From sequence record PX068455.1: a stretch of DNA of 64,000 nucleotides; one strand, given 5' to 3'. The notes below the pieces were generated by a model. That model did no database searches, had not been told where the DNA came from, and worked only from the letters and a program-made list of their open reading frames with translations. The stretch comes from a phage. The position numbers were made by a program, and so were the translations under genes. Shown one piece after another: positions 1-64,000 of the stretch. Positions within the stretch are counted from its first letter, which is position 1. Each line of letters opens with the position of its first letter.

Positions 1-375
1 CGGGTCTTTGACTTCTACTAAAGGTTCTTCTGACTTGATTGCTACCCCAGTGAACCCTACACCGTGAACAACACACAGCGGATATACCACGCCCCAACGT
101 TTAACGGAACCTTCTCCTAAATCTAAGATCATGGCGTACTTACCGTTATCTTCCAGCCCATATCGAAATAAACGGGCCTCTTCACGGGTTTCAAAATCCT
201 CACGGGTGTAGCAGACGCTGTCACGGTCAGGATCGAACAACTCTGGGGCACCTACTGCCAGTGTCCAGGTTGTGTTACCTTTCTCAATAGCGCATGTGAA
301 ACCCTTCTTCTCAAGCTCTGCACGGCGGTCACGTGCTTCTTTACGAGTTTTGAAATGTTCGTAGATGAAAATCAT
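1..375 (-). CDS. hypothetical protein (N-terminal part; gene runs off the window start)
   Basis: Open minus-strand frame from ATG at 373-375 with AAGGAGA RBS at 381-387; translation begins MIFIYEHFKT. Confidence 0.4.
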   Translation of the reverse strand, partial: MIFIYEHFKTRKEARDRRAELEKKGFTCAIEKGNTTWTLAVGAPELFDPDRDSVCYTREDFETREEARLFRYGLEDNGKYAMILDLGEGSVKRWGVVYPLCVVHGVGFTGVAIKSEEPLVEVKDP

Positions 376-385
376 CTTGGTCTCC

Positions 386-2368
386 TTATTTGATGTTATT
401 CTTTGTATCAATCAGTTCACGGTATTCAATCATAGCAGGAGTGTCCCAATATTTCAAGCCTACATGCTTCAAAAGTGGATATTTCTTTTCCAATCTTGCA
501 ATATAGGCCTTCCCGCACTTAACCCGGTTGGCGATTAAGATTTTGGCACGATGATTTAGCTCACCGTACTTCCACGTGGTGCTACCTTCCCACTTGTGAA
601 AATGTGGCCGATAACTTCCAAAATCCTGCATGGGGATAATTTTACCTAACTGTCTGTACAGGCTGTCATATGAAGTTTCATTTGCTGCGCGAGTTAGTAA
701 GAATTTCCAAGCATCCTCTTTCAACAAATGTTCCACATTCTTCTCTGTAACATATTGGCAATCAGGATCAGTCCAAAGCAGACGAGATTCCGACACCAGG
801 TACAGATCTTCCCCTTCAGGAATCTGGAGTGCCGCACGCACACGGTCATAATCTTGCTGGTAGATGTTGCTCATCTGCCCTAGCCAACAACTTCCGCGTT
901 GGATATCCCCCTCATACGGTATGCAGTGCTTAATCTTCCTGAACTCTGCCTTAGTAATACGCTCACGCCGGAAGTAACCATCCTTCTCAAGTTTTTTAAC
1001 CCAATAGCCTGGTTCGTAACGGGTTTTGGTTTCACCTTTCTTCGTAGGTCGGCGTGGAAGCTCCGATAACAATTTGACCGTATCTGCAAAAAACGGATGG
1101 TGTGCCGCCTCTTTAAACTCTTTCACCAGATCCGTGTTACGGCAATAGAAAACGTTGCGTCCGGTAATCTCGCTTAAGTAGTTACACTTATTCCGGTTAT
1201 ATTTGCCGTCTCCGTCGTTAAATACTAAATAAACTCCCCGTAAGAATTCTACCTTTCCGTAGCAGGCGTAACCTATGCGGCCTTTATTTAAGCCGCCAGC
1301 GAAGATCTCGCAGTCCCCCAAATTTCCTAGCCCTGTTTCTTCCCAGCGGTCATACATAAAATTCTTACCGAAGATGTGCCCGAACACTCCACTGTTCTTC
1401 ATCATCTCGCGTGCTTCTGAGGATGTTTTTGCTGTCTCCAGTTCTGCAACAACTTCTGCTCCACGAAGGCGAATGCCTTCTTTGACAAAAGCTTCCAAAC
1501 GCTCTTGGAATCCACCATCGTCGTGACCTTCTATGGTCCATTCACGCCCTGGGTTAATATTGCAATCTCCGATAGGGATCTCTACACAAATTGCAGGATA
1601 ATCTATTAGTGTCTCCAGGAACTTAGAACGGTAAGGTTGGTGACCCATTACCACACGACTCTCGTCAGAGCTGGTATAACCCTTCAGGATGGTCATTTTC
1701 CAACCATCCTTCTCGTAGTGATACTGCGCCTCAACCTTGTCACCTTCCAGCATCTTACTGGTCATAGGGTCGGTAACGGTAAACGGAAACTTTGCATAGC
1801 GTAGGCATGACGCAATAGCAGTGCGATATTTCAGGACATGCTCTTTCTTAACATGGAACTGAACTTTTACCCCGTTGTGCTCTTCAGTCTTCCGCTCGCG
1901 GATCTTGGTAACGTTTGGGATACCCTGATCCAAGAACAATAGATATGTGCTTTCAACACCATTGTGCACACTGATAACATCGAAAGTGTCCACCATGCTG
2001 AACGGAGCCTTTGAACCAACACCTTTATTACCTACCAGAGCGTTGCTGTTGCGCTTGGTTGACTCCCCGAGGTTCATGAAAGTGTTGCGGACCATCTCTT
2101 CTGACATGCCCAATCCAACGTCCTGCACAAAGAAGTATGGTTCAAGGTCTGTAGGGGAGTGAATGATGATCGGTACATCACCCCGTCCAGACTCAACATG
2201 AGAGTCCACAGCATTGAAGATTGGTTCACGGCAGCTTGCCAGCACCTTATCTTCGTAAATCCCTTTAATGATTAGCCCAAAAGTCTCTTTGTTCAGAGAA
2301 ATTGAGCCCCTGGTGACCTCCATATTTCCGGTTAGTACTGCTTTAGTTTCATTACTGTTTACAATCAT
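386..2368 (-). CDS. Hsp90/GHKL-family ATPase domain protein
   Basis: 660-aa ORF; N-terminal Bergerat-fold motifs in HtpG-like order and spacing: ETFGLIIKGIY..REPIFNAVDS (ExxxNAxD), DVGLGM (DxGxGM), GNKGVGSKA (GxxGxG); C-terminal 450 aa unassigned. Confidence 0.6.
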   Translation of the reverse strand: MIVNSNETKAVLTGNMEVTRGSISLNKETFGLIIKGIYEDKVLASCREPIFNAVDSHVESGRGDVPIIIHSPTDLEPYFFVQDVGLGMSEEMVRNTFMNLGESTKRNSNALVGNKGVGSKAPFSMVDTFDVISVHNGVESTYLLFLDQGIPNVTKIRERKTEEHNGVKVQFHVKKEHVLKYRTAIASCLRYAKFPFTVTDPMTSKMLEGDKVEAQYHYEKDGWKMTILKGYTSSDESRVVMGHQPYRSKFLETLIDYPAICVEIPIGDCNINPGREWTIEGHDDGGFQERLEAFVKEGIRLRGAEVVAELETAKTSSEAREMMKNSGVFGHIFGKNFMYDRWEETGLGNLGDCEIFAGGLNKGRIGYACYGKVEFLRGVYLVFNDGDGKYNRNKCNYLSEITGRNVFYCRNTDLVKEFKEAAHHPFFADTVKLLSELPRRPTKKGETKTRYEPGYWVKKLEKDGYFRRERITKAEFRKIKHCIPYEGDIQRGSCWLGQMSNIYQQDYDRVRAALQIPEGEDLYLVSESRLLWTDPDCQYVTEKNVEHLLKEDAWKFLLTRAANETSYDSLYRQLGKIIPMQDFGSYRPHFHKWEGSTTWKYGELNHRAKILIANRVKCGKAYIARLEKKYPLLKHVGLKYWDTPAMIEYRELIDTKNNIK

Positions 2369-2865
2369 TTATTGCGCTCCTTGTAGTAGATATGACTCCC
2401 GAACTGAGCTGTCCTCTGCATCTTTTTTGCCCATTTCGGTCGTACTTTGGTTGTATGGTAGTGTGTTGCTCCACCTGTTATGTCCATAGCCATGTATGCA
2501 ACATGGTTGTTATTATAGACCTTTAGAAGCATCTTTGCAAGACTTTTAGCGTGATCCCATGAATCTTTTTCTGTCACCTTAAAAGTTTTGCCGTGGTTTG
2601 TCCACGAAAACTGGTTAGGTTGGTAGACAATCTTTCTTATGGTGTCTGGGTATTTGGGGTGAGATTTCCTGTTTAGGGTGGCAAACCCAGATGCCAGCAT
2701 ACCCATCGTGCCATCCCCTCTAGCTTCCCTGTAGATATTGCATGCTAGAATGTTTTCCTTAGTATCTGATGGCTTGCAAGTATGGTATACTTTTTGTTTT
2801 GGTGCTGCAACAACAGGCAGCGATAAAAATGCGCTCAAAATAATAGCAAAGATCTTAATTTTCAC
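2365..2865 (-). CDS. secreted cell-wall hydrolase, SleB-like (candidate lysin)
   Basis: 166 aa, GTG start; N-terminal signal-peptide-like segment KIFAIILSAFLSLPVVAAP; SleB-type motifs NIYREARGDG and QPNQFSW. Confidence 0.65.
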   Translation of the reverse strand: MKIKIFAIILSAFLSLPVVAAPKQKVYHTCKPSDTKENILACNIYREARGDGTMGMLASGFATLNRKSHPKYPDTIRKIVYQPNQFSWTNHGKTFKVTEKDSWDHAKSLAKMLLKVYNNNHVAYMAMDITGGATHYHTTKVRPKWAKKMQRTAQFGSHIYYKERNK

Positions 2866-2878
2866 AATAACTCCAAAT

Positions 2879-2902
2879 AGAAAATCCCCGCCGAAGCGGG
2901 GG
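2879..2902 (-). terminator. intrinsic terminator, CCCCGC-UUCG-GCGGGG hairpin plus U-tract
   Basis: Perfect 6-bp GC stem with UUCG tetraloop on the minus-strand transcript, followed by AUUUU; lies between 2915..3295 and 2365..2865. Confidence 0.6.
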
Positions 2903-2914
2903 AGGTCTTAGAAA

Positions 2915-3295
2915 TTAATCGTAGTGTGCCAAAATCTCTCCATCGTTGCAAGTTCCCTCTACAAAGTTATGAAGATTCATGCACTCATCTTGATAGAAGA
3001 ATTTACCGCTTTTCAGCCGTAAGCCAAACAACTCCGCATCTCCACGATGGCAAGCCTCTACAAGTTCATAGATTTCATACGGCAACTCTCCGTCGTCATG
3101 GAAGAACCCAGCCTTATCGTTGACATAGATGAAGAAATAATCACTGCTGTCGCAAGCGTCCAATATTTTAAACCAGATTTCATCTACATCTTTTTCTCGG
3201 ATATCGATCACGCAAGTGGAGCTGCATTCGTACTCCTTCTCCGGCTCCTCGGTCAATACCACCAGGTAGTTTCCCCGCTTACCTACTTTAGCCAT
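2915..3295 (-). CDS. hypothetical protein
   Basis: 126-aa ORF tightly packed in the minus-strand operon; no motif recognised. Confidence 0.4.
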   Translation of the reverse strand: MAKVGKRGNYLVVLTEEPEKEYECSSTCVIDIREKDVDEIWFKILDACDSSDYFFIYVNDKAGFFHDDGELPYEIYELVEACHRGDAELFGLRLKSGKFFYQDECMNLHNFVEGTCNDGEILAHYD

Positions 3296-3304
3296 ACAAC
3301 CTCC

Positions 3305-4489
3305 TTAAGCTTTAGCCAAAATGGCGCTAAACTCTTCACCAAACTCTTTTACAATCTTCATCAGGTTTGGGTATGCTTTGATCAGCTGAGCAACGATCTT
3401 GTCACGACCTTTACCGATAAGCAAGGCATTTCCTAAGGCATTAGGTTTCATCATCGCCATAAAGACTGAAAATACAAAATCTCGGTTCTCGTCCTTGAAG
3501 TTTTCCCAAAGGAAATCGAGAAAGTTTGCCACACAGCTAACAAGATCTTCGTCGGAGATACTTGCATTTTCCATCATATTACGAATAGCGATGCAACCTT
3601 CAGATCCAAGAATCCACAAGATGTCTGGCTGTTTAGGACCTACGTATTCTTTGCAACCTCCTGCCATAATCCGACCGATTTCCGGTAAGTTGCGTTTCTT
3701 GGTGTGGTAAGTCCAGATCTCTACCGCTGCAGTGTGACCAATAGCACCTTGCAGAAGAACACGGGCCATAGCGTCAGAAATAATACCGCTGTCAAAATCG
3801 TGCAAGATATCAGATGCAGCAACCCAAGATCGCGGTGTGGCAAAAGATGGACAATTAATCTCAGCCATGGCCTCATAATTATCGATAGCTGATGGAACTC
3901 TTTTCAGATATCCAATTACAGAGGAGTGCACCCCATTAAGGAATGCGTAGTCCTCAATAAACACCTCTGCATTGCTTGTAACCTCTACAATGATAAAACG
4001 GTTAGCCAGAGGGGCTTCGAGCGCCGAAAGAACCGCACCATCTGTAGAACGGTTACCAGCAGCCACAAAAACAGACCCCTTAGGGAATGCATAAGTACCG
4101 CACTTGTGGTCAAGCATAATTTGCATTGCAACCTTTTGTAGGTAGTTATCTGCATGAGTGAGCTCATCCAGAAAGATAATTCCGCTCCAGTCAGGATCCG
4201 CAGGCCAAAATTCTGGAATTGCAAACACTGTACGTGTAGTTCCATCCGCTTCTACAGGGATAGGTAGCCCAGATAAGTCGGCAGGATCTTTATCTGACAG
4301 CCGCACGTCAACAAGGTTGTCATCTCGCTCACCGAACATATTATCAGCGATCTGCTTCATCACCTGGCTTTTACCTACACCCATTGGTCCCAAAATTAGG
4401 ACAGATCGGCTATGACGTTGGGCAAACTGAATAATAGCTGGCAACTCACGGACAGTGATTTGACCACTTTCGAATACGTTTCTTGACAT
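3305..4489 (-). CDS. AAA+ ATPase, MoxR/CobS-like
   Basis: 394 aa; Walker A GPMGVGKS, Walker B IIFLDE, compact single-AAA layout. Confidence 0.7.
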   Translation of the reverse strand: MSRNVFESGQITVRELPAIIQFAQRHSRSVLILGPMGVGKSQVMKQIADNMFGERDDNLVDVRLSDKDPADLSGLPIPVEADGTTRTVFAIPEFWPADPDWSGIIFLDELTHADNYLQKVAMQIMLDHKCGTYAFPKGSVFVAAGNRSTDGAVLSALEAPLANRFIIVEVTSNAEVFIEDYAFLNGVHSSVIGYLKRVPSAIDNYEAMAEINCPSFATPRSWVAASDILHDFDSGIISDAMARVLLQGAIGHTAAVEIWTYHTKKRNLPEIGRIMAGGCKEYVGPKQPDILWILGSEGCIAIRNMMENASISDEDLVSCVANFLDFLWENFKDENRDFVFSVFMAMMKPNALGNALLIGKGRDKIVAQLIKAYPNLMKIVKEFGEEFSAILAKA

Positions 4490-4758
4490 TAGTAAAAGTC
4501 CTCTACTTGTGTGTAAGTGTTTTCAAAGTTTTCCAAAACAGATATCACATCGGATCTGTCAATATCATACGTGACTCTCCAGTTGTACGCAACCCTTTCT
4601 GCTGTTGCCTCTTCTGGCGCTAGTCGTCTGCTGGCATAAAAGAGTGTTGGAGTACACTTTCTTGCTTGCCCTCTAACTTTCCCATAATAATATCTGTGAA
4701 TATCTTTGTCAAAATTTAACTCTTTTTCTGCACGAAGTTCATATTGCTGGTATAACAT
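4489..4758 (-). CDS. hypothetical protein
   Basis: 89-aa ORF, start overlaps stop of upstream gene. Confidence 0.35.
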   Translation of the reverse strand: MLYQQYELRAEKELNFDKDIHRYYYGKVRGQARKCTPTLFYASRRLAPEEATAERVAYNWRVTYDIDRSDVISVLENFENTYTQVEDFY

Positions 4759-4802
4759 CTCTACTACTCCTTAAGCAGCATCCTTGCCGCCATTCCTGCC
4801 CA

Positions 4803-5183
4803 CTAAAATGCAGTCCGAATCCAGACAAGGTTCTTATCTGCCCAATCATAGAGGCAAGTCATTGCACTATTGAATTGCTCACACGGAGGATAATCTTCTT
4901 CCATCTGACGCATAGCAGAGCCTTGTGGGTAAAGCTCCCGTGCTGCAAACCACGCGTCGTAGTCATCAACGGTGTCGAAGTAGTATACAACATCCTCCAA
5001 CTCAGGATCGAACTTTGAACTATCAGGATCCAGTTGTTCAGGGAACTTGGAGCGTAACTTGCCAGCCACAATACTTGCCAACTCGCTAACATGCTTATTG
5101 TCCCACTCCATTAGCTTCCCGTCTTCAGTGATGCGTCCTAACCACTGATCATGAAGGTCAACTGTTGTCTTCCACCGGGCCAT
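4803..5183 (-). CDS. hypothetical protein
   Basis: 126-aa ORF in operon context. Confidence 0.4.
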   Translation of the reverse strand: MARWKTTVDLHDQWLGRITEDGKLMEWDNKHVSELASIVAGKLRSKFPEQLDPDSSKFDPELEDVVYYFDTVDDYDAWFAARELYPQGSAMRQMEEDYPPCEQFNSAMTCLYDWADKNLVWIRTAF

Positions 5184-5185
5184 TA

Positions 5186-5443
5186 TCAGTCCACCTCTTC
5201 TTCTCGTTGTAGTTCAAGATACCCGTAGGTCTGGACATCTTCAAGGGTGTGGAACTCCCCATCTGCCGCTAATGCACGAACAACTTGGCACAAAACCTTA
5301 TGAGGAACTTCATCCAGACCAAGATTCAGTGCAGGGAACACCTTATCTAAGTCAACAAAATAAATGAACTGTAGCTCACCAGCTTCAAAAGGTGTATCTT
5401 CAATAAACATCTTCTCGGCATTAGTCAAGATCTGCACTTTCAT
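5186..5443 (-). CDS. hypothetical protein
   Basis: 85-aa acidic ORF. Confidence 0.35.
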   Translation of the reverse strand: MKVQILTNAEKMFIEDTPFEAGELQFIYFVDLDKVFPALNLGLDEVPHKVLCQVVRALAADGEFHTLEDVQTYGYLELQREEEVD

Positions 5444-5799
5444 TATTCTACCTCCTCTTCTTTTTCTTCGGCATTAGTTTCATGGCTACCCCACTCTGGA
5501 GTTTCCACCTCGATAGTAAACTCACGCACTACACGGTAATTGCCCATGAAGCGCTCCACTTCGTCAAGGCTTATGGAGAGGCCATTGGCAACCAGGTCTG
5601 CAGCACCCTCTTCTACCAGGTAGTCCAGATTGGCTTCCAGAGCTTCAGGTTCAAACCCTGTCAATGCAATCAGATAACCTTTCCCTTCATCAGGGAGGAC
5701 AATACATCCCAACTGATTTTCTTTAAAAAGGCAGTGACCATCATTATTGATTGGGTGTTCATTGCAGTAAATAGCTGCACGATAAGTAACTTTAGACAT
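5443..5799 (-). CDS. hypothetical protein
   Basis: Track ORF 5443..5820; ATG at 5797-5799 (MSKVTYRA) has an AGGAG RBS and is preferred over the upstream ATG. Confidence 0.4.
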   Translation of the reverse strand: MSKVTYRAAIYCNEHPINNDGHCLFKENQLGCIVLPDEGKGYLIALTGFEPEALEANLDYLVEEGAADLVANGLSISLDEVERFMGNYRVVREFTIEVETPEWGSHETNAEEKEEEVE

Positions 5800-5812
5800 C
5801 GGCAAGGTCTCC

Positions 5813-6091
5813 TTAGGCAATTGTCATTTTACATTCTTGAAATTTTAACACAAGACGGTGATTGTGTCTAGTGTCTAAAAAGATTTTTTCAACCATCAGG
5901 CACACGGTATAACCGTCCATCTTGTTGACAACAAAATCTCCAGGGTAAGGGAGAGTGTCCCCTGGGCTGGGAAAGCATAACCCGCTCAGAAAGGCATCAT
6001 CGGTGGTGGACTTAATGGATTTCCACACACTATCTGCCTGAACATTCTCACCAACATAATATACACTACCACATGACTTCATCATAGTCAA
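5813..6091 (-). CDS. hypothetical protein
   Basis: 92-aa ORF. Confidence 0.35.
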   Translation of the reverse strand: MTMMKSCGSVYYVGENVQADSVWKSIKSTTDDAFLSGLCFPSPGDTLPYPGDFVVNKMDGYTVCLMVEKIFLDTRHNHRLVLKFQECKMTIA

Positions 6092-6987
6092 ATCTCCGCG
6101 TAAATTAAACTGGAATCAGTATACTTCTTTAATGGGTAAATATCCTGTCCATAGATGCAATCATTAAACACCTCATCTACCCAAAGGCTACGCTTATATC
6201 CCATCATTTCTAAAACACTCATCTCTTCTTCGGTAAACTTATCACCACTCTTGCAAGATGTCAATACCTCATTTTGAACTCTTGCTACCTCGAATCGGTT
6301 ATTGGCAATATCGCTATTGGCGATCAAATACTCACCTAGAGGGTGTGCGGCATTAAAGATGCACAGTGGACGGCTGACGTAATAGTCTCCGGGTGTATAA
6401 AAATTGTTGAGGTCTTTCACTAGAACATTCTTATCAGTCACTTCATTTATAACATCATGCATATCGCACATCTTTATATGTTTGAGGATTCCATCTCCCA
6501 TCACAAAATAAAAACTTGCTGAGACACTTTCGGCATAGATCTTACTAGATCCGTTGTAGTTGTATTTTACTCGGATGCTAACGGGGGTTTTTCCTGTCGC
6601 GTTAGCCATCATCCAAAGAAATGGCAGCTCATACTTCTCCTCTGAGGAAACAAAAGGTGAGGTAGCCAGAGATCGAAAACCTCCAGAGAAGTTGAAAGTT
6701 ACAGAACCGCTCCGGCGGTATGATACCGCGTATTCTACTTTTATATCGACGTACCCATTGGAATAGGTGTGTCCTTCATTATCTAAATATGTCCACTTAT
6801 CAGACCCAGATACCAATCTACGCTCAATAACCTTCATCACTACAGGAATTAGTGGGTTGGTACAAACCGCTTTTGAAGTAGCTTTATCATCTAAAGCCTC
6901 GTAAATTGCAGAAAGGATGTCCCCAGCTGAAAGATTGGTTGTTATGTCCTGTTTCCACCGCGTACTAAAACTGTTAAGATTTGCCAT
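6088..6987 (-). CDS. hypothetical protein
   Basis: 299-aa ORF, first gene behind the divergent promoter region; GGAG RBS. Confidence 0.45.
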   Translation of the reverse strand: MANLNSFSTRWKQDITTNLSAGDILSAIYEALDDKATSKAVCTNPLIPVVMKVIERRLVSGSDKWTYLDNEGHTYSNGYVDIKVEYAVSYRRSGSVTFNFSGGFRSLATSPFVSSEEKYELPFLWMMANATGKTPVSIRVKYNYNGSSKIYAESVSASFYFVMGDGILKHIKMCDMHDVINEVTDKNVLVKDLNNFYTPGDYYVSRPLCIFNAAHPLGEYLIANSDIANNRFEVARVQNEVLTSCKSGDKFTEEEMSVLEMMGYKRSLWVDEVFNDCIYGQDIYPLKKYTDSSLIYAEI

Positions 6988-7027
6988 AAGTAAGTGCTCC
7001 TATGTTAGTTTTCTTTCGAATGGGTGC

Positions 7028-7056
7028 ACTATATTGTGGAGTTAGAGTAAAGTCAA
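7028..7056 (-). promoter_or_regulatory. sigma70-like promoter (TTGACT-17-TATAGT) for the 6987-to-386 minus-strand operon
   Basis: -35 TTGACT at 7051-7056 and -10 TATAGT at 7028-7033 (minus-strand sense), 17-bp spacer, in the divergent intergenic region 6988-7063. Confidence 0.45.
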
Positions 7057-7063
7057 CACGTTT

Positions 7064-7609
7064 TTGATGTTGACATCTGTTGAGACAATTGATACGATTT
7101 CTTCACTTACAGAGCACGAGAGACGACGCATGAATCTTGAAAAATATTATACACCAGAAGAGTTAGAGCGCTTGCTCAAAAAATATAGACGCAAACAGAA
7201 TAACGCACGGAAACGAGATATAGAGTTCGACCTGTCATGGGAAGAATACCTCCTATTTGGTAAAAAACTTTTAGGAGATGGAGTATGCGACTATACCCTT
7301 ATACCTTTTGACATGCACACAGATGAAAACGGGCTGGGGAATCCTTTCTACCCATCTTTGGAGCGTATAGATGATGAAGGTCCTTACGCAATTGACAATT
7401 GTTGTGTGGTAGGGTTGAGGTGCAATGCTCTGAAAGACTGTCTGGTAGATAAAAAGACTGCAATCCTGATTAAAGACAAAACTGATCGAAAAATTGTCCA
7501 GCAGATGATGCTCCACCTGAGTGAAGAGCGTATGGAGAAGTTGAAAGGTGATTATACTTTTGAAGATTTCATCTTGCAATACGGGACAGAAGAAGACAGA
7601 AGAAATTGA
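7064..7609 (+). CDS. HNH-superfamily endonuclease-like protein (degenerate motif), upstream part of a split gene
   Basis: 181 aa; C-x-Y...SLERID..GPYAIDNC..C.N..K pattern typical of phage HNH modules with the His residues replaced; stops within a 10-bp tandem duplication. Confidence 0.45.
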   Translation: MMLTSVETIDTISSLTEHERRRMNLEKYYTPEELERLLKKYRRKQNNARKRDIEFDLSWEEYLLFGKKLLGDGVCDYTLIPFDMHTDENGLGNPFYPSLERIDDEGPYAIDNCCVVGLRCNALKDCLVDKKTAILIKDKTDRKIVQQMMLHLSEERMEKLKGDYTFEDFILQYGTEEDRRN

Positions 7610-7988
7610 AGAACAGACATCTGAAGAGGAAAAAGAGCCTCAGGTGGTTGAAGAGGAGATTGCAGAAGAGGTTCCTGCACTGCCTGATGATGTTGAGATT
7701 GCTAAGGCTTACACTTTCTATTGTCAAACGTTCTACGATGCAGGTATGAAAGTTGACCTGTCGTTCAGCCAATTTAAGAGTTCGTATATTCGCAAATGCT
7801 GTGCTTTAACTGGTGAACGTCTCGGAGCTGGACTTAAACCACTGTTGGTGACCGACTGGAATAAAGGTTTCACTAAAGGAAACTTTATGGTAGTATCTCC
7901 AATTATGGAGAAAGCTATGACAGATCTTATGAAGACCACCCGCATGACAATGACCGAGTTGGCAGGTATTTTCAAACACGTTAAATAA
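7548..7988 (+). CDS. second HNH-like module ORF (downstream part of split gene)
   Basis: 146 aa; acidic linker then KVDLSFSQF...C.LTGE...WNKGFTKGNFMVV resembling the module in 7064..7609; would be in frame with 7064..7609 if one 10-bp repeat copy were removed. Confidence 0.4.
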   Translation: MIILLKISSCNTGQKKTEEIEEQTSEEEKEPQVVEEEIAEEVPALPDDVEIAKAYTFYCQTFYDAGMKVDLSFSQFKSSYIRKCCALTGERLGAGLKPLLVTDWNKGFTKGNFMVVSPIMEKAMTDLMKTTRMTMTELAGIFKHVK

Positions 7989-8021
7989 TGACAGGGGCCA
8001 TTGGCCCCTTCTGGAGTTTTA

Positions 8022-9482
8022 ATGGATAGCAGAAGTTCAGAAATCATTGCCTCACAGAAAGATGATGCCCTGAGAATGTTGCAGGCTGCACGTATGTATC
8101 TCCTTGAAAAGCTGCCGTTTTATGGCACACTGCTGTCAGGATTGCAGTTCGTAGAAAACCACACATGGTGCTCCACCATGGCAACCGACCATAAACGCAT
8201 CTATTACAGCCCTGAGTTCATTATGGGATTGGCTGATGAACGCAAGGTTATTCTTAAGGCTTCTCTAACTGACGAACAGTTTGAGATGGCTGAGGTTTTC
8301 TATTCCCTCAAATCTGTGAAAGAGGTGGCTTTTCTTCTGTCACACGAGGTGGGGCATATTATCTGTGATCACCTGGTCCGTGGTAAAAGCTTCGAGCCGG
8401 AACTGTTTAATATTGCTTGTGATCATGTTATCAACACAGGTCTTGTGGTTGACTTTAGCAAGCCTCCCTGTGTTTTCTTCCCGAAGGGGAAAAGCACTAC
8501 GTTCGTGAAAGGTAAGCCTTTTGGTTTCTTAGCCAGCTGCTACTGCGACATGAGGTTTCATGGATGGATTGCTGAGAACGTCTATGCGGTTCTTGATAAG
8601 CAAAGAGATCAGAATAACGGTAAAAGTAAGAGCGGTAAAGGTGAGAACTCTCAAGGGGATAAGCGACAAACCGATGATCACATGAGTGGGAACGGTGGCA
8701 CCAGCGATGATCTTGGAAAGGCTATGGGGTATGATCAGCCACAACCTGTAATCAGCCAATCTGATAAAGATCAGGCCATGCAAGACTCTGGTGACATGCT
8801 GGAAGCAGCAATGCAAGCTTCCGGAGGTCGTTGCCCCGAGGCGGTGCGTGAGTTTGTCAAGAACAGAGGTAAGCCTGTAATCAACTATATAGACATCATT
8901 AAGCAACGCATGTTGTCTAAACGAAAGGCCGAACTGACCTACAGAAAACCTGGTCGCCGATCTGGGTCTTTGACCAGCACAATGCGAAAAGTTGGGGCTA
9001 TAAACAAGAACCAGCACGTTATTGTTCCTGGTCGTAATCCGGAAAACACCATAGATATTGTGGTAGCTTTAGACGTTTCTGGCTCGATATCTCAAAGAAC
9101 TTTAAAGAAAATGTTCAATGAAATCACCGGATTGTGCAATCTGTATAAAGAGTTTAAGGTTACAATGTTCTGTTGGTCAACTGAAGTCGGAGAGGTTAAA
9201 GTATATACTCGCGGCAACATAGACGAAATGATCAACTATGAGGTCCACTCAACATGGGGCACAACAGCTGCTTGCGTGTTCGAGTATCTGGATGCCAACA
9301 TACCAAATGCAAAAGATGTCATCGTCCTGACCGACCTATACTTTGAGCATAACTTTGAACAAAAGGCTGTTGACAACAAGTGGAAAAAGTACGATACTTT
9401 ATGGGTTCTCACCGAAGGGTATAATAAAAATTATATCCCTAGCTTTGGTAAAACTGTGGAATTAATCGAGTACGCTAAGTAA
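8022..9482 (+). CDS. metallopeptidase-like plus von Willebrand factor A (vWA) domain protein
   Basis: HExxH (SHEVGHIICDH) in N-half; vWA MIDAS motif VVALDVSGSIS in C-half; track ORF starts at TTG 8001, ATG 8022 with GGAG RBS preferred. Confidence 0.65.
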   Translation: MDSRSSEIIASQKDDALRMLQAARMYLLEKLPFYGTLLSGLQFVENHTWCSTMATDHKRIYYSPEFIMGLADERKVILKASLTDEQFEMAEVFYSLKSVKEVAFLLSHEVGHIICDHLVRGKSFEPELFNIACDHVINTGLVVDFSKPPCVFFPKGKSTTFVKGKPFGFLASCYCDMRFHGWIAENVYAVLDKQRDQNNGKSKSGKGENSQGDKRQTDDHMSGNGGTSDDLGKAMGYDQPQPVISQSDKDQAMQDSGDMLEAAMQASGGRCPEAVREFVKNRGKPVINYIDIIKQRMLSKRKAELTYRKPGRRSGSLTSTMRKVGAINKNQHVIVPGRNPENTIDIVVALDVSGSISQRTLKKMFNEITGLCNLYKEFKVTMFCWSTEVGEVKVYTRGNIDEMINYEVHSTWGTTAACVFEYLDANIPNAKDVIVLTDLYFEHNFEQKAVDNKWKKYDTLWVLTEGYNKNYIPSFGKTVELIEYAK

Positions 9483-9488
9483 GAGAGG

Positions 9489-9755
9489 ATGTTATTTATG
9501 GCAACAGAGGTAGTAATTAAAGCTGAACGCCCAGTTAAAAAAGCTATCAACACGTTCCCTGTGGGGACCATTGTGAGCATGATCACAGAGTCAGGTCGTG
9601 TATCTACGCTGCTGATTGTGAAATCTGCATGTTCTTCTTGTGTGTGGGCTTACGATCTGGACGAGAAAGAACTAAAAGATTTTGTTGGGGAGCTGAAAGC
9701 AACCGAGCTCGATGCTCGTATCGAAGTATTTGGTGAAACTATGGAGGAAGAGTAA
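9489..9755 (+). CDS. small hypothetical protein, paralog family member 1
   Basis: 88 aa; shares F-x-x-G-[TE]-[IV]-[VL] then acidic, hydrophobic, Cys pattern with the next two ORFs. Confidence 0.4.
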   Translation: MLFMATEVVIKAERPVKKAINTFPVGTIVSMITESGRVSTLLIVKSACSSCVWAYDLDEKELKDFVGELKATELDARIEVFGETMEEE

Positions 9756-10018
9756 TGACCACGAAAATCACTATTGCAGAACCGAAAGCTAACACGCAAC
9801 CTATCGAAAAGTTTAAATGCGGCGAGGTGGTAACATTCACACCAGATAATGAAGATGCTAAGATTTTCGCAATGGTCACAGCTGAGTGGATGTGTGACAA
9901 CACCACACAGGTTCTGCGTTTTGACACCTATCTTACCGATGAAATCAGGAACGACAAGATTGTGACTGGTGTGGATACTGAGATTGTTTTCTACAAGAGC
10001 TTTTTAGAGGGTTTCTGA
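9755..10018 (+). CDS. small hypothetical protein, paralog family member 2
   Basis: 87 aa; TAATG stop/start overlap with previous ORF. Confidence 0.4.
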   Translation: MTTKITIAEPKANTQPIEKFKCGEVVTFTPDNEDAKIFAMVTAEWMCDNTTQVLRFDTYLTDEIRNDKIVTGVDTEIVFYKSFLEGF

Positions 10019-10019
10019 T

Positions 10020-10253
10020 ATGGCAAAAATTCGAAAATTATCTAGCAATCAGGTTGTGAAAGACTTCGAATCTGGAGAGATTCTTTATGTTCGTGATGCA
10101 GATGACGAAGGTGAAGATCTCGTTATGTTGGTGGGGCACGCTGAGGACGGATGCATCCAAGCTGTTTTTCTTGAAACAGCTATGGTGCACTGGATAGAGC
10201 TGGACTTGAAAGCACGAAAACCTAAAGCAGAAATCCTGATTTACGAAGATTAA
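10020..10253 (+). CDS. small hypothetical protein, paralog family member 3
   Basis: 77 aa; same motif pattern (FESGEILYV...). Confidence 0.4.
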   Translation: MAKIRKLSSNQVVKDFESGEILYVRDADDEGEDLVMLVGHAEDGCIQAVFLETAMVHWIELDLKARKPKAEILIYED

Positions 10254-10269
10254 CAAAAAGGAGATAGCC

Positions 10270-10719
10270 GTGTTGAGCAAGCGTGAATGCGACAGCATTA
10301 GCCTGAATTCTTATAAGAAACAATGGTTTGGGGTAGAAGTTTGCCGACTGCGGCTAGGCTCCTACCTGAACTTCGTTTATTATGAGAGCGATAGTCGTAT
10401 CGTTTCTTATGAAGTGTTCTACACTAAGAACACCTTCGAACTGCGCCGTAAAGTGGATGGCGGGAGAACTACCGCTCAGAATAATTGGGAAACTATCCTA
10501 CCTACAGATGTTATAGGAAGTCCCCTGAATGTATCTGAAGATGAAAATCTTATGGTTCATGCTATGATGGGACTTGACAGCTTAGAGCTGGCAATCTATG
10601 ATATGTCCATCGAAGCAGTTAAGCTGGACTACATCGAAAACACTTTAGAGGAAGGTATCAAGAAGTTTCTCAGTGAGAAATTAAAAGACCACTTTCATAA
10701 GGAGCTATACCTGTTATGA
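10270..10719 (+). CDS. hypothetical protein
   Basis: 149-aa ORF, GGAG RBS. Confidence 0.4.
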   Translation: MLSKRECDSISLNSYKKQWFGVEVCRLRLGSYLNFVYYESDSRIVSYEVFYTKNTFELRRKVDGGRTTAQNNWETILPTDVIGSPLNVSEDENLMVHAMMGLDSLELAIYDMSIEAVKLDYIENTLEEGIKKFLSEKLKDHFHKELYLL

Positions 10720-10961
10720 AGACCCGTAAAGAACGTAACAAAATTTTACCTGGAGCTCTCGAACACCTGATGAAGTGCAGATCTATTTGGCACTCTGCCA
10801 AGGAAGGGCAGAAGGTGGTTGTGGTTAGTGACAATACCAACCCGTTTGGAGATTATACCACTATGATGGCCCCGTATGTCCGTGATGGTGTTGTGGAAGT
10901 GGTCCCTTACAACGGTCTGCATGAACGGCACTTTGAAAGCACTTTGCTAGTGGAGCTATAG
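10716..10961 (+). CDS. hypothetical protein
   Basis: 81-aa ORF, ATGA overlap with upstream gene. Confidence 0.35.
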   Translation: MKTRKERNKILPGALEHLMKCRSIWHSAKEGQKVVVVSDNTNPFGDYTTMMAPYVRDGVVEVVPYNGLHERHFESTLLVEL

Positions 10962-10963
10962 TC

Positions 10964-11530
10964 ATGGCGGTCAATGTGGCTTACAACACAGGAAAGCTTG
11001 ACAGAGACATTGGGTGTCTTGTCCTTTCAGATACAGAAGAGTATTGGGGTTATGGGTTGCTGTCAGACCCACACCCGAGCAACCTTGTATCAACAGTGCT
11101 ATACCGCTACGACCCTGTGCCAACGGTACACGACAAAGACATTCACGACCTTCGGATCAAGTGTCTGGAAGATCTGCTGAACAATGGTTGCAATGATCTG
11201 AGGGTAGCCAAAGAGAAGCTTACAAACATTCACAAAGAGGAAGTGATGAGCACCCTCAGTAAGAGATCAGTGCACAAAAAGATGATGCTGAACTTTGCAA
11301 TGGGTATCTACATGGACGGGTATAAGGGAGGTGATCCGATTCTCAAGCTTCGCTGCCCAACACTGTGGGAAAGGGTGGTTGACAGTAAGGACGGCACTGC
11401 CCTGCTTGAGCTTCACACTGCAGGTTGGATATGGCGGTATGTTGATGGATACCCTCTATGGGCATGTGGGCCTGGGGAATTTGTTGACAGGCCTAGTGCG
11501 GTGGTGGACCTGCTATTGCAGTTTGAATAA
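10964..11530 (+). CDS. hypothetical protein
   Basis: 188-aa ORF. Confidence 0.4.
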   Translation: MAVNVAYNTGKLDRDIGCLVLSDTEEYWGYGLLSDPHPSNLVSTVLYRYDPVPTVHDKDIHDLRIKCLEDLLNNGCNDLRVAKEKLTNIHKEEVMSTLSKRSVHKKMMLNFAMGIYMDGYKGGDPILKLRCPTLWERVVDSKDGTALLELHTAGWIWRYVDGYPLWACGPGEFVDRPSAVVDLLLQFE

Positions 11531-11585
11531 AAGTGAGATATAAGGTGTTCATGCACCTACTAACAATACAACAAGAGAGACTGAG

Positions 11586-11861
11586 ATGACGAAAGAAGAA
11601 GCTGACGTATTAGACTTTGCACTGGAGGCTACGCAAGAGGCTCTGGTGTTAGCTTGGAAAATGAACCAGCGTGCTGCAGAATGCAACCGCCGAATCAATG
11701 AGATCCTGGGCATGTCTATGTATGATTTCACCATGCATGCTGGAGAGATTCCTGAATTAACTGCTGAGATGAATGATCTTGACGATAAAATTAATATCAT
11801 TCTGAAGACAGCAGAAACAACTCACCAAACCGCCCGTAAATTTATCAACGAGAAGGTGTGA
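11586..11861 (+). CDS. hypothetical protein
   Basis: 91-aa ORF. Confidence 0.35.
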   Translation: MTKEEADVLDFALEATQEALVLAWKMNQRAAECNRRINEILGMSMYDFTMHAGEIPELTAEMNDLDDKINIILKTAETTHQTARKFINEKV

Positions 11862-12328
11862 ATATGGACTACAGCTACTGCGGGGAAGAGGTCCCTTTTA
11901 ACTACAGCAATCTTACCACAAGCAATCCATATGAGACACGCCACGGCACACACATCATTGCCATTGACTTTGATGGAACATTTAATGCGAGTCCTTTCAT
12001 CTTCTCCCGCCTGATCAGGGACCTGAAGAAGGAGAGGTGGACAGTATACCTTGTGACTTTCCGATTCATTACTCAAGACAATGTGGACATTGAGTATTGG
12101 CGCAAGGAGCTTGATGTTGGTGTGTTTTATACTGGAGGTATTCAGAAGGCAGCCTATCTGGCGCAGTTTGATATCTACCCAGATATTTGGATTGATGATT
12201 CTCCGGCATGTATTCCGGCTAAAAATCAGTTAGAGTTTGCAATGAAGGAGATCGAGTATAAGTCTGAGGCTAAGCGGAACGGATGGCCTTTTATTATTGA
12301 AGATTACCCAGATCCTGAACCGGAGTAA
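11858..12328 (+). CDS. HAD-superfamily hydrolase-like protein
   Basis: 156 aa; HAD motif I IAIDFDGTF near the N-terminus. Confidence 0.45.
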   Translation: MNMDYSYCGEEVPFNYSNLTTSNPYETRHGTHIIAIDFDGTFNASPFIFSRLIRDLKKERWTVYLVTFRFITQDNVDIEYWRKELDVGVFYTGGIQKAAYLAQFDIYPDIWIDDSPACIPAKNQLEFAMKEIEYKSEAKRNGWPFIIEDYPDPEPE

Positions 12329-12333
12329 GAGCC

Positions 12334-12504
12334 ATGAGGCGAAGATATCATTACCTGATGTGGAAGTTATATCATGGTGCTGCTAAAGCTTACCGCACCG
12401 TGTTTAGTAATGACAATCACTGCATTATGTTACGCCTTGCCGCCATTGGACATCACAATGAGTGGATTCGTGCAATCGTAATAGGTGACAAAGATTTTAA
12501 GTAA
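12334..12504 (+). CDS. small ORF (56 aa), unannotated in the ORF track
   Basis: ATG preceded by GAGTAAGAG RBS-like sequence; falls below the ORF-track length cutoff. Confidence 0.2.
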   Translation: MRRRYHYLMWKLYHGAAKAYRTVFSNDNHCIMLRLAAIGHHNEWIRAIVIGDKDFK

Positions 12505-12534
12505 AGTATTGCTTTCTAGATGGAGACTGATTAA

Positions 12535-12915
12535 ATGTGCAAGTGTAAATCCTATAATTGGAAAGTGAAAGGTGCCAAGCATCAAAATGTTATCGTTGAT
12601 GTGCCTAAAAAGCTCCGTGACGGCAAAAAACGTGTGTGCCTTGATAAGTGCATGGCTAAGCCTATCATGAGTCTATGGGCGGCAGGATTGAAAACTCTAA
12701 ACTGCTGCTGTGGTCATAACAAAGATGTTCCAAGTATCATTATCCCAGAAGATGCAGACCCTAAAGCTTATGCAAAAATACTGACCCGCTACCCCAGCAC
12801 CTTCCTGATCGGAAAATGGTGTCACGATGAACTTCAATGGTGGGTAGCATACGGTAGTATAGGTACTGCTTTTGGCTTTCCAGCCCTGTCAGAGCGCTAC
12901 GTAAAAGTGTCATAA
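12535..12915 (+). CDS. Cys-rich hypothetical protein (possible metal-binding)
   Basis: 126 aa with CxC, CxxxC and CCCGHN clusters; GGAG RBS. Confidence 0.4.
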   Translation: MCKCKSYNWKVKGAKHQNVIVDVPKKLRDGKKRVCLDKCMAKPIMSLWAAGLKTLNCCCGHNKDVPSIIIPEDADPKAYAKILTRYPSTFLIGKWCHDELQWWVAYGSIGTAFGFPALSERYVKVS

Positions 12916-12924
12916 TCGATTTTA

Positions 12925-12942
12925 AGGCCTCAAACGAGGCCT
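12925..12942 (+). terminator. hairpin AGGCCTC-AAAC-GAGGCCT, weak terminator or attenuator
   Basis: 7-bp perfect stem right after the stop of 12535..12915; no strong U-tract. Confidence 0.3.
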
Positions 12943-13021
12943 GTGCCTTCATAAATTGTCCTACCCTATGTGATTACCCACCCTGAACAAAATACCTCTC
13001 CAAAATCGTTTAAAATTAAGC

Positions 13022-13050
13022 TTGACCCCAACATCAGATCTATGTATGAT
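13022..13050 (+). promoter_or_regulatory. sigma70-like promoter (TTGACC-17-TATGAT)
   Basis: -35 at 13022-13027, -10 at 13045-13050; followed by GGAG RBS and ATG at 13081. Confidence 0.45.
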
Positions 13051-13080
13051 TACCTCACCAACCAAACAGAGGAGATCGTC

Positions 13081-13488
13081 ATGAACAATCTTGCAGATGT
13101 AAATGTCGAAATTGTTAAACTAAAGTTCTTGGGCTTTCGAGACCCTTATTCTTTAACAGCTATACTAATGGACACTCACTTCACACCAGGTAAAGAGTAC
13201 ACAGCCTTCCGTTATATTTGTGGAGATCACGAATCAGCTTATAGTGTGAATACAAACCTCGGCGAGGGATATTTCATCAGAGATATCACAGATCACTTAT
13301 GGGGAATGTGGGAGTTGGTGGAAGAAGAGAATAAATCCCTTCCTAAAGAGATTTGGGTGCACACCTTCCACACAGGTAAGTTTGGAGGTACGGAACATAA
13401 GTCTATCCACTATGATGAAGAAAGTGCCATCAAACAACAAGCTGTGCTTGGTGGATCTGTAGAAAAATTTTTTAAATGCGAGGACTGA
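13081..13488 (+). CDS. hypothetical protein
   Basis: Track ORF 12970..13488; internal ATG at 13081 (MNNLADVNV) has a promoter and RBS, so the shorter form is preferred. Confidence 0.4.
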   Translation: MNNLADVNVEIVKLKFLGFRDPYSLTAILMDTHFTPGKEYTAFRYICGDHESAYSVNTNLGEGYFIRDITDHLWGMWELVEEENKSLPKEIWVHTFHTGKFGGTEHKSIHYDEESAIKQQAVLGGSVEKFFKCED

Positions 13489-13491
13489 GAA

Positions 13492-13692
13492 ATGGCTGAT
13501 TTTTGTAAAGATTGCTCTGAAGAGTTGTTTGGCTTTGACTGCAAAGATTTGGAAGGTCTGATCACTGAGGATCAGTGGAAGGAAGGCTATGCAGCACCTG
13601 TTATTTGTGAAGGTTGTGGCTATACCTATGTTGACCATAAAGGTAAGCGCGTCAAGCCGTCTGAAGATGGGGCATGTTGGGAGTATTACTAA
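13492..13692 (+). CDS. small Cys-containing protein (zinc-ribbon-like)
   Basis: 66 aa; CKDC...CEGCG pairs. Confidence 0.35.
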   Translation: MADFCKDCSEELFGFDCKDLEGLITEDQWKEGYAAPVICEGCGYTYVDHKGKRVKPSEDGACWEYY

Positions 13693-13700
13693 CTATAAAA

Positions 13701-13730
13701 AGAAAGGGGCCGTTTGGCCCCTTTTTATTT
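13701..13730. terminator. bidirectional intrinsic terminator between convergent blocks
   Basis: AGGGGCC-GTTT-GGCCCCT hairpin flanked by T-runs on both strands, between stop 13692 (+) and stop 13739 (-). Confidence 0.65.
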
Positions 13731-13738
13731 ACCCCTTG

Positions 13739-16700
13739 TTAACGAGAAAAGGTTGCGTAGGCTTCTAGACGATACTGCTGGTCACCAGGGAACATAACAC
13801 CTATAGAGGCTGTCCCTAGAATCCTGCCTTCCCTTCCAGACTCCATTCTGAACCCTACCCATCCTGAACTCCTTGCAGCCTCGATGTTGTCGCTATACCC
13901 GAAAGTGGCAAGATCGTCAACACCAGCCCCAAACAGCAACTGAAGCTGACTTCTCGGAAGCCCTATAATTTCAGGAATATACGCACCAAAGTACACCATC
14001 TGCCCTACCTTAGGACCGCTGCCGTACTCCATCGGTTTGCTTGTAGAGAAAGTCTTCATACCAGAAGTACCTGCCGGATTAGGGTATGCCCCGTTTGTTG
14101 CTGTACCTATCCACATTCTCCACTGTGGTGCCATCTGTTTAACAGTAAAAGATGTTGAGGACGTTTTGCGGCCTGCATCATCTGTAACTACAAACTTTAT
14201 GGTGACATTCCCAGTAGCTTTAAATGTTACCAGTCCTGTGGTAGCATCCACTGTTGCAATGTTGGTATTGCTACTTTCCCAAGTCTTTCTAATCCCAGAT
14301 ACGTTGGAAGGGGTAATAGAAGGTTCCTGCATCTGCAGTTTACCGCCCACAATCCCTATGCCGTTGCCAGGATTATACAGTGCACCAACCTCGTCTATAA
14401 TGTTCCCTGCTTTGAGACTATACTTCCTTGAGAAATTGTAGGTTCCGTTATAAGTGTGTGTCCCTGAGAAGGTGACATCTGCCTTCCCGTAAGAGATGCA
14501 AACCAACGCATACTTCCTGTCAGGCAACGTTTCTCCAGTCTCTGGGTGAGTTTTACCTACCTGGAACACACTCGGGTCAGTAGAGTCGTGACTATCACTA
14601 ACGGAGCTTGGACCGCCCATCAACTGTGACAAACAATTCCTTACCCATGTCCAGTTATTATCGCTGGAGAAGTCCACAGTCAAATCAAACACAACCCACT
14701 CATTTGGCTTCCACACAGGTGTTGTAATGGACTTGCCTACACCACCTCCTTGGAGTGTTGCCGACTGTTCAGTGATCAGGGCCGCATAGGCCAGAGTTCC
14801 TAAACTCAGAGTCTGGCTTGCTGTCCTCACTACCTTAGAATCAGCATCTGTGAAGTTGTTGATGATTTGGAATGTGCCATAAGTGTTTTTACAGGTAATT
14901 CTGGCGTTCAGTGTGTCAATCTTCCTCACATCTGCCATAGCAGTGTTAGACACAGAGAAGTCAGAAGCTTTAGCTGAGTTTGCCGCAACAGCAGGATCAA
15001 CGTTAAGAGTTGCGTTGAACTGACAAGCAGGAGTAACCAGTAGCTTGTTATCACCTATTTGCTTCCATGAAACACTTTGAACAGGGAGATTCCATTTAAT
15101 ACCTGAGAAAACCTTAGCAACCCTTGGCCCCAAAGCTCCAGTCCTGTTGTCTTTACAGCACATAGACATGGTGATCGTTGACGGAGTGGCCTGACCAAAT
15201 AATTGCTGTGCTTTTGCAGAGGACATAGTGTAGAAATTGTCCTTAACAAACTCATCAGCAGCTAAAGATCCATCAGCTCTCCACCACTGAACCTGATACC
15301 CTGTTTTGTCCCAACCACCGACCTGCTTCAAGTCCTCCCAGGAGATTTCCAGATCCCCGGTGGTAGGATTGATTGCAGCAGTTCCTGGTGTTCCAGATGA
15401 CCATATTGGAATATCGAACCACGCTGGTTTAACCGACTGCACTGCGCTGGGACCTATTGCGGCAGCAAGTTGCTGGCCCATCAATACGCGAGCATCTTTC
15501 ACCAGACCCCACTCAATCATAGACCCAGAGTAACCTTCTTTCTTGTAGGCTGAGGATCCGTTCAAATGGATGAGTCGGCTTGTGCCAAAGTTATGTGCTC
15601 CACCACCGTTGTCGTCTGCAAAATTGGTTATGATTCTGTCCCTGATATTTTTCCATGCCCTGCCTCCAATCTCGTAGTCATGGTCATAACATCTTTGCAG
15701 TGTTGTCCAGCAAATGATCGCCATCCTTCTACCATTGCTGAAGCCAAAGGCCTGATCGTTAAGCTCTCTCCACAAGTAGCAGTTGGTGGTCCACATGGCC
15801 CTATGAATGTTAAACCAGTTTATAGATTTGGCTGAGTTGTTCCACTGAGTCCCAGGTAATTCAGGCCATACTGCATTAACCAGCATGTCTTCTGTTCCTG
15901 CATCAACCAAGAACCCTCTCACCTTCTTACCCATGCCTACCCTATCTTTTGCAATCCAACTGCCAAACAATCTCAGTTTTGGACCGTAGACAACATCTTC
16001 CGGATGCTCAAAAGAAATATATTTTAGGTATATTGTAGGGTCACCATAGGTGCCATCACAAACAGCTTTGTGCATGTTCTCACCAAGGTCTAGACGAAGT
16101 CCTGTTACAACTCTAGACGTGTCGGTGAATTTGTCTGTTAAATCAAACTCATACCACCACCAACCTGCACCCAACAATACTTTCTTACAACGCTGTGCAT
16201 CTGTATCAGATATTCTCTTATCGCCTGCAAAAGGTGAGTCAGCAAACTGATAGTGCAGAGCAACCTCAAAAGGATGTGTGGATGTCCCGTTTTCTGCAAG
16301 AACTTGTTTACCTATCAGGTCGCACTTAATGATCATCACAACACGTTTGTATCCGTTTGTTACCGGAATTTGCATGGACATGGATGTCCCATCCATGTTT
16401 GATCTCAGTGCAGTCATGATGATATAAGGGTCAACGGCATTGCCCAAAGTCTCAGGACCGGGGATTATCTTATACTTCTTGACCTGCCCCATGATGTAGT
16501 CACTTGCGTAAGTTGCCTCATTCAAGCAAGATCCTCCACCAGGTAACTCACCAGGTCCCCAGAAAAATGCGCCGTAACAGTTGTAGAACCACTTGTTAGG
16601 ATCGTATTTATTCTTGAAGGTCTGAACCTCGTTGGCCTGTTTTGTCAAGAAAACCTGCGTGTCTGTGAAGATTGCAGGGTTTACTCTCGCCTGTCTTGGA

Positions 16701-19375
16701 GGGTAACCTGTAGTTTGGTTAAACCACAAATTACAAGAGTAATCCCTCATATAGTCATAATCAGAGTATTTGTTTACATCTTCGTTCCAACACATGTTTA
16801 GGTTGGTACCGCCCATGCATACAATATATTCTGCGACATACTTATCACTTCTGGTAGGAATACCTATGAACCATCTGTTAACAGGCTCATCCCAAGCTGT
16901 GCGCTCATCTTTAACGCAGATAGCAATCCAGTCATGTGTTCCTGTTTTCTTGCACACATCTCGCTTCATACCATAGTAGAACTCTTTAGTATTCGGCTCA
17001 GGTGCATTTATCAGGTAACTCCATGCCTGATTTGCATAAGTTCCATTGGTGCGTGGATCATGATCAAAGGCATACATGATGATCCTTTCCCCACCAAGAT
17101 GTTCGCCAAGAGTAACTTTGACATTCACATCGCCGTAACCATTGCGAACAACATCCATATTGTCAATAGAGATGCCTCTGGGAGTGTAGGCAATCTTCAG
17201 CGAGTTATCCTCACTAGTGCCACCAAGTGTAATCCCTATGTTGTTTGTTGTCCCGTCGGCATATCTTACTGTGGCTTCCCAGCGTATTCCGAAATATCCT
17301 GCATCATGGCTAACAATTTTCAGTGTACGAGCACCAGAGTTAGGTTTTCCAGGATCAGGCCAAGGATTTGGATGTTCATGGACAGTCAACGATGTCCCGT
17401 TTTGCTCGTTGACCTGCAACATTTTACCGCCTCTGCCGTTAGGGTTGAACTCCCACAAGGCTTGTGTTTTCACAATATTGTCATACGTGGTACGTCTCTG
17501 ATCGTAGATCTCCTGAGTCACATCGTAGGTTACAGACCCGGCATCCATTCTATGGAGTCGTACTATATACGATGTATCGCCTTCTACAGCAGGTTGAGCT
17601 GCGTTAAGCCCGAAGTATACAGTATCGTTGACATGGAACTGTTTGTTTCTACCGACAGTATGCCACTTGCCGTTGGACGGGTACGCTGGGACGATAGTGT
17701 TCCAGTTCAAAGTCCTTGTTGTGTGGGTTCTGCCTGTGCCATGTTTGTCATGATAGGTTATTTTTACAGAGTACAGTCCACGTCTGTTAACATTTCTGTT
17801 ATATTGGGTAACAACAACTTCGTTGGCCCCGCCGTGGTTCCAGTTGGTGGAGAATTGGTAATTTGCATCTGTAACAACCGTGCCTGCAGCATTTACCAGT
17901 TCAATCTTGTCAATAATGAACGTAGCCCCCTCTGGCTGAGGCTTCAATTTCATCTTGACCGTGTCACCAATGTAAATATTGCTAACGCTGCTAACACCGT
18001 TAACTTCGAAAATATCATCAACACCCCAACTGTCTACTGGGACATTTTTATACCAATTCTCAGGAACCTCTGTGAACCCCTGGCTATTAAGTCTGCCGCC
18101 AAACAGGTTGTTAGATCCTGCAAAACTTCCCCTTGGGATGCCTGACCACCAAAGTTTACCATTAACAACAGTAAAGGTTCCTAAGAAACCTTCTCTGTGG
18201 ATGCCTTGGAAATAAACACTCTCTGTCCAGCTAACTGGCAGGCGTTGCTCAACATATTTAGCTGTAGCAAGAGCTTGATAGTGGATAAAATTAGCCCTAG
18301 GGCTATTGTTTGCAGATTGTGCACCAATATCATTACACAAGTTGCGAGAGAATCCACGATACTGTTTAGTGCCATTATTGAAGAAAATGCCACTTGTGCC
18401 ATATCCACGAGCCATTATCACCTCATGGGTGTAGGTGATATTTAAGGAACGCCATGTGTCATCTCCCCAGACGTCTTGCCCGTAGAATACGTTAACAAGC
18501 TGCTGGTCATTGGGTTTGTGCATCCTCTGTGTGGCAATTATTGCCCCGTTAGGGCCACACATAAACCCTTTCCACTCCTCATCTGCAGGAATGCCCCTCA
18601 AATCGTTACGAGTAATCTGCACAGGGGGCCAAACAAGGTCGTTTCTACTGTTATTTCTCAGAAAGTCGTATCCAGCAATCCAGAAACCCCTAGGACCACC
18701 GAAAATAACAGAATTGTCATGCACCTCGCAGTTGATGCTTGGGTTTTTCCAAGGTCCTGTTTCAGGATTTTCCGATGTCTCACCAATCTTCACAGGGGTT
18801 GCATGCTGATTTTTATCTACATGTAAAGATCCGTAGGTGTTGTTACCAGATCCATACAGGTTAAGTATGCCAGTACCTTCTGCCTCTGCAATAACCCAGA
18901 CAGTGTTGTTAATACCGCCCATCACCTCAATAAGGCGTTCTGGGTGGGTGTCAAGGTGCAATCCTTTAACAATCTGCTCTGGGAGTGGTGTCCACTCGTT
19001 TACGCAAACATCATTACCGCCTGCAGCAGTGGATCCGATAAGACCTGCAGTGCAGCCGATGTAGAAAAACTGGTTATCAAAAGTCCGGATCACAAACGCG
19101 CGGTCTGCTCTCCACACATGATCAACATTCCAGGCTGTTTCGCTCGGATAGTTTATAGGGCTACGATCCCCAGTGCGGCACTCTCCGAACTTGTTATAGC
19201 CGGTAATATTAAGCTGACCATCATCAAAAAGTATAGCTAAGCTATTTACATAGGATACTGTGTTGCTTGTACCATCACTGTTGTCTATTGGGTATGACAG
19301 AACAGCAAGTTCCTTAATTCCACCCCTCTTATCGAGGAAATGACGACCAAGTTTTAGCAAAGGGATTGGAAGCAT
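13739..19375 (-). CDS. giant virion protein (1878 aa), probable tail fibre/tailspike with Ig-like domain
   Basis: Uninterrupted 5.6-kb ORF; Gly/Asn-rich beta-type repeats; Big_2-like Ig segment NVSGIRKTWESSNTNIATVDATTGLVTFKATGNVTIKF near the C-terminus; sits in the tail-fibre cluster. Confidence 0.55.
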   Translation of the reverse strand: MLPIPLLKLGRHFLDKRGGIKELAVLSYPIDNSDGTSNTVSYVNSLAILFDDGQLNITGYNKFGECRTGDRSPINYPSETAWNVDHVWRADRAFVIRTFDNQFFYIGCTAGLIGSTAAGGNDVCVNEWTPLPEQIVKGLHLDTHPERLIEVMGGINNTVWVIAEAEGTGILNLYGSGNNTYGSLHVDKNQHATPVKIGETSENPETGPWKNPSINCEVHDNSVIFGGPRGFWIAGYDFLRNNSRNDLVWPPVQITRNDLRGIPADEEWKGFMCGPNGAIIATQRMHKPNDQQLVNVFYGQDVWGDDTWRSLNITYTHEVIMARGYGTSGIFFNNGTKQYRGFSRNLCNDIGAQSANNSPRANFIHYQALATAKYVEQRLPVSWTESVYFQGIHREGFLGTFTVVNGKLWWSGIPRGSFAGSNNLFGGRLNSQGFTEVPENWYKNVPVDSWGVDDIFEVNGVSSVSNIYIGDTVKMKLKPQPEGATFIIDKIELVNAAGTVVTDANYQFSTNWNHGGANEVVVTQYNRNVNRRGLYSVKITYHDKHGTGRTHTTRTLNWNTIVPAYPSNGKWHTVGRNKQFHVNDTVYFGLNAAQPAVEGDTSYIVRLHRMDAGSVTYDVTQEIYDQRRTTYDNIVKTQALWEFNPNGRGGKMLQVNEQNGTSLTVHEHPNPWPDPGKPNSGARTLKIVSHDAGYFGIRWEATVRYADGTTNNIGITLGGTSEDNSLKIAYTPRGISIDNMDVVRNGYGDVNVKVTLGEHLGGERIIMYAFDHDPRTNGTYANQAWSYLINAPEPNTKEFYYGMKRDVCKKTGTHDWIAICVKDERTAWDEPVNRWFIGIPTRSDKYVAEYIVCMGGTNLNMCWNEDVNKYSDYDYMRDYSCNLWFNQTTGYPPRQARVNPAIFTDTQVFLTKQANEVQTFKNKYDPNKWFYNCYGAFFWGPGELPGGGSCLNEATYASDYIMGQVKKYKIIPGPETLGNAVDPYIIMTALRSNMDGTSMSMQIPVTNGYKRVVMIIKCDLIGKQVLAENGTSTHPFEVALHYQFADSPFAGDKRISDTDAQRCKKVLLGAGWWWYEFDLTDKFTDTSRVVTGLRLDLGENMHKAVCDGTYGDPTIYLKYISFEHPEDVVYGPKLRLFGSWIAKDRVGMGKKVRGFLVDAGTEDMLVNAVWPELPGTQWNNSAKSINWFNIHRAMWTTNCYLWRELNDQAFGFSNGRRMAIICWTTLQRCYDHDYEIGGRAWKNIRDRIITNFADDNGGGAHNFGTSRLIHLNGSSAYKKEGYSGSMIEWGLVKDARVLMGQQLAAAIGPSAVQSVKPAWFDIPIWSSGTPGTAAINPTTGDLEISWEDLKQVGGWDKTGYQVQWWRADGSLAADEFVKDNFYTMSSAKAQQLFGQATPSTITMSMCCKDNRTGALGPRVAKVFSGIKWNLPVQSVSWKQIGDNKLLVTPACQFNATLNVDPAVAANSAKASDFSVSNTAMADVRKIDTLNARITCKNTYGTFQIINNFTDADSKVVRTASQTLSLGTLAYAALITEQSATLQGGGVGKSITTPVWKPNEWVVFDLTVDFSSDNNWTWVRNCLSQLMGGPSSVSDSHDSTDPSVFQVGKTHPETGETLPDRKYALVCISYGKADVTFSGTHTYNGTYNFSRKYSLKAGNIIDEVGALYNPGNGIGIVGGKLQMQEPSITPSNVSGIRKTWESSNTNIATVDATTGLVTFKATGNVTIKFVVTDDAGRKTSSTSFTVKQMAPQWRMWIGTATNGAYPNPAGTSGMKTFSTSKPMEYGSGPKVGQMVYFGAYIPEIIGLPRSQLQLLFGAGVDDLATFGYSDNIEAARSSGWVGFRMESGREGRILGTASIGVMFPGDQQYRLEAYATFSR

Positions 19376-19383
19376 TGTGTTCT

Positions 19384-19416
19384 CCAGATAAGAAAACCGC
19401 CCCGTCAGGAGCGGTT
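19384..19416 (-). terminator. hairpin AACCGC...GCGGUU plus U-rich tract
   Basis: 6-bp stem, 10-nt loop, UUUUCUUAUCU downstream on the minus transcript. Confidence 0.4.
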
Positions 19417-19423
19417 AGATATA

Positions 19424-21169
19424 TTAACGTTGTGCAATTACTACGTCTACGATATCACCAACACCACAATACGTTAATTGCAGCAAGGTAACACTGTTAG
19501 CCTTGTTGTTAATAACAGGTGTTGCCGACAGGATAGCATACTTATCGTGCAAAGTCACGTTGTGACCTACAGCATCCTGAATTACATAGATAACCGCAGT
19601 GAATGGATAAGGTTTATCTTCCGCTGATGTCCCAGGCCACTGTCCTATTGTAAAATCCCCTTTCGCGTGAACAACATACATACTGGCCTGCCCGTTAGGT
19701 GTCCATGTCCCACTGGACGCGTCAACCTCCTCTAAATCAAAATCTACCTTTCCTGCGTGGAAAGTAGGGGCAGTAATGGTTTTACCCGCCTCAATTTCTT
19801 GAGAGGTGGTTATCTTGCCACTGGAGTTAATGCCATTACAGACAAAGTTGACATTAGAGAAGTCAGGCAACCACCCAGTCACCGTGCCGGATATTTCAAG
19901 GTTGTGAACAGAGGTGGTGCCAGTCCCTGCTGCGTTTAAACTGACATCTCCATTTACCTGCAAGTTGCGGGTAACGTTGCAGTTTTCAGAGTTTGCAGTT
20001 GTTGCAGTTAAAGTGGTTGTTGTCAGCTCGGTAATTACACCTTTGTTGGCTGTAAGCCCTTCTCCTTCAAAAGTTGCACGCTCATTGACTCTTAAGGTAT
20101 TCAGAGCTATGTTTTGGATAGAGGCCGTACCTCGAATAACTACAGACCCGCCAATCTCCAAATCGCCATTTATCAATGCATCACCAGTGCTTTCAATATA
20201 GCTAGGATAGATCATGGTGCCATCGACAGAGTATGTTATCCCTGTAACGGTACCTGTCACCTCAAGGTTCTTAACCCTGGTGGTCCCATCGACCTGCAAT
20301 GTCGGTTCGGTTGCTGCCTTCATGGCATTACCACGAATGTACACGTAGTCAAAAAAGTTATTACCCAGACCATCAAAATGCACATCGTTATTATTAGCCA
20401 CTGGTTTCCCAGAAGTTATAGTGTCAGCTATAACCCTGTGGGTGGACACTTCATGAGGTTGCAGCTCTGTACTTCTCCAGTCTGCATGCTTAGGATCGCT
20501 CCACGCAAAAGTAAGTGTAGAAGTATTTGCCGTGAGGATTAGATTCCTAAAGCGTGCAGTAGAATCTGCCCCATTAACAGGTCCATGTAAGGTAAGGGTG
20601 CCACCAACTATAGTGTTAGCGAGTTCTGTAAGACCTTTTACCACCAAAGATCCTACAGTAACTTTCATCCCCTCCATGGCTTTAAATATGCTATCAACAT
20701 AGTCAACAACAAACTCTGTGTTTGCTATGGACTCTGACTTATCGTCCATTGGAGGTGTAGGTACTCGCGGGTCACCTTCGAACCTTGGGCTGTTAAGTTT
20801 TGCGTAGTATTTTGCCATTACTGCAGAGTCGGTGTATAATCTCCAGTTTGGAGATTGTGAAGGATCTGCTGGCATTCTAACCGGGTTAGATTTTGATGCT
20901 GCTGGGGCGTACCACCACTGAGTGCCTGTATCCCCTTTAAACTCATACAACTGGTTAAAAACTGTTGTGGATGCACCATACGCCCAAGGGATTGGTGGCG
21001 TTTTAAAATAAAGGGTGTCAAGCATGGCTTTTCGTACCGTAGGGATAGTGGTCCCATCCTCTACGACAACTTCATCCACAGCGTTACCGTTGACAATCAA
21101 GTGCAAACGTTCAGAATCAACAATTACTTGATCTACCGCCTGCTCGAAGCTTGTCATGTCTTGCGCCAT
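19424..21169 (-). CDS. tail fibre protein
   Basis: 581 aa; N-terminal MAQDMTSFEQAVDQVIVDSERLHLIVNG resembles conserved baseplate-attachment domains of phage tail fibres; Thr/Gly/Asn-rich beta-type body. Confidence 0.55.
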   Translation of the reverse strand: MAQDMTSFEQAVDQVIVDSERLHLIVNGNAVDEVVVEDGTTIPTVRKAMLDTLYFKTPPIPWAYGASTTVFNQLYEFKGDTGTQWWYAPAASKSNPVRMPADPSQSPNWRLYTDSAVMAKYYAKLNSPRFEGDPRVPTPPMDDKSESIANTEFVVDYVDSIFKAMEGMKVTVGSLVVKGLTELANTIVGGTLTLHGPVNGADSTARFRNLILTANTSTLTFAWSDPKHADWRSTELQPHEVSTHRVIADTITSGKPVANNNDVHFDGLGNNFFDYVYIRGNAMKAATEPTLQVDGTTRVKNLEVTGTVTGITYSVDGTMIYPSYIESTGDALINGDLEIGGSVVIRGTASIQNIALNTLRVNERATFEGEGLTANKGVITELTTTTLTATTANSENCNVTRNLQVNGDVSLNAAGTGTTSVHNLEISGTVTGWLPDFSNVNFVCNGINSSGKITTSQEIEAGKTITAPTFHAGKVDFDLEEVDASSGTWTPNGQASMYVVHAKGDFTIGQWPGTSAEDKPYPFTAVIYVIQDAVGHNVTLHDKYAILSATPVINNKANSVTLLQLTYCGVGDIVDVVIAQR

Positions 21170-21178
21170 GATTTCTCC

Positions 21179-21445
21179 TTAAGCTTTTTGCTCTTCGTTT
21201 TTAACGTGGTCAGGGTGCTGGCAACCCCACCGGAGCGAGATGAATTTGCTAATAAGCTGGGGGCAGGCTACTGAAGGTGCATATATCCACGCATACCATT
21301 CAGGAAGCGTATCATTATACCCCATATGAATAAACACCCCAGTCATCACCGCCATGCCTATGTTCGACCATAGCTTAGATTGGGATACTTTCGTAGGGTC
21401 ATCAGATGCCGCAACCAGTCCCCATAAAAACTGAGTTAGTTTCAT
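21179..21445 (-). CDS. small membrane protein (holin-like, 2 predicted TM segments)
   Basis: 88 aa; hydrophobic stretches LWSNIGMAVMTGVFIHMG and WYAWIYAPSVACPQLI, charged C-terminus. Confidence 0.4.
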   Translation of the reverse strand: MKLTQFLWGLVAASDDPTKVSQSKLWSNIGMAVMTGVFIHMGYNDTLPEWYAWIYAPSVACPQLISKFISLRWGCQHPDHVKNEEQKA

Positions 21446-21456
21446 TTACCCTCTTT

Positions 21457-22503
21457 TTAAGCATAAGATATAGTGATCCATTGACCGTTTACAAGTTTTT
21501 GGATAGCACCTGTCCAGTAATCACCTTGATAAGGGTGTTTATAAGCGTAGTTACCAGAGCACATCACATGTCCAGGGTAGACTCTTGACTCTCTGTAGGT
21601 GGTTTTGAAACGGTTTGCTATCCTTACATCGTCAACCCCTCTACTGGGCATAGGGACAGTAAGGTTACCACTACCGTCTGCGCTGTTACCGTTTACCCTG
21701 CGGACCACGTTTCTTCCACCAACGGTTGCATATTGGCCTCTAACGGTTTCATCGTTACAATCAACTCTTCCACCTATTTGAGCGCTTCCGCAGGATTGTT
21801 GTCCGTTAACAGTGGCTCTTGGTATCGTGACCGCATTGGCATTTGCAGAGGAACTTTTTGCATCGTTGCATTCAAGATTTCCTTGGATAGCCAGTCTTGC
21901 ACGGTTGGCAGTTATAGCATTGAGCTTCATAGCCGAAAACACAGGCTGCCCACCAGAAGGTTGAAATCTCCAACGGAACCCGTCTATTTGGTGAGAAGGA
22001 TCATCAAGGTCTGTGCCGTCAGCACCACCGATGTTGTCCATAATCCAGAAATCCATCGTCGTCTTGTCTGGCGTTATGGTGGTATATATTGCCGCACTGT
22101 CTGTTGACGCAGATGCAAACTCGATTCTTTGGAGACCTAAAGTTTGAGTCTGAGTCATTATGTCTCCAGACTTGTCAACATATAGATCGTCCATTTCTTC
22201 AGGTGAGTATACATTGAGAACTTGACGTGCAGCAGCTTTGTCTGGAACGTCTGCTAGATTATTAGTGACCCTTAAGAATCTATTATCCCATCCTGGGACA
22301 ACATCTTCTGTTAAATGCTTCAACCACGCAGAAAGCATGTGAAGTTCAAAGTTAACAACTTCACATGCCATTCTTTGTGTCATATCCCAACCTTTCAATC
22401 TCTCTTCTTTTTTTGGTTGAGACTTATTCAACTCTCCCGTATTTTCAAGCACAACATCCTGATTGGCCCAAATATCAAGAGGGATAACTGGTTTAGTCAT
22501 CAC
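21457..22503 (-). CDS. tail fibre protein (paralog B)
   Basis: 348 aa; conserved ends shared with 23515..24555 (N-term PLDIWANQD..KGWD, C-term QKLVNGQWITISYA); divergent centre. Confidence 0.6.
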   Translation of the reverse strand: MMTKPVIPLDIWANQDVVLENTGELNKSQPKKEERLKGWDMTQRMACEVVNFELHMLSAWLKHLTEDVVPGWDNRFLRVTNNLADVPDKAAARQVLNVYSPEEMDDLYVDKSGDIMTQTQTLGLQRIEFASASTDSAAIYTTITPDKTTMDFWIMDNIGGADGTDLDDPSHQIDGFRWRFQPSGGQPVFSAMKLNAITANRARLAIQGNLECNDAKSSSANANAVTIPRATVNGQQSCGSAQIGGRVDCNDETVRGQYATVGGRNVVRRVNGNSADGSGNLTVPMPSRGVDDVRIANRFKTTYRESRVYPGHVMCSGNYAYKHPYQGDYWTGAIQKLVNGQWITISYA

Positions 22504-22544
22504 GTTCTCCTGAGAAAATTCCTTAGGACTATTTTAACACTTTA

Positions 22545-22580
22545 GAGAACAAAATGCAAGAACGGAGTCCTTTCCGTTCT
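22545..22580 (-). terminator. hairpin AGAACGGA...UCCGUUCU plus U-rich tract
   Basis: Perfect 8-bp inverted repeat 22559-22566 and 22573-22580, just after the stop of 22590..22904. Confidence 0.45.
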
Positions 22581-22589
22581 GACCTTTGT

Positions 22590-22904
22590 TTACCTTTTAC
22601 TATGCTCTACGAGCATGTGCAAAATCTTTTGTACATCAGCTCGGATGCCGGAGACATCTGTCCTGACATCCTGCTTAAGGTCGTTAATATCGGCCTCTAG
22701 CTTGCTTAACCGGGTCTCGATAACGGAATCAAGTCTATCTTTTGTAACCATACTGTTTTTCACTAAGATGAGGTCTTTCTCCAGTTCATCCAACCTCTGG
22801 GAAATGCCTTTCCATTTGGTGTGCCACTGGTTGAAAGCCCATACACAGATCGGGACAACGGTACCCATACAGATACCGTACAATGCCGCCAAATCCAACT
22901 CCAC
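22590..22904 (-). CDS. membrane-anchored coiled-coil protein
   Basis: 104 aa; N-terminal hydrophobic segment LAALYGICMGTVVPICVWAF then heptad-like charged helix. Confidence 0.35.
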   Translation of the reverse strand: MELDLAALYGICMGTVVPICVWAFNQWHTKWKGISQRLDELEKDLILVKNSMVTKDRLDSVIETRLSKLEADINDLKQDVRTDVSGIRADVQKILHMLVEHSKR

Positions 22905-22915
22905 AACACCTCCTC

Positions 22916-23500
22916 TTAGAGGGTAGGTCGCTCCGGGAAGAAAATGTCAGGGGCTTTAGATGTATCTATTTCAAGAAGTTTTACCCTGTACATTTTCAAA
23001 TCTCTGATGTTACGTTTCTGGTCATCAGTAAGATCATATTCAAGGTCAATCATGTCTTGATAGGCACCAATTCTAGCAGTAGCCCAAGCAAGTTCTGTCT
23101 CTATGACACCCTCTGCCTGTTGAACAAAGAATTCATTGTCTGTGACAAATTCATCACCAACTAAACGCAAAGCGTCGTGGTGAAGCATAATGTTTTCTGG
23201 TACCTCTTCTTTTTTGGCGATAACCACACGAAGACCTGGAGCAGGCCATAAGGCATCAGGTTCTTCTGTAGATGTCTTAAGAATTCCCTTCTCGTCAACA
23301 AGTAGGAAGATACAACCTGGATTTTCTTGTCGCAATGTTCGTGACTGCACATACCAATCGCCATCATCATTACGTAAAAAATACCCAGTGTATGCGGTGT
23401 AATCCTCAACCTCTTGAGGGGTCAGCTCCTTGGTTTCCTTGTTGGCGTGGTATTCGCCAGATCCCGGTTGGTAAAGTTTAAACTCTTGAAGTATTTTCAT
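22916..23500 (-). CDS. tail fibre assembly protein (Tfa-like chaperone)
   Basis: 194 aa directly downstream of a fibre gene; C-terminal YRVKLLEIDTSKAPDIFFPERP resembles the Tfa signature. Confidence 0.5.
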   Translation of the reverse strand: MKILQEFKLYQPGSGEYHANKETKELTPQEVEDYTAYTGYFLRNDDGDWYVQSRTLRQENPGCIFLLVDEKGILKTSTEEPDALWPAPGLRVVIAKKEEVPENIMLHHDALRLVGDEFVTDNEFFVQQAEGVIETELAWATARIGAYQDMIDLEYDLTDDQKRNIRDLKMYRVKLLEIDTSKAPDIFFPERPTL

Positions 23501-23514
23501 GCTAGTCCTCCGAT

Positions 23515-24555
23515 CTATGCATAATTAACAGTGATCCATTGACCGTTTACAAGTTTTTGTAAAGGTCCTGCCCAGTAAGTTGAACCACGCATCTCTTTTT
23601 TGTCACCGAAATGCCAGCCTGTGACAACGTAGCCGTTGCGGATTGGAGATTCAGAAACGCCGTCCACAAGTCTTGCACCGATTCTGATGTCTTGCACACC
23701 TGTCTGCGGGATAGTGATCGTTACATCACCGTTACCGTTAGCCGTCACTCCGTTCACAGAGCGAACCACATTTCTGTTACCGACAACACAGTGCTGGCTT
23801 CTTACAACCATACTGTCACAACTTGCACCACCATTAACATATACTGACCCAGCCGTCAATTGACTAGCCACATTGCAGTTGGTGAATGTTGCTGTATTAC
23901 TGATAGTAAGGTTATTACACCTCATGTTATCGACAACTTCAACATTGCCTACCACTTTCAACAGCGCACGGTTAGCCGTGATCGCGTTAAGGTACATCAA
24001 AGTGAACTCTGGATTAATATCCGGCTGAGTTGGCTGGAATCTCCAACGAAACGCATCTACTGTAGATGTACCGCCATCATCAAACGACCCGGTATTATCA
24101 CTTAACCCAAAGTCGAGAGTTGTCTTATCTGGGCCAATAGTCGTCTCTATCCAAGCCTTATCTGTCTCGGCAGCTTTAAAGTTGATACGTTGCAAACCCA
24201 AGGGGCCTGTCATTGTATCACCTGTAACTTTTACATACCTGGCGTCTGCCTCTTCCTTGGTAATAATCCCAAGGTTTCTACGGGCAACAGGGATGTTCAA
24301 AAGATCACTCAAGTTATTATCACGTACCAGATAACGGCCTTCTTGAGCGGGGATCTGCTCGTCAGCAATATATTTTGCCCAAGTTCCGAGCATATTGAAA
24401 ATATAGTTAAGTTCTTCACATGAGGGCTTTTGACCAAGATCCCAACCTTTTCTCCACAAATCATCAATCGGGCGTAGCCTGTTCTGTCTGTGGGTGTTAG
24501 GCAGAACCTGATCCTCCTCTGCCCAAATCTCTAATGGAAAACTAGGTTTTGACAT
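23515..24555 (-). CDS. tail fibre protein (paralog A)
   Basis: 346 aa; GDTMTGPLGL collar-like motif; paralog of 21457..22503. Confidence 0.6.
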   Translation of the reverse strand: MSKPSFPLEIWAEEDQVLPNTHRQNRLRPIDDLWRKGWDLGQKPSCEELNYIFNMLGTWAKYIADEQIPAQEGRYLVRDNNLSDLLNIPVARRNLGIITKEEADARYVKVTGDTMTGPLGLQRINFKAAETDKAWIETTIGPDKTTLDFGLSDNTGSFDDGGTSTVDAFRWRFQPTQPDINPEFTLMYLNAITANRALLKVVGNVEVVDNMRCNNLTISNTATFTNCNVASQLTAGSVYVNGGASCDSMVVRSQHCVVGNRNVVRSVNGVTANGNGDVTITIPQTGVQDIRIGARLVDGVSESPIRNGYVVTGWHFGDKKEMRGSTYWAGPLQKLVNGQWITVNYA

Positions 24556-24567
24556 TTTATCTCCTGA

Positions 24568-26640
24568 TTATGAGAAGTCTGGCGGGACAACATCTTCTAC
24601 ATACCCTTTCAGAGCAACCTGCCCCATATGAAGCACGGTAGAATCTCTAGCGGTAACAGTGATGCTGTCAGACATTACTTGCGGGTATGCCCACACATAC
24701 TGTTTTACCTCAGGGTATCTATACTCTATAGTTGCCATGTTTCCGCAAATACATCTCCATAAAAATTCTTGGTAATTCCTAGTTGGGTCATAGCCATATA
24801 CCGGAGCAAGCTCTTTACTAGGAACGAACCCTGCAAGGTATTGTATTTCAGACGGTTGCCAACCTAACCTAACGATAGGTATGTTTACAGACTCTTTTGC
24901 CTTTTCAATACCTCCCTGCATCACCCAATCGTAGCACTCGGTGCAGAAGAAATCAAGAGCACCTGCTTCCTTTTTATATTGGTCAGCAAGGTTCAGCTTT
25001 TGTGTAAGCTCGGTTTCCATAATGGTTGGGAAAAACAGCAAAGCTGTCATCTGAGCTGATGCAGCGTGTGCCTTTACTGCCTTTGAAATAGCCGCAATAC
25101 GAGCGCCAAGCTTACCACGACAAAATGCCACATACTTGTCGTAAACACCGCCAGTTTTAGGATCGTCAATAGTCCCAATATCTAATGCATACTCACCTGT
25201 CTCATCATAAAACGCCTGCTTTGTAGGGTAATCATAAATACAAGGCCTACGAGTATCGGTATTGTACCACCACCACGGTTCACCAACCTGCATAATCACT
25301 GGCAGGTTGTTTCTCATAGCGGCTGATGCAAAATTCTTAAATACTGCAGTAAGGAAATTCATACCCTCTTCAATGGTTGGAGATAGGAGGTAGCTACAAG
25401 GTGTATACCCTGTTTTAGCGTAGTTATCGTTCCAGTCTCTTTGGGTCCATTCCAACGGGCAGGCATCGCTGAAAAGCTCAAAACTTACAGATTGCATAAC
25501 GTCGAAGTTATGTCGTTTGGCATTGTACATAAAATCATCATGCCATTTATAAGCTGCAGCGTTTAGCGCTCCTGTTCTGTTTATAGACCATTGGGTTCCG
25601 GACCATGTGTAGTCATAATAATGACTCATACCAACATAATGGTTTATGGTTCCGGTATATCCCAGACGCTTGATATTGTTCAACACCCTTAAAGGAGAGA
25701 CGTTCCACATATCGTCATATGCGGTGCAGATCCCAACGTCGTGCTCTCTCACCTGAATATTATTAAGTTGCATCATTTTCCAGCCTGTGTCTGGCTGAAG
25801 CAAATCTAGGCGCAACTCACACTCTACATTTTCCGTTCTCGGGTCTGTGCTATTACTTACCCAGTCTTTAGGCATGAGTGGTATTAAAATCCTTCTCACC
25901 TGCCGAGGATCAACACCCATCATGTTGTTGTTCTGGTCCATCCCGACGCAGTCCTCGAAATCAATATGAATTTCTGCAACATTCTTATCCTCTGAGATGC
26001 TGACAGCATATTGAGCTAAAGGAACATAGATGATTGTGCCATCAACAAGGTCTACAGTCATAATCATCTTTTCAGGAGTGGAGAAGTTGCTGGCGTTGGT
26101 TATTGACATTCTGAACCAAAGTTTGGTGTTTCTCATCTCATAGTGATCATCAAACCCAATACCGAAATGGTCATACTTGTCAACTGTTTCCCAAATGCAT
26201 CCAGCCATACCCCCATATGTTCTTGACACTAAACGGTTAATACAACAGTTGTTATCTGCAACAATACAGGTACTTTCAGTCTGCTGAGTAGTTGTAACCC
26301 AATATCTTGGGTGGAACATTCTCTCCTCGACAGTATCCCAAGATATCCTGTCAAGATTCTCATCTGAAACTATTGTACATTTCGCCCTTTGTGTCCCGAT
26401 CATCACCCCTTGAGATTTTGATGAAAACTCCATAAAGAAGCTTCTTGGCAACCTGTTGGGTAATTTGTCAACAATTTCCACCGGAATCTCAATACTGGTT
26501 GCCCCGACTGGGATAGTTACATCGCCCTCAACATGATCATAATCCCTACCAGGAACGGCAGTATCCTGAACTGTGCGGTAATGAAACTGCGCAGCCATTG
26601 TAGAGTAATCACGGTAAGGTTTAAAAACAGCTGTTGCCAT
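24568..26640 (-). CDS. virion structural protein, tail-fibre associated (function unknown)
   Basis: 690-aa ORF in the fibre cluster; no confident domain. Confidence 0.4.
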   Translation of the reverse strand: MATAVFKPYRDYSTMAAQFHYRTVQDTAVPGRDYDHVEGDVTIPVGATSIEIPVEIVDKLPNRLPRSFFMEFSSKSQGVMIGTQRAKCTIVSDENLDRISWDTVEERMFHPRYWVTTTQQTESTCIVADNNCCINRLVSRTYGGMAGCIWETVDKYDHFGIGFDDHYEMRNTKLWFRMSITNASNFSTPEKMIMTVDLVDGTIIYVPLAQYAVSISEDKNVAEIHIDFEDCVGMDQNNNMMGVDPRQVRRILIPLMPKDWVSNSTDPRTENVECELRLDLLQPDTGWKMMQLNNIQVREHDVGICTAYDDMWNVSPLRVLNNIKRLGYTGTINHYVGMSHYYDYTWSGTQWSINRTGALNAAAYKWHDDFMYNAKRHNFDVMQSVSFELFSDACPLEWTQRDWNDNYAKTGYTPCSYLLSPTIEEGMNFLTAVFKNFASAAMRNNLPVIMQVGEPWWWYNTDTRRPCIYDYPTKQAFYDETGEYALDIGTIDDPKTGGVYDKYVAFCRGKLGARIAAISKAVKAHAASAQMTALLFFPTIMETELTQKLNLADQYKKEAGALDFFCTECYDWVMQGGIEKAKESVNIPIVRLGWQPSEIQYLAGFVPSKELAPVYGYDPTRNYQEFLWRCICGNMATIEYRYPEVKQYVWAYPQVMSDSITVTARDSTVLHMGQVALKGYVEDVVPPDFS

Positions 26641-27326
26641 TAACCCTCCTGTCTAGTTGCGTTTACTGTAATACTTTCACAATAAATGGTTGTGGTGTCC
26701 CAATCAGGTCTTACGTCAGGAACATACAGCAAAGTAGCCAGCCCACCAACTCCGAATTGGTTTTCTTCCCACACTGATCCGAAGCCAAGAGCTGTATGGT
26801 CCCCTTCAAAACCAAAAGCTTGCCCTTGCGATTCTGTAAGACGCAAATGACAAGGCAATGGTAGCATGTCTAAGATCTGATCGATAGACTGCAATATGTC
26901 AAAGCAAGTTTTTCTAATATTTATGTCAAATCTGAAGTTGTCTCCTTTCCACGTATCGAAATTGTCCCTTCCGAACAATTGTCGCAAGGTGGAGATGACA
27001 TCTTCGCGAGTCCCACCCCTTGATGCTGCGGCCTGCTGAATAATCAGCGTGGCACGAAAATCAGCATCTGAAAGTCCATTCCTAAGAATACCAAGTTGAT
27101 TACCAACTTCGTCAAGGTATCTTCCGCTAGCATTGTTAAGCAATCTTCCTTCAGCCAAACCTACCAGCATCTTATCAACATCCTCCAACCTTTTAAGGTA
27201 CACGGTTAAGAATGTGACCAAATTAACCTTCTCAGCCAGAAAATCTCCAGGCAGGTAGTCAAGACCTCCCTGAACAAAATCTGGCAGAGTGTGGATGTGG
27301 TTAACATCCGACTTAATCTCTGCCAT
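26640..27326 (-). CDS. putative baseplate wedge protein (gpI-position)
   Basis: 228 aa immediately downstream of the baseplate-J-like gene. Confidence 0.35.
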   Translation of the reverse strand: MAEIKSDVNHIHTLPDFVQGGLDYLPGDFLAEKVNLVTFLTVYLKRLEDVDKMLVGLAEGRLLNNASGRYLDEVGNQLGILRNGLSDADFRATLIIQQAAASRGGTREDVISTLRQLFGRDNFDTWKGDNFRFDINIRKTCFDILQSIDQILDMLPLPCHLRLTESQGQAFGFEGDHTALGFGSVWEENQFGVGGLATLLYVPDVRPDWDTTTIYCESITVNATRQEG

Positions 27327-27337
27327 ATCTCGCCGCC

Positions 27338-28828
27338 TTAAATAGTTTGTTGGAAAGTTATATTACTTTCGTCGAGGTCAAACACCTCGGTCATGTTCGC
27401 AACAATATCGTTTGTAGTGTAAGCTTCATCAGAAGCTCCTACTGGTTTAACTTGAATTACCAGTCTATTAAATCTGCCTATTGACACAGCAGCAGATGCA
27501 GCACCGACCAATTGGATATTATACAACGTATCTGCAACATCCAGTCCGTTAACAACCTGTAAAAGAGCCTCTACAATGGCATCTTTTTCGGTTGTGGAAA
27601 GCGCAGCACCAGAGTAGGTAATTCTTACATCCAGGCGGTAGGTATTTGCCTTGGAGTAATAAATTCTTTCAGTTTGACCGTCAGATGTAGTGACATCGTA
27701 GAAAATATTACCATAAGTCCTGTTCGTACAGGCTATAGTTTGGTAAAGTGCTTGGCAAATGTCCTCCGTTGCACCACCAAACACAACCACTTGGAACTTG
27801 TAAGGAGGTATACCTTTAGCATCAGTTTTATCGGTGTTGTTGGAGAACACTCTCACTTTCTCAACACCTTTCACCTCGCTTACAGCGCTAAGGATTGCAG
27901 GACGGGTAGCCTTAGATGTTAACTGTTTTGTGCTGGAAGCTCTTAAGCGATACTCTGAGTCTTTCTCAACATCTCTGCCCTCATTGAATCTTTCTCGGTT
28001 GGTAAGTTTGATAAATCCACTAGGGGTAGGTGACATTGTTGTCACGGTTTCTGCCTCTCTTGACAGCTCACCAGCCTCGTTAGCGATAACATCCAGGGTG
28101 ATAGTTCTTTCTCCTACAATCGGGGATACTCTGAAATCTACCCTGCTATTAAGTCCAACTTGATCAAGATTCGAATTGTACCCTATCCACAACGTTCCTG
28201 TCAACATATCGATCTGAATCAAATCGTCGTTCAACAGGGTTGTATTATCGACAATGAACTGCTTAATCTCTCCGTAAAAGCTTGGCAGATCAGAGGAGTC
28301 CAGAGCCTTATCTGTTAAAACCAGACTTTTTGTTTTGATACTTCCGTCTGTCTGGTTGGTAATTTGAAAGTTGTATTTCCCAATTCTTAGGTCTGGAGCG
28401 TTTATTCTGTGAGCAATAAGATTTCCAGCCACCTGCACATCGTTGCTAAGAACAAAGTTGCCACTGTCCAGCGTATAAGTTTTGGAATCATAAATCATAT
28501 TGTACGGCACAGTTGTGTTGATTGTCAACTGGCAGGTACCTGATGATTTAGAACGGCCTCTTCGGTAAATACCCTGCCTTCCAAGAAGCTCATCCAGGTA
28601 AATACCTTCTGCCCCATACAGCGTCTGTGATGCGTATACAGATGCTGCCATAAGAATAAGTTGATATTCTCGCTCGTTGAAAATAGTGGTCAGCTTATCT
28701 GCAACTGAGTTACTCTGTACGTTGAAGTTTTCGCCAAAAGCACGGATCAGGCTTTGCTTAGTTTCAACGATTAGGTCATTTAGGGTTGGTATAACGAAAC
28801 CAGCCTCTGTCAATCCATACTTAGCCAC
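27338..28828 (-). CDS. baseplate J-like protein
   Basis: 496 aa; N-terminal LTEAGFVIPTLNDLIVE...AFGENF and later ASQTLYGAEGIYLDELLG fit the Baseplate_J family pattern; GTG start with GGAGG RBS. Confidence 0.55.
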   Translation of the reverse strand: MAKYGLTEAGFVIPTLNDLIVETKQSLIRAFGENFNVQSNSVADKLTTIFNEREYQLILMAASVYASQTLYGAEGIYLDELLGRQGIYRRGRSKSSGTCQLTINTTVPYNMIYDSKTYTLDSGNFVLSNDVQVAGNLIAHRINAPDLRIGKYNFQITNQTDGSIKTKSLVLTDKALDSSDLPSFYGEIKQFIVDNTTLLNDDLIQIDMLTGTLWIGYNSNLDQVGLNSRVDFRVSPIVGERTITLDVIANEAGELSREAETVTTMSPTPSGFIKLTNRERFNEGRDVEKDSEYRLRASSTKQLTSKATRPAILSAVSEVKGVEKVRVFSNNTDKTDAKGIPPYKFQVVVFGGATEDICQALYQTIACTNRTYGNIFYDVTTSDGQTERIYYSKANTYRLDVRITYSGAALSTTEKDAIVEALLQVVNGLDVADTLYNIQLVGAASAAVSIGRFNRLVIQVKPVGASDEAYTTNDIVANMTEVFDLDESNITFQQTI

Positions 28829-28861
28829 GTCACTCCTCCGGTATGAAAATCTCTACAAGGT

Positions 28862-28890
28862 ATTTTACCAAATTTTGTAACAATAGTCAA
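28862..28890 (-). promoter_or_regulatory. sigma70-like promoter (TTGACT-17-TAAAAT)
   Basis: -35 at 28885-28890, -10 at 28862-28867 (minus sense); just downstream of terminator 28901-28924. Confidence 0.5.
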
Positions 28891-28900
28891 TCTGAGCATA

Positions 28901-28924
28901 AAAATAAACCCCGCCGAAGCGGGG
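28901..28924 (-). terminator. intrinsic terminator CCCCGC-UUCG-GCGGGG plus UUUAUUUU
   Basis: Same stem-loop as 2886-2901; follows stop of 28934..32773. Confidence 0.65.
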
Positions 28925-28933
28925 CTTTAAAGG

Positions 28934-31900
28934 TTAGTCGTGAGACTCGTTCCAAGGTCCTTGGAAACTAGAGTTAGAACGGCTTACCACAACAGTAGGA
29001 CAGGATATTGCGACCCCTGTTACAGAAGACGTTGACCATGGTGTGTAGATTTCAACAACAATATCTATGGTTTGTTCACCAAGACCCGTTATCCCTACTG
29101 CACACATACCGTTGTTGTCGTTTCCGTACTTCTTACCTGCAAGGATTTGATGTCCGGCTATCCAAACGTTAAGCTGGGAGCCAGACAAGGTTCCGTTTAG
29201 TTTAAAGAAGAATGTTACGTTCTTACCTTGTCCTGAAACGTTGTCCACATATCTCCACCTCCAACGGCAAACCCTCTGCTGTGAGTTATATACTGGAGGA
29301 CAGTCACCGTAGGTTCTGTGTGCAACTATTGCACCTTCGAACTGGTTAGCACGGATAACAGAAGCTTCTACACGCCCACGAAAGGTACCTCCGGTTGCAT
29401 CTATGGTGCCCCTAAAGCTACCATTATTGGCATAAACATCCCCACGGAAGGTACCACTAGTGGCGTTAACTGCCCCTGTGAAGTTACCAGAACTGGCGTT
29501 GATGTTGCCTTTCACCCACACATCCATAAATTGGGCGTGCCCGTTCTTGTTAATATACCAACCGTATTTATGGTACCCGTTGCCATCGTAGTTGTTTGAC
29601 GAAATTTCTTGTGCGATCTTGGCAGATGAAATCGTCCCGTTCTCTATAAAAGCATCTTTCAAGAACGCTTGGTTGTTCTTGATTGCGAAAGCAAGGGTTG
29701 CTGTTCCATTTCCAGGGTTGTATACCGCAAAATTGTTTGCACTAACCATGAAGTAGGATTGAACTTGGCCTCCAGACCCTTCCATCCCCAACTGGATACC
29801 TGCAACATATTTATTCCCTGCGGAGTCTACCTGTATTTTTGTGCCCCATTGAGCATTTACTTTACCCTCTAAGTCGGTTACAGCCTTAGATGTTGTAGCT
29901 ACTGCAGCCCTGATCTCGGACACATCCCCAACATCATCAATGATCTCCTGCTTAGCAACAGCAAGTTCTTGACGAATAGCTGACGCTGTGCCGTTGATAA
30001 GGTCCACAGTAGCTTTGTTGGTATCGGAAATTGTAGCATCCAGCGCTGTTTTTGTGGAAGTCAGTTTTCCATCCAAAGCATCAATCGCCTGCTTGTTGGT
30101 AGAAATCTCCCCACGTGCAGAAGTTATCTGCTCTGACAGTGCAGATGTTTTCTGATTCAACAAGTCAGTGGTGGCCTTGTTGGTATTGGCAATCAAGGTG
30201 TTGAGGTCAGTTTTTGCGGTGGTTATCTTGCCATCCAGGGTGGTATAGTTTTTAGATACCGTCGCGTTTGTCTGACTGATCTTTTGATCCAGAGTTTCAG
30301 ATGTCCTGTTCAAAAGATCCACAGTTGCCTGGTTAGTGCTCAAGATGCTTGCGTCAAGTTCTGTTCTCTGAGTATTGATCTTACCATCCAGAGTTTTATC
30401 TCCGGCTAAATACCCGCTCTCAACTCCCTCTATCTGCTCTACCAGCTCACCTTTGGCGGCAACCAATTTCTCATCTAAAGCCTCTGTCTTTTTGTTCAGA
30501 AGATCAGTAGTTGCTTTATTGGTTGTCTCGATCAGAGATGCCAGTCTGCCACTTTCAGTGTTCAGATCGTTGGTGAATTTGTTCTGTGCAGCAACAAGTT
30601 TCCTATCCAGCGCTGTAATGTTACCATTGACATCTTCAAACTTCTGAGTTGTTTCTGTAACTACCGCACCTATTCTGTCCCCAAGTTGTTGGAACGCTTC
30701 ATCTACCCTACCATCCATGTACCTGTTAAGTTCTGTGACACGATTTTCAACCTCTTCAATAGAGGAATCCAAAGTGCTCATCAACTCTTTATAAGTTTCT
30801 GTCTTTTTGAATTCAGCATCTATCTGAGGCATCAAATCCTCAATAGAGGTATAGCAGCGTGCAGCGCATTCTACAAACTGAGAGCTACCAAAAGCGTTTG
30901 TGGTTCGAATATACCAATAATAAACCTTATCGTTCTGCAGACCTTCAGATGTCCAAGTCGAACCAACACCCATACGGGTGGCTTCTGAAGTAACGGTTGC
31001 ATCACTAGTGTCTGGCAACCTTGTCATACCAGATGTCCAAAAGTCATACTGGGTGCTTACACTTGCTAAATCCCTGCTGTGTGGAATCAAGGTGATAGCA
31101 AAGTATCCTTGCTTAACCTCTACAGAAACAGGAGCTTCAGGTGCCTGAATGTTAAACTCGCAGTACGCTTCTGGAGATACACCACCTTTATAAGATGTTG
31201 CAACCACGGTTGCTGTGTATGACCCTTTGGTCAAGCCTTCTACTCTGACAAACTGCTCAACTGTCTGTGCTGTCCAAACAATCTCTCCGTTCTTTCTTAC
31301 CTGCACAATATTTTGAGCGTAAGTTCCAACGTTGTCCCAAGCCAAAACACCGTGAGTTACTTCCCCAGCTTGGAGAACGGAGTATCTGAAGTTTTGCGGT
31401 TGAGCTACACCGGATGGGGATATCGGAATATCTACATCGCCGGAATCCGGAAGTTGCCCTGTGGCATCATTCCACTCTTTAGCATCTTGACGAAGTTTTA
31501 CCTTGACACCGCCCTTTTTGGTGAACTCCCATTCAAGAACCCTCATTTCTTGGCCCACTATACCAATACTTGGGAGATTCATTGTAACGTAACGGCCAGG
31601 TTTAAATTTAAAACCTCGCATATTGCAGGTGACTTCAATAATCCTGCCAGCTCTAGCACGTCTTAAAAATATTGCAGAAACACGCTGAGCTTGATAAGGG
31701 CTGGTAACAAAGCGGTAGTCTATATCGATTATCTTTCTTTCTCCATCCTTCTCTATCCACTCTGGGACAAACACTGATGGAAAATCTGTTTCAGAATACC
31801 CTTTGGTCGGACTGGTGAATCTGCCAGTTATTGTGTTGGATCTTTTGTCAAACGAGGCTTCCGGATAGATCTTAACCTCACCACAGACACAGTCCTCACT

Positions 31901-32773
31901 CAGTGTCATTGTTGCCGGACCATAATATGCACCTACCAGCAGTCCATACTTACCAGCTACATAGCTGAGATCTGCACCACAAGCTTTCAGCATTTCTGCC
32001 ATAATACTTGCTGGGGCCTCATCCATATCGAACTCGCCATTAATGGTGTAACGGCGCTCACTAGTTCCGTCCGCGTTTCTTACCGCCTCATCGCATATGT
32101 TAGCAGCCTCCTTGAAGGACTCCCAGTTGATGGTTTCGTCAGGACATTTAAGGTACGTTCTTAAATAGTCTAGAATCACCAAGGCCGCGTTATTGGTATA
32201 CACCTCTTTACTGATACGAGGATCATAGCATTTTTTACCAACCTTGACGAGTGTAACGTTTGGCAACCCAAAAGGGAACTTGTTAGGGTCAAACCTGAAG
32301 CTGGCACGTAGCCAACTGATCCCTCTACCTATCATGTCTGGTGACCACGACGGGCAGTGTGTACCCATGAAAGGATCAGATGTTTTTCTGTCGTTATGTA
32401 GCTCCCACGATATCAAATCTCCATACGAGGAAATAGGATTACCGTCGATGAGTATATCTTCTATACCTTCCAGGGGATGATTGGCAAGAACAATAGCACA
32501 ATGGAGGGTCCTGTCCCTGTCCTGCTCCAAAAACGCAAGTAATCCAGATGTGCGTGTCTTCCCATACACTACAGAGCAAGGTGCAGCAGAAGATCTGAGA
32601 AGCTTTTGTCTATCTTGCTGACTTCTGTAAGATTTGTTGCCCTCAAAAATCTTATCCAGAGTTCTGGTGGTAACAGTGTTCAGGCTGTCAGCCAGAGCTG
32701 CCTTGGATGCGTTCCAGTCATAACTTGAAGATCTTGCAGAAGCAACGATGTTATCAATCATTGCAATTGGCAT
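28934..32773 (-). CDS. lambda gpJ-like host-specificity / central tail fibre protein with expanded coiled-coil repeats
   Basis: 1279 aa; matches to remembered lambda J signature blocks: NNAALVILDYLRT, PEAPVSVEVKQGYFAITLIPH, YYWYIRTTNAFGSSQFVE, YVAGIQLGMEG...FMVSANNFAVYNPGNG; about 330 aa of coiled-coil repeats inserted. Confidence 0.6.
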   Translation of the reverse strand: MPIAMIDNIVASARSSSYDWNASKAALADSLNTVTTRTLDKIFEGNKSYRSQQDRQKLLRSSAAPCSVVYGKTRTSGLLAFLEQDRDRTLHCAIVLANHPLEGIEDILIDGNPISSYGDLISWELHNDRKTSDPFMGTHCPSWSPDMIGRGISWLRASFRFDPNKFPFGLPNVTLVKVGKKCYDPRISKEVYTNNAALVILDYLRTYLKCPDETINWESFKEAANICDEAVRNADGTSERRYTINGEFDMDEAPASIMAEMLKACGADLSYVAGKYGLLVGAYYGPATMTLSEDCVCGEVKIYPEASFDKRSNTITGRFTSPTKGYSETDFPSVFVPEWIEKDGERKIIDIDYRFVTSPYQAQRVSAIFLRRARAGRIIEVTCNMRGFKFKPGRYVTMNLPSIGIVGQEMRVLEWEFTKKGGVKVKLRQDAKEWNDATGQLPDSGDVDIPISPSGVAQPQNFRYSVLQAGEVTHGVLAWDNVGTYAQNIVQVRKNGEIVWTAQTVEQFVRVEGLTKGSYTATVVATSYKGGVSPEAYCEFNIQAPEAPVSVEVKQGYFAITLIPHSRDLASVSTQYDFWTSGMTRLPDTSDATVTSEATRMGVGSTWTSEGLQNDKVYYWYIRTTNAFGSSQFVECAARCYTSIEDLMPQIDAEFKKTETYKELMSTLDSSIEEVENRVTELNRYMDGRVDEAFQQLGDRIGAVVTETTQKFEDVNGNITALDRKLVAAQNKFTNDLNTESGRLASLIETTNKATTDLLNKKTEALDEKLVAAKGELVEQIEGVESGYLAGDKTLDGKINTQRTELDASILSTNQATVDLLNRTSETLDQKISQTNATVSKNYTTLDGKITTAKTDLNTLIANTNKATTDLLNQKTSALSEQITSARGEISTNKQAIDALDGKLTSTKTALDATISDTNKATVDLINGTASAIRQELAVAKQEIIDDVGDVSEIRAAVATTSKAVTDLEGKVNAQWGTKIQVDSAGNKYVAGIQLGMEGSGGQVQSYFMVSANNFAVYNPGNGTATLAFAIKNNQAFLKDAFIENGTISSAKIAQEISSNNYDGNGYHKYGWYINKNGHAQFMDVWVKGNINASSGNFTGAVNATSGTFRGDVYANNGSFRGTIDATGGTFRGRVEASVIRANQFEGAIVAHRTYGDCPPVYNSQQRVCRWRWRYVDNVSGQGKNVTFFFKLNGTLSGSQLNVWIAGHQILAGKKYGNDNNGMCAVGITGLGEQTIDIVVEIYTPWSTSSVTGVAISCPTVVVSRSNSSFQGPWNESHD

Positions 32774-33210
32774 TAATACCTCCAGACATCAACAACAATA
32801 GAATCTTTCATGTCGAACATAAAGACCCCTTTATCACCTTTCGCCCAAATCTGGTTGTTCCAGAACACACCCGCGGTGAGTCCGTTCAGTCCTTCGAAAA
32901 TAACAATATCCCCACGCTGAACCTGTTTAGGAGTGTCCAGTCGAGTCATAAAGAAATCAAAAATAGTAGGCAGGTGTGTGGTTTTGAAATGAAGCATGCA
33001 CCATCTCTTGCTTTCCAACTCTGTTTTATACGTTCCTTCGAAGTTAGAAAGAAAATCTGTTCCGTATTGGGCATCAACACACTTAGCCGCAAAGGTGCAA
33101 CAATCGTGGAATCCCCATTCAAAAGGTATGGTGGCCTCTTCGTCAAACACTTTCCACAACCTTTCTTGCCAGTCCACTAGACGAGGATGTGTGCTCATTA
33201 AACCTCCCAA
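32773..33210 (-). CDS. NlpC/P60-like protein (lambda gpK-like C-terminal half)
   Basis: 145 aa; Cys in FEWGFHDCCTFAA and His in GDIVIFEGLNGLTAGVFW in papain-like order. Confidence 0.45.
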   Translation of the reverse strand: MGGLMSTHPRLVDWQERLWKVFDEEATIPFEWGFHDCCTFAAKCVDAQYGTDFLSNFEGTYKTELESKRWCMLHFKTTHLPTIFDFFMTRLDTPKQVQRGDIVIFEGLNGLTAGVFWNNQIWAKGDKGVFMFDMKDSIVVDVWRY

Positions 33211-33764
33211 ATGATCGGGCGGCTCGCCACCTGATCCACATATTTAAAAAATCTGTCGTTATCGTTTCTTGAGCTGTGGCTTTCCTCCGTGTACCGATAA
33301 GGAAAACCTCTTAACCAGCTGTTGAAGATGGAAGAGATGGATATGGACAAAGCACTATTCTCTCCTGTCTGGATAGCCATATCTGTTATAAGGCCGTCAA
33401 ACAAGCCATTAGTTGTGACAGGCAGACCATTCTCCATAGCGGTAATGTACAACGTGGCACGACAACCAGAATACTCCGTCTTCAGCAGATCACCCACATA
33501 CTTAGGATCAAACCCGTTCAATGTTGCTACCACAGATCCGAAGTTGGTGGCATCTTTCTCAGACACAGCGGTCAATGTTGCTGATCCGCCTATCCCTATA
33601 AAATGTTGACCCTCAATTACTACAACACCAGTGCCTGAGCACACCCTGACAGTGCCTGTCGGTAGCTCCAGCTTTGCAGCAATTAAGATCTCAACACCAT
33701 CAAGCTCTAGCTTTTCAAGAAATAAATTATCTAATGGCGCTCTGATCATCTTAGAAATCCTCAA
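33198..33764 (-). CDS. tail-tip assembly protein (gpL-position), putative
   Basis: 188 aa; assignment by position only. Confidence 0.3.
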   Translation of the reverse strand: MRISKMIRAPLDNLFLEKLELDGVEILIAAKLELPTGTVRVCSGTGVVVIEGQHFIGIGGSATLTAVSEKDATNFGSVVATLNGFDPKYVGDLLKTEYSGCRATLYITAMENGLPVTTNGLFDGLITDMAIQTGENSALSISISSIFNSWLRGFPYRYTEESHSSRNDNDRFFKYVDQVASRPIIWEV

Positions 33765-34341
33765 AGAAGTTGATAACTATATTATCACCTTTTTGCATAG
33801 CATCGACTTTTTGCTTAATTTTATAAATATCTCTGATATGGAACCTACCCTTCGGGGATTGAGTTATTATCTTCATAGTGTCCCCTGCGGCAATAGGTTT
33901 TCTAAGTCTTGGAGATATGCTTATAACAGCAGACCCAACACCATCACTACGCACTGGAGCTGTTACCACTTTCAATTCATCATTGACAGATATTTTATCC
34001 CCAGCTCTGGCTATGTCTCTGTTTGGCTCCCATCCGACCGTATTCAAAAAATCGTCGTTGCCAGTAGGCCCAAGGGCGATTGGCTCATTAGCTGTTACTG
34101 AGTGACCGTAAGTTTTAATGAGAAAGATGTTCCCATCTTTATACACCTGATCAACAAAGCTTTTAAGCTCTAGCAACTGTGACTCGCTGATATTGGAGAC
34201 CGTCAAAGTGCCTTTCCAGTTAGGTGTGGCATAGGTTACTTTTTGCGTCTTACCTGTAAACGGACTTTTAAACGTAACAATATCTGCCAGCAGCTCCAAT
34301 CTAATATCTGGAAGGTATCTAGGCCTTTCCCATAAAAACAT
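33751..34341 (-). CDS. tail-tip protein (gpM-like), putative
   Basis: 196 aa; LTVSNISESQLLELKSFVDQV..G..FL weakly resembles lambda gpM core; GGAGG RBS. Confidence 0.3.
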   Translation of the reverse strand: MFLWERPRYLPDIRLELLADIVTFKSPFTGKTQKVTYATPNWKGTLTVSNISESQLLELKSFVDQVYKDGNIFLIKTYGHSVTANEPIALGPTGNDDFLNTVGWEPNRDIARAGDKISVNDELKVVTAPVRSDGVGSAVISISPRLRKPIAAGDTMKIITQSPKGRFHIRDIYKIKQKVDAMQKGDNIVINFFEDF

Positions 34342-34372
34342 TGTGCCTCCAGGTTAAACAATCATGATAGTT

Positions 34373-34401
34373 ATTTTACCAGATTTTGAGTTAATACGCA
34401 A
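34373..34401 (-). promoter_or_regulatory. sigma70-like promoter (TTGCGT-17-TAAAAT)
   Basis: -10 at 34373-34378, -35 at 34396-34401 (minus sense); shares the AAAAT(C/T)TGGTAAAATA core with the 28862 promoter. Confidence 0.45.
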
Positions 34402-34405
34402 TACA

Positions 34406-34433
34406 AACAAAAAGCCCCCGCCGAAGCGAGGGC
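34406..34433 (-). terminator. intrinsic terminator GCCCUCGC-UUCG-GCGGGGGC plus UUUUUGUU
   Basis: UUCG tetraloop hairpin after the stop of 34441..38241. Confidence 0.55.
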
Positions 34434-34440
34434 AAAACAG

Positions 34441-37400
34441 TTACTTCAATTTCTCTTGCAATCCAGTAACAACCTCTGTCAATTTTTTAACCTGCTCCTC
34501 AAGGGCGGTTATTTTATCGTCCTGTTCCCTGCAAACCTGGACAAGCAAGCCTGTTACAGCTGCGTAGTCAACGTTATAGAACCTTTCCTCAGTCATTAAA
34601 GGAATGCCGTCTTGAGTAGGACCTTCTATTTCCTTCCTTTTCACGAAAGATCCTACTGCCTCTGGCAATGCTTCCATAACCTCTTGAGCAATCACGCCTG
34701 CATAAGGCATACCATTCTCTTTCAAGGTGTAGGTATAGCCTTTCATCTTTCTAATTGCTTCCAGAGCGTTAGGTATGACCTCTATGTTATCCTTCAGGTC
34801 CCTATCGGAACTTTGACTAACAGTAGTACATTCTACCGTGCCGTTGACAGCAAAATATCTTGATTTAGCCTCATCTGCCTTAGCACCACAGTGGAATACC
34901 CAGCTGGCGACTGTTGAGTTATCACTTATCTGAAACTCCAGCACATTCTTCCTATCTGCGCCATTACCCCAATAGTACAACCTACCTGTATTAGAAGGCA
35001 TGTTGGAAGTGTTGGTAACATCCGCACCACCACCTGTGTGTATTGTGAACTCCGGTTCAAGATTGGATCCTTGAGTTTTTAAAGTGATACCTTTACCACC
35101 AAGCTGCTGCCAATGGCCCCATGTGAAAACACCACCTATCGTTGTTCCATAACGCAGGAATTTTTCTCCAAGATATGTCGTATATTCCTGTACGCAACTC
35201 TCTGGAACGTTGGCATAGTTTCTGTAGACAACGAGAGTACCTGCCTGGGAGCATGGGTAGTTTTTATCAAGTGCGGCCTGAGCATTAGCCTCCTGATGAT
35301 AAAAACCCTCTCTATCCCCTTTGTAGTCGTTAAGGTCATTAGTCCCCAGCCCTTGACCACGGTGCTGAATAACTTTGTTCCATGCCCTATGGTTACCACC
35401 CTCGATAGATCTGGTGTATAGCTGATCAAGGCGACCAGCCATTTGGAAGGCATAGTTTCCAGAAAACGCCACAGACAGCCCACCAACAACCATCGAACCT
35501 TCAGGTCCGTTGACATTGCCTGCCATTATTTTAGAAGGGTTGTTAGGACCAAACTGGTTGTTCCAGTCTGCACCAGTATGGCATACAAAACCACCTGGAG
35601 CTGAGAAAGTACCATCCTTGTTGAAGTTGTAGAATCTATGAGCTGTGCCTACAACATCGCGAACAATAACTTGACCAGCTTCCGGAGTAGATCTGAACTC
35701 TGCCTGGCCTTTGAGACCAGCACCATTACCGCATTTAGAGGTAAACGTACCGTTAGTCAGATCCTCTGTCCCATCAGATGCACACTGGAATCCTGCATTA
35801 GAGAATAACGCCTTTCTAGGACTGCCGTAGCACAAATAGTCAAGACCGTCTGCCCATAGCTCGACTTTTGGCATATTCATTTTGCTCATCACAGCATAGC
35901 GTTCAGCAGTGCCTATATAGTGCCACTGTGTGCCGCCGCCAGTGTAGAACCCTGAAGTACCTTTAAAATCAACAATAGGTCTGGTATTGGTGTTGTTATC
36001 TCCAAGAATGGCAAGATTCAAATCTGCTGACTGAAGAGGTGCAACGAACTTAACCCCATCCTGATTGTCTGTTACAGAGCCAACCTGGTAATCTTGCTCT
36101 CTGGTAAACACTTCGACAACATTTCTACTTGCGTATATGCTGACAGGGAAAGCACGAGCCTCTACATAGAAAGCAACATACTCTTGTTTACCCCTTGTTG
36201 GAGCAACCATCCCAAGAAGTGCTTTTTCATTCTGGTAGAAATTTACTACCCCGTAGAAAGCGTCCCCTCTGTCTGTCCAACCACCAGTTCTATAGTGACA
36301 CTGTAAGGTAGCACAGTTCATAGGGTCACCGCCGGATGACGATCTGGTAACTATGGTAATATCAGTGCCAGTTGCTGGAGCATAGTACGGATCTGTTCTA
36401 ACGATAATTGGGTAGTATTTCCCATCTTCCATCCCTGCGGTTCTTGGCAGTGTTAAGAAGTCTTTTACACCTGCTGCTATAGGAACTTTGAACAGATTCT
36501 GAGCATCTGCTAAAGTTGTGGCTCCAGTACCACCTGCGGCGTGAGGTAAAGGTTCCCACTTGGCCTTCCGGTTGTTATAAACACCCCATTCCAAACTGCC
36601 GTTACCGGATTCGTCCATCCCGCCATCCCAGATAACCATCTTGGCGGCTTTCTTGGACCCCCAAAAGCCTCTTTCTGCTCCTGAACTACGGATCCACTCC
36701 CCAAGTCCCCAGTTTGTCAGCTGACCAGTAAGATCCCCAACCTGCATATATTTAGGACAGTCTAATACACCGTCCTCGCGGAAACCTAAATATCTATGAG
36801 TTTCAGATCCTTTTGCACCTTTGTGGAGGTGGATTGTCAACCAAGCCTTATTGTCGTTTCTTACCTCAGAATAGATCCTATAACCATGCTCAAGAATACC
36901 ATCAGTATTATATTTATCTCCATGGAGAATACCTGAGGCCGATTTAACATCTCCAGAGTATTGAGCTAAGTAAAGGTGCCCGAAGGCTGGCGAGTTGTTT
37001 TTACCAAGGCCGATATGAGATCTGAAAGTATCATCGTTACGAGGTCTGACCATCGGCTGCCATGCAGTCCACTGGTTTGTGTTGGCCTGATAGGTTCTCA
37101 AATACCAAACATCTACGTTAGAAAATGGATAGTATTCCTGACGACAACCTGTACCGCCGTTAGCATTGTTCTGCCAAACAATCAAGTGACCAGCACCAGA
37201 ACCTGCAGGGTAACCATTTGCCTCAGTTGCATAAGCAGTCATCGGCTGGTAGTATACGCCATCCTGATTACCAGTCAAGTTATTGATATTGAAATTTGGC
37301 TCAAGGGCTGCACGTTGCTTATAGAAAGCACCGATATTGATACGGACTCCAGCGGCATCTCTAGCCCCTGTGCCGCCTTGCTCTATAGCAAGAGGTTGCC

Positions 37401-38241
37401 ACGAAGCTGTTTGTTGGTTCCACATACCCCAACGGCCTGTTGCATCAAGCTGCAAGTACCCTGCCGTATTTAAATCATCTCCAGCACGGATAACTGTTCT
37501 TGTTGGGTTGTTTGCCTCTAGGCGTTTAAATTCATCACGAAGTGCTATTCTTTTCGTTGTTGCTACACCGTTGGTTACTGCAATGGTGTACATGGCTCCG
37601 GTGGTAGCGCCACGGAAAATACCATCAACAGTTGTAGTATCACGACGAGATACCACACCGTTCAGAAATTTTTCACCAGCTGCTACAGAAGGGTAGTTGG
37701 TAGTTCTTCCCTCTTCAATAACTGCAGGGCCAACAAAGTTATCGAGGTGAATAACATCGCCTACAGTGTGCACTGTACCAAAATCTACACGCTGTGCAAG
37801 TGCTTTGGCATCGTTAGCTGTCTGAACAGTAACATCCATTACATCCTGGACAGACTGCCCTTCGGCTGTCATGATCATAGATGCGCCAATGGTAGATTCC
37901 AGCTCCTCCCTTAATGACGGATCTGTATATACCATCCATGCAGCGTCAGTAATCCCACCATCGGAGTACGGTGAAGACAGTGCAGGAACAGTGTGTGGAA
38001 ATTCGCCTTTCCAACGTAGGTAGAGGTCTTCCTCTTCGAAGTAGGCAAAATCCATTGGGCCGTTTAACTTACCACCTTCCTTAAAGGAGATTACATGAGA
38101 AACAGTCCCATCAACATGGACAACATCGCCAATTTTTACACGACGGGTCAGGTCTGGTTGTTGAACAACCAGGTAATCATCCTCTGTCACTGCGGTAGTG
38201 GCAGGAAGAGATTCAATTCTGACAACTTTAATATCAGCCAT
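34441..38241 (-). CDS. tail fibre/tailspike with C-terminal intramolecular chaperone (peptidase S74-like) domain
   Basis: 1266 aa; C-terminal SDRDLKDNIE...GYTYTL...GVIAQEV...coiled coil matches the self-cleaving chaperone signature; N-terminal 100 aa homologous to 40876..41544. Confidence 0.65.
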   Translation of the reverse strand: MADIKVVRIESLPATTAVTEDDYLVVQQPDLTRRVKIGDVVHVDGTVSHVISFKEGGKLNGPMDFAYFEEEDLYLRWKGEFPHTVPALSSPYSDGGITDAAWMVYTDPSLREELESTIGASMIMTAEGQSVQDVMDVTVQTANDAKALAQRVDFGTVHTVGDVIHLDNFVGPAVIEEGRTTNYPSVAAGEKFLNGVVSRRDTTTVDGIFRGATTGAMYTIAVTNGVATTKRIALRDEFKRLEANNPTRTVIRAGDDLNTAGYLQLDATGRWGMWNQQTASWQPLAIEQGGTGARDAAGVRINIGAFYKQRAALEPNFNINNLTGNQDGVYYQPMTAYATEANGYPAGSGAGHLIVWQNNANGGTGCRQEYYPFSNVDVWYLRTYQANTNQWTAWQPMVRPRNDDTFRSHIGLGKNNSPAFGHLYLAQYSGDVKSASGILHGDKYNTDGILEHGYRIYSEVRNDNKAWLTIHLHKGAKGSETHRYLGFREDGVLDCPKYMQVGDLTGQLTNWGLGEWIRSSGAERGFWGSKKAAKMVIWDGGMDESGNGSLEWGVYNNRKAKWEPLPHAAGGTGATTLADAQNLFKVPIAAGVKDFLTLPRTAGMEDGKYYPIIVRTDPYYAPATGTDITIVTRSSSGGDPMNCATLQCHYRTGGWTDRGDAFYGVVNFYQNEKALLGMVAPTRGKQEYVAFYVEARAFPVSIYASRNVVEVFTREQDYQVGSVTDNQDGVKFVAPLQSADLNLAILGDNNTNTRPIVDFKGTSGFYTGGGTQWHYIGTAERYAVMSKMNMPKVELWADGLDYLCYGSPRKALFSNAGFQCASDGTEDLTNGTFTSKCGNGAGLKGQAEFRSTPEAGQVIVRDVVGTAHRFYNFNKDGTFSAPGGFVCHTGADWNNQFGPNNPSKIMAGNVNGPEGSMVVGGLSVAFSGNYAFQMAGRLDQLYTRSIEGGNHRAWNKVIQHRGQGLGTNDLNDYKGDREGFYHQEANAQAALDKNYPCSQAGTLVVYRNYANVPESCVQEYTTYLGEKFLRYGTTIGGVFTWGHWQQLGGKGITLKTQGSNLEPEFTIHTGGGADVTNTSNMPSNTGRLYYWGNGADRKNVLEFQISDNSTVASWVFHCGAKADEAKSRYFAVNGTVECTTVSQSSDRDLKDNIEVIPNALEAIRKMKGYTYTLKENGMPYAGVIAQEVMEALPEAVGSFVKRKEIEGPTQDGIPLMTEERFYNVDYAAVTGLLVQVCREQDDKITALEEQVKKLTEVVTGLQEKLK

Positions 38242-38276
38242 TCTTTCTCCTGAAAGGGGGCAAACAGCCCCCTATG

Positions 38277-40874
38277 TTAAAGGTACAATCCACGGTATTG
38301 AGCATAGAGGCCCAGACCGCGAAGGATTTCGCCAGAGTGATAGCCTACCGGATCAGAAACTGCCCAGCAGCCGTTTAAAACATTATCCCCATTAATGAAG
38401 TGGTGCTTTTGCAGTAGCTTCACACAGGCTTCTACAACAATGTCTATTTGAGGTATTGTCTCTGAATACCCACACAGACCTAGCCAGCAGCAACCTGCAA
38501 GCCATTCACCTACCACCCACATCCTGTCTCCTCTGTCTTGATAAGAATATCCCCCAGAGGTGTTAAAGTCTGTAGGCAGATTTCCTGAATGAGATGACTG
38601 GAATCTGTTGAGGAACCATGCCCATTTCTGGCAGAACAGGAATAGTCTTTCATCAACAGGTTCTTTATGTTTCTTGAGCTCATATATTGTGCGGCACGCA
38701 GCAACAAAAGATCTTGACTGGAGCTTAGAGTTATCTACCATCTCCCACCAACCAGTCAACCCTTCATTACCTCTTTGCCATACATAACGTGAGGCAACTG
38801 GACCCTCTGTCTTAAATGTATTATTATACCAGACTTGAGCGTCATACAGAAAGCCTATTGTATTTGACAATCTATGGCGATCTATGTTTTCTGCACCCAT
38901 ACAGTAGACTGCTGGGTATTGCATGCCAGGGTAGGGCCAATTTGGCCTTTCCTCTAAGAGATAGTTTTCCTTATCTATCACCTTTCCGGCAGGGAACACC
39001 CCTGGCGTGTGCCTGTATGCACCTTGCTTGTAGTTTCTGACATAGCAATCGCCAACCTTAGCGGTTGATTCTGTCTTGCTTGCCATCCATACGCTAAACC
39101 AGATTAGATAAGCATCCCTGTCTGCAATATAGAATTGCGGCAGCGTGTTGACGCAGTACAGATCAAACAAGCCATTACCTATCTGCCTGTCGCTTAGGCT
39201 GAAATCTACAGAGGTGAGCCCCTTAGGATTAGCAAAGAAAGGTTTAATCTCTTCTTCGGTGTGATGAGGTTGTGTCGGATCTAGTTTGAAATCTCCTAGA
39301 GTAAGAGTTTCTGTTATCCATTGTCCATTAGTGGCATATAGATCAGCATACCATAACCACCTGTCTTTGTCAAGAAATTTGACCCTTACCATCTCATCAT
39401 CTGATCGATAAGTTACTGAGTTTAAAGAAATCTCTCTTCCAAAATTGAAAGTTACTTTACCTCTTGCTATATTACAACGGGTGAAGTTGTCAGAGTGGTT
39501 GTAAATGTCGGTATCATACTGCATACCAACACCAGCACCACCGCTTACGGCAATGTTTTCCTCTTTAGGTAAGAGATACGGATTACCGTCTTTACCAACC
39601 ACCTCTACGAAATCAGTAACCTTGGCAACTATTTCTGTTACCTCTGCACCTCCAAAAGGGACACCTATCCTGTACTGTTTTTTGTTATTGTTACCATCAT
39701 TAAGGATGAAATGCGGCTGGAACAGAACACCTTCTCCTCCGAAATTCATAACAATTTCAGCATCTCTACCTATTTTGTATGTAGTCCCTTTTTGAATTAT
39801 TTCGCAAGGCTGGCGTGCGTTCATTCTAAAATTGATATACCCGTCACTGTCCCTGCTCATGACAGGAACTGTTCCTGCAACAAGACAAGCACCATCTGTG
39901 AACGGTGCCTTAATCAACGTGGTCTTTCTAAACAGCTTGTCGTAGGCGTTTATATCACTGAAATTAAGCAACTTGTTGTAAGACTGTTTAAACGCGGTGT
40001 AATACTTTTCCTCACCTGTCAAGGTGTAGAGTTGATAACAAGCGTCACACCACATTTCTTCCCCGTCCAACTCCGGGGCCTGATTATCTGCAACCACGTT
40101 TATAGGATTTACAATTACAGGGGATCCTGCAGGTATCACCGATCCACCCTGCTCTTGAGGTAATCTTACACAATAGGTCACCTTGTGGCTGCCTGTAACA
40201 CCCTTATCTTGTAATTGGATTGTGCCGAACTCTACAGATGTATGACCACTGTCGGCTATGCTACCGTTAGCCCAATAGCGGTTACCATCCCATGCTATAT
40301 ACCACTCAACCCACCAACTTAATCCGGATGTTGTCCAATCCGGGTTAGCATCTGTGCCGCCGTAAACATCAGAGTCTACAGTGTTTCTTCCTAACACACC
40401 GTTATACGCTTGGAATGCCTTGTCCAGGTATTCCCCCCATGTCGGAGATCCAGCTGGGATTTTTCCTCTACCATTGGTAAAAGACACCACCACATCTTTA
40501 AACCCACCATGTGATGGAACCCCGTCTGTGGATAGAGGGTAGTGGGACAATCTTTGCATTTTACTTTCTACAGCATATGCACCCAGAAGATGACTATTGT
40601 AAGCTTCCCAAGCATCTTTTGCCCTATCCAGATAGAAATCGCTTTTCGATGCCCTATATGCTTCAATGTATCCCAGAATCAACACAGCTTGGGACTCATG
40701 CATTGCCCAATCATTATTTATCTTATTACCTGCCCACCCTGCAGCTATAAGACCATCAGGGTTTACTAGCTTATTTTGTGTAGGGGTGTTGGTAATACCT
40801 GTGTTGTTATCGAGGCACTTCCTGTGCCCCTCAATCATCTGAAATACGTTATCAATGTTGTGTTGAATACGCAT
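38277..40874 (-). CDS. tailspike enzymatic subunit, putative glycoside hydrolase/depolymerase
   Basis: 865 aa; N-terminal helical region (ESQAVLILGYIEAYRASKSDFYLDRAKDAWEAY) suggestive of an alpha/alpha-barrel glycosidase; ATG one nt after stop of the adaptor ORF with AGGAG RBS. Confidence 0.4.
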   Translation of the reverse strand: MRIQHNIDNVFQMIEGHRKCLDNNTGITNTPTQNKLVNPDGLIAAGWAGNKINNDWAMHESQAVLILGYIEAYRASKSDFYLDRAKDAWEAYNSHLLGAYAVESKMQRLSHYPLSTDGVPSHGGFKDVVVSFTNGRGKIPAGSPTWGEYLDKAFQAYNGVLGRNTVDSDVYGGTDANPDWTTSGLSWWVEWYIAWDGNRYWANGSIADSGHTSVEFGTIQLQDKGVTGSHKVTYCVRLPQEQGGSVIPAGSPVIVNPINVVADNQAPELDGEEMWCDACYQLYTLTGEEKYYTAFKQSYNKLLNFSDINAYDKLFRKTTLIKAPFTDGACLVAGTVPVMSRDSDGYINFRMNARQPCEIIQKGTTYKIGRDAEIVMNFGGEGVLFQPHFILNDGNNNKKQYRIGVPFGGAEVTEIVAKVTDFVEVVGKDGNPYLLPKEENIAVSGGAGVGMQYDTDIYNHSDNFTRCNIARGKVTFNFGREISLNSVTYRSDDEMVRVKFLDKDRWLWYADLYATNGQWITETLTLGDFKLDPTQPHHTEEEIKPFFANPKGLTSVDFSLSDRQIGNGLFDLYCVNTLPQFYIADRDAYLIWFSVWMASKTESTAKVGDCYVRNYKQGAYRHTPGVFPAGKVIDKENYLLEERPNWPYPGMQYPAVYCMGAENIDRHRLSNTIGFLYDAQVWYNNTFKTEGPVASRYVWQRGNEGLTGWWEMVDNSKLQSRSFVAACRTIYELKKHKEPVDERLFLFCQKWAWFLNRFQSSHSGNLPTDFNTSGGYSYQDRGDRMWVVGEWLAGCCWLGLCGYSETIPQIDIVVEACVKLLQKHHFINGDNVLNGCWAVSDPVGYHSGEILRGLGLYAQYRGLYL

Positions 40875-40875
40875 C

Positions 40876-41544
40876 TTAGATAGCTCCTGCGATAATCAGT
40901 GCCCCGTACCAAGTTAACCCGTTGTCGTAGGTTTCCAACTTGAAAATATCTGTTGCACCAGCTGTAAATGTTAGGATAGGATCTCTTCCGTAGGACCATT
41001 TAACATTGTCAGGCCAATAGACTTTGTTGCCGCCAGAGGTCTGAGTAATGCATACGGTTATAGTTCTCGCCACCCCTTCAAGACCTTCTGTTTGATTTTC
41101 AAAAGAGATTGTGGTATTTGAAGTTAGTCGAACTTTAAAGGTATCCGCAACTTCAAGATCCATATCAAGCTGACCACCGATAGATCCGTAATCAACTATT
41201 CTGCCATAAGAAGTTGCAGCAAGCTCACCAAAAACAGACCATGCATTTGCAGACACACCCCCAGCACCCTCTACAGTGGAGTCTGGGAGGATTATTTTAG
41301 GATAATCCCCGTTCCACGTGTAGTAGCGCTTAGTCTCTGGGTCATAAGCAAAGTCCTTCTTGCTCTTAAGATAGCCACCCTCTGTGAAATAGACTATCTT
41401 AGTAATGCTAAGATCGTTGACAACATCGTCAATCTTAGCCTTTCTTGTCCCATCAGTCTGGTTGACAACCAAGAAGTCATCACTCAGGACTGTTTCTGCA
41501 TCTTCAAGATCTGGAATTGGTATTGTAGGATAAGCTACAGCCAT
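40876..41544 (-). CDS. tail fibre/tailspike N-terminal adaptor-domain protein
   Basis: 222 aa; DDFLVVNQTDGTRKAKIDDVV...FTEGGYLKSKKDFAY aligns with the N-terminus of 34441..38241. Confidence 0.5.
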   Translation of the reverse strand: MAVAYPTIPIPDLEDAETVLSDDFLVVNQTDGTRKAKIDDVVNDLSITKIVYFTEGGYLKSKKDFAYDPETKRYYTWNGDYPKIILPDSTVEGAGGVSANAWSVFGELAATSYGRIVDYGSIGGQLDMDLEVADTFKVRLTSNTTISFENQTEGLEGVARTITVCITQTSGGNKVYWPDNVKWSYGRDPILTFTAGATDIFKLETYDNGLTWYGALIIAGAI

Positions 41545-41553
41545 GATTTCTCC

Positions 41554-42270
41554 TTAGTTAACATCAATAGCACGACCAGACTGGTTGGCAATGGCCTCAT
41601 CATTGGAGGTAGCAATAACACCAGAGTATTCGCGCTCATCTGGAGCAAGCGTCCAGGTATTGCGGTTAATGGTTTGTTCTGCCTCAGTCATCAGCAGATC
41701 TTTATCCTGAGTCAACAGAGAGCCTACAGGGATCGGGTTTTCCATCTCAGGACCAGCATACTGGTTCCACCATGTGGCATCTCCGGTTCTAGGCAATCTG
41801 AAGTTGATCAGATAGTACAGTTTATTAGCCCACTTAATCCAACCCTCATCATCACAGAGAGAGGTTGTCCCAGAATCAGGCTGTGGGTAGGTGAACTGAT
41901 CAAGACCTACGAAAGCCAGCCTTACAATCTCGTTCTCTTTGGTAACAACCTCAAAGAACGCTTGGTATGTTCTCGATCTTCGATCCATGGTAGACTGGAA
42001 GTTTATGATGTTTAGCACATCCGGCTCTTGTCTTGCCACTTCCATAATCTTGTTATCAAGAACAGTCTTCATGACCTTCTTACTGAGAAAGTCCATATAA
42101 GGGAAGCCAAACAACTCGTCAAAGTACCAGCTCCCCTTCCACGTATTAAACCTCATCCACAAGCGCTGGCGCAGACTTACTTGGTTTGAATCTATCAACT
42201 CAAGACCTTTGTCTATCGCCAAATCGCCTGTCTGTGGGTCCATCAATATATCACTATAAAGCGTAGCCAT
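41554..42270 (-). CDS. baseplate protein with gpW/gp25-like N-terminal domain
   Basis: 238 aa; SLRQRLWMRFNTWKGSWYFDELFGFPY...ARQEPDV fits the W/gp25 pattern; C-terminal 120-aa extension. Confidence 0.45.
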   Translation of the reverse strand: MATLYSDILMDPQTGDLAIDKGLELIDSNQVSLRQRLWMRFNTWKGSWYFDELFGFPYMDFLSKKVMKTVLDNKIMEVARQEPDVLNIINFQSTMDRRSRTYQAFFEVVTKENEIVRLAFVGLDQFTYPQPDSGTTSLCDDEGWIKWANKLYYLINFRLPRTGDATWWNQYAGPEMENPIPVGSLLTQDKDLLMTEAEQTINRNTWTLAPDEREYSGVIATSNDEAIANQSGRAIDVN

Positions 42271-42282
42271 GAAAGCCCTCTA

Positions 42283-42960
42283 TTAGTGCGGTCCACTTGT
42301 CTCGCCATCAGGGCAAGAGTGGGTATGACCTTTATATTCTGCATAGAATGAATCCAAATCCACACCAGCAGCAGTTATAATTCTACCAGATGGGTCTATT
42401 GTGGCACCATTCATTCTGATATTTCCATCCACAGCAGCTCGCAAATTGGCAGCCCCGTTAGTGAAAGAAAACTCCCCGCTACTGTCGCACCGTAATGTCC
42501 CACCAGGTGTTTGAAGCTCAAAATCGCCAGAAGGTGTCAGTTTAAAATAAACCCTATCATTCCATAACTCTACGTTATCAGGATCGATCTGTAAAGCGTT
42601 TGAGTCTGAATGAACAGAGGTGATTGCCCACCCTGGAAACAGGCCGTGAGTTTGTTGATCGTCGTTATTGTTTTCATTTCTCTCTGAAAACTGCAATCCT
42701 ACAACATCCCCAGCCTTAATAGGAAGTGTTAACCTTGCCTTTCCGCTGTTTGCAGACATCACCTGAATTGGAACGTCATAGATAAGAGGGTATCTCTCCA
42801 CATCCCCGTCATCAAACGTGGTTTCAGCTATTGGCTGCACGGCTGCAGAAGGTATACTGTAGTCAACACTGACAACTCTGGCCCTGATACTGGTGTGATA
42901 GTCCCTCATTATTTTTTCTATAAAGGATCTTACAGCAGCATCTTTCCTATTTATTGCCAT
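42283..42960 (-). CDS. baseplate central spike, P2 gpV-like
   Basis: 225 aa; C-terminal EYKGHTHSCPDGETSGPH matches the gpV apex HTH..P.D..G.T motif. Confidence 0.6.
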   Translation of the reverse strand: MAINRKDAAVRSFIEKIMRDYHTSIRARVVSVDYSIPSAAVQPIAETTFDDGDVERYPLIYDVPIQVMSANSGKARLTLPIKAGDVVGLQFSERNENNNDDQQTHGLFPGWAITSVHSDSNALQIDPDNVELWNDRVYFKLTPSGDFELQTPGGTLRCDSSGEFSFTNGAANLRAAVDGNIRMNGATIDPSGRIITAAGVDLDSFYAEYKGHTHSCPDGETSGPH

Positions 42961-43958
42961 TATACCTCCTCAGTTTTGTCAACAACTCCACCCACTGTTT
43001 CCCCAAGGCCAAGCTCTGTAGTGTAATCACCGCCTTCTATGGTGCCCTTATGATGCACCGTGATCACCTTATAGAAGCCTGTATATTGCCTGCTTTTAAG
43101 ATAAATAGTGGACTCTGGGAGGATAGCTCCGTTAAGGCATGTGGTTACAGTAAGGCCAACATCCTCTCTCGGGTTTTTCTTTTTCTTACGTGTGCCACCT
43201 TTCGCAGCAGCTTTAGCTTTTCGCTTTTTAGCAGGTTCTGGGTTTTTAGGGGTAGGTGATCCGTGCATCCCAGACTCTGCACTTATTTCAAACACAGAGT
43301 CTTTAAACCTTTTTCCAACCTTAGTCCAATACAAAGCCCCATCCTGAACGCTAAATGTGGAGTTGGTCAGCCTTGCAAACCTGCGGAGGTTCTCTGCAGT
43401 GTTTCCAGAGAAAGCCATAGAGTATTGCAAAGTCTGGTTTCCAAAACCAACAACCCTACCTTTTGGCAAGTTCATATCCTTCAGCAGGTCATTAAGCACA
43501 GAGTTCAGAGGTGTACCTTTCTGATAAGATCTTGTGCTTTGGCACTTAATGATGTTCTCAGTGCCATCCCCAAAGATGAACTTAGTTTTTCTGGTCGGGC
43601 CTTCCCATCTGTCCTCAACAAACTCTACAGTTCCAGAGAATATCAACTGGTTCTCATTGTCATAGCCAGCCTCAAACATAACTGCAAGAGCATCAGCTTG
43701 ATGCATATCCAGATAGTTAACTGTATCGTCAGACAGGTTGTAAACTGTCACATAGCCTTTGTTTGGCTCTTTGGTATTGTCCTTTTGTATGTCAAACTCT
43801 ATATTGGCAGCACCAGTGTCCGAGCTAATCTCATAAACTCCGGAATCACTCTCTCCTTTCTTTTCAACAGATTTTGGGATATTGGTTTTTGATTTACCGC
43901 CATGCTCTACAGGACGACCAAATAATAATCGCCATGTTCTACGTCTGTACTCTGCCAT
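42960..43958 (-). CDS. putative baseplate hub protein
   Basis: 332 aa with Lys-rich linker; position between tape measure and spike. Confidence 0.35.
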   Translation of the reverse strand: MAEYRRRTWRLLFGRPVEHGGKSKTNIPKSVEKKGESDSGVYEISSDTGAANIEFDIQKDNTKEPNKGYVTVYNLSDDTVNYLDMHQADALAVMFEAGYDNENQLIFSGTVEFVEDRWEGPTRKTKFIFGDGTENIIKCQSTRSYQKGTPLNSVLNDLLKDMNLPKGRVVGFGNQTLQYSMAFSGNTAENLRRFARLTNSTFSVQDGALYWTKVGKRFKDSVFEISAESGMHGSPTPKNPEPAKKRKAKAAAKGGTRKKKKNPREDVGLTVTTCLNGAILPESTIYLKSRQYTGFYKVITVHHKGTIEGGDYTTELGLGETVGGVVDKTEEV

Positions 43959-44338
43959 TATTCTAACCCTTGCTGTTCCTTGTAAAGATCAACTGGGGTG
44001 CCGTATACAAGCTGTAGCTCGGATCTTGCTCCAAGGTTGTATCTTCCAACCCTGCCCCAATATTGATCATCTTTAAACGACAGCGCCATCAATCTACCTT
44101 TCGGTAAATCGTCTCTGTAATGCAGTCCGTCTAAGATATCTTGACAAGCTGTTACTTTTCTGGTTACTAAAGGGCTGTCACCTACCGGACCAAGGGATAA
44201 CCACCAAGACTCATCCCTCTCATTCCATTGCATACGCATTTCATATGTTTCATTGTCTAAAACAACACGCATGGTTTGATCAGGAAAGCCGTCAATGTCC
44301 CACACAAAGGTGATTATGCACCAATCTTTAAGCTCCAT
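43958..44338 (-). CDS. hypothetical tail protein
   Basis: 126-aa ORF. Confidence 0.35.
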   Translation of the reverse strand: MELKDWCIITFVWDIDGFPDQTMRVVLDNETYEMRMQWNERDESWWLSLGPVGDSPLVTRKVTACQDILDGLHYRDDLPKGRLMALSFKDDQYWGRVGRYNLGARSELQLVYGTPVDLYKEQQGLE

Positions 44339-44350
44339 TACACGCTCCCC

Positions 44351-45235
44351 TTATTTTCCGTTAACTTTGTTGTAGTTTCCCTGCTCAGATGGGACTATGG
44401 TAGAAGGTCTTCCATATTCCTGGTAATACCAATCCGCAGCAGATTGGGTAACACCGTTTTCATCTGTCCACATCATAGATTTGTATGGCTGCCACTCTTC
44501 TGCAGCATTTGTGGATGCAGTGTCTGCAAATGCCCCTGTGTCCCTCTTGTTACCTACGTTACTGCCATTCTTACAATCGTTGACAGCACCTTTTTGCTGG
44601 GTCTTGCCTACTTTCTTAGGGTTGCTGTATACAGTTGCATTAACAACCTTGTTCAAGTAGAATGTGCGGAACTCTGTAAGTTCTACATCAAACACCATCG
44701 CAGCACCTTCACCAACAGACTTGTTGGCAGAAAGACTGGTTATGATGTAGTTCTCAAGGAGCCTCTCCTCGGTAACCAAAGAAACCAACTGGCGCTTATT
44801 AATGATCTCAGTCAAAGCCTCCAGTGCAGCGCCTGGTCGCATAGATGCTGCAGGGTTTTTAGAGTCAGTATTCCTGTCAATGTAGTTTTGCTCATAGATT
44901 ATGTGTGGTGATGTATTTACCCTACCAGTAAAAGAAAATACACCATCTTTAATTACAGCGTGGTCTGACAGGGTAGATTTATCTTCCACCGCAAAATCAG
45001 TCTTATCAACAGAATGTTTGAAAGAGTAATTCTCAATCTGATCGAAGATGATGGCAAGATCGTTAGTAAAGTTTTTGCCCTTCATCTCCGTATTGCGACC
45101 ACCATAGTTAAGACCGCTGACAAACATAGTGTACTTTACATCGCTTTCAGTTTGTTGCTCTGCCTTTTCAGCCTTTGGAGATTTAACCTCTTGAGGCTTG
45201 TACAGGTCTTTTTCATCAACTATATTGCTTGGCAT
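44351..45235 (-). CDS. tail/baseplate protein following the tape measure
   Basis: Track ORF 44351..45262; ATG at 45233-45235 has a GGAGAGG RBS, whereas the -10 element lies only 7 nt from the upstream ATG. Confidence 0.4.
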   Translation of the reverse strand: MPSNIVDEKDLYKPQEVKSPKAEKAEQQTESDVKYTMFVSGLNYGGRNTEMKGKNFTNDLAIIFDQIENYSFKHSVDKTDFAVEDKSTLSDHAVIKDGVFSFTGRVNTSPHIIYEQNYIDRNTDSKNPAASMRPGAALEALTEIINKRQLVSLVTEERLLENYIITSLSANKSVGEGAAMVFDVELTEFRTFYLNKVVNATVYSNPKKVGKTQQKGAVNDCKNGSNVGNKRDTGAFADTASTNAAEEWQPYKSMMWTDENGVTQSAADWYYQEYGRPSTIVPSEQGNYNKVNGK

Positions 45236-45268
45236 AACCTCTCCAGGACACTCCGATACCATCTAAAT

Positions 45269-45297
45269 ATTGTATCATAAAATAGCCGTTTTTACAA
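45269..45297 (-). promoter_or_regulatory. sigma70-like promoter (TTGTAA-17-TACAAT)
   Basis: -10 at 45269-45274, -35 at 45292-45297 (minus sense), just downstream of terminator 45303-45329. Confidence 0.4.
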
Positions 45298-45302
45298 CAC
45301 CG

Positions 45303-45329
45303 ATAAAATAAAGGGGGCCGGAGCCCCCT
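45303..45329 (-). terminator. intrinsic terminator GGGGGC-UCCG-GCCCCC plus UUUAUUUUAU
   Basis: Perfect 6-bp GC hairpin after the tape-measure stop at 45342. Confidence 0.6.
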
Positions 45330-45341
45330 GTGTGCTGTTTA

Positions 45342-47681
45342 TTACCAAAGATCTGTTGACATAAAGTTAATATCCTTGTTGTTCTCCCACTCAAGTTTTG
45401 CATCAAGTATTTTGCTAAACTCCCCCTCATCTATTGAAATCGTGATTTTACCATCACTAATCTCTAAAGGGAGCATTTCCATAGTTCTTAATTGAGAAGC
45501 AAAACCAGGGCCACCGGGCAACGGAAGAGTCCCTCCCGGTAAGGTGTCCAAAGGATCAACAAACCCGTTACCTCCAGATATGATATCTTTGCGAATCATA
45601 TCGCTGATAGTATCCAGTTGCTGATTTCTCTCACTCAGTGGGTTGAAACGGTCATTAAATAACTCCCCGGCGCTTAATATTGTACCGATAATACCAAGCT
45701 TACCAAGCAGGCCAACTTTACCACCAGGTGTCTTGAGGCCACCTCCCCCTTTTCCTGCCGCACCACCACCAGATCCTTCTGTGGTAGCTGCACCTGCACC
45801 TGCTGCTCCAGCTGCACCTCTTATAGAACTAAGGAATTTGAAGGTTTTTACAAGCATAGATGCCATGACAAAACCTTTTGTCAGGGCGTTCACTACCAGC
45901 ATAATGGCAGCAGCAAACCCTGCCCATTTAGCATAGCTAAAGGTGTCATTAAGCTCTTCAGAATATTCCTTCGTCTTAGCTGTTATGAGTCCCCATTTAA
46001 TCCCCCATTCAAGGAAAAACATGCGGATCTTGACTATGGTATTGTTTAGTTCACCAACTACCCAGTTGAGACCTCTCACAAAACCACTAACAAAATCACC
46101 AGAGGCATCCCACACAAATTGCAAAGTCTCACCAGTGCGAATCAGTGTATAATAGAACTCTGTTAGTTCATCAGCCCAACGGGTGAATAGTTTCTGACGA
46201 GACAGTTCAATGAAGGTTTTCAGTCTGTTTTCTGCCAGTACGTTAGACTTCTGCATTCTTTCATAACCAGCTGCAGATGCCTCGTTCATGTACTTAGCCA
46301 CATACTTCATGATCTTGGCTGTCTTAACCTCACCTTTCTTCATCATGTCCATGAACTGATCCATGGATAGTTCAGAAAGACCAAAAGCCTCTTTGGTGGC
46401 TTTGATAAAAGGTTCGTATGCACCAGGCAATGCTTCAGCAAGTTGTTGCTTCAGTTCTTCGGACATTACCTGTCCTTTACCGAGCATTTGCTGGATTGCC
46501 ATGATGCCACGCTGGTATTTTACCTCATCTGCACCGTAAGCAGCAGCATACTGTGAGTATGCAGAGAATAGCTCATGCACCTCTTGATTTGTCATCTGGT
46601 TTTTGGCGTTTACCGCCATCTGGGCGTAACCTTGAAGACCAGATTTGAGATCAAAACCAAGACGCATAGCCTCTTGCTGGACAAACGCAACCTCACTGTT
46701 GGCTTTGTTTGGATCTCCAGTAACAGCAGTAAGAGCAGCACTTGCCCCCTCCATCATGTGACCAGATCTGTTCACAGCAGTAAATCCAGAGAAAGCCGTA
46801 TACGCAGCTGTTGCATTAATAACAGACCTACGTAAGTCTCTCATGGCATCACCAAGTGTAAGCGTTTGGCTGGTGGCGCTTTTAAATCCAGACTGCAGAG
46901 CTGACAGGTGGGCGTTAAAGGTTGACTTTTTCATCTCTCCGCGAGCAAACCTGGACTCTAACTCTGAGTATCCTGGCAAGCTTCCACGGAATCCGGCCCC
47001 ATACTTGGCAGAAAGTCTTATCGCAGAGTTGTAGAGGTGGGTTCTCCTTGCCTCACGATCCGACATAAGCTTATTATCCATACCAGCTTTACTGTCTCTT
47101 CTTAGCTGCCTATGATAACGATTCATAGCGGCTGTCTGAGCTTTCACAAGGTTAGGGTCGGAAGCCACACCACCCATATTAGGGTTACCTGGGATATACT
47201 TGAAAGATTTGGCATTAGCCAAAACTCTTGCCTTAGGTGCCTTATAACCGCCGTAAGACACTGGTGCAGATTTGGTAGCCTTTTTGGCCTCTTTAGCTTG
47301 CTGCTGGTAGAACTTACGCATCCTAGCCATTTCTGGATTTTTAGCGGTAAGATTACCCACAGCTTGTTTACGTCTCGCGTTCTCCCTACGTTCTATTGCA
47401 GCCCTTACTGCAGCCTCTTTCTTGGCCTGTGCTACGCTCTCCCTGTGCAGTTTAGCATTTGCCTGATATTGCTGTCTGGCAACCCGCTGCATTGTTTGCT
47501 GGGTTTTAACAGCCACTGCCTGCCATCTACTCATTGGGTTGGCTGAGTTAAAATCCTCGCCCAGTTTCCTGAACTCCCTCCCAATACTGCGAATTTTCTC
47601 TACAGCTTTTTTGTAGGAGGAGTTCTCTATCTCAAAGCCAATCTTGTTGACTGTTGTGGCAACTATTTTGTTTGTAGCCAT
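45342..47681 (-). CDS. tail tape measure protein
   Basis: 779 aa, helical and Ala/Lys/Gln-rich; TMP-core-like GIMAIQQMLGKGQVMSEELKQQL; Gly-rich C-terminal region; downstream of frameshifted chaperone pair. Confidence 0.8.
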   Translation of the reverse strand: MATNKIVATTVNKIGFEIENSSYKKAVEKIRSIGREFRKLGEDFNSANPMSRWQAVAVKTQQTMQRVARQQYQANAKLHRESVAQAKKEAAVRAAIERRENARRKQAVGNLTAKNPEMARMRKFYQQQAKEAKKATKSAPVSYGGYKAPKARVLANAKSFKYIPGNPNMGGVASDPNLVKAQTAAMNRYHRQLRRDSKAGMDNKLMSDREARRTHLYNSAIRLSAKYGAGFRGSLPGYSELESRFARGEMKKSTFNAHLSALQSGFKSATSQTLTLGDAMRDLRRSVINATAAYTAFSGFTAVNRSGHMMEGASAALTAVTGDPNKANSEVAFVQQEAMRLGFDLKSGLQGYAQMAVNAKNQMTNQEVHELFSAYSQYAAAYGADEVKYQRGIMAIQQMLGKGQVMSEELKQQLAEALPGAYEPFIKATKEAFGLSELSMDQFMDMMKKGEVKTAKIMKYVAKYMNEASAAGYERMQKSNVLAENRLKTFIELSRQKLFTRWADELTEFYYTLIRTGETLQFVWDASGDFVSGFVRGLNWVVGELNNTIVKIRMFFLEWGIKWGLITAKTKEYSEELNDTFSYAKWAGFAAAIMLVVNALTKGFVMASMLVKTFKFLSSIRGAAGAAGAGAATTEGSGGGAAGKGGGGLKTPGGKVGLLGKLGIIGTILSAGELFNDRFNPLSERNQQLDTISDMIRKDIISGGNGFVDPLDTLPGGTLPLPGGPGFASQLRTMEMLPLEISDGKITISIDEGEFSKILDAKLEWENNKDINFMSTDLW

Positions 47682-47735
47682 GCTTTCCTCATAATAAAAA
47701 GGGCCAGATCCCAGAAAAGGAATCCGGCCCTTAGA

Positions 47736-48101
47736 TTATCCTCTCCTGCGCTTAGCTTTCGCAGCAGCTGCGGCAGCCTTCTGCTCCCGCTCCATTTCCC
47801 TGTTTTGGACGGTATCTAGGAATTCTTCGATATCAAGATACTCACAGAGCTTCAGGAAATACGCCATATCTGCAAGATTTAGCGATTCAAAATTTTCCCC
47901 TTTGAAATTCTTGAGCACCCTGCACCAAAGAAAGTCGAACCAGTTAAGTGAACTGTTCTTAGCTGCCCACTCACTGGCCCTCACAACAACCTTGCTTATT
48001 CCTGCTCTTCCGGAGTCTGATCCAGATTGTTCACCTGCTGGATCATACCCATCTGCTGTAACATCTCCAGAAGGCTTCCTAAACCGTCTTGTGTGAAAAA
48101 A
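47736..48101 (-). CDS. tail assembly chaperone -1 frame extension (gpT-like), made as a G-T fusion by frameshift
   Basis: -1 frame is open from the slippery heptamer U_UUU_UUC (about 48095-48101) through the 82-aa ORF to stop at 47736. Confidence 0.5.
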   Translation of the reverse strand, partial: FFHTRRFRKPSGDVTADGYDPAGEQSGSDSGRAGISKVVVRASEWAAKNSSLNWFDFLWCRVLKNFKGENFESLNLADMAYFLKLCEYLDIEEFLDTVQNREMEREQKAAAAAAKAKRRRG

Positions 48102-48469
48102 CAGCCGTAGTTAACCTCCAGAACCTTACCTGCCAGCTTAATCATCTCCAGCAGATGCCCTGCAAACACAACATCAGGGTTAAGCTTATCCACACCATCC
48201 ACGGTAATATCTTCGAACAAGATTTTAAATAACTCTTCAATAGAGTTATCATCAAGTTCTTGGAACAGGTAAGCTAGGGCTGTAGGAAGGACCTCTGCCA
48301 TATTCTGACCGCCTGAGAGAATAGATCCACCGATAGCACCTAGCGGGACAGCCACAATCTTACCGATTTTAGGCATGTTTTTCATTGCTTTCATCGGTCC
48401 CCAGTGGGTGATCACAAAGTTGTGCCCTGCTAAATCAATCTCTGTTGTAGGTCTAAAGTTTATAGCCAT
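47996..48469 (-). CDS. tail assembly chaperone (gpG-like)
   Basis: 157-aa acidic ORF immediately upstream of tape measure; contains the slippery site 43 codons before its stop. Confidence 0.55.
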   Translation of the reverse strand: MAINFRPTTEIDLAGHNFVITHWGPMKAMKNMPKIGKIVAVPLGAIGGSILSGGQNMAEVLPTALAYLFQELDDNSIEELFKILFEDITVDGVDKLNPDVVFAGHLLEMIKLAGKVLEVNYGCFFTQDGLGSLLEMLQQMGMIQQVNNLDQTPEEQE

Positions 48470-48512
48470 TTTATAGCATCCTTATTAGTCATGTTGTGCA
48501 CCATATTTGTGT

Positions 48513-48541
48513 ATTTTACCATGATTACGGTGCATTGTCAA
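48513..48541 (-). promoter_or_regulatory. sigma70-like promoter (TTGACA-17-TAAAAT)
   Basis: Consensus -35 at 48536-48541 and -10 at 48513-48518 (minus sense), after terminator 48583-48613. Confidence 0.55.
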
Positions 48542-48582
48542 TTTAACCTTTCAAGCAACTCAAGAACGTGTGTCAAAACCAT

Positions 48583-48613
48583 AAAAGCAAAAAGCCCCAC
48601 CCGAAGGTGAGGC
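48583..48613 (-). terminator. intrinsic terminator GCCUCACC-UUCG-GGUGGGGC plus UUUUUGCUUUU
   Basis: UUCG tetraloop hairpin 19 nt after the tube gene stop. Confidence 0.6.
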
Positions 48614-48631
48614 CTATGCTAAAGTGTGCCC

Positions 48632-49105
48632 TTAGATAATACCTGCAAGACCTGCGAGGCCAGTGAGAGCACCAGTGATGTTGTCACGGTTGAGCCATGC
48701 ATCCAGAATACCGATATCCCAGTCCAGCTGACCTACTTCGGTTCCGTAAGTTAGGTCAGGCTGTTTCTGGATCCAACCGATTGTAGCAATGCCAGGGCCC
48801 TGGCTACCTTCCAGCAGAACCGGGAAGAATACCAGACCAGTAATAGATGCCTGTTTCTGCCAGTCAGAAAGGTAAGCGTTCCATACAGAAGTGTTCTGCA
48901 AGGATACAGTCATAACACCAGATTGGTTACGAGACAGAGCTGCAGACATTTCACCATCCACACCAACGTGAGGGTAGATGTTGTCTTCGTTTCTTGAAAC
49001 AACGATCTTGGTGTCAGCAGCGAAGCCAGTGACACGCTGCTGCATCAGATACAGTTTGACCTTTTTAGGGTCATACGCATAAGGAGTTAAAATTTGAGTT
49101 TCCAT
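48632..49105 (-). CDS. tail tube protein (putative)
   Basis: 157 aa between sheath-like gene and chaperone pair. Confidence 0.45.
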   Translation of the reverse strand: METQILTPYAYDPKKVKLYLMQQRVTGFAADTKIVVSRNEDNIYPHVGVDGEMSAALSRNQSGVMTVSLQNTSVWNAYLSDWQKQASITGLVFFPVLLEGSQGPGIATIGWIQKQPDLTYGTEVGQLDWDIGILDAWLNRDNITGALTGLAGLAGII

Positions 49106-49115
49106 CTAGTCTTCC

Positions 49116-50492
49116 TTATTCAGTCATTGCAACAGCATTGGTGGATTTAGAACCAACTTTGTCCAGAAGGACGTTGATCCGGATACGAACGAAGTGCAGG
49201 GCGTTGTTATACACCAGTTCTACTTTCACACCTTCCAGAACACGAGCAGCCAACTGATTGGTTGGGATTTCTGCACGTTTAGGAACTGTGATGATCGGGT
49301 CGTAGAATACATTATTGTCTTCGTCAAAACCTGTCAGGATCGCACCATTTTTAATGCCAGTATTGATCGGGTTGTTCATCAGAACAGACTTGATAACCGG
49401 AAGATCATCATCAGACATCTTCATGCTTAAGCCCATATTGGAGCGGCGATGCATGTACCCAAACATGGACTCTTCAGATCTGAACTTGATCCAGTGTGCA
49501 AAACGGATAGCGTCTGCATACTGACCTGAAGCACACTTACCTTCCCAGAAAGCGCCAACACCGTTAATCATTCTATAGAAGTTAACGTGGTTTTCCCAAA
49601 TCGCCATACGCTGAGTTAAAGTCAGGGATGGTGCAATAACGCCCGGCATCTGTTTTAAATGCAAGCTGTCGCCGTAAGACGGATCGTTGGATGCCATAGC
49701 GCCTACGATACCACCCTCTGGAAAATCTTTATCCGCACGAGGATCGTACATGCCGACACTATCATATTGTGCAGCCATCAGTTTGGTGGCGATGTTATTT
49801 TCTTTGCCAGTCACATCTTCTGCAGTAGAATAGACATGGAGCTTGTAGTTAGCCTGAGCCCACTTAGCACATGCTTCAATGTCGGTGTGGTCTTCATGGC
49901 ACAGGAAGTACCAATTATCACGCTCAGCATTGATCTTATCAACTACTGTAGAAGGTTTTTCAGAATTGGCGATATTTTTGATTGTATAGTTACCAGTATG
50001 ATAACCAACAGTGCAGTCACCAGTGATGGTAATAACACCTTCAGAAGCCTCTACAGTGATATCGTTCAAGTTATCATCTGCTTCGATTTTAGTCTTCATT
50101 GATTCTGCAATCTGAGTTGCACCTGTTCCACCAGAGATAGGTACTATCAGAGAAGTATTGTAGCCACCTTTTGCAATGGTCATTACGACATCGGTATCAG
50201 CTGCGGCAGCAATACCTTTAAAATCTACAGTGGTTTTTTCTTTAGCCTGTCTGCCGATCATAACGTATTGTGGAGGGAATACACCGCCGAAAGCTTTTGC
50301 TGCAAACTCATACGCTGCAGAGCCTTGTGCGAAACCGTCTTCCACCATCTGGTCCAGCTCCGCATACACGCGAGCTCGCTCAGTAAAGTTGTTGTGGATA
50401 GCGATGAACAGCGGGGTTTCGAAACCTACAGTGTCAATAGGCTGGGTTCCGAGGTTAACTGTAACATCTACCACTTTATCTAAATATGGCAT
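49116..50492 (-). CDS. tail sheath protein (putative)
   Basis: 458 aa; C-terminal IWENHVNFYRMINGVGAFWEGK resembles the conserved sheath motif; followed by a tube-sized ORF. Confidence 0.55.
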   Translation of the reverse strand: MPYLDKVVDVTVNLGTQPIDTVGFETPLFIAIHNNFTERARVYAELDQMVEDGFAQGSAAYEFAAKAFGGVFPPQYVMIGRQAKEKTTVDFKGIAAAADTDVVMTIAKGGYNTSLIVPISGGTGATQIAESMKTKIEADDNLNDITVEASEGVITITGDCTVGYHTGNYTIKNIANSEKPSTVVDKINAERDNWYFLCHEDHTDIEACAKWAQANYKLHVYSTAEDVTGKENNIATKLMAAQYDSVGMYDPRADKDFPEGGIVGAMASNDPSYGDSLHLKQMPGVIAPSLTLTQRMAIWENHVNFYRMINGVGAFWEGKCASGQYADAIRFAHWIKFRSEESMFGYMHRRSNMGLSMKMSDDDLPVIKSVLMNNPINTGIKNGAILTGFDEDNNVFYDPIITVPKRAEIPTNQLAARVLEGVKVELVYNNALHFVRIRINVLLDKVGSKSTNAVAMTE

Positions 50493-50564
50493 TTGTTTCC
50501 TCTTAATATCTGTGCACGGATATCAAACACGCAGTGTAATCATTACACTACACAATTATAACGA

Positions 50565-51116
50565 TTACTGACCACTGTCTGTAACCGATTTATCAGAATT
50601 GGGTGAAGGGAAGTGCGTGGTTATTTCAGCCTTAATTCCCTGAAGATCCTCAAAAGCCCCAATGTCTGTCTCAACAAACCTTACGTTAAATGTCAGCATT
50701 ACCGTGGCTCTATTTTCATACGTCTGCTTATTCAACGGCACCCTTTGAGGGGAGATTGTTGAATTGTTAGAGTAAGCAAAGCACGACCCCAGAGGGAAAT
50801 ACTTGTCATAAAACATTGGAAGATTTATTGCTTGCAATACTCTGCTAAGTGCAGCATGTGCCCTGCCACGATAAGCTGTTAACAGATAGGTAACAGTGTA
50901 ACTGTGTGTTACGTAAGCATTACCCTCCGCATCTTGAAACTCATTATCTTCCCAAGTGGTTGGATTGATCGCCAAGGTTTGTAAAAGTACAAACTCACCT
51001 TCCGGCTTCGGTATGGTAGAGCTTTCTGCCAGAACTACAGTTCTTCCTGTGGCAACCTTGACAAGCTTAGCAATGGTTGTTTCAAGATCAGAAAAAACTT
51101 TTTCGAAAGCTTCCAT
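50565..51116 (-). CDS. neck / tail completion protein (putative)
   Basis: 183-aa ORF between head and tail modules. Confidence 0.35.
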   Translation of the reverse strand: MEAFEKVFSDLETTIAKLVKVATGRTVVLAESSTIPKPEGEFVLLQTLAINPTTWEDNEFQDAEGNAYVTHSYTVTYLLTAYRGRAHAALSRVLQAINLPMFYDKYFPLGSCFAYSNNSTISPQRVPLNKQTYENRATVMLTFNVRFVETDIGAFEDLQGIKAEITTHFPSPNSDKSVTDSGQ

Positions 51117-51541
51117 CAGTCTTCTCCTTCAGGCTCTTCTACCACAAAAAATCTATATCTTCCACCACCAGACGTGACATATGCATCGCATTTTAAAACG
51201 GTAAACCATTTCAAGTCACCACGGATGTCAGGCAGCTGAATTTGATCAGCCATTGCATATGTTCCTTCATCTGGACTATACAACTTGGTTGAGGAGTAAA
51301 CTGTAAAAGCCTCGTACTGTCTGTCACCTTCGGGATTTATTTGAGAGGAGTAATCTTTAGCTGCCCTTCCTGTCAACGGCTGCACAACACACTCTAAGAC
51401 ATCAAACTCTTCATACTCAAGTTCTAACCCCTCGTTAGCAAAAGGACCACCAACTGTTTTGTTATACACTCTGTGGCGACCTTTGAATGTTTTGCGGGGT
51501 ATTAGCCTGTTCTTTCCTATCAGCTTATAACCTGCTGCCAC
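51116..51541 (-). CDS. head-tail connector protein (putative)
   Basis: 141-aa ORF, ATGA-type overlap. Confidence 0.35.
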   Translation of the reverse strand: MAAGYKLIGKNRLIPRKTFKGRHRVYNKTVGGPFANEGLELEYEEFDVLECVVQPLTGRAAKDYSSQINPEGDRQYEAFTVYSSTKLYSPDEGTYAMADQIQLPDIRGDLKWFTVLKCDAYVTSGGGRYRFFVVEEPEGED

Positions 51542-51550
51542 TCAACCCCC

Positions 51551-52015
51551 TTATTTTTGCTGTCCAATTTTAAAGGTTGCAGATTCCAGCAGCACATCGT
51601 AATGCCGCATAGCCTCGTTGAAGCCCTTCTCTTGTGCCCACTGCTCACTAACAGTAGGGTTACTAAACTGCCCAGCCTCAATAACAAACTGGATAGCTTT
51701 GGCTCCTGTGTCCCCCATCTGCTTAAGAACAGCCTCTGCACTTGATCCTCTAGCCATAGCTCTCAACAATTTTTCTGTCAAGGTCTGCAGTTGCGTGCTG
51801 TGAAATGCAAAGGCCGTCTCCATGAAATTGCGAACAGGCAGCCCGTTCCAACCGAAGTTGTGAATAGCTGCCAATGTTGCCATATTTAAGCCTGACGGGT
51901 GAGGTTCATCATAAAAGCCGTAGGTTATTGTTTTGCTTTCAAGTTTCACAAGGTCTTTATAAAAGCGATCTAAACGCTTTAAGTTGAACCTTGTTTGACA
52001 TTTAACCTTTAGCAT
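51551..52015 (-). CDS. head-tail joining protein (putative)
   Basis: Track ORF 51551..52027; ATG at 52013-52015 with GAGGA RBS preferred because the promoter -10 lies 6 nt from the GTG. Confidence 0.35.
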   Translation of the reverse strand: MLKVKCQTRFNLKRLDRFYKDLVKLESKTITYGFYDEPHPSGLNMATLAAIHNFGWNGLPVRNFMETAFAFHSTQLQTLTEKLLRAMARGSSAEAVLKQMGDTGAKAIQFVIEAGQFSNPTVSEQWAQEKGFNEAMRHYDVLLESATFKIGQQK

Positions 52016-52033
52016 TATATTCCTCACTAATGT

Positions 52034-52062
52034 ATTTTACCACAAAGATACATCAAAAGCAA
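52034..52062 (-). promoter_or_regulatory. sigma70-like promoter (TTGCTT-17-TAAAAT)
   Basis: -10 at 52034-52039, -35 at 52057-52062 (minus sense). Confidence 0.4.
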
Positions 52063-52068
52063 CAATTT

Positions 52069-52689
52069 TTAAAAACTGCGTTTGCGTCTTGGGTGGCGAG
52101 GAGGTTGATTATTTAGACCACTGATAGGTGTAATCCCTTGGACATCGAAAGGGCCGTTACTGTTTTCATTAAATTTAACCCGAATTCCTTCGTCTACACG
52201 AACACCCCCAATGATAATCATTCTGCTATAAGCATCTAACTCAGAGTCTACATAGTCAGGGTGTGCCAGCAGCCAATCAAGGAAATCTTTCCACTGGGCG
52301 TAGGAAGATCCACCACGGATCTCTATGGTCTCATCACCTATCTTTTCCAGACGAGAAGTTATACTTGCATTACCGCTGGACACTTCCTGCATCATCAGCC
52401 ACCGCACAAGCTGCACAAGCACATTGTACTTAAGCAGTGGTAGCTTATCAGGGTCTGCCGGATAATTTAGTTTCAGCTTCTCCATGTCAAGGAATGTTTT
52501 AATTACTCCGTCAGGGAGTGTTTCCTCATCAATATTGCCAAGCAATAACCTCATAATATCAATAAGAGGTTGGTCTGGATCAGGTTCCGGAGGTACAGGA
52601 TCTTCTTTTGGTGGTTCTTCTGGGGTATCGACTACACCATCATGGTTAGGCGGGGACGGGATAATCTCTTCATCTTCATACCATGCCAT
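52069..52689 (-). CDS. hypothetical head/neck protein, Pro/Glu-rich N-terminus
   Basis: Track ORF 52069..52746; ATG at 52687-52689 (MAWYEDEE) follows the terminator. Confidence 0.35.
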   Translation of the reverse strand: MAWYEDEEIIPSPPNHDGVVDTPEEPPKEDPVPPEPDPDQPLIDIMRLLLGNIDEETLPDGVIKTFLDMEKLKLNYPADPDKLPLLKYNVLVQLVRWLMMQEVSSGNASITSRLEKIGDETIEIRGGSSYAQWKDFLDWLLAHPDYVDSELDAYSRMIIIGGVRVDEGIRVKFNENSNGPFDVQGITPISGLNNQPPRHPRRKRSF

Positions 52690-52703
52690 TTGAAAATACC
52701 TCG

Positions 52704-52738
52704 TAAAAATAAAGCCCCATTCCTGATTTGGAAGGGGC
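52704..52738 (-). terminator. hairpin GCCCC...GGGGC plus UUUAUUUUU
   Basis: 5-bp GC stem with 15-nt loop and U-tract after the stop of 52749..53603. Confidence 0.4.
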
Positions 52739-52748
52739 CTTAACAAAA

Positions 52749-53603
52749 TTATGCCAGTGCAGCCTCAAAATCTTTCATCATATTTTGGAAAGTTTTTGCC
52801 TTACTTAAGGTAACACCGTACTCTTTAGCAAAGGTTTGGAGTGCATCTTTTGAACCACTTTTGTCATCTTCGTTGTTAAGAGCTGCGGCTTGCTGCAGTA
52901 TGGCATCAGTATCACTGTGAGAAGATCTTGATTCTTGTGCCTGTTCAGGATCCTGCTCAGTACCTTCCGTACCTTCCGGTGCAGTCGGGCCTGGTGATTC
53001 CTCGCCGCCACCACCAGGTTCAGTAGGGCCTACAGGTGGCTCCGGCTCAGGTTCAGGCTCTGGAGCCACTGTAGAAGTTAGCCCAAGATTTACAACCTGA
53101 GAACGTTTCTTAGGCCACTCAATAGTGAAAGTTTGGGTATCTTCTTCATAAACAATGCTGCATTGCTCATCGTTTATGGTCACTTTTTTAGGCATCCCTA
53201 CAGGGTCCCACAGATGTCCCTCTGCCACGGAAACTTTGAAAGCGGCATCTACCTCTTTAAACACTGACGGAGTGAGTGTGATATTGACATCTCCGCTTTG
53301 CAGTGTTAAAGTGCTTTCATCAAGGTTCTCTGTGAAGAACAGAAGAATAACACCCATACGGATAGTTGAAATACCGGTATCAATTGGCAGGCCTGTATGT
53401 TTTGCAATCTTCTCGAAGAAGTCTACAATAGTTCTGCATGGATAGTGAACACTGCCAATAACGAATTCTGTTGGTGGCAGCAAGGCTGATAAACCAACAT
53501 TGATTTCTGGGTTATATTGTGCTAAAAATTGATAGAAACTTAACTGATTGTTGAAAACTCTTAATAGAGGATCATACTCAACTGGATATACGGCTCTCTT
53601 CAC
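52749..53603 (-). CDS. hypothetical virion protein with PEPEPEPEPP linker
   Basis: 284 aa, GTG start with GGAG RBS directly after the capsid-gene terminator. Confidence 0.4.
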   Translation of the reverse strand: MKRAVYPVEYDPLLRVFNNQLSFYQFLAQYNPEINVGLSALLPPTEFVIGSVHYPCRTIVDFFEKIAKHTGLPIDTGISTIRMGVILLFFTENLDESTLTLQSGDVNITLTPSVFKEVDAAFKVSVAEGHLWDPVGMPKKVTINDEQCSIVYEEDTQTFTIEWPKKRSQVVNLGLTSTVAPEPEPEPEPPVGPTEPGGGGEESPGPTAPEGTEGTEQDPEQAQESRSSHSDTDAILQQAAALNNEDDKSGSKDALQTFAKEYGVTLSKAKTFQNMMKDFEAALA

Positions 53604-53624
53604 GGGACACTCCTGTTAAACCCT

Positions 53625-53659
53625 AATAAATAAAAAGGGGAGGGGAGAACCCCCTCCCC
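53625..53659 (-). terminator. strong intrinsic terminator GGGGAGGGG...CCCCUCCCC plus UUUUUAUUUAUU
   Basis: 9-bp perfect GC-rich stem after the capsid gene stop; likely sets capsid stoichiometry by partial termination. Confidence 0.7.
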
Positions 53660-53683
53660 ATATGGGATGAATCACCTTAGTGA

Positions 53684-54694
53684 TTAGCCACCGTTTTTCA
53701 GAGTTACTTTAACAACCAACTCTGGACGGGTGTTAACTGCCAGCATGGAAGTTTCAGATTCAATCTTCTCTTCACGCAGGTATGCAGAGTGTTTGTACCA
53801 CATATACAGTTCCTGTGCTGGAGTGTTTGCTTCGTTAACATCATCTGCCGGAGCAAAGTGCAGCTGGAACATCTGATCAATACCCATCGGCAGAATGCGA
53901 GCTTCTTTCTTAGGAATATTGCCAGAGATATCTTCGATAAAGGTGATACCTTTATGTTCAAACACACGGTATACGCTGTCTTGACCGCCAGCACCAAGAC
54001 GGCGACGCAGAGGTTCCTGAGCAGAGCCGTAATAGGTGTATGCCAGTTCTACCAGCGGGTGATGGGTAATAGCACTGAAGAACTCTGGTGAGCACAGAGC
54101 TACAATACGATAGCCAGCTGCGTTATCACCAGCTTGCAGTGCGATGTGCAGACGAGCTTCTTCCAGAACCTCCATAGGATCCTGATCTGCTTTTGCAGGG
54201 TCAATCTCAACAGATTTCTGTTCAACACCCCACAGAGTGTAGTAGTCATACTGACAGGTGGTGTCACCAGGTGCATAGGATTTACCCAGAATAGCCTGGA
54301 ACAGCGCTTTCTCACGCAGTGCTTCATGAGAAACACGGATACGGCGAACAACGCGGGTTACTACGTCCTGAACAGTTTTCGGAGCATCAGGGGTGAAGTA
54401 ACGACGGAAGTTCTGAACATCTGCGGCAGTGATGCCTTTGTCCAGAGGGAAGAACGGGATGTTCAGGTTTTTAACCTGGGCACGTTCACTACCAACGTAG
54501 TTACGCTCACCACCACGACGGCGTGCCGGAATGTCGGTTACAACTTCATCAACACGCTCGATCTGAGCAATCGTTGAGGTGCCGAGACGGGTTTCGAACA
54601 GATCCATACCAGTAATCAGTCGGAATTGGCGCGGAACAAGTTCCAGAGTAGCACCTAAATCAACAATGCCAAATTCATCTTTACGAGTAATCAT
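53684..54694 (-). CDS. major capsid protein (lambda gpE-like)
   Basis: 336 aa, similar size and layout to E-type capsid proteins; preceded by decoration-like and scaffold genes, followed by strong terminator. Confidence 0.7.
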   Translation of the reverse strand: MITRKDEFGIVDLGATLELVPRQFRLITGMDLFETRLGTSTIAQIERVDEVVTDIPARRRGGERNYVGSERAQVKNLNIPFFPLDKGITAADVQNFRRYFTPDAPKTVQDVVTRVVRRIRVSHEALREKALFQAILGKSYAPGDTTCQYDYYTLWGVEQKSVEIDPAKADQDPMEVLEEARLHIALQAGDNAAGYRIVALCSPEFFSAITHHPLVELAYTYYGSAQEPLRRRLGAGGQDSVYRVFEHKGITFIEDISGNIPKKEARILPMGIDQMFQLHFAPADDVNEANTPAQELYMWYKHSAYLREEKIESETSMLAVNTRPELVVKVTLKNGG

Positions 54695-54741
54695 TTATTT
54701 CTCCAAAGTAAAACTTAAATATTTCCCGAACAATTTAGGGC

Positions 54742-55131
54742 TTACTCATCACCAAGGGTCTGGACTTGAACCTTGTTACCAAGGGCCTCAAGCTTGTCTA
54801 ACACAGCCTGTGCTGCTTTAGCGCCACCAGTTGCCAGCAATTTATCCTTGGCAAAAGTAACACCACGTACAGCAACAACCAGTTTATATTTCTTTGTGCC
54901 AAGAGGTTCAGCGATATGCACTTTACCAGCAGAGTCTGGAATTAAAGCACGATCCACCAGAACGCCGTAAGCGTCTGAACCGTCCTGATTGGCAATGCTA
55001 CCATCTTTGGTCACAACCGTGCCAGCGTGGTGATGCTCTGTCAGTGTAATTTCCATCTCTTTAAAATTGTAGCCAGCATCGCTAGAATCAACTTTGCCGA
55101 GCACGATATCAGAATATTGAGCGGTAATCAT
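54742..55131 (-). CDS. head decoration protein (gpD-like), putative
   Basis: 129 aa immediately upstream of the capsid gene. Confidence 0.45.
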   Translation of the reverse strand: MITAQYSDIVLGKVDSSDAGYNFKEMEITLTEHHHAGTVVTKDGSIANQDGSDAYGVLVDRALIPDSAGKVHIAEPLGTKKYKLVVAVRGVTFAKDKLLATGGAKAAQAVLDKLEALGNKVQVQTLGDE

Positions 55132-55151
55132 TTATTTCCCCCGTTAATGTC

Positions 55152-56129
55152 TTATTTGGTAGATTCTGCACGTGCACGAGCAAGTGCTTTTGCAACGTTT
55201 TCAGCAAGAATTTCTTCTGCGGATTTTGCAATATCATCCACAACAGGTTCGCCATCATTACCATGTTCAGTGGTGGCAAACTCTTCTTTGGTTTTATGCA
55301 CCTCTGCTTCCAGCTCTTTAATTTTGGCTTGAGCTTTCTCCAGCATAGCTACGATAGGTTCGTTAGCTTTTTCCAGCATGAAGTCAACCAGGGTTGCATG
55401 ATCTTCTTCACCAACAAAGCTTAAAGCTTGAGCTTTAGCCAGCATTTTAGCTTTTTCAACTTCAACCTGGGCCTTGATGATTTCTTCAGCTTTACTCTGG
55501 GTTGCTTTCAGCTCTTCTACTTGCTTCAGCAGATCCAGATACTCTTTAGTTTTGGTTACGTCCACCGGATTCTCCTCGGTATTTGCGGATTTTGCAACAT
55601 CATCCACCTCGGTAGTTTTATCCACCTCAGTAGGTTCCTGTACCGCCTTGATCAGGTTCCCTTCTTTATCGAAGAGATCAGCGGTTACTTGTTCAAAAAT
55701 CTGTTGTGTTTTTAACAGGCTGTACTGATCTACCACACTAAGCTGCTTGCCTTCTTTTGCAGCTTTATGAATGGTCACGTTATCACAACGCTCTTCCAGC
55801 CATGCAATGCAAGACTCTGCGTCAGCTTGCGCCCATTCCCAATCAGGATGCTCTTTAGCCCAAGCTTCCTCTTCAATCTCAAAACCAAGCATGTGTGCGA
55901 GTGCTTTGGCATCGTCATACCACATATCGAAGAAACGACGCAGGTATTCTTCAAAACTCAGCTCCACAGTAACTTGGCGAAGTGCCTTAACAATATCGTC
56001 TGTTAACTGCTCAGGCTGAAGATCACTCTTCATCAAAAGAGATACAGGTCTGTTGTTAGCGCTATAGCCTTGAGCCTTATGGCACAGGGCAATCCCCTTC
56101 TCTTTAATAGTGATTGTTTTTTCAGACAT
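55152..56129 (-). CDS. scaffolding protein
   Basis: 325 aa with long Glu/Lys/Ala-rich coiled-coil C-terminal half; between portal and capsid. Confidence 0.5.
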   Translation of the reverse strand: MSEKTITIKEKGIALCHKAQGYSANNRPVSLLMKSDLQPEQLTDDIVKALRQVTVELSFEEYLRRFFDMWYDDAKALAHMLGFEIEEEAWAKEHPDWEWAQADAESCIAWLEERCDNVTIHKAAKEGKQLSVVDQYSLLKTQQIFEQVTADLFDKEGNLIKAVQEPTEVDKTTEVDDVAKSANTEENPVDVTKTKEYLDLLKQVEELKATQSKAEEIIKAQVEVEKAKMLAKAQALSFVGEEDHATLVDFMLEKANEPIVAMLEKAQAKIKELEAEVHKTKEEFATTEHGNDGEPVVDDIAKSAEEILAENVAKALARARAESTK

Positions 56130-56548
56130 TATTCATTGCCCTCTTCTACAACACTGATCCCGAAATTTACGTTGGTAATTTCGCCCGTCTCTTCATCAAC
56201 ATTGCCTGTTGCCTGAATGCTTAGGCCACCAACAATGCCAGCCTTCTTAGCTTCCCATAATTCAGGATTATTGTATTTAACTTTAGCAACCCAAGAGCCA
56301 GCCTTGATGACCTGCTCAGTACCAATTACTACAACATCAAACTCTTCTTGAATCCACGTCTTTTCAATAGTGAAAGCATCTGTAGAGGTCAAGTGGAAAA
56401 GGTTTTCAGAAACTAGGCCTGCGGCGTATGCTGCGTCCCAATTATCTTTAGCCTTTTTGATGGTGTCTTTACTCATCCACTCACCGTGAGCGTCTTTAGT
56501 GTCCGGTTCGTAGATGATTTCGTAGGAAATCATTTCTTCCTGTGGCAT
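56129..56548 (-). CDS. head morphogenesis protein (possible prohead protease or core protein)
   Basis: Track ORF 56129..56704 would overlap the portal by 89 nt; ATG at 56546-56548 preferred. Confidence 0.3.
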   Translation of the reverse strand: MPQEEMISYEIIYEPDTKDAHGEWMSKDTIKKAKDNWDAAYAAGLVSENLFHLTSTDAFTIEKTWIQEEFDVVVIGTEQVIKAGSWVAKVKYNNPELWEAKKAGIVGGLSIQATGNVDEETGEITNVNFGISVVEEGNE

Positions 56549-56615
56549 CTTATTCCCCATGTGGATTATTTTATCACGCCAAAGGAGGTTTTGCAACCCC
56601 CTGTGTTGATAATTT

Positions 56616-58172
56616 TTAATTTTCCATGTTGGATATGGAATTATCTCTGGTTGATGACATCTTAGAAGTGCCGTTGCCAGTGGATCCTGCAGCCATACCA
56701 TCACCAGCCCTGCTGATATCCTGGCCCAAAAGCTTCATCAGCTCTTCTTGATCCATGTCTTCGTCAAATCTTTCATCAAACCCGCCTACTTCAAGAATCT
56801 TATTAATTACTGTAGGAGTTTTTGGCAAGTAACCTACAGCACCGATCCTCTGGACAAACTTGGAGAAGCTCTCCATGTCCACTTCTTCAATCAGACCAGG
56901 TTTCAGTTTAGGCATATCATCATCTTCAAGGATGATACCATTCAATGCCAGAAGCTGTGGAATAAGATCTTTATTGAAGGCCTCAGTGATAATATCTATA
57001 TCACGCTGAACAAAATGCCCATGGATGGATTGTTTTGACTCAGACAGAGAGAAGGACCCAACGTTATCGTTACCAAGGTTAATAAAGCCAGCACCGAAAC
57101 GGTCAAGAATCGCCTTCTTACGGGCATCAATCAAATCTTTAGTGGAATACTGCTTACCCATACCATCAACCCCCTTCAGGGTCATGGAGTAAAGCTCTTT
57201 ACCAGACTTATCTCTATCAGACGGAAGTATAAAGAAACTTTGCTCCCCACTATGGGCGTTTGCTGCGTCCAACATAAGATCTGCAACCATTCTCCCTTCC
57301 ATCGAATTCGGGTCAATGCTGGCCTTGTTCAAAATATTGGAAGGAATTTTCAGCTCAAGCACACCACCAAGGTCTTTGGAGCAGCCAACAACCTCAAGGT
57401 TTTCAATCAAAACTTTCTCACGGAAAGATCTGTAGCAACCTATCATCGGTGACACACCTGCAGGATTAGATTCTGTTCCTGACAGAGTCATGAGCATAAG
57501 CTTTTTAGCAGGGATGAAAATTTCAGGCTCATTAAAGCCTTTTGAAGGCATTGCAGCAAGAGGACCAGCCCAGCGTGCATTCTGCGTGTTTAGAAATGCA
57601 TTAGGTGATTGATAAATACCTGTCAGTGTTCTACTATTCTTGTCAAAGACAAACGGCTCTGATCTGGACAAACTGGCCTGTGGTCGGAACGCAATCTTAT
57701 CAATAAGAAGCATCCCGGCGTATTTACCTTCTTTCTCTCTGCGGTATACTTTCTCAAACAGTGAAAAACCATACTCGTTAAAGGTAGCTGCGCTTCTTGC
57801 AATATCTCGAAGAGTTTGTTGGTTTGCCAAATTACGCAAAGAATACTCTACAAGCTCGGCAGCTTTCTTAGAGTCTTCACTTTTAACATTATAAAGTATC
57901 TTAAAATCATTAAATGCTTTCGTGATGAAAACATATTTTGTATCTAAGGCAGTAGCAACTGTGGAATCACATTTCATAGTTTCCACTGTAGCAATCAGCT
58001 GAGGCCAACGCAATTCCTCAACCATCATAGATTGTGATTCTGCCATAATTTGGGAAAGTGCGCCAGAACCGATCTCACTCATACGAACATTATGAGTTGG
58101 TGCGCCTGCGTTCCCAGATTTATTCACAGTTTTGGCTGTGGCGTTGTGTTTCCTGCGGTTCTTTTTGGACAC
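56616..58172 (-). CDS. portal protein
   Basis: 518 aa directly downstream of terminase large subunit; basic N-terminus, acidic C-terminus. Confidence 0.65.
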   Translation of the reverse strand: MSKKNRRKHNATAKTVNKSGNAGAPTHNVRMSEIGSGALSQIMAESQSMMVEELRWPQLIATVETMKCDSTVATALDTKYVFITKAFNDFKILYNVKSEDSKKAAELVEYSLRNLANQQTLRDIARSAATFNEYGFSLFEKVYRREKEGKYAGMLLIDKIAFRPQASLSRSEPFVFDKNSRTLTGIYQSPNAFLNTQNARWAGPLAAMPSKGFNEPEIFIPAKKLMLMTLSGTESNPAGVSPMIGCYRSFREKVLIENLEVVGCSKDLGGVLELKIPSNILNKASIDPNSMEGRMVADLMLDAANAHSGEQSFFILPSDRDKSGKELYSMTLKGVDGMGKQYSTKDLIDARKKAILDRFGAGFINLGNDNVGSFSLSESKQSIHGHFVQRDIDIITEAFNKDLIPQLLALNGIILEDDDMPKLKPGLIEEVDMESFSKFVQRIGAVGYLPKTPTVINKILEVGGFDERFDEDMDQEELMKLLGQDISRAGDGMAAGSTGNGTSKMSSTRDNSISNMEN

Positions 58173-58274
58173 AAGCTTTACCCCTCAAAACAGTATAACA
58201 AAATAGCCCTCGTGTCAGAGGGCTAGTATCTCCGATTACTCTATTCTACCACATCTAATTAAGATTGGCAACAC

Positions 58275-59822
58275 TTAGATAAAACGCTTGAACATAGAAG
58301 GTGATGAGATTGATGGAATCACACAAGGCAGCGCTACCTCCTCTTTCTCTAGGAAATTAATCGCAGAAGCTACACAGTCGGCCCAGTCGTCTTTTCTGTT
58401 AAATGTTGATCTTTCCCCGTTGAACTTTTCAAGTTCAGTCAGAAATGCTTCCAGAGTGTCAGGATGGAAACTGGATTTTACAATCCTCACCATTCCTTGT
58501 TGGGCAAGATTGGCAAAAGGTGAGAACCTTGTCAGTTTAGATTTGTTGGAAGGCATTGGATCTTCTTCAACCCTGAACCCTTCGGCGAGCAAGGATCTGG
58601 ATGAGGTTAAGAACTCACTCTTACCTGCCTGGCCGGGGTCCACAGAAAATACGATTATGCAATCATCTCCATCAAACTGTGCCTGTTTCCTGATGATCAC
58701 ATCTCGTTCCCCAGCCTTTTTACAGAACTTGCCTTCCAGACCTGTGGAATACCTACCGTCATCCACGTTCTCAGGACAATAATCTCCGGACAGGTAATAA
58801 AAGCCGTCGCTATCTTTACTTACCTTAACACTGGCGGTAAAGTCAGGAAATTTATTACCGGAAGTTCTCTCGGTCCCTGCCTTATCCCATGCCCTGCAAG
58901 ATACTGATCCAAGAGGTACTCTATCGGCATCCCGAAGGAAAGATCTTTGGAAATAGTTTGCACCCTCAGGTTTGGCAAACCAGTTGCCATGAAGAAGCTG
59001 GGCTTTTTCAAGCTCTGGCAGACCTTCAAGGAAAGCAAGGTATTCTGGGTTGTCTCTCAAGCAGACAGGATTATCGAAAATTGTTGCGCCTATAAACGAG
59101 AATGACAACGGTCTTGGCTTGATCTCCACACCCAGTCCGTTAACCGTGGTGTATTTCTCTATTAACTCTTCTTTAGAGTCTCCCCAAATAAATTCACCGT
59201 CGCGTCGGATAAAATATCTTTTCTTACCACATTTCTCCGGATCTGGATACCCTTCATCGTCCAACCACCACCTAACCAGTTTGGCAAGCATGTGTTCTGA
59301 GTCGGGGTTACAGCTGATAACCATTCTTGATGGATACTTTGACTGAGATCGCAGACGAGACATCAAATAGTCTATCTGCTCCCATTCGAATTGCGTGCCT
59401 TCATCGAAGCAAACCATGGTGTACTCAAGGCCTTGATGGTTAAGCTTATCTTGGACATACTCCATGTGGCAGTATTTTACAACGGCCCCCTTTTTGCTCC
59501 TATCCCACTTGCCAGTGCTCGGATCAAACCGTGGAAAAATAAACTTATGATCCTTCTCTCTGAACTTTGGTTTAATGTTTTCAGGCAGATCACTGTAAAT
59601 AGCTACTGCTTTAGGCCATAGCCCACCCTCACCTTCCAACTGGGGAGTTGTTCTTCGGAACATAACCACAGAGCTGTGCGGGTCATCAATAATTTTAAGC
59701 GGCATTAGCTGCAAGAGGAACGACTTGCCAGACCCAGCTGCACCTCCGATCACCAAAATATCTGCATCGTTCTCTAGGATCATCTTCTGCTTTTCAGAAC
59801 ACGGTCCGTAAATCTTAGACAT
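58275..59822 (-). CDS. terminase large subunit
   Basis: 515 aa; Walker A ILVIGGAAGSGKS near the N-terminus, Walker B MVCFDEGTQFE, nuclease-type acidic residues in the C-terminal half. Confidence 0.85.
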   Translation of the reverse strand: MSKIYGPCSEKQKMILENDADILVIGGAAGSGKSFLLQLMPLKIIDDPHSSVVMFRRTTPQLEGEGGLWPKAVAIYSDLPENIKPKFREKDHKFIFPRFDPSTGKWDRSKKGAVVKYCHMEYVQDKLNHQGLEYTMVCFDEGTQFEWEQIDYLMSRLRSQSKYPSRMVISCNPDSEHMLAKLVRWWLDDEGYPDPEKCGKKRYFIRRDGEFIWGDSKEELIEKYTTVNGLGVEIKPRPLSFSFIGATIFDNPVCLRDNPEYLAFLEGLPELEKAQLLHGNWFAKPEGANYFQRSFLRDADRVPLGSVSCRAWDKAGTERTSGNKFPDFTASVKVSKDSDGFYYLSGDYCPENVDDGRYSTGLEGKFCKKAGERDVIIRKQAQFDGDDCIIVFSVDPGQAGKSEFLTSSRSLLAEGFRVEEDPMPSNKSKLTRFSPFANLAQQGMVRIVKSSFHPDTLEAFLTELEKFNGERSTFNRKDDWADCVASAINFLEKEEVALPCVIPSISSPSMFKRFI

Positions 59823-60109
59823 TAACCTCTCTCCTTTGGAAACAGTGTTCTTATATAGTCTTGCAAAATGATCAATTTAGCTCTATCATTACTACAAGAC
59901 AGGTTATTATCCCTCATAATGCCAGAATTCACCGCATCTGGCGCACCTTTCTTCAAAGGGATAGCTTTAGCAGGTGGTTTCATAGCACCCTCGGGAGGTT
60001 TAACAATCAACCTTCCTACATTCGGAGGGTCAATCTTGTATTCTCTCTCAACGCTGGTTGCACACCCACACAATAACAAGCACAAAACAACCAGTGCAGT
60101 AACTCTCAT
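59822..60109 (-). CDS. outer-membrane spanin-like lipoprotein (o-spanin candidate)
   Basis: 95 aa; signal peptide MRVTALVVLCLLLCGCA with lipobox-like LCGC, Pro-rich mature region; 4-nt overlap with upstream i-spanin-like gene. Confidence 0.5.
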   Translation of the reverse strand: MRVTALVVLCLLLCGCATSVEREYKIDPPNVGRLIVKPPEGAMKPPAKAIPLKKGAPDAVNSGIMRDNNLSCSNDRAKLIILQDYIRTLFPKERG

Positions 60110-60504
60110 CGAACCTCCTGATTGATACTCTCATTATAAATATCTATTAGCTGATCAGGAAGTGTTGACTTCTTACCTTCAGGAGATTGGAGGTAGATAA
60201 TCTGCTTTTCTTTACCTGCCTTCTCAGCCATATTTAATTTATCCTGTAGATCAGAAAGAGATTTTTCAAGGTTTTTAACCTCCTCTGCGTGGCCCATTTT
60301 AATTTTGTCGGCCTGCTTTTGTTGTTGGTCAAGGATCCGTTCCCACTTTAACTCTGTTGCTGACACACCTTCTTGATAAGCATCATTGAGCTTAGAGTTA
60401 AACCAATACACGGCCCCAAGATAAGCCATGCCTATAGCCGCTGCAAAAACTAAACCTTTTATGATCCCTCTGTGTTTACTCATCAATGTTAAAACTGAAA
60501 TCAT
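60106..60504 (-). CDS. inner-membrane spanin-like protein (i-spanin candidate)
   Basis: 132 aa; N-terminal TM GLVFAAAIGMAYLGAVYWF then coiled-coil periplasmic domain. Confidence 0.5.
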   Translation of the reverse strand: MISVLTLMSKHRGIIKGLVFAAAIGMAYLGAVYWFNSKLNDAYQEGVSATELKWERILDQQQKQADKIKMGHAEEVKNLEKSLSDLQDKLNMAEKAGKEKQIIYLQSPEGKKSTLPDQLIDIYNESINQEVR

Positions 60505-60610
60505 TTTTAAGGCTCCAGAAACGAAAAAACCCCGCAGCTATACAGCTAACGGGGCGGGTTAAAATTGAGTAACCTAAATAGATCGAAACTAACTAAAAGG
60601 AGACTAATAC

Positions 60611-60880
60611 TTATCGAGGCACTCGGTGGATGATTCTGACAGTAACCGCATTCTCATTCATCAAGTAAGCATCCACATCTCTGTAAATATAAAACTTCTG
60701 CTCGCTATCAACAACACAAGCTACTGCCCCTTCAGAGTTGTCTTCAAAGAAGACCACAACTGCATCGCAGCTTAGTTCATGATACGACTCTCGAAGATTT
60801 ACAGCAAGAGGGTTGAAATCGTCACGAAGATCTAAAGTATGGGTTGGATTTACACGTTCTACAATTTTAAGTGTATACAT
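60611..60880 (-). CDS. hypothetical protein
   Basis: 89-aa ORF with AAGGAA RBS, just downstream of the tRNA cluster. Confidence 0.4.
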   Translation of the reverse strand: MYTLKIVERVNPTHTLDLRDDFNPLAVNLRESYHELSCDAVVVFFEDNSEGAVACVVDSEQKFYIYRDVDAYLMNENAVTVRIIHRVPR

Positions 60881-60926
60881 TTTAAAGGTTCCTTTTGTGT
60901 GTATATATTTAAAGTATAACTAAAGG

Positions 60927-61003
60927 TGGTCTCCACGGAGTGATTCGAACACTCGACCTCCTGATCCCAAATCAGGCGCTCTACCAAGCTGAGCTACGCG
61001 GAG
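60927..61003 (-). tRNA. tRNA-Pro (anticodon UGG)
   Basis: 77-nt cloverleaf read by hand: acceptor CTCCGCG/CGTGGAG, anticodon loop UUUGGGA, T-loop GTTCGAATC, CCA encoded. Confidence 0.8.
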
Positions 61004-61014
61004 TATTTATTATT

Positions 61015-61089
61015 TGGTGGCCCTGGGTGGAATTGAACCACCGTCTGGCGATTATGAGTCGCTTGCTTGAACCTTCCAGCTACAGGGCC
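61015..61089 (-). tRNA. tRNA-Met or Ile2 (anticodon CAU)
   Basis: 75 nt: acceptor GGCCCTG/CAGGGCC, anticodon loop CUCAUAA, T-arm GGTGG-TTCAATT-CCACC, CCA encoded. Confidence 0.75.
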
Positions 61090-61090
61090 A

Positions 61091-61166
61091 TGGTGCTGAT
61101 GGCAGGACTTGAACCTGCAACCTATTGATTACAAATCAATTGCACTGACAATTGTGCTACATCAGC
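61091..61166 (-). tRNA. tRNA-Thr (anticodon UGU)
   Basis: 76 nt: acceptor GCTGATG/CATCAGC, D-arm GCAC/GTGC, anticodon loop UUUGUAA, T-arm GCAGG-TTCAAGT-CCTGC. Confidence 0.8.
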
Positions 61167-61170
61167 AAAA

Positions 61171-61269
61171 GGTGCTAGGTGATGGAATCGAACCACCTAT
61201 GTATTCAACGACTACCTCGTCTATTTTCAGGATTAAAAATCCTCGCCCTTGCCAAAGGGCTTACCTAGC
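61171..61269 (-). ncRNA. atypical tRNA-like gene (about 99 nt) with non-canonical anticodon region
   Basis: Perfect acceptor GCTAGGT/ACCTAGC, canonical D-arm GCCC/GGGC and T-arm GGTGG-TTCGATT-CCATC, but anticodon arm only 15 nt and a 31-nt extra region. Confidence 0.45.
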
Positions 61270-61367
61270 GCAATATGTTGACCATGTGGCTAGTCGGCGA
61301 TGACGACTGTAACATTTGATAATCCGGTTCTGCTTCCGGCTTTCGCTTAATTACAAGGTCAACAATG

Positions 61368-61458
61368 TGGCGGAGAGTAATGGAATCGAACCATCATCGA
61401 GTTATCCTCAACGGGACGGTTTTCAAGACCGCTTGAGCACCATTGCTCCCTACCCTCC
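61368..61458 (-). tRNA. tRNA-Ser (anticodon UGA), type II
   Basis: About 91 nt: acceptor GGAGGGT/ACTCTCC, anticodon arm GCGGT-CUUGAAA-ACCGT, long variable arm, T-loop TTCGATT, CCA encoded. Confidence 0.7.
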
Positions 61459-61572
61459 TTTATAAATTACACTGATAATGACACTGATTTTCGAGCAGTT
61501 AGTGACTAGTATAAACGACGATAAATATCAATGTCATTATCTGTATGATTTATGCATTTAAAAATATAAATT

Positions 61573-61659
61573 TGGTGGGGAGTGGTGGAGTCGAACCACC
61601 CGAGTCGCAATGACAATAGATTTACAGTCTACACCGCTACCTCTACGGGATAACTCCCC
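61573..61659 (-). tRNA. tRNA-Tyr (anticodon GUA), type II
   Basis: 87 nt: acceptor GGGGAGT/ACTCCCC, anticodon arm ending ACUGUAAAUCU as in bacterial tRNA-Tyr, T-loop TTCGACT, CCA encoded. Confidence 0.75.
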
Positions 61660-61663
61660 AATT

Positions 61664-61738
61664 TGGCACCCCGTACTGGACTCGAACCAGTGTCAACGGC
61701 TTAGAAGGCCGCTGCTTTATCCACTAAGCTAACAGGGC
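61664..61738 (-). tRNA. tRNA-Arg (anticodon UCU)
   Basis: 75 nt: D-arm GCTT/AAGC, anticodon arm GCGGC-CUUCUAA-GCCGT, T-arm ACTGG-TTCGAGT-CCAGT, CCA encoded; G1-U72 wobble. Confidence 0.7.
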
Positions 61739-61796
61739 ACTGGGTGGCTTTCTTTTACACCTGAGCCGCCAGAAAAGGTGGGAGACCATGTTTATA

Positions 61797-61825
61797 ATAT
61801 TACACTGTTAGGCAAAGTTTGTCAA
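61797..61825 (-). promoter_or_regulatory. sigma70-like promoter (TTGACA-17-TAATAT) for the tRNA cluster
   Basis: Consensus -35 at 61820-61825, -10 at 61797-61802 (minus sense), about 55 nt upstream of tRNA-Arg. Confidence 0.55.
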
Positions 61826-61834
61826 GAAAATATT

Positions 61835-62173
61835 TTAACTATTGCCAACAGGCTGTATTTCTGTGGTAAATGGCATAAAAGGTGCTGGTTTTTCAGCCTC
61901 TTCTACTACCACCTCTTCCTCTTCACCAAACATCTCATCATATTCTTCCTGCATTCGGTCTGCCTTATCAAGAACATACTCTGCAATGCTTTGACGAATA
62001 TTTTGTTTGGTTTTCGGGTCCAACATCAGCTCTCTTAAAACTTTGTGAGCTTCTGGAACCATCGCTATAAAAGATTCCTTCATATCAAGGATGTTCTTCT
62101 CTAGCTGAATGGCGTTGGACTCCTCTTTCAGAGGTCTGCCTCTACGGCGACGCTTTTTAGTTGTATCCGCCAT
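61835..62173 (-). CDS. basic DNA-binding protein, possible terminase small subunit
   Basis: Track ORF 61835..62293; ATG at 62171-62173 (MADTTKKRRRRGRP) has a GGAGG RBS; AT-hook-like basic N-terminus, acidic C-terminus. Confidence 0.3.
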   Translation of the reverse strand: MADTTKKRRRRGRPLKEESNAIQLEKNILDMKESFIAMVPEAHKVLRELMLDPKTKQNIRQSIAEYVLDKADRMQEEYDEMFGEEEEVVVEEAEKPAPFMPFTTEIQPVGNS

Positions 62174-62518
62174 GTTTCCTCCATTATCACGTGATAGGTG
62201 GATTTTATCACGGCAAATACTGATTGTCAAGTTCGCCGCAGGGTGGTATTCCCTGCGACTTGCCCAGCGTCCTGGACCAGCAAGACCCAACAAGTGGGTT
62301 ACCAGATACCCATTACCGCGCTCTGGCTCGACCTTATTACAGGTTGGCTGGGGTCACATCGTCATGTGCTGGCTGCCCCTACCATTTTAAGTGTGGTGCA
62401 CTATCAAGCCCTCTAAGGGGAACTCAGACTTCTCCGAACCCTGTTTCAAAGCATCCGGAGATAAAGCCATCAAACTCATCTTTAAATTGGATATTCATCA
62501 TGATACACGAAAACAACC

Positions 62519-62761
62519 TCATTGTAAAGCACAAATAAATAAAACATACTTAATTTGTTTGTTATCGGGCTCAGGGTAGAAGTAGAAGATCTTGCTATCA
62601 CCAATCTGCACACCACCATCCCAACAACATAAACCATAACCCGTATTCATACAAGCTAAGTCGTTTGCAAAATCTATTGCATCATCTAGTGCACGAAATT
62701 CACCTTCATCTTCTAAATAATCCTCATTCATGGAACGGAAAACGAGCTTAACCTTAAACAT
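62519..62761 (-). CDS. hypothetical protein
   Basis: 80-aa ORF. Confidence 0.3.
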   Translation of the reverse strand: MFKVKLVFRSMNEDYLEDEGEFRALDDAIDFANDLACMNTGYGLCCWDGGVQIGDSKIFYFYPEPDNKQIKYVLFICALQ

Positions 62762-62837
62762 AGCATTACCTGTAGACCTCGTAAGTTAAAATTGTATCAC
62801 ATCATATTGCAGATCTTATCAGGTAACATTATTTTTG

Positions 62838-63026
62838 TCAACAGATTCCGGCCTTATCCCTCCTGTCTGCGTATTCTTTAATCGCAACCTCACCTGCATT
62901 GGTAACCAGATCTTCAAAGTAATTCTCAAGCTCCTCGTCAATGTCCGGTGACCAGCTCTTTTTCCTGTCAGTGTGAATTGCAGACTTGTTGAACTTATTA
63001 CAATTCTTTGCTACCGGATTGTTCAT
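62838..63026 (-). CDS. hypothetical protein
   Basis: 62-aa ORF. Confidence 0.25.
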   Translation of the reverse strand: MNNPVAKNCNKFNKSAIHTDRKKSWSPDIDEELENYFEDLVTNAGEVAIKEYADRRDKAGIC

Positions 63027-63036
63027 TAAGCTCTCC

Positions 63037-63615
63037 TCAACGTTCGTAGTAAATCTTATTCAACATTACCTCATCGTTTGCAGAAAGGATATCAAGATAT
63101 GCATCACCAAATCTGCCTGCAACAACCTCTGCATGATACATCACTTCGTTAACATCGTCAAGAGTGATAACCGGATGACCATATCTTTCTGAATATTGTC
63201 TCAGTGTGCGATGTAACGAGTCGTCATCATATGCAGACTTTTTAATATCACAAACACGACGAATGGCCTTGATGTCGAAAAAACCTGTGCGATACCACCC
63301 AAGAAAAAAGTTCCGTGTAGTGTCAACATCTACATCAATACCATTAAGAACCTTATCTACAAGATAGCTGTCATCCTTTGGACTAGCGTCCTTAGTGCGA
63401 ATGTAGTTGCCATCTTTTCCAGGTGATAGCTCCTTCTCATCACCAACTTGCATGCCATCATTTGGCGGTGTTAGCCACTTATCAGGATGCTTACGATCAC
63501 GAGCGTTAGAATGATTACGCTGGAAACCTGGCTTCCACTTGAAAGTTTTCTCCATCTGTTCTTCATTCTGATAACGTTTTGCAATCTTTTCACTGGCATC
63601 TTTGCGTGAACTCAT
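63037..63615 (-). CDS. hypothetical protein
   Basis: 192-aa ORF with AGGAG RBS. Confidence 0.4.
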   Translation of the reverse strand: MSSRKDASEKIAKRYQNEEQMEKTFKWKPGFQRNHSNARDRKHPDKWLTPPNDGMQVGDEKELSPGKDGNYIRTKDASPKDDSYLVDKVLNGIDVDVDTTRNFFLGWYRTGFFDIKAIRRVCDIKKSAYDDDSLHRTLRQYSERYGHPVITLDDVNEVMYHAEVVAGRFGDAYLDILSANDEVMLNKIYYER

Positions 63616-64000
63616 AGCAGACTCCTCTTCAAGTTATAGAAAAACTCACTGTATCGCTTTGTAACGAGCTTTTCTATCAAACTGGTGCGATTGCCTTACT
63701 TGGTATAGTTTATATAGCTGTGGAGCGATTTAGGGGCCTTCTTGTCAGTTTCCACACATAAACTTTATCCGAACTCGCGCGGGAGGCTCTCAACCGACTC
63801 CTTCCGGCGCTGGCAAGCTTTCGTCGGTGGTACACATTAGTGCTCGGCCTTTGGCCTGCGCTATCGCTTCGCTCCCACACATGTTAACAGTCCTGCATGT
63901 ATGCACTTCTGTTATTGTGTGCACTATGGAGGCCCGGCATCTCGCCCCTCGTAGGCGAGTGCCAATGAAGGGCCGACACTACCCATAATAAGTAATAAAT

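Follow-up and report, generated by a model that had tools for sequence, protein, structure and literature searches.

rIIA is one of the oldest known phage genes. In the analyzed window, i.e., the whole stretch of 64,000 nucleotides of phage DNA in record PX068455.1, it lies close to the first position, on the minus strand, between the gene of a SleB/CwlJ-like hydrolase and the truncated rIIB gene. The features of this locus, including the domains and motifs of the rIIA protein, are listed in Table 1.

Table 1. Coordinates of the features at the rIIA locus, in positions of the window; residue numbers refer to the rIIA protein.
Feature	Coordinates	Strand	Remarks
rIIB, first 125 codons, truncated at the window start (full length in ECP2303, 401 aa)	1..375	minus	ECP2303 and isim annotation
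Shine–Dalgarno GGAG of rIIB	382..385	minus	
rIIA coding sequence, 660 aa and stop	386..2368	minus	Uninterrupted ORF; Vequintavirus ortholog of T4 rIIA
rIIA-specific C-terminal region, residues 287–660 (long helix and alpha/beta domains)	389..1510	minus	Divergent between lineages
Second domain, residues ~195–286, predicted ribosomal-S5-domain-2-like "transducer" fold	1511..1786	minus	
P-[S/G]-R-E motif (P273 G274 R275 E276)	1541..1552	minus	Family-invariant; candidate gamma-phosphate-sensing arginine
GHKL (Bergerat-fold) ATPase domain, residues ~26–194	1787..2293	minus	Hsp90-like in sequence
ATP-lid segment, ESTKR (102–106) to motif III GNKGVGSKA (113–121)	2006..2065	minus	Aligned to HtpG KSGTK ... 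GQFGVGFYSAF
Bergerat motif II DVGLGM (D83 adenine contact, G85, G87)	2105..2122	minus	Aligned to HtpG DNGVGM
Bergerat motif I REPIFNAVDS (E48 putative general base, N52 Mg2+ ligand, D55)	2201..2230	minus	Aligned to HtpG RELISNASDA
SleB/CwlJ-like cell-wall hydrolase, signal-like N-terminus	2365..2865	minus	Pfam Hydrolase_2, E=2.1e-19
Intrinsic-terminator-like hairpin and U-tract	2876..2901 (hairpin CCCCGC-UUCG-GCGGGG 2886..2901)	minus	6 GC pairs, UUCG loop; upstream of the hydrolase–rIIA–rIIB block

Gene identity, rIIB, and genomic neighborhood

The PHROG search assigns the protein to phrog_612 (E=2.1e-123), labeled [quoted passage not shown], with residues 1–658 aligned to positions 1–724 of the 725-position profile. 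Similarity to T4 rIIA is seen in BLASTP (28% identity over residues 1–198, E=4e-21) and, over residues 1–316, in profile alignment with hhalign (99.95% probability, E=1.1e-38). EdH4_00063, the rIIA homolog of the Vequintavirus EdH4, is 97% identical (640/660). Over its first 10 kb, the window matches Escherichia phage ECP2303, also a Vequintavirus, with 100% identity except for one 119-nt deletion outside the rIIA region, and the ECP2303 record labels the 100%-identical gene "rIIA protector". The protein thus combines full-length similarity to the rIIA profile and similarity to T4 rIIA itself with the architecture described for rIIA by Iyer et al. (2021), i.e., a GHKL ATPase N-domain followed by a variable C-terminal region, and a rIIB homolog lies directly downstream.

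The identity of this gene pair as rIIA and rIIB is already known, and the present finding is a rediscovery. The earlier note on this DNA, made from the sequence alone, had recognized neither rIIA nor the rIIB gene directly downstream, and its statement that such a protein would be uncommon in a phage is refuted by tblastn, which finds rIIA-like sequences in 2,643 of 50,697 phage records from many host genera; rIIA is common among large virulent phages. Among the related records, 15–16 are named "Campylobacter phage" (e.g., MG065646 D1) and show 93–97% identity over rIIA and its neighbors; being this close to Vequintavirus phages of Escherichia coli, they carry host labels that look doubtful. 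PADLOC defense-system models yielded only noise (E of at least 0.005, ~12 bits).

The rIIB gene starts 10 nt past the rIIA stop. Its product matches phrog_609 (RIIB) with E=1.4e-61 and T4 rIIB with 37% identity over 204 aa (E=8e-39). The same rIIA–rIIB pairing recurs in SUSP2, N4, Pseudoalteromonas phage PH357, one Rhizobium phage, and one Streptomyces phage; hence, its conservation reaches from T4 to N4 and Streptomyces phages. The hydropathy profile of rIIB has a borderline maximum (KD-19 = 1.69), with no clear transmembrane segment. The N-terminus of Vequintavirus rIIB comprises two similar modules of ~45 aa, FKTRKEARDRRAELEKKGF and FETREEARLFRYGLEDNGKY, and has a weak, sub-threshold SPOR match (E=0.0015); the label "SPOR domain-containing protein" is given to rIIB in one GenBank relative. 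T4 rIIB shows weak HTH matches there instead; the rIIB N-termini are therefore non-homologous between lineages. In Escherichia phage RB43 (BFVD Q56C47) a single 1049-aa protein, annotated as "RIIA-RIIB membrane-associated", represents a fusion of the two, and this gene fusion supports a physical rIIA–rIIB complex. The phrog_609 profile (RIIB, 1055 positions) matches the rIIA N-domain as well.

On the other side of rIIA, the stop codon of the hydrolase gene overlaps the rIIA start codon as ATGA, by which the two genes appear to be translationally coupled. The earlier note had described a secreted SleB-like hydrolase here, and this holds, given the Pfam assignment and the signal-like, hydrophobic N-terminus (KD 2.29). 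The same note proposed co-transcription of rIIA with both this gene and a MoxR-like AAA+ ATPase. Co-transcription with the hydrolase is supported by the ATGA overlap and by the gene order hydrolase–rIIA–rIIB–helicase, which is kept in the Seunavirus SalP219. Co-transcription with the MoxR-like gene is doubtful: it is encoded on the same strand, but the MoxR block is separated from the hydrolase by the strong terminator-like hairpin, located only ~20 nt before the hydrolase start, and in Seunavirus, a related genus, the MoxR gene is non-adjacent. The hairpin was found by a consensus scan (fold -17.5 kcal/mol, z=-2.55), and the EdH4 record lists it as a putative terminator. Due to its position just 5' of the hydrolase, the hydrolase–rIIA–rIIB messenger would arise from read-through or from a promoter of a type outside our scan; the sigma-70 scan gave 14 sites, compared to 13.4 in shuffled sequence, and does not support promoter assignments.

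The MoxR-like AAA+ ATPase (phrog_1297) is encoded at 3305..4489 (minus strand), and a protein with a DUF2201_N metallopeptidase and a VWA-like domain at 8001..9482 (plus strand); both resemble a MoxR–VWA pair flanking a divergent region. The latter product is labeled "HNH endonuclease" by PHROG and in the ECP2303 record, a label for which Pfam gives no support. An 89-aa ORF at 4489..4758 (minus strand) ends exactly at the start of the MoxR-like gene and is annotated as "ATPase" (phrog_13164); it has no Pfam domain, hence the label may be carried over from the neighbor.

We also noted two peculiarities elsewhere in the window. Compared with ECP2303 and ECP2309, it has a deletion of 119 nt at ~7595/7596, flanked by a 10-nt direct repeat, GACAGAAGAA; the matches to all other listed relatives are likewise split in two at this stretch. 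As 119 is not a multiple of 3, a 346-aa gene, annotated as an anti-sigma or anti-termination factor (phrog_3118, weak Srd-like matches), is frameshifted into two ORFs, 7064..7609 and 7548..7988 (plus strand). The deletion could reflect slippage in the window isolate or an assembly error. Further, a tRNA cluster at 60927..61738 (minus strand) encodes tRNAs for Pro, Met, Thr, Ser, Tyr, and Arg and contains a tRNA-like gene of 97–99 nt (61171..61269), for which ARAGORN reports the 4-base anticodon "atcc" and the Rfam tRNA model gives only 35.5 bits; this may be a degenerate or unusual tRNA.

Domain architecture of rIIA

All motifs cited in the earlier note are present in the N-terminal domain: ETFGLII at residues 28–34, REPIFNAVDS at 47–56, DVGLGM at 83–88, and GNKGVGSKA at 113–121. 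Residues E48, N52, and D55 of motif I and D83, G85, and G87 of motif II show no variation among 24 close and 10 very diverse rIIA sequences. Similarly, S103, K105, G113, G116, G118, and K120 of the lid segment are invariant across diverse rIIA, as is G166 in the alignment of ten very divergent proteins (drawn from T4, SUSP2, N4, Aeh1, PH357, Rhizobium, Streptomyces, and rV5-like phages). Lid residues 102–107 are predicted with pLDDT below 50, as may be expected for a mobile lid.

The Pfam model HATPase_c_3 scores well above its cut-off (E=1.8e-8, 34.9 bits vs. 25). A search of PDB sequences with the single protein gives only E=0.1, to TRAP1, and significance is reached with the family profile built from 24 homologs: its 60 best matches among all PDB sequences are all N-domains of the Hsp90 family (TRAP1, Hsp90, Grp94, HtpG; best E=5e-9). 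The same profile aligns residues 28–199 to residues 15–211 of E. coli HtpG (96.8% probability, E=2.8e-10). Comparison of the full-length AlphaFold model (pLDDT 83.2) with solved structures gives the highest figure, 18.8, for TRAP1, followed by 16.9 for ParE 43 kDa, 16.6 for MORC2, 16.4 for MORC3, 16.3 for the T6 topoisomerase II ATPase, 16.2 for the MutL N-terminal domain, and 15.5 for SMCHD1, with histidine kinases at ~5. The rIIA N-domain is therefore closest to Hsp90-family N-domains among solved structures, and the proposal of a GHKL ATPase whose N-domain is nearer to Hsp90 than to other branches is borne out by the profile matches and the HtpG alignment.

Given the Pfam and HtpG E-values, the motifs are not a chance match, which was one of the outcomes by which the earlier note would have been overturned. 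That they are such a match, or belong to a degenerate scaffold, a pseudo-ATPase that has lost ATP binding, is scarcely credible. In favor of a dead scaffold, T4 rIIA falls just under the Pfam cut-off (22.1 vs. 25 bits), and ATPase activity of rIIA was not found reported in the literature searched: searches combining rIIA with Hsp90, and rIIA/rIIB with cryo-EM, returned only Fc-gamma-receptor papers, with no rIIA structure or ATPase assay. Against it, the invariance of the Bergerat residues across divergent rIIA proteins argues for a functional nucleotide site.

The structure alignments extend past the GHKL domain, which suggests that residues ~26–286 form a two-domain module of the GHL type, GHKL followed by an S5-fold transducer. 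The predicted transducer is small and resembles those of MutL, Hsp90, MORC, and topoisomerase II; it is the new detail of this analysis. As in GHL/MORC-type modules, it follows the GHKL domain directly. In the profile alignment, the P-[S/G]-R-E motif of this domain falls on APSRE of T4 rIIA. R275 and E276 are fully conserved, and P273 almost fully, in rIIA of T4, SUSP2, N4, Aeh1, and the Streptomyces, Rhizobium, and Pseudoalteromonas phages. From this conservation we infer that R275 may be a catalytic arginine, corresponding to the transducer Lys/Arg in GyrB, MutL, and Hsp90.

The C-terminal region is rIIA-specific. The C-terminal 360 aa alone match phrog_612 (E=2.3e-19), in the same region of the profile as the C-terminal half of T4 rIIA, and the AlphaFold model of residues 195–660 (pLDDT 85.6), searched against BFVD, matches predicted rIIA of Aeromonas phage 44RR2.8t, Vibrio phage KVP40, RB43, and others (E=4e-14 to 4e-8). 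A single-sequence search with residues 301–660 among 1.84 billion representatives retrieved 10 proteins, all rIIA-like or fragments, and no outside homolog that would explain this region. The C-terminus thus appears lineage-restricted in sequence. The statement in the earlier note that the remaining 450 aa are not recognizable has to be revised, given both the S5-fold transducer predicted at residues 195–286 and the PHROG match of the C-terminal 360 aa. No clear transmembrane segment is seen in rIIA (maximum KD-19 = 0.93).

Two other GHKL branches were considered and rejected. For a topoisomerase ATPase subunit with TOPRIM (GyrB/ParE/T4 gp39), no Toprim domain is found in Pfam at E<=0.1, and, past the transducer, nothing in the C-terminal model matches a topoisomerase; the earlier note had named this assignment as one that would refute its reading. 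Nor does the protein belong to the histidine kinase/anti-sigma kinase branch, characterized by a single-domain CA fold with a DHp/His phosphoacceptor.

Counter-defense and the proposed mechanism

The GHKL domain of rIIA was described in 2021 (Iyer et al., PMC7824862), and knock-down of RIIA and RIIB has been reported for T4, MM02, EdH4, SUSP1, and N4 (Adler et al., 2025; PMC11879866). There, infection of Rex-free E. coli was unchanged, and plating was reduced only on cells expressing RexAB of phage lambda, an abortive-infection system that depolarizes the membrane. The RIIA of EdH4 in that study is presumed to be EdH4_00063. In preprints, rIIA/B homologs of Bas63 are reported to counter QatABCD (PMC11482910), and T6 RIIB to be the trigger sensed by bacterial CARD–gasdermin systems (PMC10312443). 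In the BASEL collection, the rIIAB locus is present in many large myoviruses and N4-like phages, and RexAB affected only 2–3 phages, so that for the window phage the natural target may be something other than Rex.

Taken as a whole, the gene is very probably rIIA of an rV5-like coliphage (Vequintavirus) beside rIIB, a conditional counter-defense gene with an inferred GHL-ATPase mechanism. A GHKL-based counter-defense factor was one of two alternatives in the earlier note, and it is in effect what the gene is. The other, a dedicated chaperone of the Hsp90/HtpG type that folds or assembles phage proteins, e.g., virion components, is highly improbable. The Hsp90-type N-terminal ATP-binding domain agrees with it. 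However, Pfam HSP90 gives no match to rIIA, and the NCBIfam HSP90 model yields 18 bits, where the cut-off is 455; the HtpG profile alignment stops at the end of the N-domain, the second domain is of MutL size, and neither an Hsp90-sized middle domain nor the C-terminal dimerization domain is found in profile and structure comparisons. With the EdH4 knock-down having no effect on Rex-free hosts (PMC11879866), the chaperone reading is already largely refuted.

The gene could also encode a DNA-directed GHL ATPase, i.e., a clamp similar to MutL, MORC, or topoisomerases with rIIB as the DNA-binding partner, in which case escape from Rex would be indirect, via altered replication or transcription. 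We consider this unlikely. The domain searches of rIIA reveal no DNA-binding domain, whether TOPRIM, MutL C-terminal, or other; Vequintavirus rIIB lacks HTH matches and has the weak SPOR-like match instead; sequence profiles favor Hsp90 over the DNA-acting branches; and the published phenotypes concern abortive-infection systems that depolarize the membrane.

For rIIA as a counter-defense ATPase, the following cycle may be proposed. By analogy with gyrase B, Hsp90, MutL, and MORC, rIIA probably binds ATP, closes the lid, and dimerizes via its N-domains, with the transducer residue R275 as the putative sensor of the gamma-phosphate. The variable C-terminal region would take up the conformational cycle, as would rIIB, and together they would neutralize an abortive-infection effector of the host or a prophage. 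That neither rIIA nor rIIB shows a clear transmembrane segment counts against this reading, as Rex depolarizes the membrane. A more specific version, which we offer tentatively and which is less than probable, describes rIIA as a clamp ATPase of the Hsp90 clade, with R275 as the gamma-phosphate sensor and ATP-driven N-terminal dimerization coupled, through the C-terminus and rIIB, to the neutralization of various effectors (RexAB, QatABCD); here, C-terminal divergence would reflect target switching, and the coupling to the SleB-like hydrolase, conserved in Vequintavirinae, would suggest that rIIA acts at the cell envelope.

If true, this would offer, after ~70 years, a catalytic model of rIIA that is concrete and testable. 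As a discovery the locus carries little weight, since rIIA is annotated publicly, its GHKL domain is published, and a 97%-identical ortholog has a reported Rex-conditional phenotype. The residual value lies in the structural picture, which yields the point mutants E48A, D83N, and R275A for the question of whether counter-defense needs ATP turnover.

Comparison with known systems

With the Hsp90 family (HtpG, TRAP1, Grp94), rIIA shares the Bergerat fold, the Hsp90-type helix 1, the RE..N..D, D.G.G, and G..G.G motifs, and the lid lysine; this family is the best match to the rIIA N-domain among solved proteins in both sequence and structure. Hsp90 continues with a middle domain of ~250 aa and a C-terminal dimerization domain, whereas neither is found in rIIA.

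The predicted arrangement of GHKL and S5-fold transducer corresponds to the minimal GHL/MORC module, as in the MutL N-terminal domain, the 43-kDa fragments of GyrB/ParE, MORC2/3, and SMCHD1. In contrast to these proteins, no TOPRIM or endonuclease domain and no CW or coiled-coil insert is found in rIIA, and its C-terminal 370 residues are unique to rIIA.

T4 rIIA differs from the window protein in length (725 vs. 660 aa), and the C-terminal halves have no pairwise alignment. It follows rIIA.1 and gene 60, whereas rIIA of the window is coupled to the gene of a secreted SleB-like hydrolase; rIIB has 401 aa and a different N-terminus in Vequintavirus, compared to 312 aa in T4. Nevertheless, the two proteins are homologous over residues 1–316, with an N-terminal GHKL domain, a second domain with P-S/G-R-E, and a long helix in both; they belong, over their full length, to the same PHROG, and rIIB lies directly downstream of each. 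The likeness extends to function, as the Rex-conditional phenotype is reported for the 97%-identical ortholog of EdH4 (presumably EdH4_00063).

Follow-up and report, generated by a model that had tools for sequence, protein, structure and literature searches.

A MoxR-class ATPase gene and a zincin-vWA gene split across a divergent promoter region in an rV5-like coliphage: a probable counter-defence pair of the N4 gp24/gp25 type

The window, a stretch of 64,000 nucleotides from sequence record PX068455.1, is DNA of an rV5-like coliphage (Vequintavirus). It carries genes for an ATPase and for a vWA protein with an HExxH motif on opposite strands, with 3532 bp between the two ORFs (Table 1). An earlier note, made from the sequence alone, had read both genes and their 3.5 kb separation in divergent blocks correctly. 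The ORFs are real genes and not chance ORFs, since they have hundreds of homologues and the stretch is matched by 122 phage records at an identity of at least 90%. The vWA ORF spans 8001..9482, and the ATG chosen as its likely start is preceded by GGAG. Among the neighbours of the pair are Srd-like, rIIA/B and helicase genes, and the locus belongs to an early or middle region outside the structural module. In the window the Srd-like gene has lost 119 bp at ~7594, between two copies of GACAGAAGAA, and this frameshifting deletion breaks it. The 89-aa ORF upstream of the ATPase gene has a stop codon that shares 1 nt with the ATPase start (ATGA), an arrangement suggestive of translational coupling. 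This ORF is a member of a PHROG family labelled 'ATPase', and no Pfam domain was found in it.

Table 1. Features of the ATPase and vWA-zincin locus (window coordinates, or residues where marked aa)
Feature	Position	Strand	Detail
Terminator-like hairpin	2886..2901	(-)	CCCCGC-TTCG-GCGGGG, then T-rich tail; follows the 126-aa ORF that lies downstream of the ATPase gene
ATPase gene	3305..4489	(-)	ATG start, 394 aa
Sensor-2 R220	3830..3832	(-)	'ATPRSW'
Candidate Arg finger R164	3998..4000	(-)	
Sensor-1 N146	4052..4054	(-)	
Walker B	4163..4180	(-)	IIFLDE, I104-E109
Walker A	4367..4390	(-)	GPMGVGKS, G34-S41
89-aa ORF	4489..4758	(-)	upstream of the ATPase gene
Sigma-70 consensus match	4684..4712	(-)	TTGACA-17-TATTAT, 11/12; best of the region; inside the 89-aa ORF
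Divergent intergenic region	6988..7130		two back-to-back sigma-70-like promoters (consensus matches)
P(-)	7058..7028	(-)	TGTTGACT-N17-TATAGT
P(+)	7068..7098	(+)	TGTTGACA-N17-TACGAT
Srd-like 'anti-sigma factor' gene	7131..7988	(+)	between the divergent promoter region and the vWA gene
vWA-zincin gene	8022..9482	(+)	486 aa; likely ATG start
HEVGH (HExxH)	8343..8357	(+)	in helix 99-118 of the model
Low-complexity linker	aa 200-228	(+)	
Conserved basic motif	~aa 306-314	(+)	TYRKPGRRS
vWA domain	~9051 to 9479	(+)	Rossmann-like vWA fold, ~140 residues, minimal
MIDAS DxSxS	9072..9086	(+)	D351-V-S353-G-S355
MIDAS T414	9261..9263	(+)	
MIDAS D438	9333..9335	(+)	

The two putative promoters of the divergent region share an extended -35 sequence, TGTTGAC, and their -35 boxes form an inverted repeat (7052..7074). 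TGTTGAC-N17-TATAAT is also the conserved putative early promoter motif of Certrevirus (PMC7344957). The earlier note had placed this region at 6988-7063. Its start was right and its end was not: the region runs to ~7130, where Bas54 annotates an ATG equivalent to window 7131, and the end at 7063 came from a mechanical TTG start. The match inside the 89-aa ORF, which is annotated 'Sigma70-type promoter' in phage ECML-10, could be a separate promoter for the ATPase gene. All of these are consensus matches only, and the region holds 20 promoter-like matches against 15.1 +/- 4.6 expected by chance. The hairpin is the likely end of a minus-strand unit starting at the divergent promoter. The ATPase and vWA genes each lie within 2.5 kb of the one bidirectional promoter region, from which they might be co-regulated.

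The minus-strand product is, by its predicted structure, a MoxR-class AAA+ ATPase. Walker A and B are present, and residues G37, G39, K40, S41, D108, E109, N146, R147, R164 and R220 show no variation among 33 homologues. In the AF2 model (pLDDT 85), beta2 and beta3 are separated by a hairpin of strands 76-81 and 84-89 (the helix-2 insert), and beta4 is preceded by a short hairpin, the pre-sensor-1 hairpin feature of the MoxR class. When the model was searched against the PDB with Foldseek, the top 17 matches were NorQ and CbbQ (best E 7e-8), and further matches included CHU_0153 MoxR (2r44), midasin, dynein and McrB. Midasin, an AAA_5 protein, is also the best PDB match of the family profile. 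The protein matches PHROG 1297 at 2e-110 and has the same sequence (100% identity) as Bas54_0063 and the rV5 'MoxR ATPase'. It falls below the Pfam thresholds itself (AAA_5 16.7 bits vs 22; bpMoxR 15.1 vs 27; no AAA_3 match), but homologues at 33-37% identity clear them (L003, AAA_5 32.4 and AAA_3 32.1; Sulfurovum CS9, AAA_3 38.1), as does an N4-like gp24 (AAA_5 24.9). Its Pfam membership is therefore transitive, by way of its relatives. The fold, the midasin profile match and the homologues' Pfam scores all point to the MoxR class, and not outside the MoxR/CobS clade, a placement that the earlier note had held would tell against it.

The plus-strand product is predicted to be a zincin-like (DUF2201_N) plus vWA (DUF2201) protein with an intact MIDAS. 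Both Pfam domains are above threshold: DUF2201_N (PF13203) scores 98.8 bits against a cut-off of 23.2 (residues 98-314) and, C-terminal to it, DUF2201 (PF09967) scores 43.8 bits against 26.4 (residues 346-481). This is the architecture of the COG3864-type 'predicted metal-dependent peptidase' with a vWA-like domain. The protein has the motifs HEVGH and DVSGS...GT...TD. Among aligned homologues H108 and H112 do not vary and E109 is kept in at least 90%; two further residues are candidate zinc ligands, D134, which is invariant, and H117, with conservation of at least 90%. The MIDAS, whose loss would have spoken against the earlier reading, is complete, D351, S353, S355, T414 and D438 being unvaried in 24-25 homologues with identity down to 24%. 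Fold matches of the vWA model include NorD, the midasin MIDAS, BchD and BatB, among many vWA domains, and the fold-search lists are dominated by this domain. For the zincin domain, a profile search against the PDB returned no solved homologue, the best match being the active-site helix of BepA (M48) at E ~1.3; the Pfam match to Peptidase_M48 (E 0.01) is below threshold. No report of proteolytic activity of this type of protein was found in the literature searched, and no pore-inserting 'finger' was identified in the ~140-residue vWA domain.

That the ATPase and the vWA protein are partners was only inferred in the earlier note. In IMG/VR, 71 viral loci were informative; in 68 of them the next gene downstream of the ATPase gene encodes a DUF2201 protein and reads in the same direction, and the median gap is 73 bp. 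The same order on one strand is seen in Certrevirus CR9, phage LTH01, N4-like Ab09 (gp24/gp25) and a 578-kb jumbo-phage contig. The two genes are also distributed together: phage records with the ATPase and with the vWA protein number 214 and 212 for Escherichia, 108 and 104 for Pseudomonas, 26 and 26 for Pectobacterium, and 17 and 17 for Cronobacter. Identities to the window proteins (ATPase vs vWA) fall from ~53% vs 47% in Seunavirus-type phages to 35% vs 35% in Certrevirus and ~27% vs 22-28% in N4-like and jumbo phages. Judged by conserved adjacency elsewhere, the proteins are a cognate pair. The separation noted earlier is present here and is not typical of the pair as a whole; the split arrangement is confined to Vequintavirus and Seunavirus. 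The split is probably a derived, lineage-specific rearrangement, in which an ancestral operon (ATPase gene followed by vWA gene) would have been broken, probably by inversion, in the lineage of these two genera.

Pairs of this kind are already known: the genes carry GenBank annotations and count among the N4 core genes, and a 2021 study described the pair in jumbo phages. N4 gp24 (AAA+ ATPase) and gp25 (vWFA protein) are core genes of the Schitoviridae and are 22-27% identical to the window pair. In tblastn searches the ATPase matches the N4 ATPase locus at E 7e-21 and the vWA-zincin protein matches the Ab09 'N4 gp25-like protein' at E 4e-17 over 93% of the query; family HMMs recover both genes in the Ab09 locus. 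Proteins labelled 'N4 gp25-like' are matched at E ~1e-17 over >90% of the vWA-zincin protein and share the DUF2201_N plus DUF2201 architecture. The N4-like genes are adjacent or one small ORF apart on one strand, unlike those of the window. The rV5-type proteins are longer, the ATPase by a helical segment at its C terminus and the vWA protein by inserts in the zincin domain and linker. Neither type is found among structural genes, both being placed in early or middle regions; N4 gp24/gp25 are transcribed in the middle period, and their function is listed as unknown in the literature. In group 2.2 jumbo phages, a MoxR AAA+/(metallopeptidase-vWA) pair with the same two-protein architecture has been described (Iyer et al., 2021, Viruses 13:63; PMC7824862), and homologues of both window proteins were detected in jumbo phages, including Escherichia phage A4, GAP32, G17 and the 578-kb contig. 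The best structural matches of the ATPase, NorQ and CbbQ (CGN subfamily of MoxR; E ~1e-7, TM ~0.6-0.68 on target), are only 15-22% identical to it in sequence. Their vWA partners, NorD and CbbO, lack a zincin domain and are much larger than the window protein, and their targets are metabolic enzymes (cNOR, Rubisco). In the model for NorQD, each hexamer takes a single vWA adaptor through a finger-in-pore contact, and the MIDAS mediates contact with the target (PMC13036017).

The only experimental information on these proteins comes from their orthologues in phage Bas54 (MaxBurger), which was studied by transposon sequencing in the HIDEN-SEQ preprint of 2025 (bioRxiv 10.1101/2025.11.20.689424). 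Bas54 has the same split arrangement, with bas54_0063 (ATPase) 100% and bas54_0055 (vWA) 99% identical; the 119-bp deletion of the window is the sole sequence-level difference. On E. coli K-12 both genes were 'non-essential', insertions being found at 60 of 64 and 81 of 86 TA sites, respectively, and a bas54_0063 knockout was reported to be unable to overcome DS-28, a system of a hypothetical protein and a HEPN family nuclease (bioRxiv 10.1101/2025.11.20.689424). The earlier statement that the target is unknown is thus partly out of date. In the resampling table of K-12 vs CFE311, log2FC is -7.23 for bas54_0063 (adjusted p 0) and -2.20 for bas54_0055 (adjusted p 0.009), a depletion in CFE311 of >100-fold and ~5-fold (4.6-fold); the supplement sheet with these values is titled CFE303, and the logged command names the 311 library. 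The two are the only significant genes in that table among the 26 early-region genes 0042-0067. The 89-aa ORF is probably not required, its orthologue bas54_0062 being unaffected in CFE311 (log2FC 0.24). In the preprint the ATPase stands as an anti-DS-28 gene in its own right, and the second such gene named there is bas54_0140, not the vWA gene; the vWA partner is unmentioned and its depletion undiscussed. The ATPase may act largely without the vWA protein, or DS-28 may have nothing to do with the vWA effect, because CFE311 differs from K-12 in many ways.

We consider it probable that the pair is an ATP-driven counter-defence remodeller of the N4 gp24/gp25 type, which in rV5-like phages is accessory and not a virion-assembly factor. 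Assembly was the role proposed for the same domain pair in jumbo phages, by analogy with the MoxR-vWA proteins of Acidianus two-tailed virus (Iyer et al., 2021; PMC7824862): the MoxR-vWA proteins would act as a chaperone that builds tail or head structures, with the zincin processing structural proteins. The very complex tail-fibre sets of rV5-like phages would suit such a role, and the gp24/gp25 homologues of the N4-like roseophage RPP1 have some genes for virion proteins close by (PMC4193335). However, the transposon data on the rV5-like orthologues point instead to a dispensable, host-dependent counter-defence role: on K-12, insertions are tolerated at ~94% of the TA sites in both genes, whereas none are recorded in the listed Bas54 genes for the head, sheath, tube and most of the baseplate. 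Their position behind sigma-70-type promoter matches, outside the structural module, and the middle transcription of the N4 genes also argue against assembly, which we regard as very unlikely. Metal insertion is less credible still. CobS and CobT are subunits of the aerobic cobaltochelatase and are found in some cyanophages and pelagiphages. The earlier comparison with them stands as a general analogy, a MoxR-like AAA+ protein working with a vWA protein, and fails as family membership: the CobS/CobT families are absent from the Pfam matches of either protein at E <= 0.1 and the NCBIfam matches at E <= 0.01, and the family to which the proteins belong is the N4 gp24/gp25-type MoxR plus DUF2201 pair. 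A chelatase-like auxiliary metabolic pair, loading metal into a cofactor or enzyme, could still be argued from the fact that CobS/CobT, BchI/BchD and NorQ/NorD are all MoxR-like/vWA pairs, with BchD and NorD among the vWA fold matches and NorQ at the top of the ATPase matches. But the zincin-like HExxH domain of the window partner has no counterpart in chelatase subunits, genes for cobalamin, tetrapyrrole or nitric-oxide reductase are absent from the annotated flanks, and the phenotype depends on a host defence system; this explanation is barely tenable.

Loss of the partnership in Vequintavirus and Seunavirus is a different matter. The ATPase would then act alone or with bas54_0140, the 89-aa or the 126-aa protein, and the vWA-zincin protein would serve some other purpose. 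The opposite strands, the very different strengths of the phenotypes in CFE311 and the pairing of the ATPase with bas54_0140 in the preprint favour uncoupling, as does the observation that, among cellular (Campylobacterota) homologues of the ATPase, about one third lack a detectable DUF2201 gene next to them. However, both genes are kept intact in the sampled split lineages, where they diverge in parallel, and MIDAS and HExxH are still invariant. Both remain beside one bidirectional promoter region, they form the sole significantly depleted pair of the early block, and the adjacent small genes bas54_0062 and 0064 are without phenotype. Uncoupling is therefore unlikely, though less so than assembly.

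If, as we favour, the pair is a counter-defence remodeller, the two genes would encode the halves of one conserved phage machine. The ATPase would be the motor, presumably hexameric. If NorQ/NorD, CbbQ/CbbO and midasin are a guide, the vWA domain would dock on the ATPase ring while its MIDAS grips an acidic residue of the target protein. ATP hydrolysis would then remodel the target, which the fused zincin-like domain may cleave. In rV5-like phages, the machine, expressed early or in the middle period, would help to overcome DS-28. It is conceivable, though doubtful, that the split proteins assemble as a protease, powered by ATP and guided by the MIDAS, which would capture a DS-28 component, or a phage-made trigger of DS-28, and dismantle or cleave it. 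If this is true, such a protease would represent a new mechanistic class of anti-defence machine, one that depends on energy, and it could explain a long-unassigned conserved module, the core pair of N4-like phages that is also common in jumbo phages.

The earlier note had described two ORFs on opposite strands, a MoxR-like ATPase and a vWA protein with an N-terminal HExxH domain, and both are present as described, 3532 bp apart. The 394-aa ATPase has Walker A (GPMGVGKS) and Walker B (IIFLDE) motifs, which are invariant in its family together with N146, R164 (in 'PLANRF') and R220 (in 'ATPRSW'). With the protein itself, all AAA families of Pfam remain below threshold (AAA_5, 16.7 vs. 22; bpMoxR, 15.1 vs. 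27), and its class was therefore sought through homologues, a family profile and a structural model. Homologues with 33-37% identity over about 85% of its length have AAA_3, AAA_5 or bpMoxR domains above thresholds. A profile of 33 family members matched midasin, an AAA_5 protein, best in the PDB (E 1.6e-10); a single-sequence search of the PDB gave P-loop matches to Clp and p97 only. In the AF2 model (pLDDT 85), residues 76-89 form a beta-hairpin inserted after helix 2 and a short hairpin precedes sensor 1, and when the model was compared with the PDB in Foldseek, NorQ and CbbQ accounted for the top 17 matches (E about 1e-7). NorQ and CbbQ are MoxR ATPases that are paired with the vWA proteins NorD and CbbO. 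These four independent lines of evidence place the ATPase in the MoxR class. NCBIfam has no family for either the ATPase or its putative partner.

For the partner, the likeliest start codon is the ATG at 8022, preceded by a GGAG; the product then has 486 aa. The domains proposed for it are borne out by HEVGH and DVSGS motifs and by matches to DUF2201_N ('putative metallopeptidase', 98.8 bits) and DUF2201 ('VWA-like', 43.8 bits), both above threshold. In the N-terminal domain H108, H112, R120, N130, A132, D134 and N138 are invariant, and E109 and H117 nearly so. Since this domain matched no solved zincin in a search against the PDB, its protease activity remains a prediction; a single-sequence search of the PDB with the vWA protein gave no matches. 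The two domains are joined by a strongly basic linker of low model confidence, with a motif that is kept family-wide (consensus TYRRPxRRS; R312 at least 90% conserved, P336 invariant). As candidate roles, the linker may engage the pore of the ATPase or be a site of autoprocessing. PHROG 1314, the zincin-vWA family, is mislabelled 'HNH endonuclease', a label found in the records of ECP2309 and FV3, in JES2013 RefSeq and in many N4-like records, and PHROG 13164 labels an 89-aa ORF upstream of the ATPase gene 'ATPase' despite no detectable domain. Both labels are annotation errors that are propagating. The 89-aa ORF was considered as a third component and rejected, as it has no domain and its orthologue in phage MaxBurger (Bas54) shows no phenotype.

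The partnership proposed in the earlier note finds strong support in comparative data. When 80 viral contigs encoding relatives of the ATPase were scanned with HMMs of both families, 71 loci were informative, and in 68 of them a DUF2201 gene lies immediately 3' of the ATPase gene on the same strand (median gap, 73 bp). In the other three it is on the opposite strand (two loci, on rV5-like and Seunavirus-like contigs) or was not detected (one locus). In the annotated genome of Seunavirus GAP31 the pair is split likewise, an anti-sigma gene lying in between. The ATPase gene is followed directly by the vWA gene in Certrevirus CR9 and phage LTH01, also of the Vequintavirinae; the two are adjacent in a 578-kb jumbo-phage contig; and the N4-like phage Ab09 has a gp24-like gene, one small ORF and a gp25-like gene in that order. 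Across 50,697 phage records the genus distributions of the two proteins are nearly equal, and their sequences diverge in parallel. The ATPase and the vWA-zincin protein are thus strongly supported, from sequence comparison, as a cognate pair despite the split, and the prevailing adjacency, co-distribution and parallel divergence make adjacency most likely the ancestral state. The split, which among the groups examined appears limited to Vequintavirus and Seunavirus, is best read as a rearrangement within the Vequintavirinae, probably an inversion, after which the two genes lie on either side of one bidirectional promoter region. Cellular relatives of the ATPase, with 32-42% identity at the loci that were kept (L092-L170), come mostly from Campylobacterota (Sulfurovum, Sulfurimonas, Sulfuricurvum and Arcobacter). 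A DUF2201 partner is adjacent in about two-thirds of these loci, and none was detected in the neighbourhood in 26. On the chromosome of Sulfurovum sp. CS9 (locus L138, 5944..6948) the ATPase gene overlaps that of an upstream 462-aa protein and adjoins arsB; Pfam assigns this 462-aa protein no domain, and a comparison with the vWA family showed no similarity (hhalign probability 0.1%).

Over 6.6 kb around the pair, the window matches Escherichia phage ECP2309 at 100% identity, except for 119 bp that it lacks, and more than 100 rV5-like phages (Vequintavirus, Vequintavirinae) at 97-98%. The annotation of ECP2309 and Bas54 shows two diverging gene blocks. The region between them, placed at 6988-7063 in the earlier note, is indeed divergent, starts at 6988 and has back-to-back sigma-70-like sites, but it ends at about 7130. 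The -35 boxes of the two sites make an inverted repeat, and TGTTGAC-N17-TATAAT is the putative early promoter of the sister genus Certrevirus (PMC7344957). A promoter scan of the region gave 20 sites against 15.1 +/- 4.6 expected by chance, all of them consensus matches only. The hairpin before the vWA gene is not a canonical terminator, because the plus strand lacks a T-tract; it could serve in RNA processing or stability or act as a partial attenuator.

Features in and around the ATPase and vWA-zincin genes (window positions)
Feature	Position	Strand	Basis or remark
ATPase gene	3305..4489	-	MoxR class
89-aa ORF	4489..4758		PHROG 13164
Stronger promoter match (11/12), just upstream of ATPase	4712..4684	-	consensus; annotated as promoter in phage ECML-10
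Sigma-70-like site	7058..7028	-	consensus match, extended -35 TGTTGAC
Sigma-70-like site	7068..7098	+	consensus match, extended -35 TGTTGAC
Srd-like gene, frameshifted ORFs	7064..7609 and 7548..7988	+	result of 119-bp deletion
119-bp deletion	7594/7595	+	within 7131..7988
Perfect GC-rich hairpin	7993..8009		AGGGGCC-ATT-GGCCCCT, between Srd-like stop and ribosome-binding site of vWA gene
vWA-zincin gene	8022..9482	+	DUF2201_N and DUF2201
Basic linker	8922..9048	+	aa 301-342, between zincin and vWA domains
1878-aa ORF	13739..19375	-	opens next minus-strand block
Minus-strand block		-	putative fucosyltransferase, four small ORFs, 89-aa ORF, ATPase, 126-aa ORF, cell-wall hydrolase, rIIA, rIIB, RecD-like helicase (ECP2309, Bas54 annotation)
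Plus-strand block		+	Srd-like 'anti-sigma factor', 'putative metallopeptidase', many small ORFs (ECP2309, Bas54 annotation)

The missing 119 bp, present in ECP2309 and all other relatives examined, lies between two direct copies of GACAGAAGAA, and its loss frameshifts the Srd-like 'anti-sigma / anti-termination' gene. The contiguous deletion junction was found in 0 of 93 related phage records. The Bas54 orthologue of this gene is non-essential, with 55 of 55 TA sites hit (bioRxiv 10.1101/2025.11.20.689424), which makes a natural, microhomology-mediated deletion plausible. Over positions 3000..9600, 16 unannotated 'Campylobacter phage' records among MG065647-MG065682 (host C. jejuni) match E. 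coli rV5-like phages at about 97-99% identity; the host given for them seems doubtful, and they may be contaminated or mislabelled.

The feature is a known module, ordinary and already annotated in rV5-like phages: GenBank records of rV5, GAP31, PVP-SE1, Bas54 and others label the genes 'MoxR ATPase' and 'putative metallopeptidase'. N4-like phages have the zincin-fused pair as a core module, and it also occurs in Vequintavirinae and many jumbo phages. In N4, gp24 (AAA+ ATPase) and gp25 (vWFA protein) are among about 14 core genes of the group, are made from middle transcripts and have their function listed as unknown (PMC4193335, PMC7650795, PMC2784036). Literature searches on DUF2201 with MoxR and on the rV5 'MoxR ATPase' found no relevant report, and another phage transposon-mutagenesis preprint has nothing on either gene. 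Relative to searchable papers and records, what is new is that the split genes are shown as a cognate pair, that the split, among the groups examined, is restricted to Vequintavirus and Seunavirus, and a pointer that the vWA-zincin gene shares the host-specific phenotype of the ATPase gene.

This phenotype comes from saturated transposon libraries of Bas54 (HIDEN-SEQ; bioRxiv 10.1101/2025.11.20.689424), whose ATPase (bas54_0063) is 100% identical to that of the window and whose vWA-zincin protein (bas54_0055) is identical at 479 of 486 residues. On K-12 both genes are 'non-essential', with insertions at 60 of 64 and 81 of 86 TA sites, respectively (bioRxiv 10.1101/2025.11.20.689424). In the resampling of K-12 (control) against the experimental library '311' (CFE311), log2FC is -7.23 for bas54_0063 (adjusted p 0) and -2.20 for bas54_0055 (p 0.0009, adjusted p 0.00896); the sheet, Data S6, is titled 'K-12_vs_CFE303', yet the logged command uses the 311 library (bioRxiv 10.1101/2025.11.20.689424). 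They are the sole significant genes among the 26 of the early region (0042-0067). The published need for the ATPase is against DS-28, a defence system of a hypothetical protein and a HEPN family nuclease from the DefensePredictor study (PMC13092281 supplement); knockouts of the two genes named against DS-28, bas54_0063 and bas54_0140, were built and assayed by plaque assay (bioRxiv 10.1101/2025.11.20.689424). The preprint text makes no mention of bas54_0055. The same table has the RecD-like DNA helicase bas54_0068 strongly depleted (log2FC -6.32, adjusted p 0); this gene, not discussed in the preprint text, follows rIIB in the same minus-strand block, and its orthologue is just beyond the left end of the window.

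MoxR-vWA pairs are widespread, and to our knowledge few have a known target, with Rubisco, cNOR, and LdcI with the respiratory complexes as examples. We also know of no function assigned to the zincin-fused phage pair in about 20 years. The closest mechanistic model is NorQD; the likeness to CobS/CobT drawn in the earlier note serves as a general analogy, but membership in that family is rejected on the Pfam matches. Our best reading of the pair is a single accessory machine, serving counter-defence rather than morphogenesis in rV5-like phages. The MoxR-class ATPase would be its motor, the vWA adaptor would capture a target via its MIDAS, and the fused zincin domain would possibly cleave what is captured; here we infer the physical interaction, the target and the proteolysis.

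A virion-assembly chaperone, the role proposed for the pair in group 2.2 jumbo phages by Iyer et al. (2021; PMC7824862), is disfavoured in the rV5-like lineage because the genes are dispensable on K-12 and sit in the early region, and because their N4 counterparts have middle-gene timing. The ATPase may instead act mostly without the vWA-zincin protein, a rival reading kept alive because the vWA gene has a far weaker phenotype. With the comparative evidence for a cognate pair, and with the published need for the ATPase against a HEPN-nuclease system, what the earlier note left as an unknown target becomes a directly testable hypothesis, and the vWA-zincin gene stands out as the obvious partner.

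Follow-up and report, generated by a model that had tools for sequence, protein, structure and literature searches.

A 10-bp sequence, GACAGAAGAA, stands twice in tandem where a reading frame is interrupted in the 64,000-nucleotide stretch of phage DNA analyzed here (sequence record PX068455.1; hereafter the window). Alignments with related genomes show this tandem array to be a deletion junction. The window comes from an rV5-like Vequintavirus, an E. coli myovirus that is near-clonal with Escherichia phages ECP2303 and ECP2309, and the interrupted gene is orthologous at the DNA level to rV5 ORF 11 (gp011; YP_002003513; phrog_3118), called gp11 below. We conclude that a known gene here carries a lesion that is ordinary and very recent, or that the way in which the breakpoint was written has produced an artefact; in neither case is it a regulatory device.

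An exact tandem repeat at the point of interruption

A preliminary description of this locus had reported an exact 10-bp tandem repeat. Reading of the sequence and TRF agree with it: GACAGAAGAA lies head to tail at 7585-7594 and 7595-7604 (period 10, 2.0 copies, 100% match), and the period-10 identity is confined to these 20 nt, with zero bases of extension on either side. A frame-2 ORF on the + strand ends at TGA 7607-7609, the same stop as reported before, and frame 0 contains another ORF, 7548-7988. The earlier statement that taking out one copy would fuse the two ORFs holds as well, the product being a single ORF of 304 aa from TTG 7064, or of 282 aa from ATG 7130. Among exact tandem duplications with a unit of at least 10 nt, the GACAGAAGAA pair is the only one in the 64-kb window; a random sequence as long as the window is expected to contain ~0.08 of them, and none arose in 30 Markov-1 simulations. 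The sole other exact tandem duplication in the window consists of two copies of GTACCTTCC (unit 9 nt, 52960-52977). That repeat is not private, the window being identical there to both ECP2303 and ECP2309.

Comparison of the junction with related phages

Across the gene, the window aligns with ECP2303 without any difference except for 119 missing bp, GATAAACTAGC...AACGAGACTGT. Two copies of GACAGAAGAA are found in ECP2303, rV5 and 10C2, 129 bp (43 codons) apart and in the same frame, each encoding Thr-Glu-Glu, in the contexts ...QYG-TEE-DKLAL... and ...NETV-TEE-IEEQ.... What the window lacks, relative to ECP2303 and ECP2309, is exactly the 119-bp spacer between these 10-mers. The array is thus explained by loss of 119 bp between dispersed copies that were already present, and the frame is broken because 119 is not a multiple of three. 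Repeat copy R1 (7585-7594, + strand) is read in the native frame as the Thr-Glu-Glu of ...QYGTEE; copy R2 (7595-7604, + strand) is, in the relatives, the Thr-Glu-Glu of ...NETVTEEIEE, 129 bp 3′ of R1. The junction itself falls between 7594 and 7595, or as far along as between 7596 and 7597, a shift made possible by a 2-nt GA microhomology.

The frame shift leads to the premature TGA at 7607-7609. The truncated ORF as written (7130-7609, + strand) encodes 159 aa, of which residues 1-155, the N-terminal Srd/HNH-like module, are identical to ECP2303 and are followed by the out-of-frame tail DRRN and the stop. The remainder of the gene (7611-7988, + strand, frame 0) comprises what is left of the acidic linker, then the C-terminal module with the native stop (7986-7988), and is out of frame with the N-module. 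No strong Shine-Dalgarno sequence was found at the candidate internal starts GTG 7548, TTG 7560 and GTG 7644. The preliminary description had considered a recent inactivating duplication. The gene is indeed split relative to an ancestral single ORF, and the change is recent and private, but it is a 119-bp deletion and not a duplication. Nor does removal of one copy restore an ancestral protein, the product being 43 aa shorter than that of any close relative.

A 1051-nt query around the site retrieved 118 phage records at 90-100% identity, except that one of the 118 fell in the 80-90% band; 118/118 records match the query in two pieces spanning ~1170 bp. A 151-nt junction probe gave 118 records; of the listed records, 59 align with it on both sides of the junction, and in 59/59 there are 119, 125 or 131 additional bp. 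BP9, the one other record listed, aligns with the probe on the left side alone; its gene, read separately, is intact. In ECP2303 and ECP2309, in the 118 phage records and in one phage mislabeled as a “plasmid”, the gene is one ORF of ~325 aa. The comparison with relatives proposed in the preliminary description therefore favors an ancestral single gene: homologs that are two separate genes with the same repeat were not found, and the tandem copy was absent from all of these records.

The complete genomes of E. coli gave no match, and the plasmid collection gave one phage-like record with an intact gene. Record CP057073.1 (PLSDB, 137,565 bp) holds an intact gene with the extra sequence (match at 45596-46315, 96% identity). 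It is labeled a non-mobilizable “plasmid”, comes from an E. coli assembly from cattle faeces and has the size of a phage genome, so that the culture probably carried an rV5-like phage. A separate labeling oddity concerns 16 MG0656xx records (e.g. MG065646.1 and MG065647.1), which are labeled “Campylobacter phage”, 15 of them listing C. jejuni as the host. Those that were listed share 96-98% identity with rV5-like phages of E. coli at the gp11 locus; the host labels look doubtful.

The exact 29-nt junction had 0 matches in IMG/VR, in GTDB genomes (one per species) and in JGI metagenomes, and a 25-mer representing the one-copy junction had 0 matches in IMG/VR. Exact look-ups among ~15 billion public proteins returned neither the truncated ORFs nor any of the four possible in-frame Δ43 proteins. 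Since both types of protein were absent, this look-up could not separate an artefact from a real frameshift.

Genomic context and start of gp11

DNA identity to most close relatives is 96-100%, and the flanking genes and the promoter are also common to them. As in the rest of the family, gp11 is located between a divergent fucosyltransferase-like gene and a DUF2201/VWA metallopeptidase-like gene. The family's single uninterrupted ORF, made up of N-module, linker and C-module, is retained in all relatives but broken in the window. On sequence records, the gene goes by the names “Srd-like protein”, “anti-sigma factor”, “anti-termination protein” and, in RefSeq, “HNH endonuclease”.

A promoter scan identified a sigma-70-type early promoter on the + strand at 7070-7098 (TTGACA, 17 nt, TG-TACGAT), with 10/12 consensus matches and a TG preceding the second hexamer. 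By alignment it is rV5 promoter P11, annotated at the homologous position in the rV5 RefSeq record. The ECP records start the gene at ATG 7067, and the preliminary description had started it at TTG 7064. Because both codons overlap the promoter or lie 5′ of it, the TTG start is not supported and ATG 7130 is the likely start of the gene. Counted from there, the truncated product has 159 aa rather than 181.

Directly 3′ of the gp11 stop codon, at 7993-8009, we observed a GC-rich hairpin, AGGGGCC-AAT-GGCCCCT. It was scored by the terminator scan on the minus strand only, and may be a terminator between gp11 and the gene 3′ of it. This neighboring gene (8023-9482) is named “HNH endonuclease” in the RefSeq and ECP records. 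Its product matches the Pfam families DUF2201_N and DUF2201 (VWA-like, putative metallopeptidase) and is called a metallopeptidase in other records; the HNH name appears to be a propagated annotation error.

Distribution and age of the lesion

Over 64 kb, the window differs from ECP2309 by the gap and one SNP at 46513, and by nothing else. From ECP2303 it differs by the gap, one SNP at 42554 and one 1-nt indel near 6090. At each of the two SNPs the window has the allele common to the other sister. Carrying the shared allele at both positions, it represents a genuine third near-clonal isolate, whose only private change in the window is the deletion. The out-of-frame C-module shows no secondary decay. 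By these comparisons, the lesion is private to the isolate and very recent. An artificial edit of the ECP2309 sequence was considered and rejected, since the SNP that separates the window from ECP2309 is not the one that separates it from ECP2303, and the window has the shared allele at both.

The 1-nt indel concerns an AAA run (window ~6090-6092; ECP2303 ~37763), from which ECP2303 has lost one A that is kept in the window, ECP2309 and rV5. The missing A alters the end of the fucosyltransferase-like gene of ECP2303, which is annotated as 921 nt rather than 900 nt; a homopolymer error or a mutation private to ECP2303 is the probable cause. A literature search on ECP2303 found no paper.

Two homologs from public assemblies that looked frameshifted proved not to be comparable: one (P0035) has two 1-nt homopolymer indels, and the other (P0030) sits on a chimeric scaffold. 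They consequently provide no evidence for recurrent inactivation of the gene. The scaffold that carries P0030 (L014; ENA ERZ16268190 scaffold_2145) continues, from ~1805 to its end, with sequence unrelated to the gene, the break falling midway through the acidic linker, and looks like a chimeric metagenome scaffold.

Modules and linker of the gp11 protein

Over its full length, the intact ECP2303 protein (325 aa) is matched by phrog_3118 (E = 9e-111). The two fragments encoded in the window match the same profile, at positions 2-144 for the N fragment (E = 2.6e-55) and 163-286 for the C fragment (E = 3.1e-48). Four further profiles match the N-module: phrog_3322 “endonuclease”, phrog_1035 “endonuclease VII”, phrog_4592 “decoy of host sigma70” and phrog_1400 “Srd anti-sigma factor”. 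The intact protein scores E = 5.3e-13 against phrog_4592 and 3.6e-9 against phrog_1400; the window N fragment scores 4.2e-6 against phrog_1400, the N-terminal part alone being covered. The likeness to T4 Srd and the phrog_4592 family is remote and restricted to the N-module; the gp11 C-module is without a counterpart in those profiles. The rV5 authors made the same Srd assignment by PSI-BLAST (PMC3606486). T4 Srd binds the N-terminal catalytic half of RNase E and speeds the decay of host mRNA, according to the account of Qi et al. (2015) given in PMC4980113. The remote similarity to Srd suggests that gp11 might have a role in host takeover.

The preliminary description had assigned two degenerate HNH-like modules to the protein. 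This stands for the N-terminal module, which is HNH/Srd-like, but the C-module is not demonstrably so. The motif region of the N-module reads SLERID...DN...CN, with invariant E78-R79-I80...N90...N99, and by inspection the first-position general-base His is absent, which makes catalysis doubtful. The N-module thus differs from the HNH/beta-beta-alpha-Me nucleases (PacI, McrA, T4 endonuclease VII) both in lacking the usual general-base His and in having no match to the HNH models of Pfam and NCBIfam at E <= 1; judged by its motif, “degenerate HNH-like” seems a fair label for it. Searches of Pfam, NCBIfam and PDB sequences with the intact protein and both fragments yielded nothing meaningful. An internal duplication was not detected when the N- and C-modules were compared with each other (BLASTP E = 2.0; hhalign probability 0.3%, E = 0.2), and all that the modules have in common is a similar order of predicted secondary-structure elements.

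The acidic linker between the modules is present, as had been described, and is predicted to be disordered. In an AlphaFold model of an intact homolog, the N-module has a pLDDT of ~85-96, residues 164-222 are disordered (<50) and the C-module is moderately confident. The deleted residues, 156-195, fall mostly within the predicted disordered linker; KHISDIVNEPV, a short motif that is conserved, is lost with them. Every homolog, down to 43% identity, is a single polypeptide with N-module, variable linker and C-module, and the other family members examined consist of one polypeptide of 294-349 aa. Linker length differences among relatives are all multiples of three (+3, -12, +9 and +6 nt), and the phrog_3118 profile has only ~18 linker positions. 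Whereas rV5 gp011 is a single ORF, its counterpart in the window is broken by the 119-bp loss in this linker. The exact 10-mers are confined to the rV5/ECP2303 sublineage and are degenerate in FV3, Murica, BP9 and S127.

Origin of the junction

Among 284,430 possible deletions of 20-400 nt in the intact gene, two set two exact 10-mers side by side, and the probability that a random deletion retains both copies is ~7e-6. The microhomology at the junction as written is GA, 2 nt. A search for longer imperfect homology in the 119-nt register, by eye and by computation, found GA alone in common; neither a flanking hairpin nor a TIR occurs at the junction as written, and no inverted repeats flank the spacer. 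Since random deletion almost never yields adjacent 10-mers, and only 2 nt of microhomology are available, the repeats must be involved.

Deletions between short direct repeats are known from E. coli lacI and from the hotspots of T4 rII and T7, and 10-bp direct repeats at a spacing of 129 bp are a classic substrate for slippage. Slippage or single-strand annealing between such repeats removes the spacer together with one repeat, leaving one copy. The window resembles these cases in having a 10-bp direct repeat, 129 bp apart, that flanks the lost segment; it departs from them in that the classical product has one copy, whereas the window keeps both. An artefact or a second event therefore has to be invoked.

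The simplest and likeliest account, whose chances we judge to be about even, is that a real 129-bp repeat-mediated deletion took place and that the breakpoint homology was duplicated in the consensus or assembly. An assembly or consensus error, already named in the preliminary description, is in this sense a serious candidate. In the first step, replication slippage or single-strand annealing between R1 and R2 would have removed 129 bp in frame, shortening the flexible linker by 43 aa and leaving the protein functional. The second copy in the deposited sequence would then be the breakpoint homology written twice, and counting that homology on both sides would reproduce the order left-R-R-right exactly. 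This could come about by either of two routes. In a reference-guided consensus, split or soft-clipped reads would cover R1 and R2, so that only the 119-bp spacer would have zero coverage and hence be dropped; near-identity to ECP2303 and ECP2309, the natural mapping references, fits such an artefact. Alternatively, two unitigs, each ending in the repeat, could have been put end to end without merging of the overlap. In both cases the frameshift would not be biological, and the gene would be intact but shorter. The predicted disorder of the linker, its length variation in multiples of three and its short stretch in the profile suggest that the in-frame loss would be tolerated, although it might not be neutral, since the KHISDIVNEPV motif is lost. 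Two points weigh against an artefact. When a deletion of 129 bp is clonal, clean de novo assembly would normally yield one copy, so that a particular pipeline or a manual join must be assumed, and the one-copy allele was found neither with the 25-mer in IMG/VR nor among the ~15 billion proteins.

That the sequence is correct, and that a real out-of-frame deletion of 119 bp has left a 159-aa N-module ending in DRRN, is the main rival, which we hold only tentatively. The gene would then be dispensable in laboratory culture and the mutant fixed in the stock, with the C-module lost or made at a low level by reinitiation. This accords with the junction being present in the sequence as given, and with the lesion being the sole private change apart from the shared-allele SNP states, as expected of a single recent mutation. 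Early genes for host takeover, T4 srd among them, are not essential, which counts for the same reading. The N-module, the sole part with Srd/HNH-family matches, is fully kept, and partial function could persist. However, both routes to such an allele are costly. A single step of illegitimate recombination at the 2-nt GA microhomology, with no further homology to guide it, would have had only the ~7e-6 chance given above of landing exactly between the 10-mers. The alternative, a repeat-mediated 129-bp deletion and then a duplication of 10 bp, requires a further and highly specific event without any other change in 64 kb, and the zero flanking extension of the period-10 identity is unusual for slippage duplications. 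Moreover, the 118 relatives all keep the frame and their linker indels are all multiples of three, which points to purifying selection on the full-length protein.

Very unlikely, in our view, is a real, repeat-guided and precise removal of the spacer with both copies kept, which would split the two-module host-takeover protein into an Srd-like N-module that acts separately and a free C-module reinitiated at GTG 7644. Candidate routes would be blunt joining of ends that had been protected at the repeats, or site-specific excision of an unrecognised kind.

The preliminary description had also raised a slippage-prone switch, and the related reading of a programmed +1 ribosomal frameshift has to be weighed with it: the repeat would toggle or bypass the frame, giving N-only and N+C products. 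A +1 shift anywhere in 7548-7606 would indeed fuse both ORFs. The junction has brought AGA-AGA in front of AAT-TGA, and rare Arg codons in tandem can induce +1 shifting in E. coli. However, the phage encodes a tRNA-Arg(UCU) (61664-61738), so that AGA should not be a hungry codon, and inspection revealed neither a known slippery motif nor a stimulatory Shine-Dalgarno sequence. As for a switch, the unit of 10 nt is present in 2.0 copies only, no copy-number variants were found anywhere, and gain or loss of one unit shifts the frame by one base, which allows no simple reversible on/off. The arrangement occurs in 0/118 relatives, the copies being 129 bp apart in the close relatives examined and never tandem, and the junction is missing from the IMG/VR, GTDB-genome and JGI-metagenome scans; selection of such a site is impossible in an allele that is only a few mutations old. 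We therefore regard recoding and switching as highly improbable. At the site, no Rfam family was matched, a chance sub-threshold snoRNA hit being the only RNA element reported.

Within the tRNA cluster at 60927-61738, ARAGORN reported an odd 99-nt “tRNA-???” on the - strand (61171-61269) with a four-base anticodon, atcc, beside six normal tRNA genes (Pro, Met, Thr, Ser, Tyr and Arg-UCU). Possible identities are a pseudo-tRNA, a tRNA with an intron and a decoder of quadruplets. Because 7548-7609 contains no GGAT quadruplet, it has no bearing on the gp11 frameshift.

Loss of the spacer with both flanking repeats kept is formally the outcome of cut-and-paste excision, but the idea that the 119-bp spacer is a small mobile insertion, the 10-mers its target-site duplication and the window the empty site is scarcely credible: the spacer is in-frame coding sequence, homologous down to 43% protein identity and containing the conserved KHISDIVNEPV, it evolves by substitutions and indels in multiples of three, it has no terminal inverted repeats or end-pairing structure, its flanking 10-mers are degenerate in the four relatives named above, and no one-copy empty site was seen in any record examined or in any IMG/VR contig. 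Hairpin-mediated deletion was ruled out, as the spacer DNA has an MFE of only -8.7 kcal/mol, unpaired ends and no flanking inverted repeats.

Implications for annotation and for gp11 function

The practical value of the result lies mostly in annotation and quality control. Annotators should call neither two genes nor a “duplication-split HNH endonuclease” at this locus, which is better flagged as a frameshifted or possibly mis-assembled copy of gp11 (Srd-like). The case also illustrates a general trap, in that a perfect tandem repeat at a frameshift can signal breakpoint microhomology counted twice and not a duplication. If the lesion is real, the phage is a natural, almost isogenic mutant, one SNP away from ECP2309 in the 64 kb compared, and it could serve to study the part played in infection by the linker and the C-terminal module of gp11, an uncharacterised early protein.

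What the first reader, a model, noticed from the sequence alone, without database searches (positions are those of the whole stretch)
13739..19375. 1878-aa virion protein with Ig-like domain at the end of the fibre cluster
This single 5.6-kb ORF is the largest gene in the window. It combines Gly/Asn-rich beta-type repeats at the N-terminus with a Big_2-like Ig segment near the C-terminus, and is flanked by terminators at 13701-13730 and 19384-19416. It is a candidate multi-domain depolymerase or adhesin, with no domain confidently identified by eye.
Basis: partly seen in the sequence, partly recalled or inferred. Interest (0 to 1): 0.45.

Follow-up and report, generated by a model that had tools for sequence, protein, structure and literature searches.

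The report
Giant Ig-rich accessory protein of rV5-like phage
This 1878-residue gene is the already catalogued but uncharacterised gp27 of rV5-like coliphages, most likely a dispensable, low-copy adhesin built from an RCC1-like propeller, a string of Ig-like domains and a swappable tip, and nothing found here marks it as a depolymerase.

Summary
An intact 1878-aa ORF (13739-19375, minus strand) is the largest in the window. It has a Big_2 domain at aa 1682-1733 and hairpin terminators on both sides.

The window is a Vequintavirus, 100% identical to phage ECP2303. The gene is the ortholog of rV5 gp27, annotated elsewhere as "structural protein with Ig domain" or "lateral tail fiber protein with intimin domain".

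New here:
- The N-terminal ~450 aa is an RCC1-like beta-propeller. It is the only part shared with the last fibre-cluster gene of related genera.
- The rest is a chain of Ig/FN3-like sandwiches, a CBM-like jelly-roll, a conserved orphan core (aa ~1150-1300), Big_2, and a ~120-aa C-terminal domain with two recombining alleles.
- dN/dS is about 0.08, so the gene is functional in nature.

It is nevertheless dispensable on E. coli K-12 (published transposon data) and disrupted in four sequenced isolates. No catalytic, beta-helix or trimerisation module was found. Published virion mass-spectrometry support is at noise level.

Best reading: a low-copy accessory adhesin, expressed by read-through of a conserved terminator. 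The gene itself is already known and only the domain reading is new, so interest is modest.

The parts
13739..19375 (-). CDS of the 1878-aa protein, ortholog of rV5 gp27 and BASEL basNN_0041
   Evidence: ORF list and translation. 100% identical to ECP2303 'structural protein'. Matches phrog_15684 over its full length. dN/dS 0.08.
19382..19385 (-). Shine-Dalgarno GGAG, 6 nt upstream of the ATG
   Evidence: Sequence read directly. The same GGAG-ATG junction is present in L004 and L002.
19386..19416 (-). Intrinsic terminator (rV5 t028) between gp28 and gp27, directly abutting the RBS. Proposed attenuator of gp27 expression.
   Evidence: Terminator scan. Fold centroid -14.9 kcal/mol; z -3.1 on the -16.3 kcal/mol MFE fold. 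Listed in rV5 Table S4. A hairpin at the same place with a different sequence occurs in a 45%-identical relative and in Phapecoctavirus ESCO5. No late-promoter motif lies between it and the ATG.
18011..19375 (-). aa 1-455: RCC1-like beta-propeller, the conserved N-terminal module and putative virion-docking domain
16826..18010 (-). aa 456-850: array of Ig/FN3-like beta-sandwich domains
15476..15928 (-). aa ~1150-1300: conserved orphan core of unknown fold, with many invariant W/C/E/D/H/R residues
   Evidence: An island of high conservation in the otherwise variable C-terminal half. AF2 pLDDT 22-38, predicted helical. No hit in Pfam, PHROGs or PDB. Its N-terminal third (aa 1150-1200) had no relative outside the family among 1.84 billion representatives; aa 1201-1300 were covered only by the word-indexed search.
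14366..15370 (-). aa 1336-1670: FN3-like and further Ig-like beta-sandwich domains
14105..14365 (-). aa 1671-1757: Big_2 (intimin-type) Ig-like domain
13742..14104 (-). aa 1758-1878: variable C-terminal tip domain with two alleles exchanged by recombination
   Evidence: Allele A (ends ATFSR) and allele B (ends TNFPS) switch exactly after 'FTVKQM.PQW'. P0006 is identical to the window upstream of that point and carries allele B downstream. 38 of 113 phage records lose megablast similarity over 13739-14119. Identity over the last 289 aa splits into >=90% and 78-83% classes. dN reaches 0.30 and dS is saturated. P0027 and P0028 lack aa 1657-1878 altogether.
13693..13724 (.). Bidirectional intrinsic terminator (rV5 t027/t026) closing the convergent transcription units
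   Evidence: Terminator scan. Folds at -18.7 kcal/mol on the minus strand and -19.6 on the plus strand. Listed in rV5 Table S4 and annotated in DQ832317.

Best explanation
The gene encodes an accessory adhesin carried on the virion surface of rV5-like (Vequintavirus) phages. It is probably not a canonical trimeric fibre.

Proposed mechanism:
1. The N-terminal RCC1-like beta-propeller (aa 1-~450) docks the protein onto the tail, baseplate or fibre apparatus. It is the one module conserved across genera.
2. A long beads-on-a-string arm projects outward. It has at least seven Ig/FN3-like sandwiches, a CBM-like jelly-roll and a conserved orphan core.
3. The Big_2 domain and the ~120-aa C-terminal tip contact a variable surface glycan on some hosts, or on the host's environment. 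The tip is exchanged between phages by recombination at the domain boundary.
4. The result is better reversible adsorption on those hosts, without being needed on E. coli K-12.
5. The gene has no promoter of its own and sits behind an intrinsic terminator, so it is made by read-through in small amounts.

Shown here or in print: the ORF, the domain order, N-terminal sharing, the conservation gradient, allele exchange, purifying selection, dispensability, and the terminator.

Inferred: virion attachment, monomeric state, glycan binding, and low copy number.
For: Position: it is the last gene of the late tail/fibre block. The same synteny holds in a 45%-identical relative and, for the N-terminal homolog, in Phapecoctavirus.

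Modularity typical of receptor-binding proteins:
- Only aa 1-197 (plus ~400-450) are shared across genera, while the C-termini differ. ESCO5 gp226 has propeller + 2 Big_2 + an LRR tip, and the region after aa 584 varies among its close relatives.
- Identity to the 56% relative falls from 50-84% (aa 1-750) to 16-46% (aa 1300-1878).

The tip domain has two alleles with a recombination junction at the Big_2 boundary.

Folds:
- RCC1-like propeller.
- Ig/FN3 arrays, Big_2 and a CBM/lectin-like jelly-roll.

RCC1-type proteins of phrog_4219, which ESCO5 gp226 matches at E 5.5e-34, are abundant MS-confirmed virion proteins in the related phage W70 (PMC11370258).

The gene is functional in nature, with dN/dS 0.04-0.15 per segment.

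It is dispensable. bas54_0041, verified here as the ortholog, tolerates transposon insertions on K-12 and still yields infective virions (bioRxiv 10.1101/2025.11.20.689424). Disrupted copies occur in phita32, naswa, ime and APECc02.

The terminator-then-RBS junction is conserved in three lineages with different hairpin sequences. No late promoter motif lies nearer than the one upstream of gp30.
Against: - Virion presence is not established. The rV5 MS hit is 3 poor peptides at 3.1% coverage, ranked beside rIIA.
- Cryo-EM of Bas49 and Bas54 resolved only three fibres out of nine annotated fibre genes, and this protein is not discussed there (PMC12143355).
- The AF2 models are poor (mean pLDDT 46 and 55), because the family has only about 15 diverse members. 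Domain counts are therefore approximate and the aa 1126-1332 region is unresolved.
- Oligomeric state was not tested.
- No host on which the gene matters has been identified.
Confidence: 0.5

Rival explanations
1. It is a canonical trimeric lateral tail fibre or tailspike, as in the BASEL annotation 'lateral tail fiber protein with intimin domain'. Its unresolved central region carries a glycan-degrading (depolymerase) activity, making it one blade of the Vequintavirus 'Swiss army knife'.
For: - It lies in the fibre cluster directly after gp28, a phiTE-gp241-type tail fibre protein (phrog_4549, PF26208/PF26209).
- BASEL counts it as the last large lateral tail fibre gene, with moderate allelic variation.
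- The conserved core at aa ~1150-1300, with many invariant W/E/D/H/C/R residues, could be an active site.
- A CBM-like module often accompanies glycanases.
Against: - No beta-helix, coiled coil, triple-beta-helix, peptidase-S74 chaperone or known fibre N-terminal adaptor appears in any search.
- No catalytic fold or family was detected.
- The N-terminus is an RCC1-like propeller, a fold that is (from general knowledge, not tested here) normally monomeric.
- No chaperone gene follows it.
- Ig/FN3 arrays are typical of monomeric adhesins.
Confidence: 0.15
2. It is a decoration protein of the capsid or tail tube, Hoc-like. Its Ig-like domains tether the phage to mucus or other environmental glycans rather than to the host cell.
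For: - The C-terminal 290 aa match phrog_215, 'structural protein with Ig domain', filed under head and packaging (E 1.8e-46).
- Foldseek against viral models returns Ig-bearing major tail, head and Hoc-like proteins.
- It is dispensable in the laboratory, as Hoc is.
Against: - The gene sits at the end of the fibre cluster, not in the head or tube modules.
- Its conserved N-terminal module belongs to a PHROG annotated 'tail protein' (phrog_11922).
- Terminator-attenuated expression argues against the high copy number of a lattice decoration.
- Two recombining tip alleles look like host-range variation.
Confidence: 0.15
3. It is not part of the virion. It is a late-expressed protein that is released at lysis or acts in the cell or at the envelope, for example a surface-binding factor that prevents progeny from sticking to debris.
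For: - Proteomic support for virion presence is at noise level.
- It was not seen by cryo-EM.
- Infective virions form without it.
- A terminator separates it from the structural genes.
Against: - There is no signal peptide or membrane segment in the N-terminal sequence (judged by eye, no predictor was run).
- It is co-oriented with and directly abuts the late structural operon, with no promoter of its own.
- Proteins of the RCC1-type PHROG matched by its cross-genus homolog are abundant in W70 virions.
- The conservation gradient and tip exchange mirror receptor-binding proteins.
Confidence: 0.1

Closest known systems
rV5 gp27 and its Vequintavirus orthologs (ECP2303 'structural protein'; Murica and FFH2 'Ig-like domain-containing protein'; BASEL basNN_0041 'lateral tail fiber protein with intimin domain'; phrog_15684)
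   Same: This is the same gene. It is 100% identical to ECP2303 and 88-98% identical at the amino-acid level across about 110 phage records, with the same length, position and flanking terminators.
   Different: There is no difference in sequence class. The existing annotations mention only the Big_2/intimin-like domain. The RCC1-like propeller, the CBM-like module, the orphan core and the two-allele tip are not annotated.
Last gene of the fibre cluster in Phapecoctavirus and relatives (ESCO5 gp226, 890 aa, phrog_11922 'tail protein'; GAP31 and PVP-SE1 gp40 homologs)
   Same: - Homologous N-terminal RCC1-like propeller, starting with the same M-(L/F)-P-I-P motif (31-41% identity over aa 1-197).
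- Big_2 domains downstream.
- Same synteny.
- A terminator directly upstream of the RBS.
   Different: - It is about half the size.
- It lacks the whole aa 450-1600 region.
- The tip is an LRR or another module instead of the Vequintavirus C-terminal domain.
Stand-alone RCC1-like virion proteins of Vequintavirinae (W70_237-239, phrog_4219, ~40 kDa)
   Same: They share the RCC1-type propeller. ESCO5 gp226 matches phrog_4219 at E 5.5e-34. They are demonstrated virion components with 141-233 spectra.
   Different: - They are single-domain proteins encoded elsewhere in the genome.
- gp27 itself does not hit phrog_4219 directly.
- Their location and role in the virion are also unknown.
Ig-like domain display on phage structural proteins (T4 Hoc, lambda gpV C-terminal domain, T5 pb6; Fraser et al. 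2006, cited from memory and from the reference list seen)
   Different: In those proteins, one to four Ig domains are appended to a lattice-forming protein. Here a 208-kDa stand-alone protein has its own propeller anchor and many non-Ig modules.
Bacterial intimin/invasin and other Ig-array surface adhesins (intimin, LigB, SbsC and Sap S-layer proteins)
   Same: It has a rod of tandem Ig-like domains ending in a ligand-binding tip. Local Big_2 similarity to intimin D2/D3 is seen.
   Different: It has no beta-barrel or LysM anchor and no C-type-lectin tip. The NCBIfam intimin score is 22.6 bits against a cut-off of 1400. It is not a family member.

Membership tests
Vequintavirus gp27 orthologous group (phrog_15684) | Full-length collinear match to the family profile, with the same genomic position | tested here: met
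   phrog_15684 matches aa 1-1878 of 1878, 4500 bits. 100% DNA identity to ECP2303, and 109 records cover at least 80% of the 7-kb query. Synteny with rV5, CarlMeissner and MaxBurger.
Big_2 (PF02368) Ig-like domain proteins | Pfam Big_2 HMM score above the gathering threshold | tested here: met
RCC1-like domain (RLD) beta-propellers | RCC1 repeat or RLD HMM match above threshold in the protein itself | tested here: not met
   gp27 gives no RCC1 or RLD hit at E<=1. 12 of 16 family members give sub-threshold PF25390 hits (best E 1e-4; cut-off 150 bits) and 4 of 16 give weak RCC1 hits.
RCC1-like domain (RLD) beta-propellers | Demonstrable homology to a protein that passes the RCC1 threshold | tested here: met
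   gp27 aa 1-198 match the ESCO5-type proteins at E 1e-22 by phmmer. ESCO5 gp226 scores 24.2 bits on RCC1 PF00415 (GA 21.7), E 8e-11 on PF25390, and E 5.5e-34 on phrog_4219. It also hits RPGR, UVR8 and HERC2 in the PDB.
RCC1-like domain (RLD) beta-propellers | Seven-bladed propeller fold | tested here: inconclusive
Canonical trimeric tail fibres and tailspikes | A trimerisation or fibre module: coiled coil, beta-helix, triple beta-helix, a C-terminal S74 chaperone domain, or an adjacent assembly chaperone | tested here: not met
Canonical trimeric tail fibres and tailspikes | Trimeric assembly attached to the baseplate in the virion | not testable with these tools
   This needs multimer modelling, biophysics, or cryo-EM of wild-type against knockout particles. 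Published maps did not assign this protein.
Phage depolymerases | A recognisable glycoside hydrolase, lyase or esterase catalytic domain | tested here: not met
   No catalytic family or fold appears in any search. aa 1126-1332 remain unmodelled, so absence is not proven.
Intimin/invasin family | N-terminal outer-membrane beta-barrel, a Big array and a lectin-like tip, with a full-length NCBIfam intimin match | tested here: not met
   NF033627 scores 22.6 bits against a cut-off of 1400 and covers only aa 1696-1734. The N-terminus is an RCC1-like propeller.
Virion structural proteins | Reproducible detection in purified particles | tested here: inconclusive
   In rV5 Table S5, gp27 has 3 peptides, 9 spectra and 3.1% coverage. 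The peptides are semi- or non-tryptic with mass errors of 1.2-1.9 Da, and it is listed beside rIIA. A later comparison table counts it as a virion protein.

The most novel reading that the evidence does not exclude
gp27 and the shorter RCC1-propeller proteins of related genera define an undescribed class of phage appendage. This would be a monomeric, propeller-anchored 'string adhesin', present in a few copies and invisible to symmetrised cryo-EM. It would act as an extra, recombination-swappable host- or niche-recognition device. Its orphan conserved core (aa ~1150-1300) would be a new glycan-binding or glycan-modifying fold.
Probability: 0.2. Interest if true: 0.55.

Novelty: already known. 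Interest (0 to 1): 0.3.

Why it matters
rV5-like phages are among the most frequently isolated coliphages and are candidates for therapy and biocontrol. It is still unclear which genes build their multiple fibres (BASEL paper).

gp27 is their largest protein. It is under strong purifying selection, yet it is dispensable on K-12.

If it is a propeller-anchored accessory adhesin with a swappable tip, two things follow:
- It is a natural handle for host-range engineering.
- It offers a test case for why phages keep very large non-essential surface proteins.

The practical gain from this analysis is a domain map and a set of cheap experiments. It is not a new system.

Tried and rejected
- **Word-indexed homolog searches with single segments** returned only near-identical fragments. 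A profile query was needed to recover about 15 diverse full-length relatives.
- **Exhaustive HMMER of aa 1-1200** against 1.84 billion representatives gave 9 hits. Only one was full-length, so aa 200-1200 are family-restricted.
- **PDB searches** by sequence and by family profile gave nothing beyond Big_2/intimin-level hits.
- **AF2 with the shallow alignment** gave mean pLDDT 46 and 55. aa 200-400, 564-733, 843-940 and 1126-1332 are unusable, and both AF2 jobs are spent.
- **Foldseek against viral models** returned only generic Ig-array proteins at TM about 0.1.
- **Self-BLAST** found no internal sequence repeats.
- **tblastn of gp27 against the rest of the window** found no paralog or shared adaptor domain.
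- **A dedicated promoter for gp27** was looked for and not found. There is no sigma-70-like site and no late motif TGGTAAAATA between gp28 and the ATG.
- **The 403-aa antisense ORF at 16934-18145** was rejected. It lies in the in-register antisense frame and is not conserved in orthologs.
- **Membership of the intimin family** was rejected.
- **Papers on phi92, phiTE, RBPseg and CB7** contain no assignment for this protein. Schwarzer 2012 and Santos 2011 are not held in the library.
Full report
**1. Observation**

The ORF is exactly as described: window 13739..19375, minus strand, ATG start, 1878 codons plus stop, no internal stop. It is the longest ORF in the window; the next longest are 1279 and 1266 aa. 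A GGAG Shine-Dalgarno sits 6 nt before the ATG.

Pfam finds one domain above threshold, Big_2 at aa 1682-1733 (E 4.1e-8, 33.5 bits against 22.8). PDB sequence search finds only intimin Ig domains at the same place (E 0.003).

Both flanking terminators are real hairpin-plus-U-tract sites on the gene's strand:
- Upstream: 19416-19395, centroid -14.9 kcal/mol; z -3.1 refers to the -16.3 kcal/mol minimum-free-energy fold.
- Downstream: 13724-13703, -18.7 kcal/mol. It also reads as a terminator on the plus strand, so it is bidirectional.

The 'Gly/Asn-rich repeats' claim is only partly right. Composition is mildly G/N-rich and self-BLAST shows no sequence repeats.

**2. Identity**

The window is a Vequintavirus (rV5-like myovirus), 100% identical over 7 kb to Escherichia phages ECP2303 and ECP2309. 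It is 93-97% identical to dozens of others.

The gene is the ortholog of rV5 ORF27/gp27: 1878 aa, 208,334 Da, 'conserved hypothetical protein, Big_2' (Kropinski et al. 2013, PMC3606486, Table S3).

Other records name it 'structural protein (with Ig domain)', 'Ig-like domain-containing protein', or, in the BASEL collection, 'lateral tail fiber protein with intimin domain'. Both terminators were published for rV5 as t028 and t027/t026. The object is therefore known, but its function is not.

**3. Context**

It is the last gene of the minus-strand late block running tape measure, baseplate, several fibres, two short tail fibres plus chaperone, gp29, gp28, gp27. Transcription then converges with plus-strand small genes.

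The upstream neighbour gp28 (19424-21169) is a tail-fibre protein of the phiTE-gp241 type (phrog_4549 at E 3e-250; PF26208/PF26209).

No sigma-70-like or rV5 late-promoter motif (TGGTAAAATA) lies between gp28 and the gp27 start. The nearest upstream late motif matching a published rV5 late promoter is at 22530-22539, the equivalent of rV5 P030. A one-mismatch match at 20808-20817, inside gp28, has no rV5 counterpart and I take it as chance. gp27 must therefore be transcribed by read-through of the terminator that abuts its RBS.

That junction of hairpin, then GGAG, then ATG recurs with different hairpin sequences in two other places:
- a 45%-identical relative (L004 9972-9993);
- upstream of the homologous last gene of Phapecoctavirus ESCO5 (L002 11965-11978).

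I take this as a conserved attenuator that sets a low protein dose. That is an inference.

**4. Family and distribution**

tblastn against 50,697 phage records finds the full-length protein only in Vequintavirus: about 110 records, at least 88% identical. In other genera only aa 1-197 match, at 31-41% identity, and always in the last gene of the fibre cluster. These include Phapecoctavirus, for example ESCO5 gp226 (890 aa), GAP31-like phages and PVP-SE1 gp40.

An exhaustive HMMER scan of aa 1-1200 against 1.84 billion representatives gave nine hits. One was full-length (P0007, 56% identity) and the rest were N-terminal only.

A profile search recovered about 15 diverse full-length relatives of 1711-1976 aa and 45-74% identity, on contigs up to 142 kb. 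The most divergent keeps the same synteny.

Two things follow:
- aa ~200-1200 have no detectable relatives outside this family.
- aa 1201-1670 returned none in the less sensitive word-indexed and profile searches.

**5. Domain map**

*(a) aa 1-~455: RCC1-like beta-propeller.* gp27 itself does not reach any RCC1 threshold. The supporting evidence is indirect but convergent:
- Its homolog ESCO5 gp226 does. RCC1 PF00415 scores 24.2 bits against GA 21.7, PF25390 gives E 8e-11, and phrog_4219 'regulator of chromosome condensation' gives E 5.5e-34. It also hits RPGR, UVR8 and HERC2 in the PDB.
- 12 of 16 family members give sub-threshold PF25390 hits.

*(b) aa ~456-850: Ig/FN3-like sandwiches*.

*(d) aa ~1126-1332: unmodelled* (pLDDT 22-38). 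This stretch contains an island of strong conservation at aa ~1150-1300, with many invariant W/C/E/D/H/R residues.

*(e) aa 1336-1670: FN3-like and Ig-like sandwiches*.

*(f) aa 1671-1757: Big_2.*

*(g) aa 1758-1878: a C-terminal domain.*

No beta-helix, coiled coil, S74 chaperone or catalytic family or fold was detected anywhere.

**6. Evolutionary signals**

Identity to the 56% relative is:
- 50-84% over aa 1-750;
- 16-62% over aa 750-1300;
- 16-46% beyond aa 1300.

Among seven close orthologs dN/dS is 0.04-0.15 in every segment where dS could be estimated, and 0.08 overall. The whole protein is therefore under purifying selection. dS ranges from 0.26 to 1.0 between segments, which indicates mosaic recombination.

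The C-terminal domain exists in two alleles, ending ...ATFSR and ...TNFPS. They switch exactly after the Big_2 strand 'FTVKQM.PQW'. APECc02 (P0006) is identical to the window upstream of that point and carries the other allele downstream.

About one third of the phage records carry the second allele. Two relatives lack aa 1657-1878 entirely. An anchor-conserved, tip-variable pattern of this kind is what receptor-binding proteins show.

**7. Functional data from the literature**

- **Dispensability.** HIDEN-SEQ transposon mapping of Bas54 (MaxBurger) lists bas54_0041 among fibre genes that tolerate disruptive insertions. [quoted passage not shown] I verified that bas54_0041 is the ortholog.
- **Disrupted natural copies.** Four sequenced isolates carry disrupted copies. 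phita32 has CAA to TAA at codon 1439. naswa has a 1-nt deletion at codon 762. ime has a 2-nt deletion at codon 1052. APECc02 has a 2956-nt deletion.
- **Weak virion evidence.** rV5 Table S5 lists three semi- or non-tryptic peptides, mass errors of 1.2-1.9 Da and 3.1% coverage. The entry is at the bottom of the list, beside rIIA. A later paper tabulates it as an rV5 virion protein.
- **Related virion proteins.** RCC1-type proteins of phrog_4219 are abundant, well-supported virion proteins of the related phage W70.
- **Cryo-EM.** Work on Bas49 and Bas54 resolved three fibres out of nine annotated fibre genes and does not assign this protein. The 2026 phi92 structure does not help. phi92 gp152 shares only the Ig region of the ESCO5 protein.

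**8. Interpretation**

The most economical reading is a low-copy, non-essential virion adhesin with three parts:
- The RCC1-like propeller, the only cross-genus module, is the docking end.
- The Ig/FN3/CBM string is a flexible arm.
- Big_2 plus the recombining tip is the ligand-contacting end.

Confidence is 0.5. The architecture resembles monomeric bacterial Ig-array adhesins more than trimeric phage fibres.

The rivals are:
- a true trimeric fibre or depolymerase (0.15);
- a Hoc-like decoration for mucus adherence (0.15);
- a non-virion late protein (0.1).

The unresolved conserved core at aa ~1150-1300 is the main unknown. It could hide an enzyme.

**9. Novelty and score**

The gene, its Big_2 domain, its terminators and its dispensability are all in the public record. 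What this analysis adds:
- the RCC1-like propeller assignment;
- the CBM-like module;
- the conservation gradient;
- the two-allele tip with its junction;
- the conserved attenuator;
- a critical reading of the proteomics.

That is useful annotation, not a new kind of system. I class it as 'already known', with interest 0.3. The residual novel reading is a propeller-anchored monomeric adhesin class with a new fold in the core. I give that probability 0.2.

Noticed in passing
window 16934-18145 (+): A 403-aa ORF lies antisense inside gp27, in the in-register antisense frame. There, stops arise only from sense TTA/CTA/TCA codons. gp27 has 33 of these, with a gap between codons 411 and 859. The open stretch is broken in all seven orthologs examined, so it is a chance ORF.
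   Followed up: yes
window 19386-19416; L004 9972-9993; L002 11965-11978: An intrinsic-terminator hairpin directly abuts the RBS of the last fibre-cluster gene. It is conserved in position but not in sequence across Vequintavirus, a 45%-identical relative and Phapecoctavirus ESCO5. This suggests selected attenuation of that gene.
   Followed up: partly
GenBank MG0656xx records matched by window 13000-20000: 15-20 records named 'Campylobacter phage' (host C. jejuni) are 93-97% identical to this E. coli Vequintavirus region. They are probably coliphages carried in those stocks, or mislabelled.
   Followed up: no
P0003, P0032 (relatives of window 18400-19375): A partial protein deposited as Eggerthella lenta (P0003, 97-99% identical) and one deposited as E. 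coli (P0032, 95% identical) match the gp27 N-terminus. They are most likely phage contamination or carry-over in bacterial assemblies.
   Followed up: no
L009 (phita32), L011 (naswa), L012 (ime), L013 (APECc02): Disrupted gp27 alleles occur in four sequenced isolates: nonsense at codon 1439, -1 nt in a G-run at codon 762, -2 nt at codon 1052, and a 2956-nt deletion of codons 431-1416. Some may be sequencing errors. phita32 is recorded with a Klebsiella pneumoniae host.
   Followed up: partly
window, minus strand: 22530, 28861, 34372, 48512, 52033 and others: The rV5 late-promoter core TGGTAAAATA (up to 1 mismatch) occurs 18 times against 5.8 expected. Nearly all copies are on the minus strand, several just upstream of late genes or operons. 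This matches the published rV5 late promoters P030, P036, P040, P051 and P056.
   Followed up: partly
window 19424-21169 (-): The upstream neighbour gp28 (581 aa) belongs to the phiTE gp241 / W70_107 tail-fibre family (phrog_4549, PF26208/PF26209). It is not in the HIDEN-SEQ list of dispensable fibre genes, so it may be essential, unlike gp27.
   Followed up: partly
L002 12001-14673 (ESCO5 gp226): The Phapecoctavirus homolog combines an RCC1-like propeller, two Big_2 domains and a C-terminal leucine-rich-repeat module resembling variable lymphocyte receptors. The region after aa 584 varies among close relatives. It looks like an unannotated modular adhesin.
   Followed up: partly
gene segments of window 13739-19375: Synonymous divergence among seven close orthologs differs about four-fold between segments (dS 0.26 for aa 1336-1670 against 1.0 for aa 1-455) and is saturated in the tip. 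The gene is therefore a recombination mosaic.
   Followed up: partly
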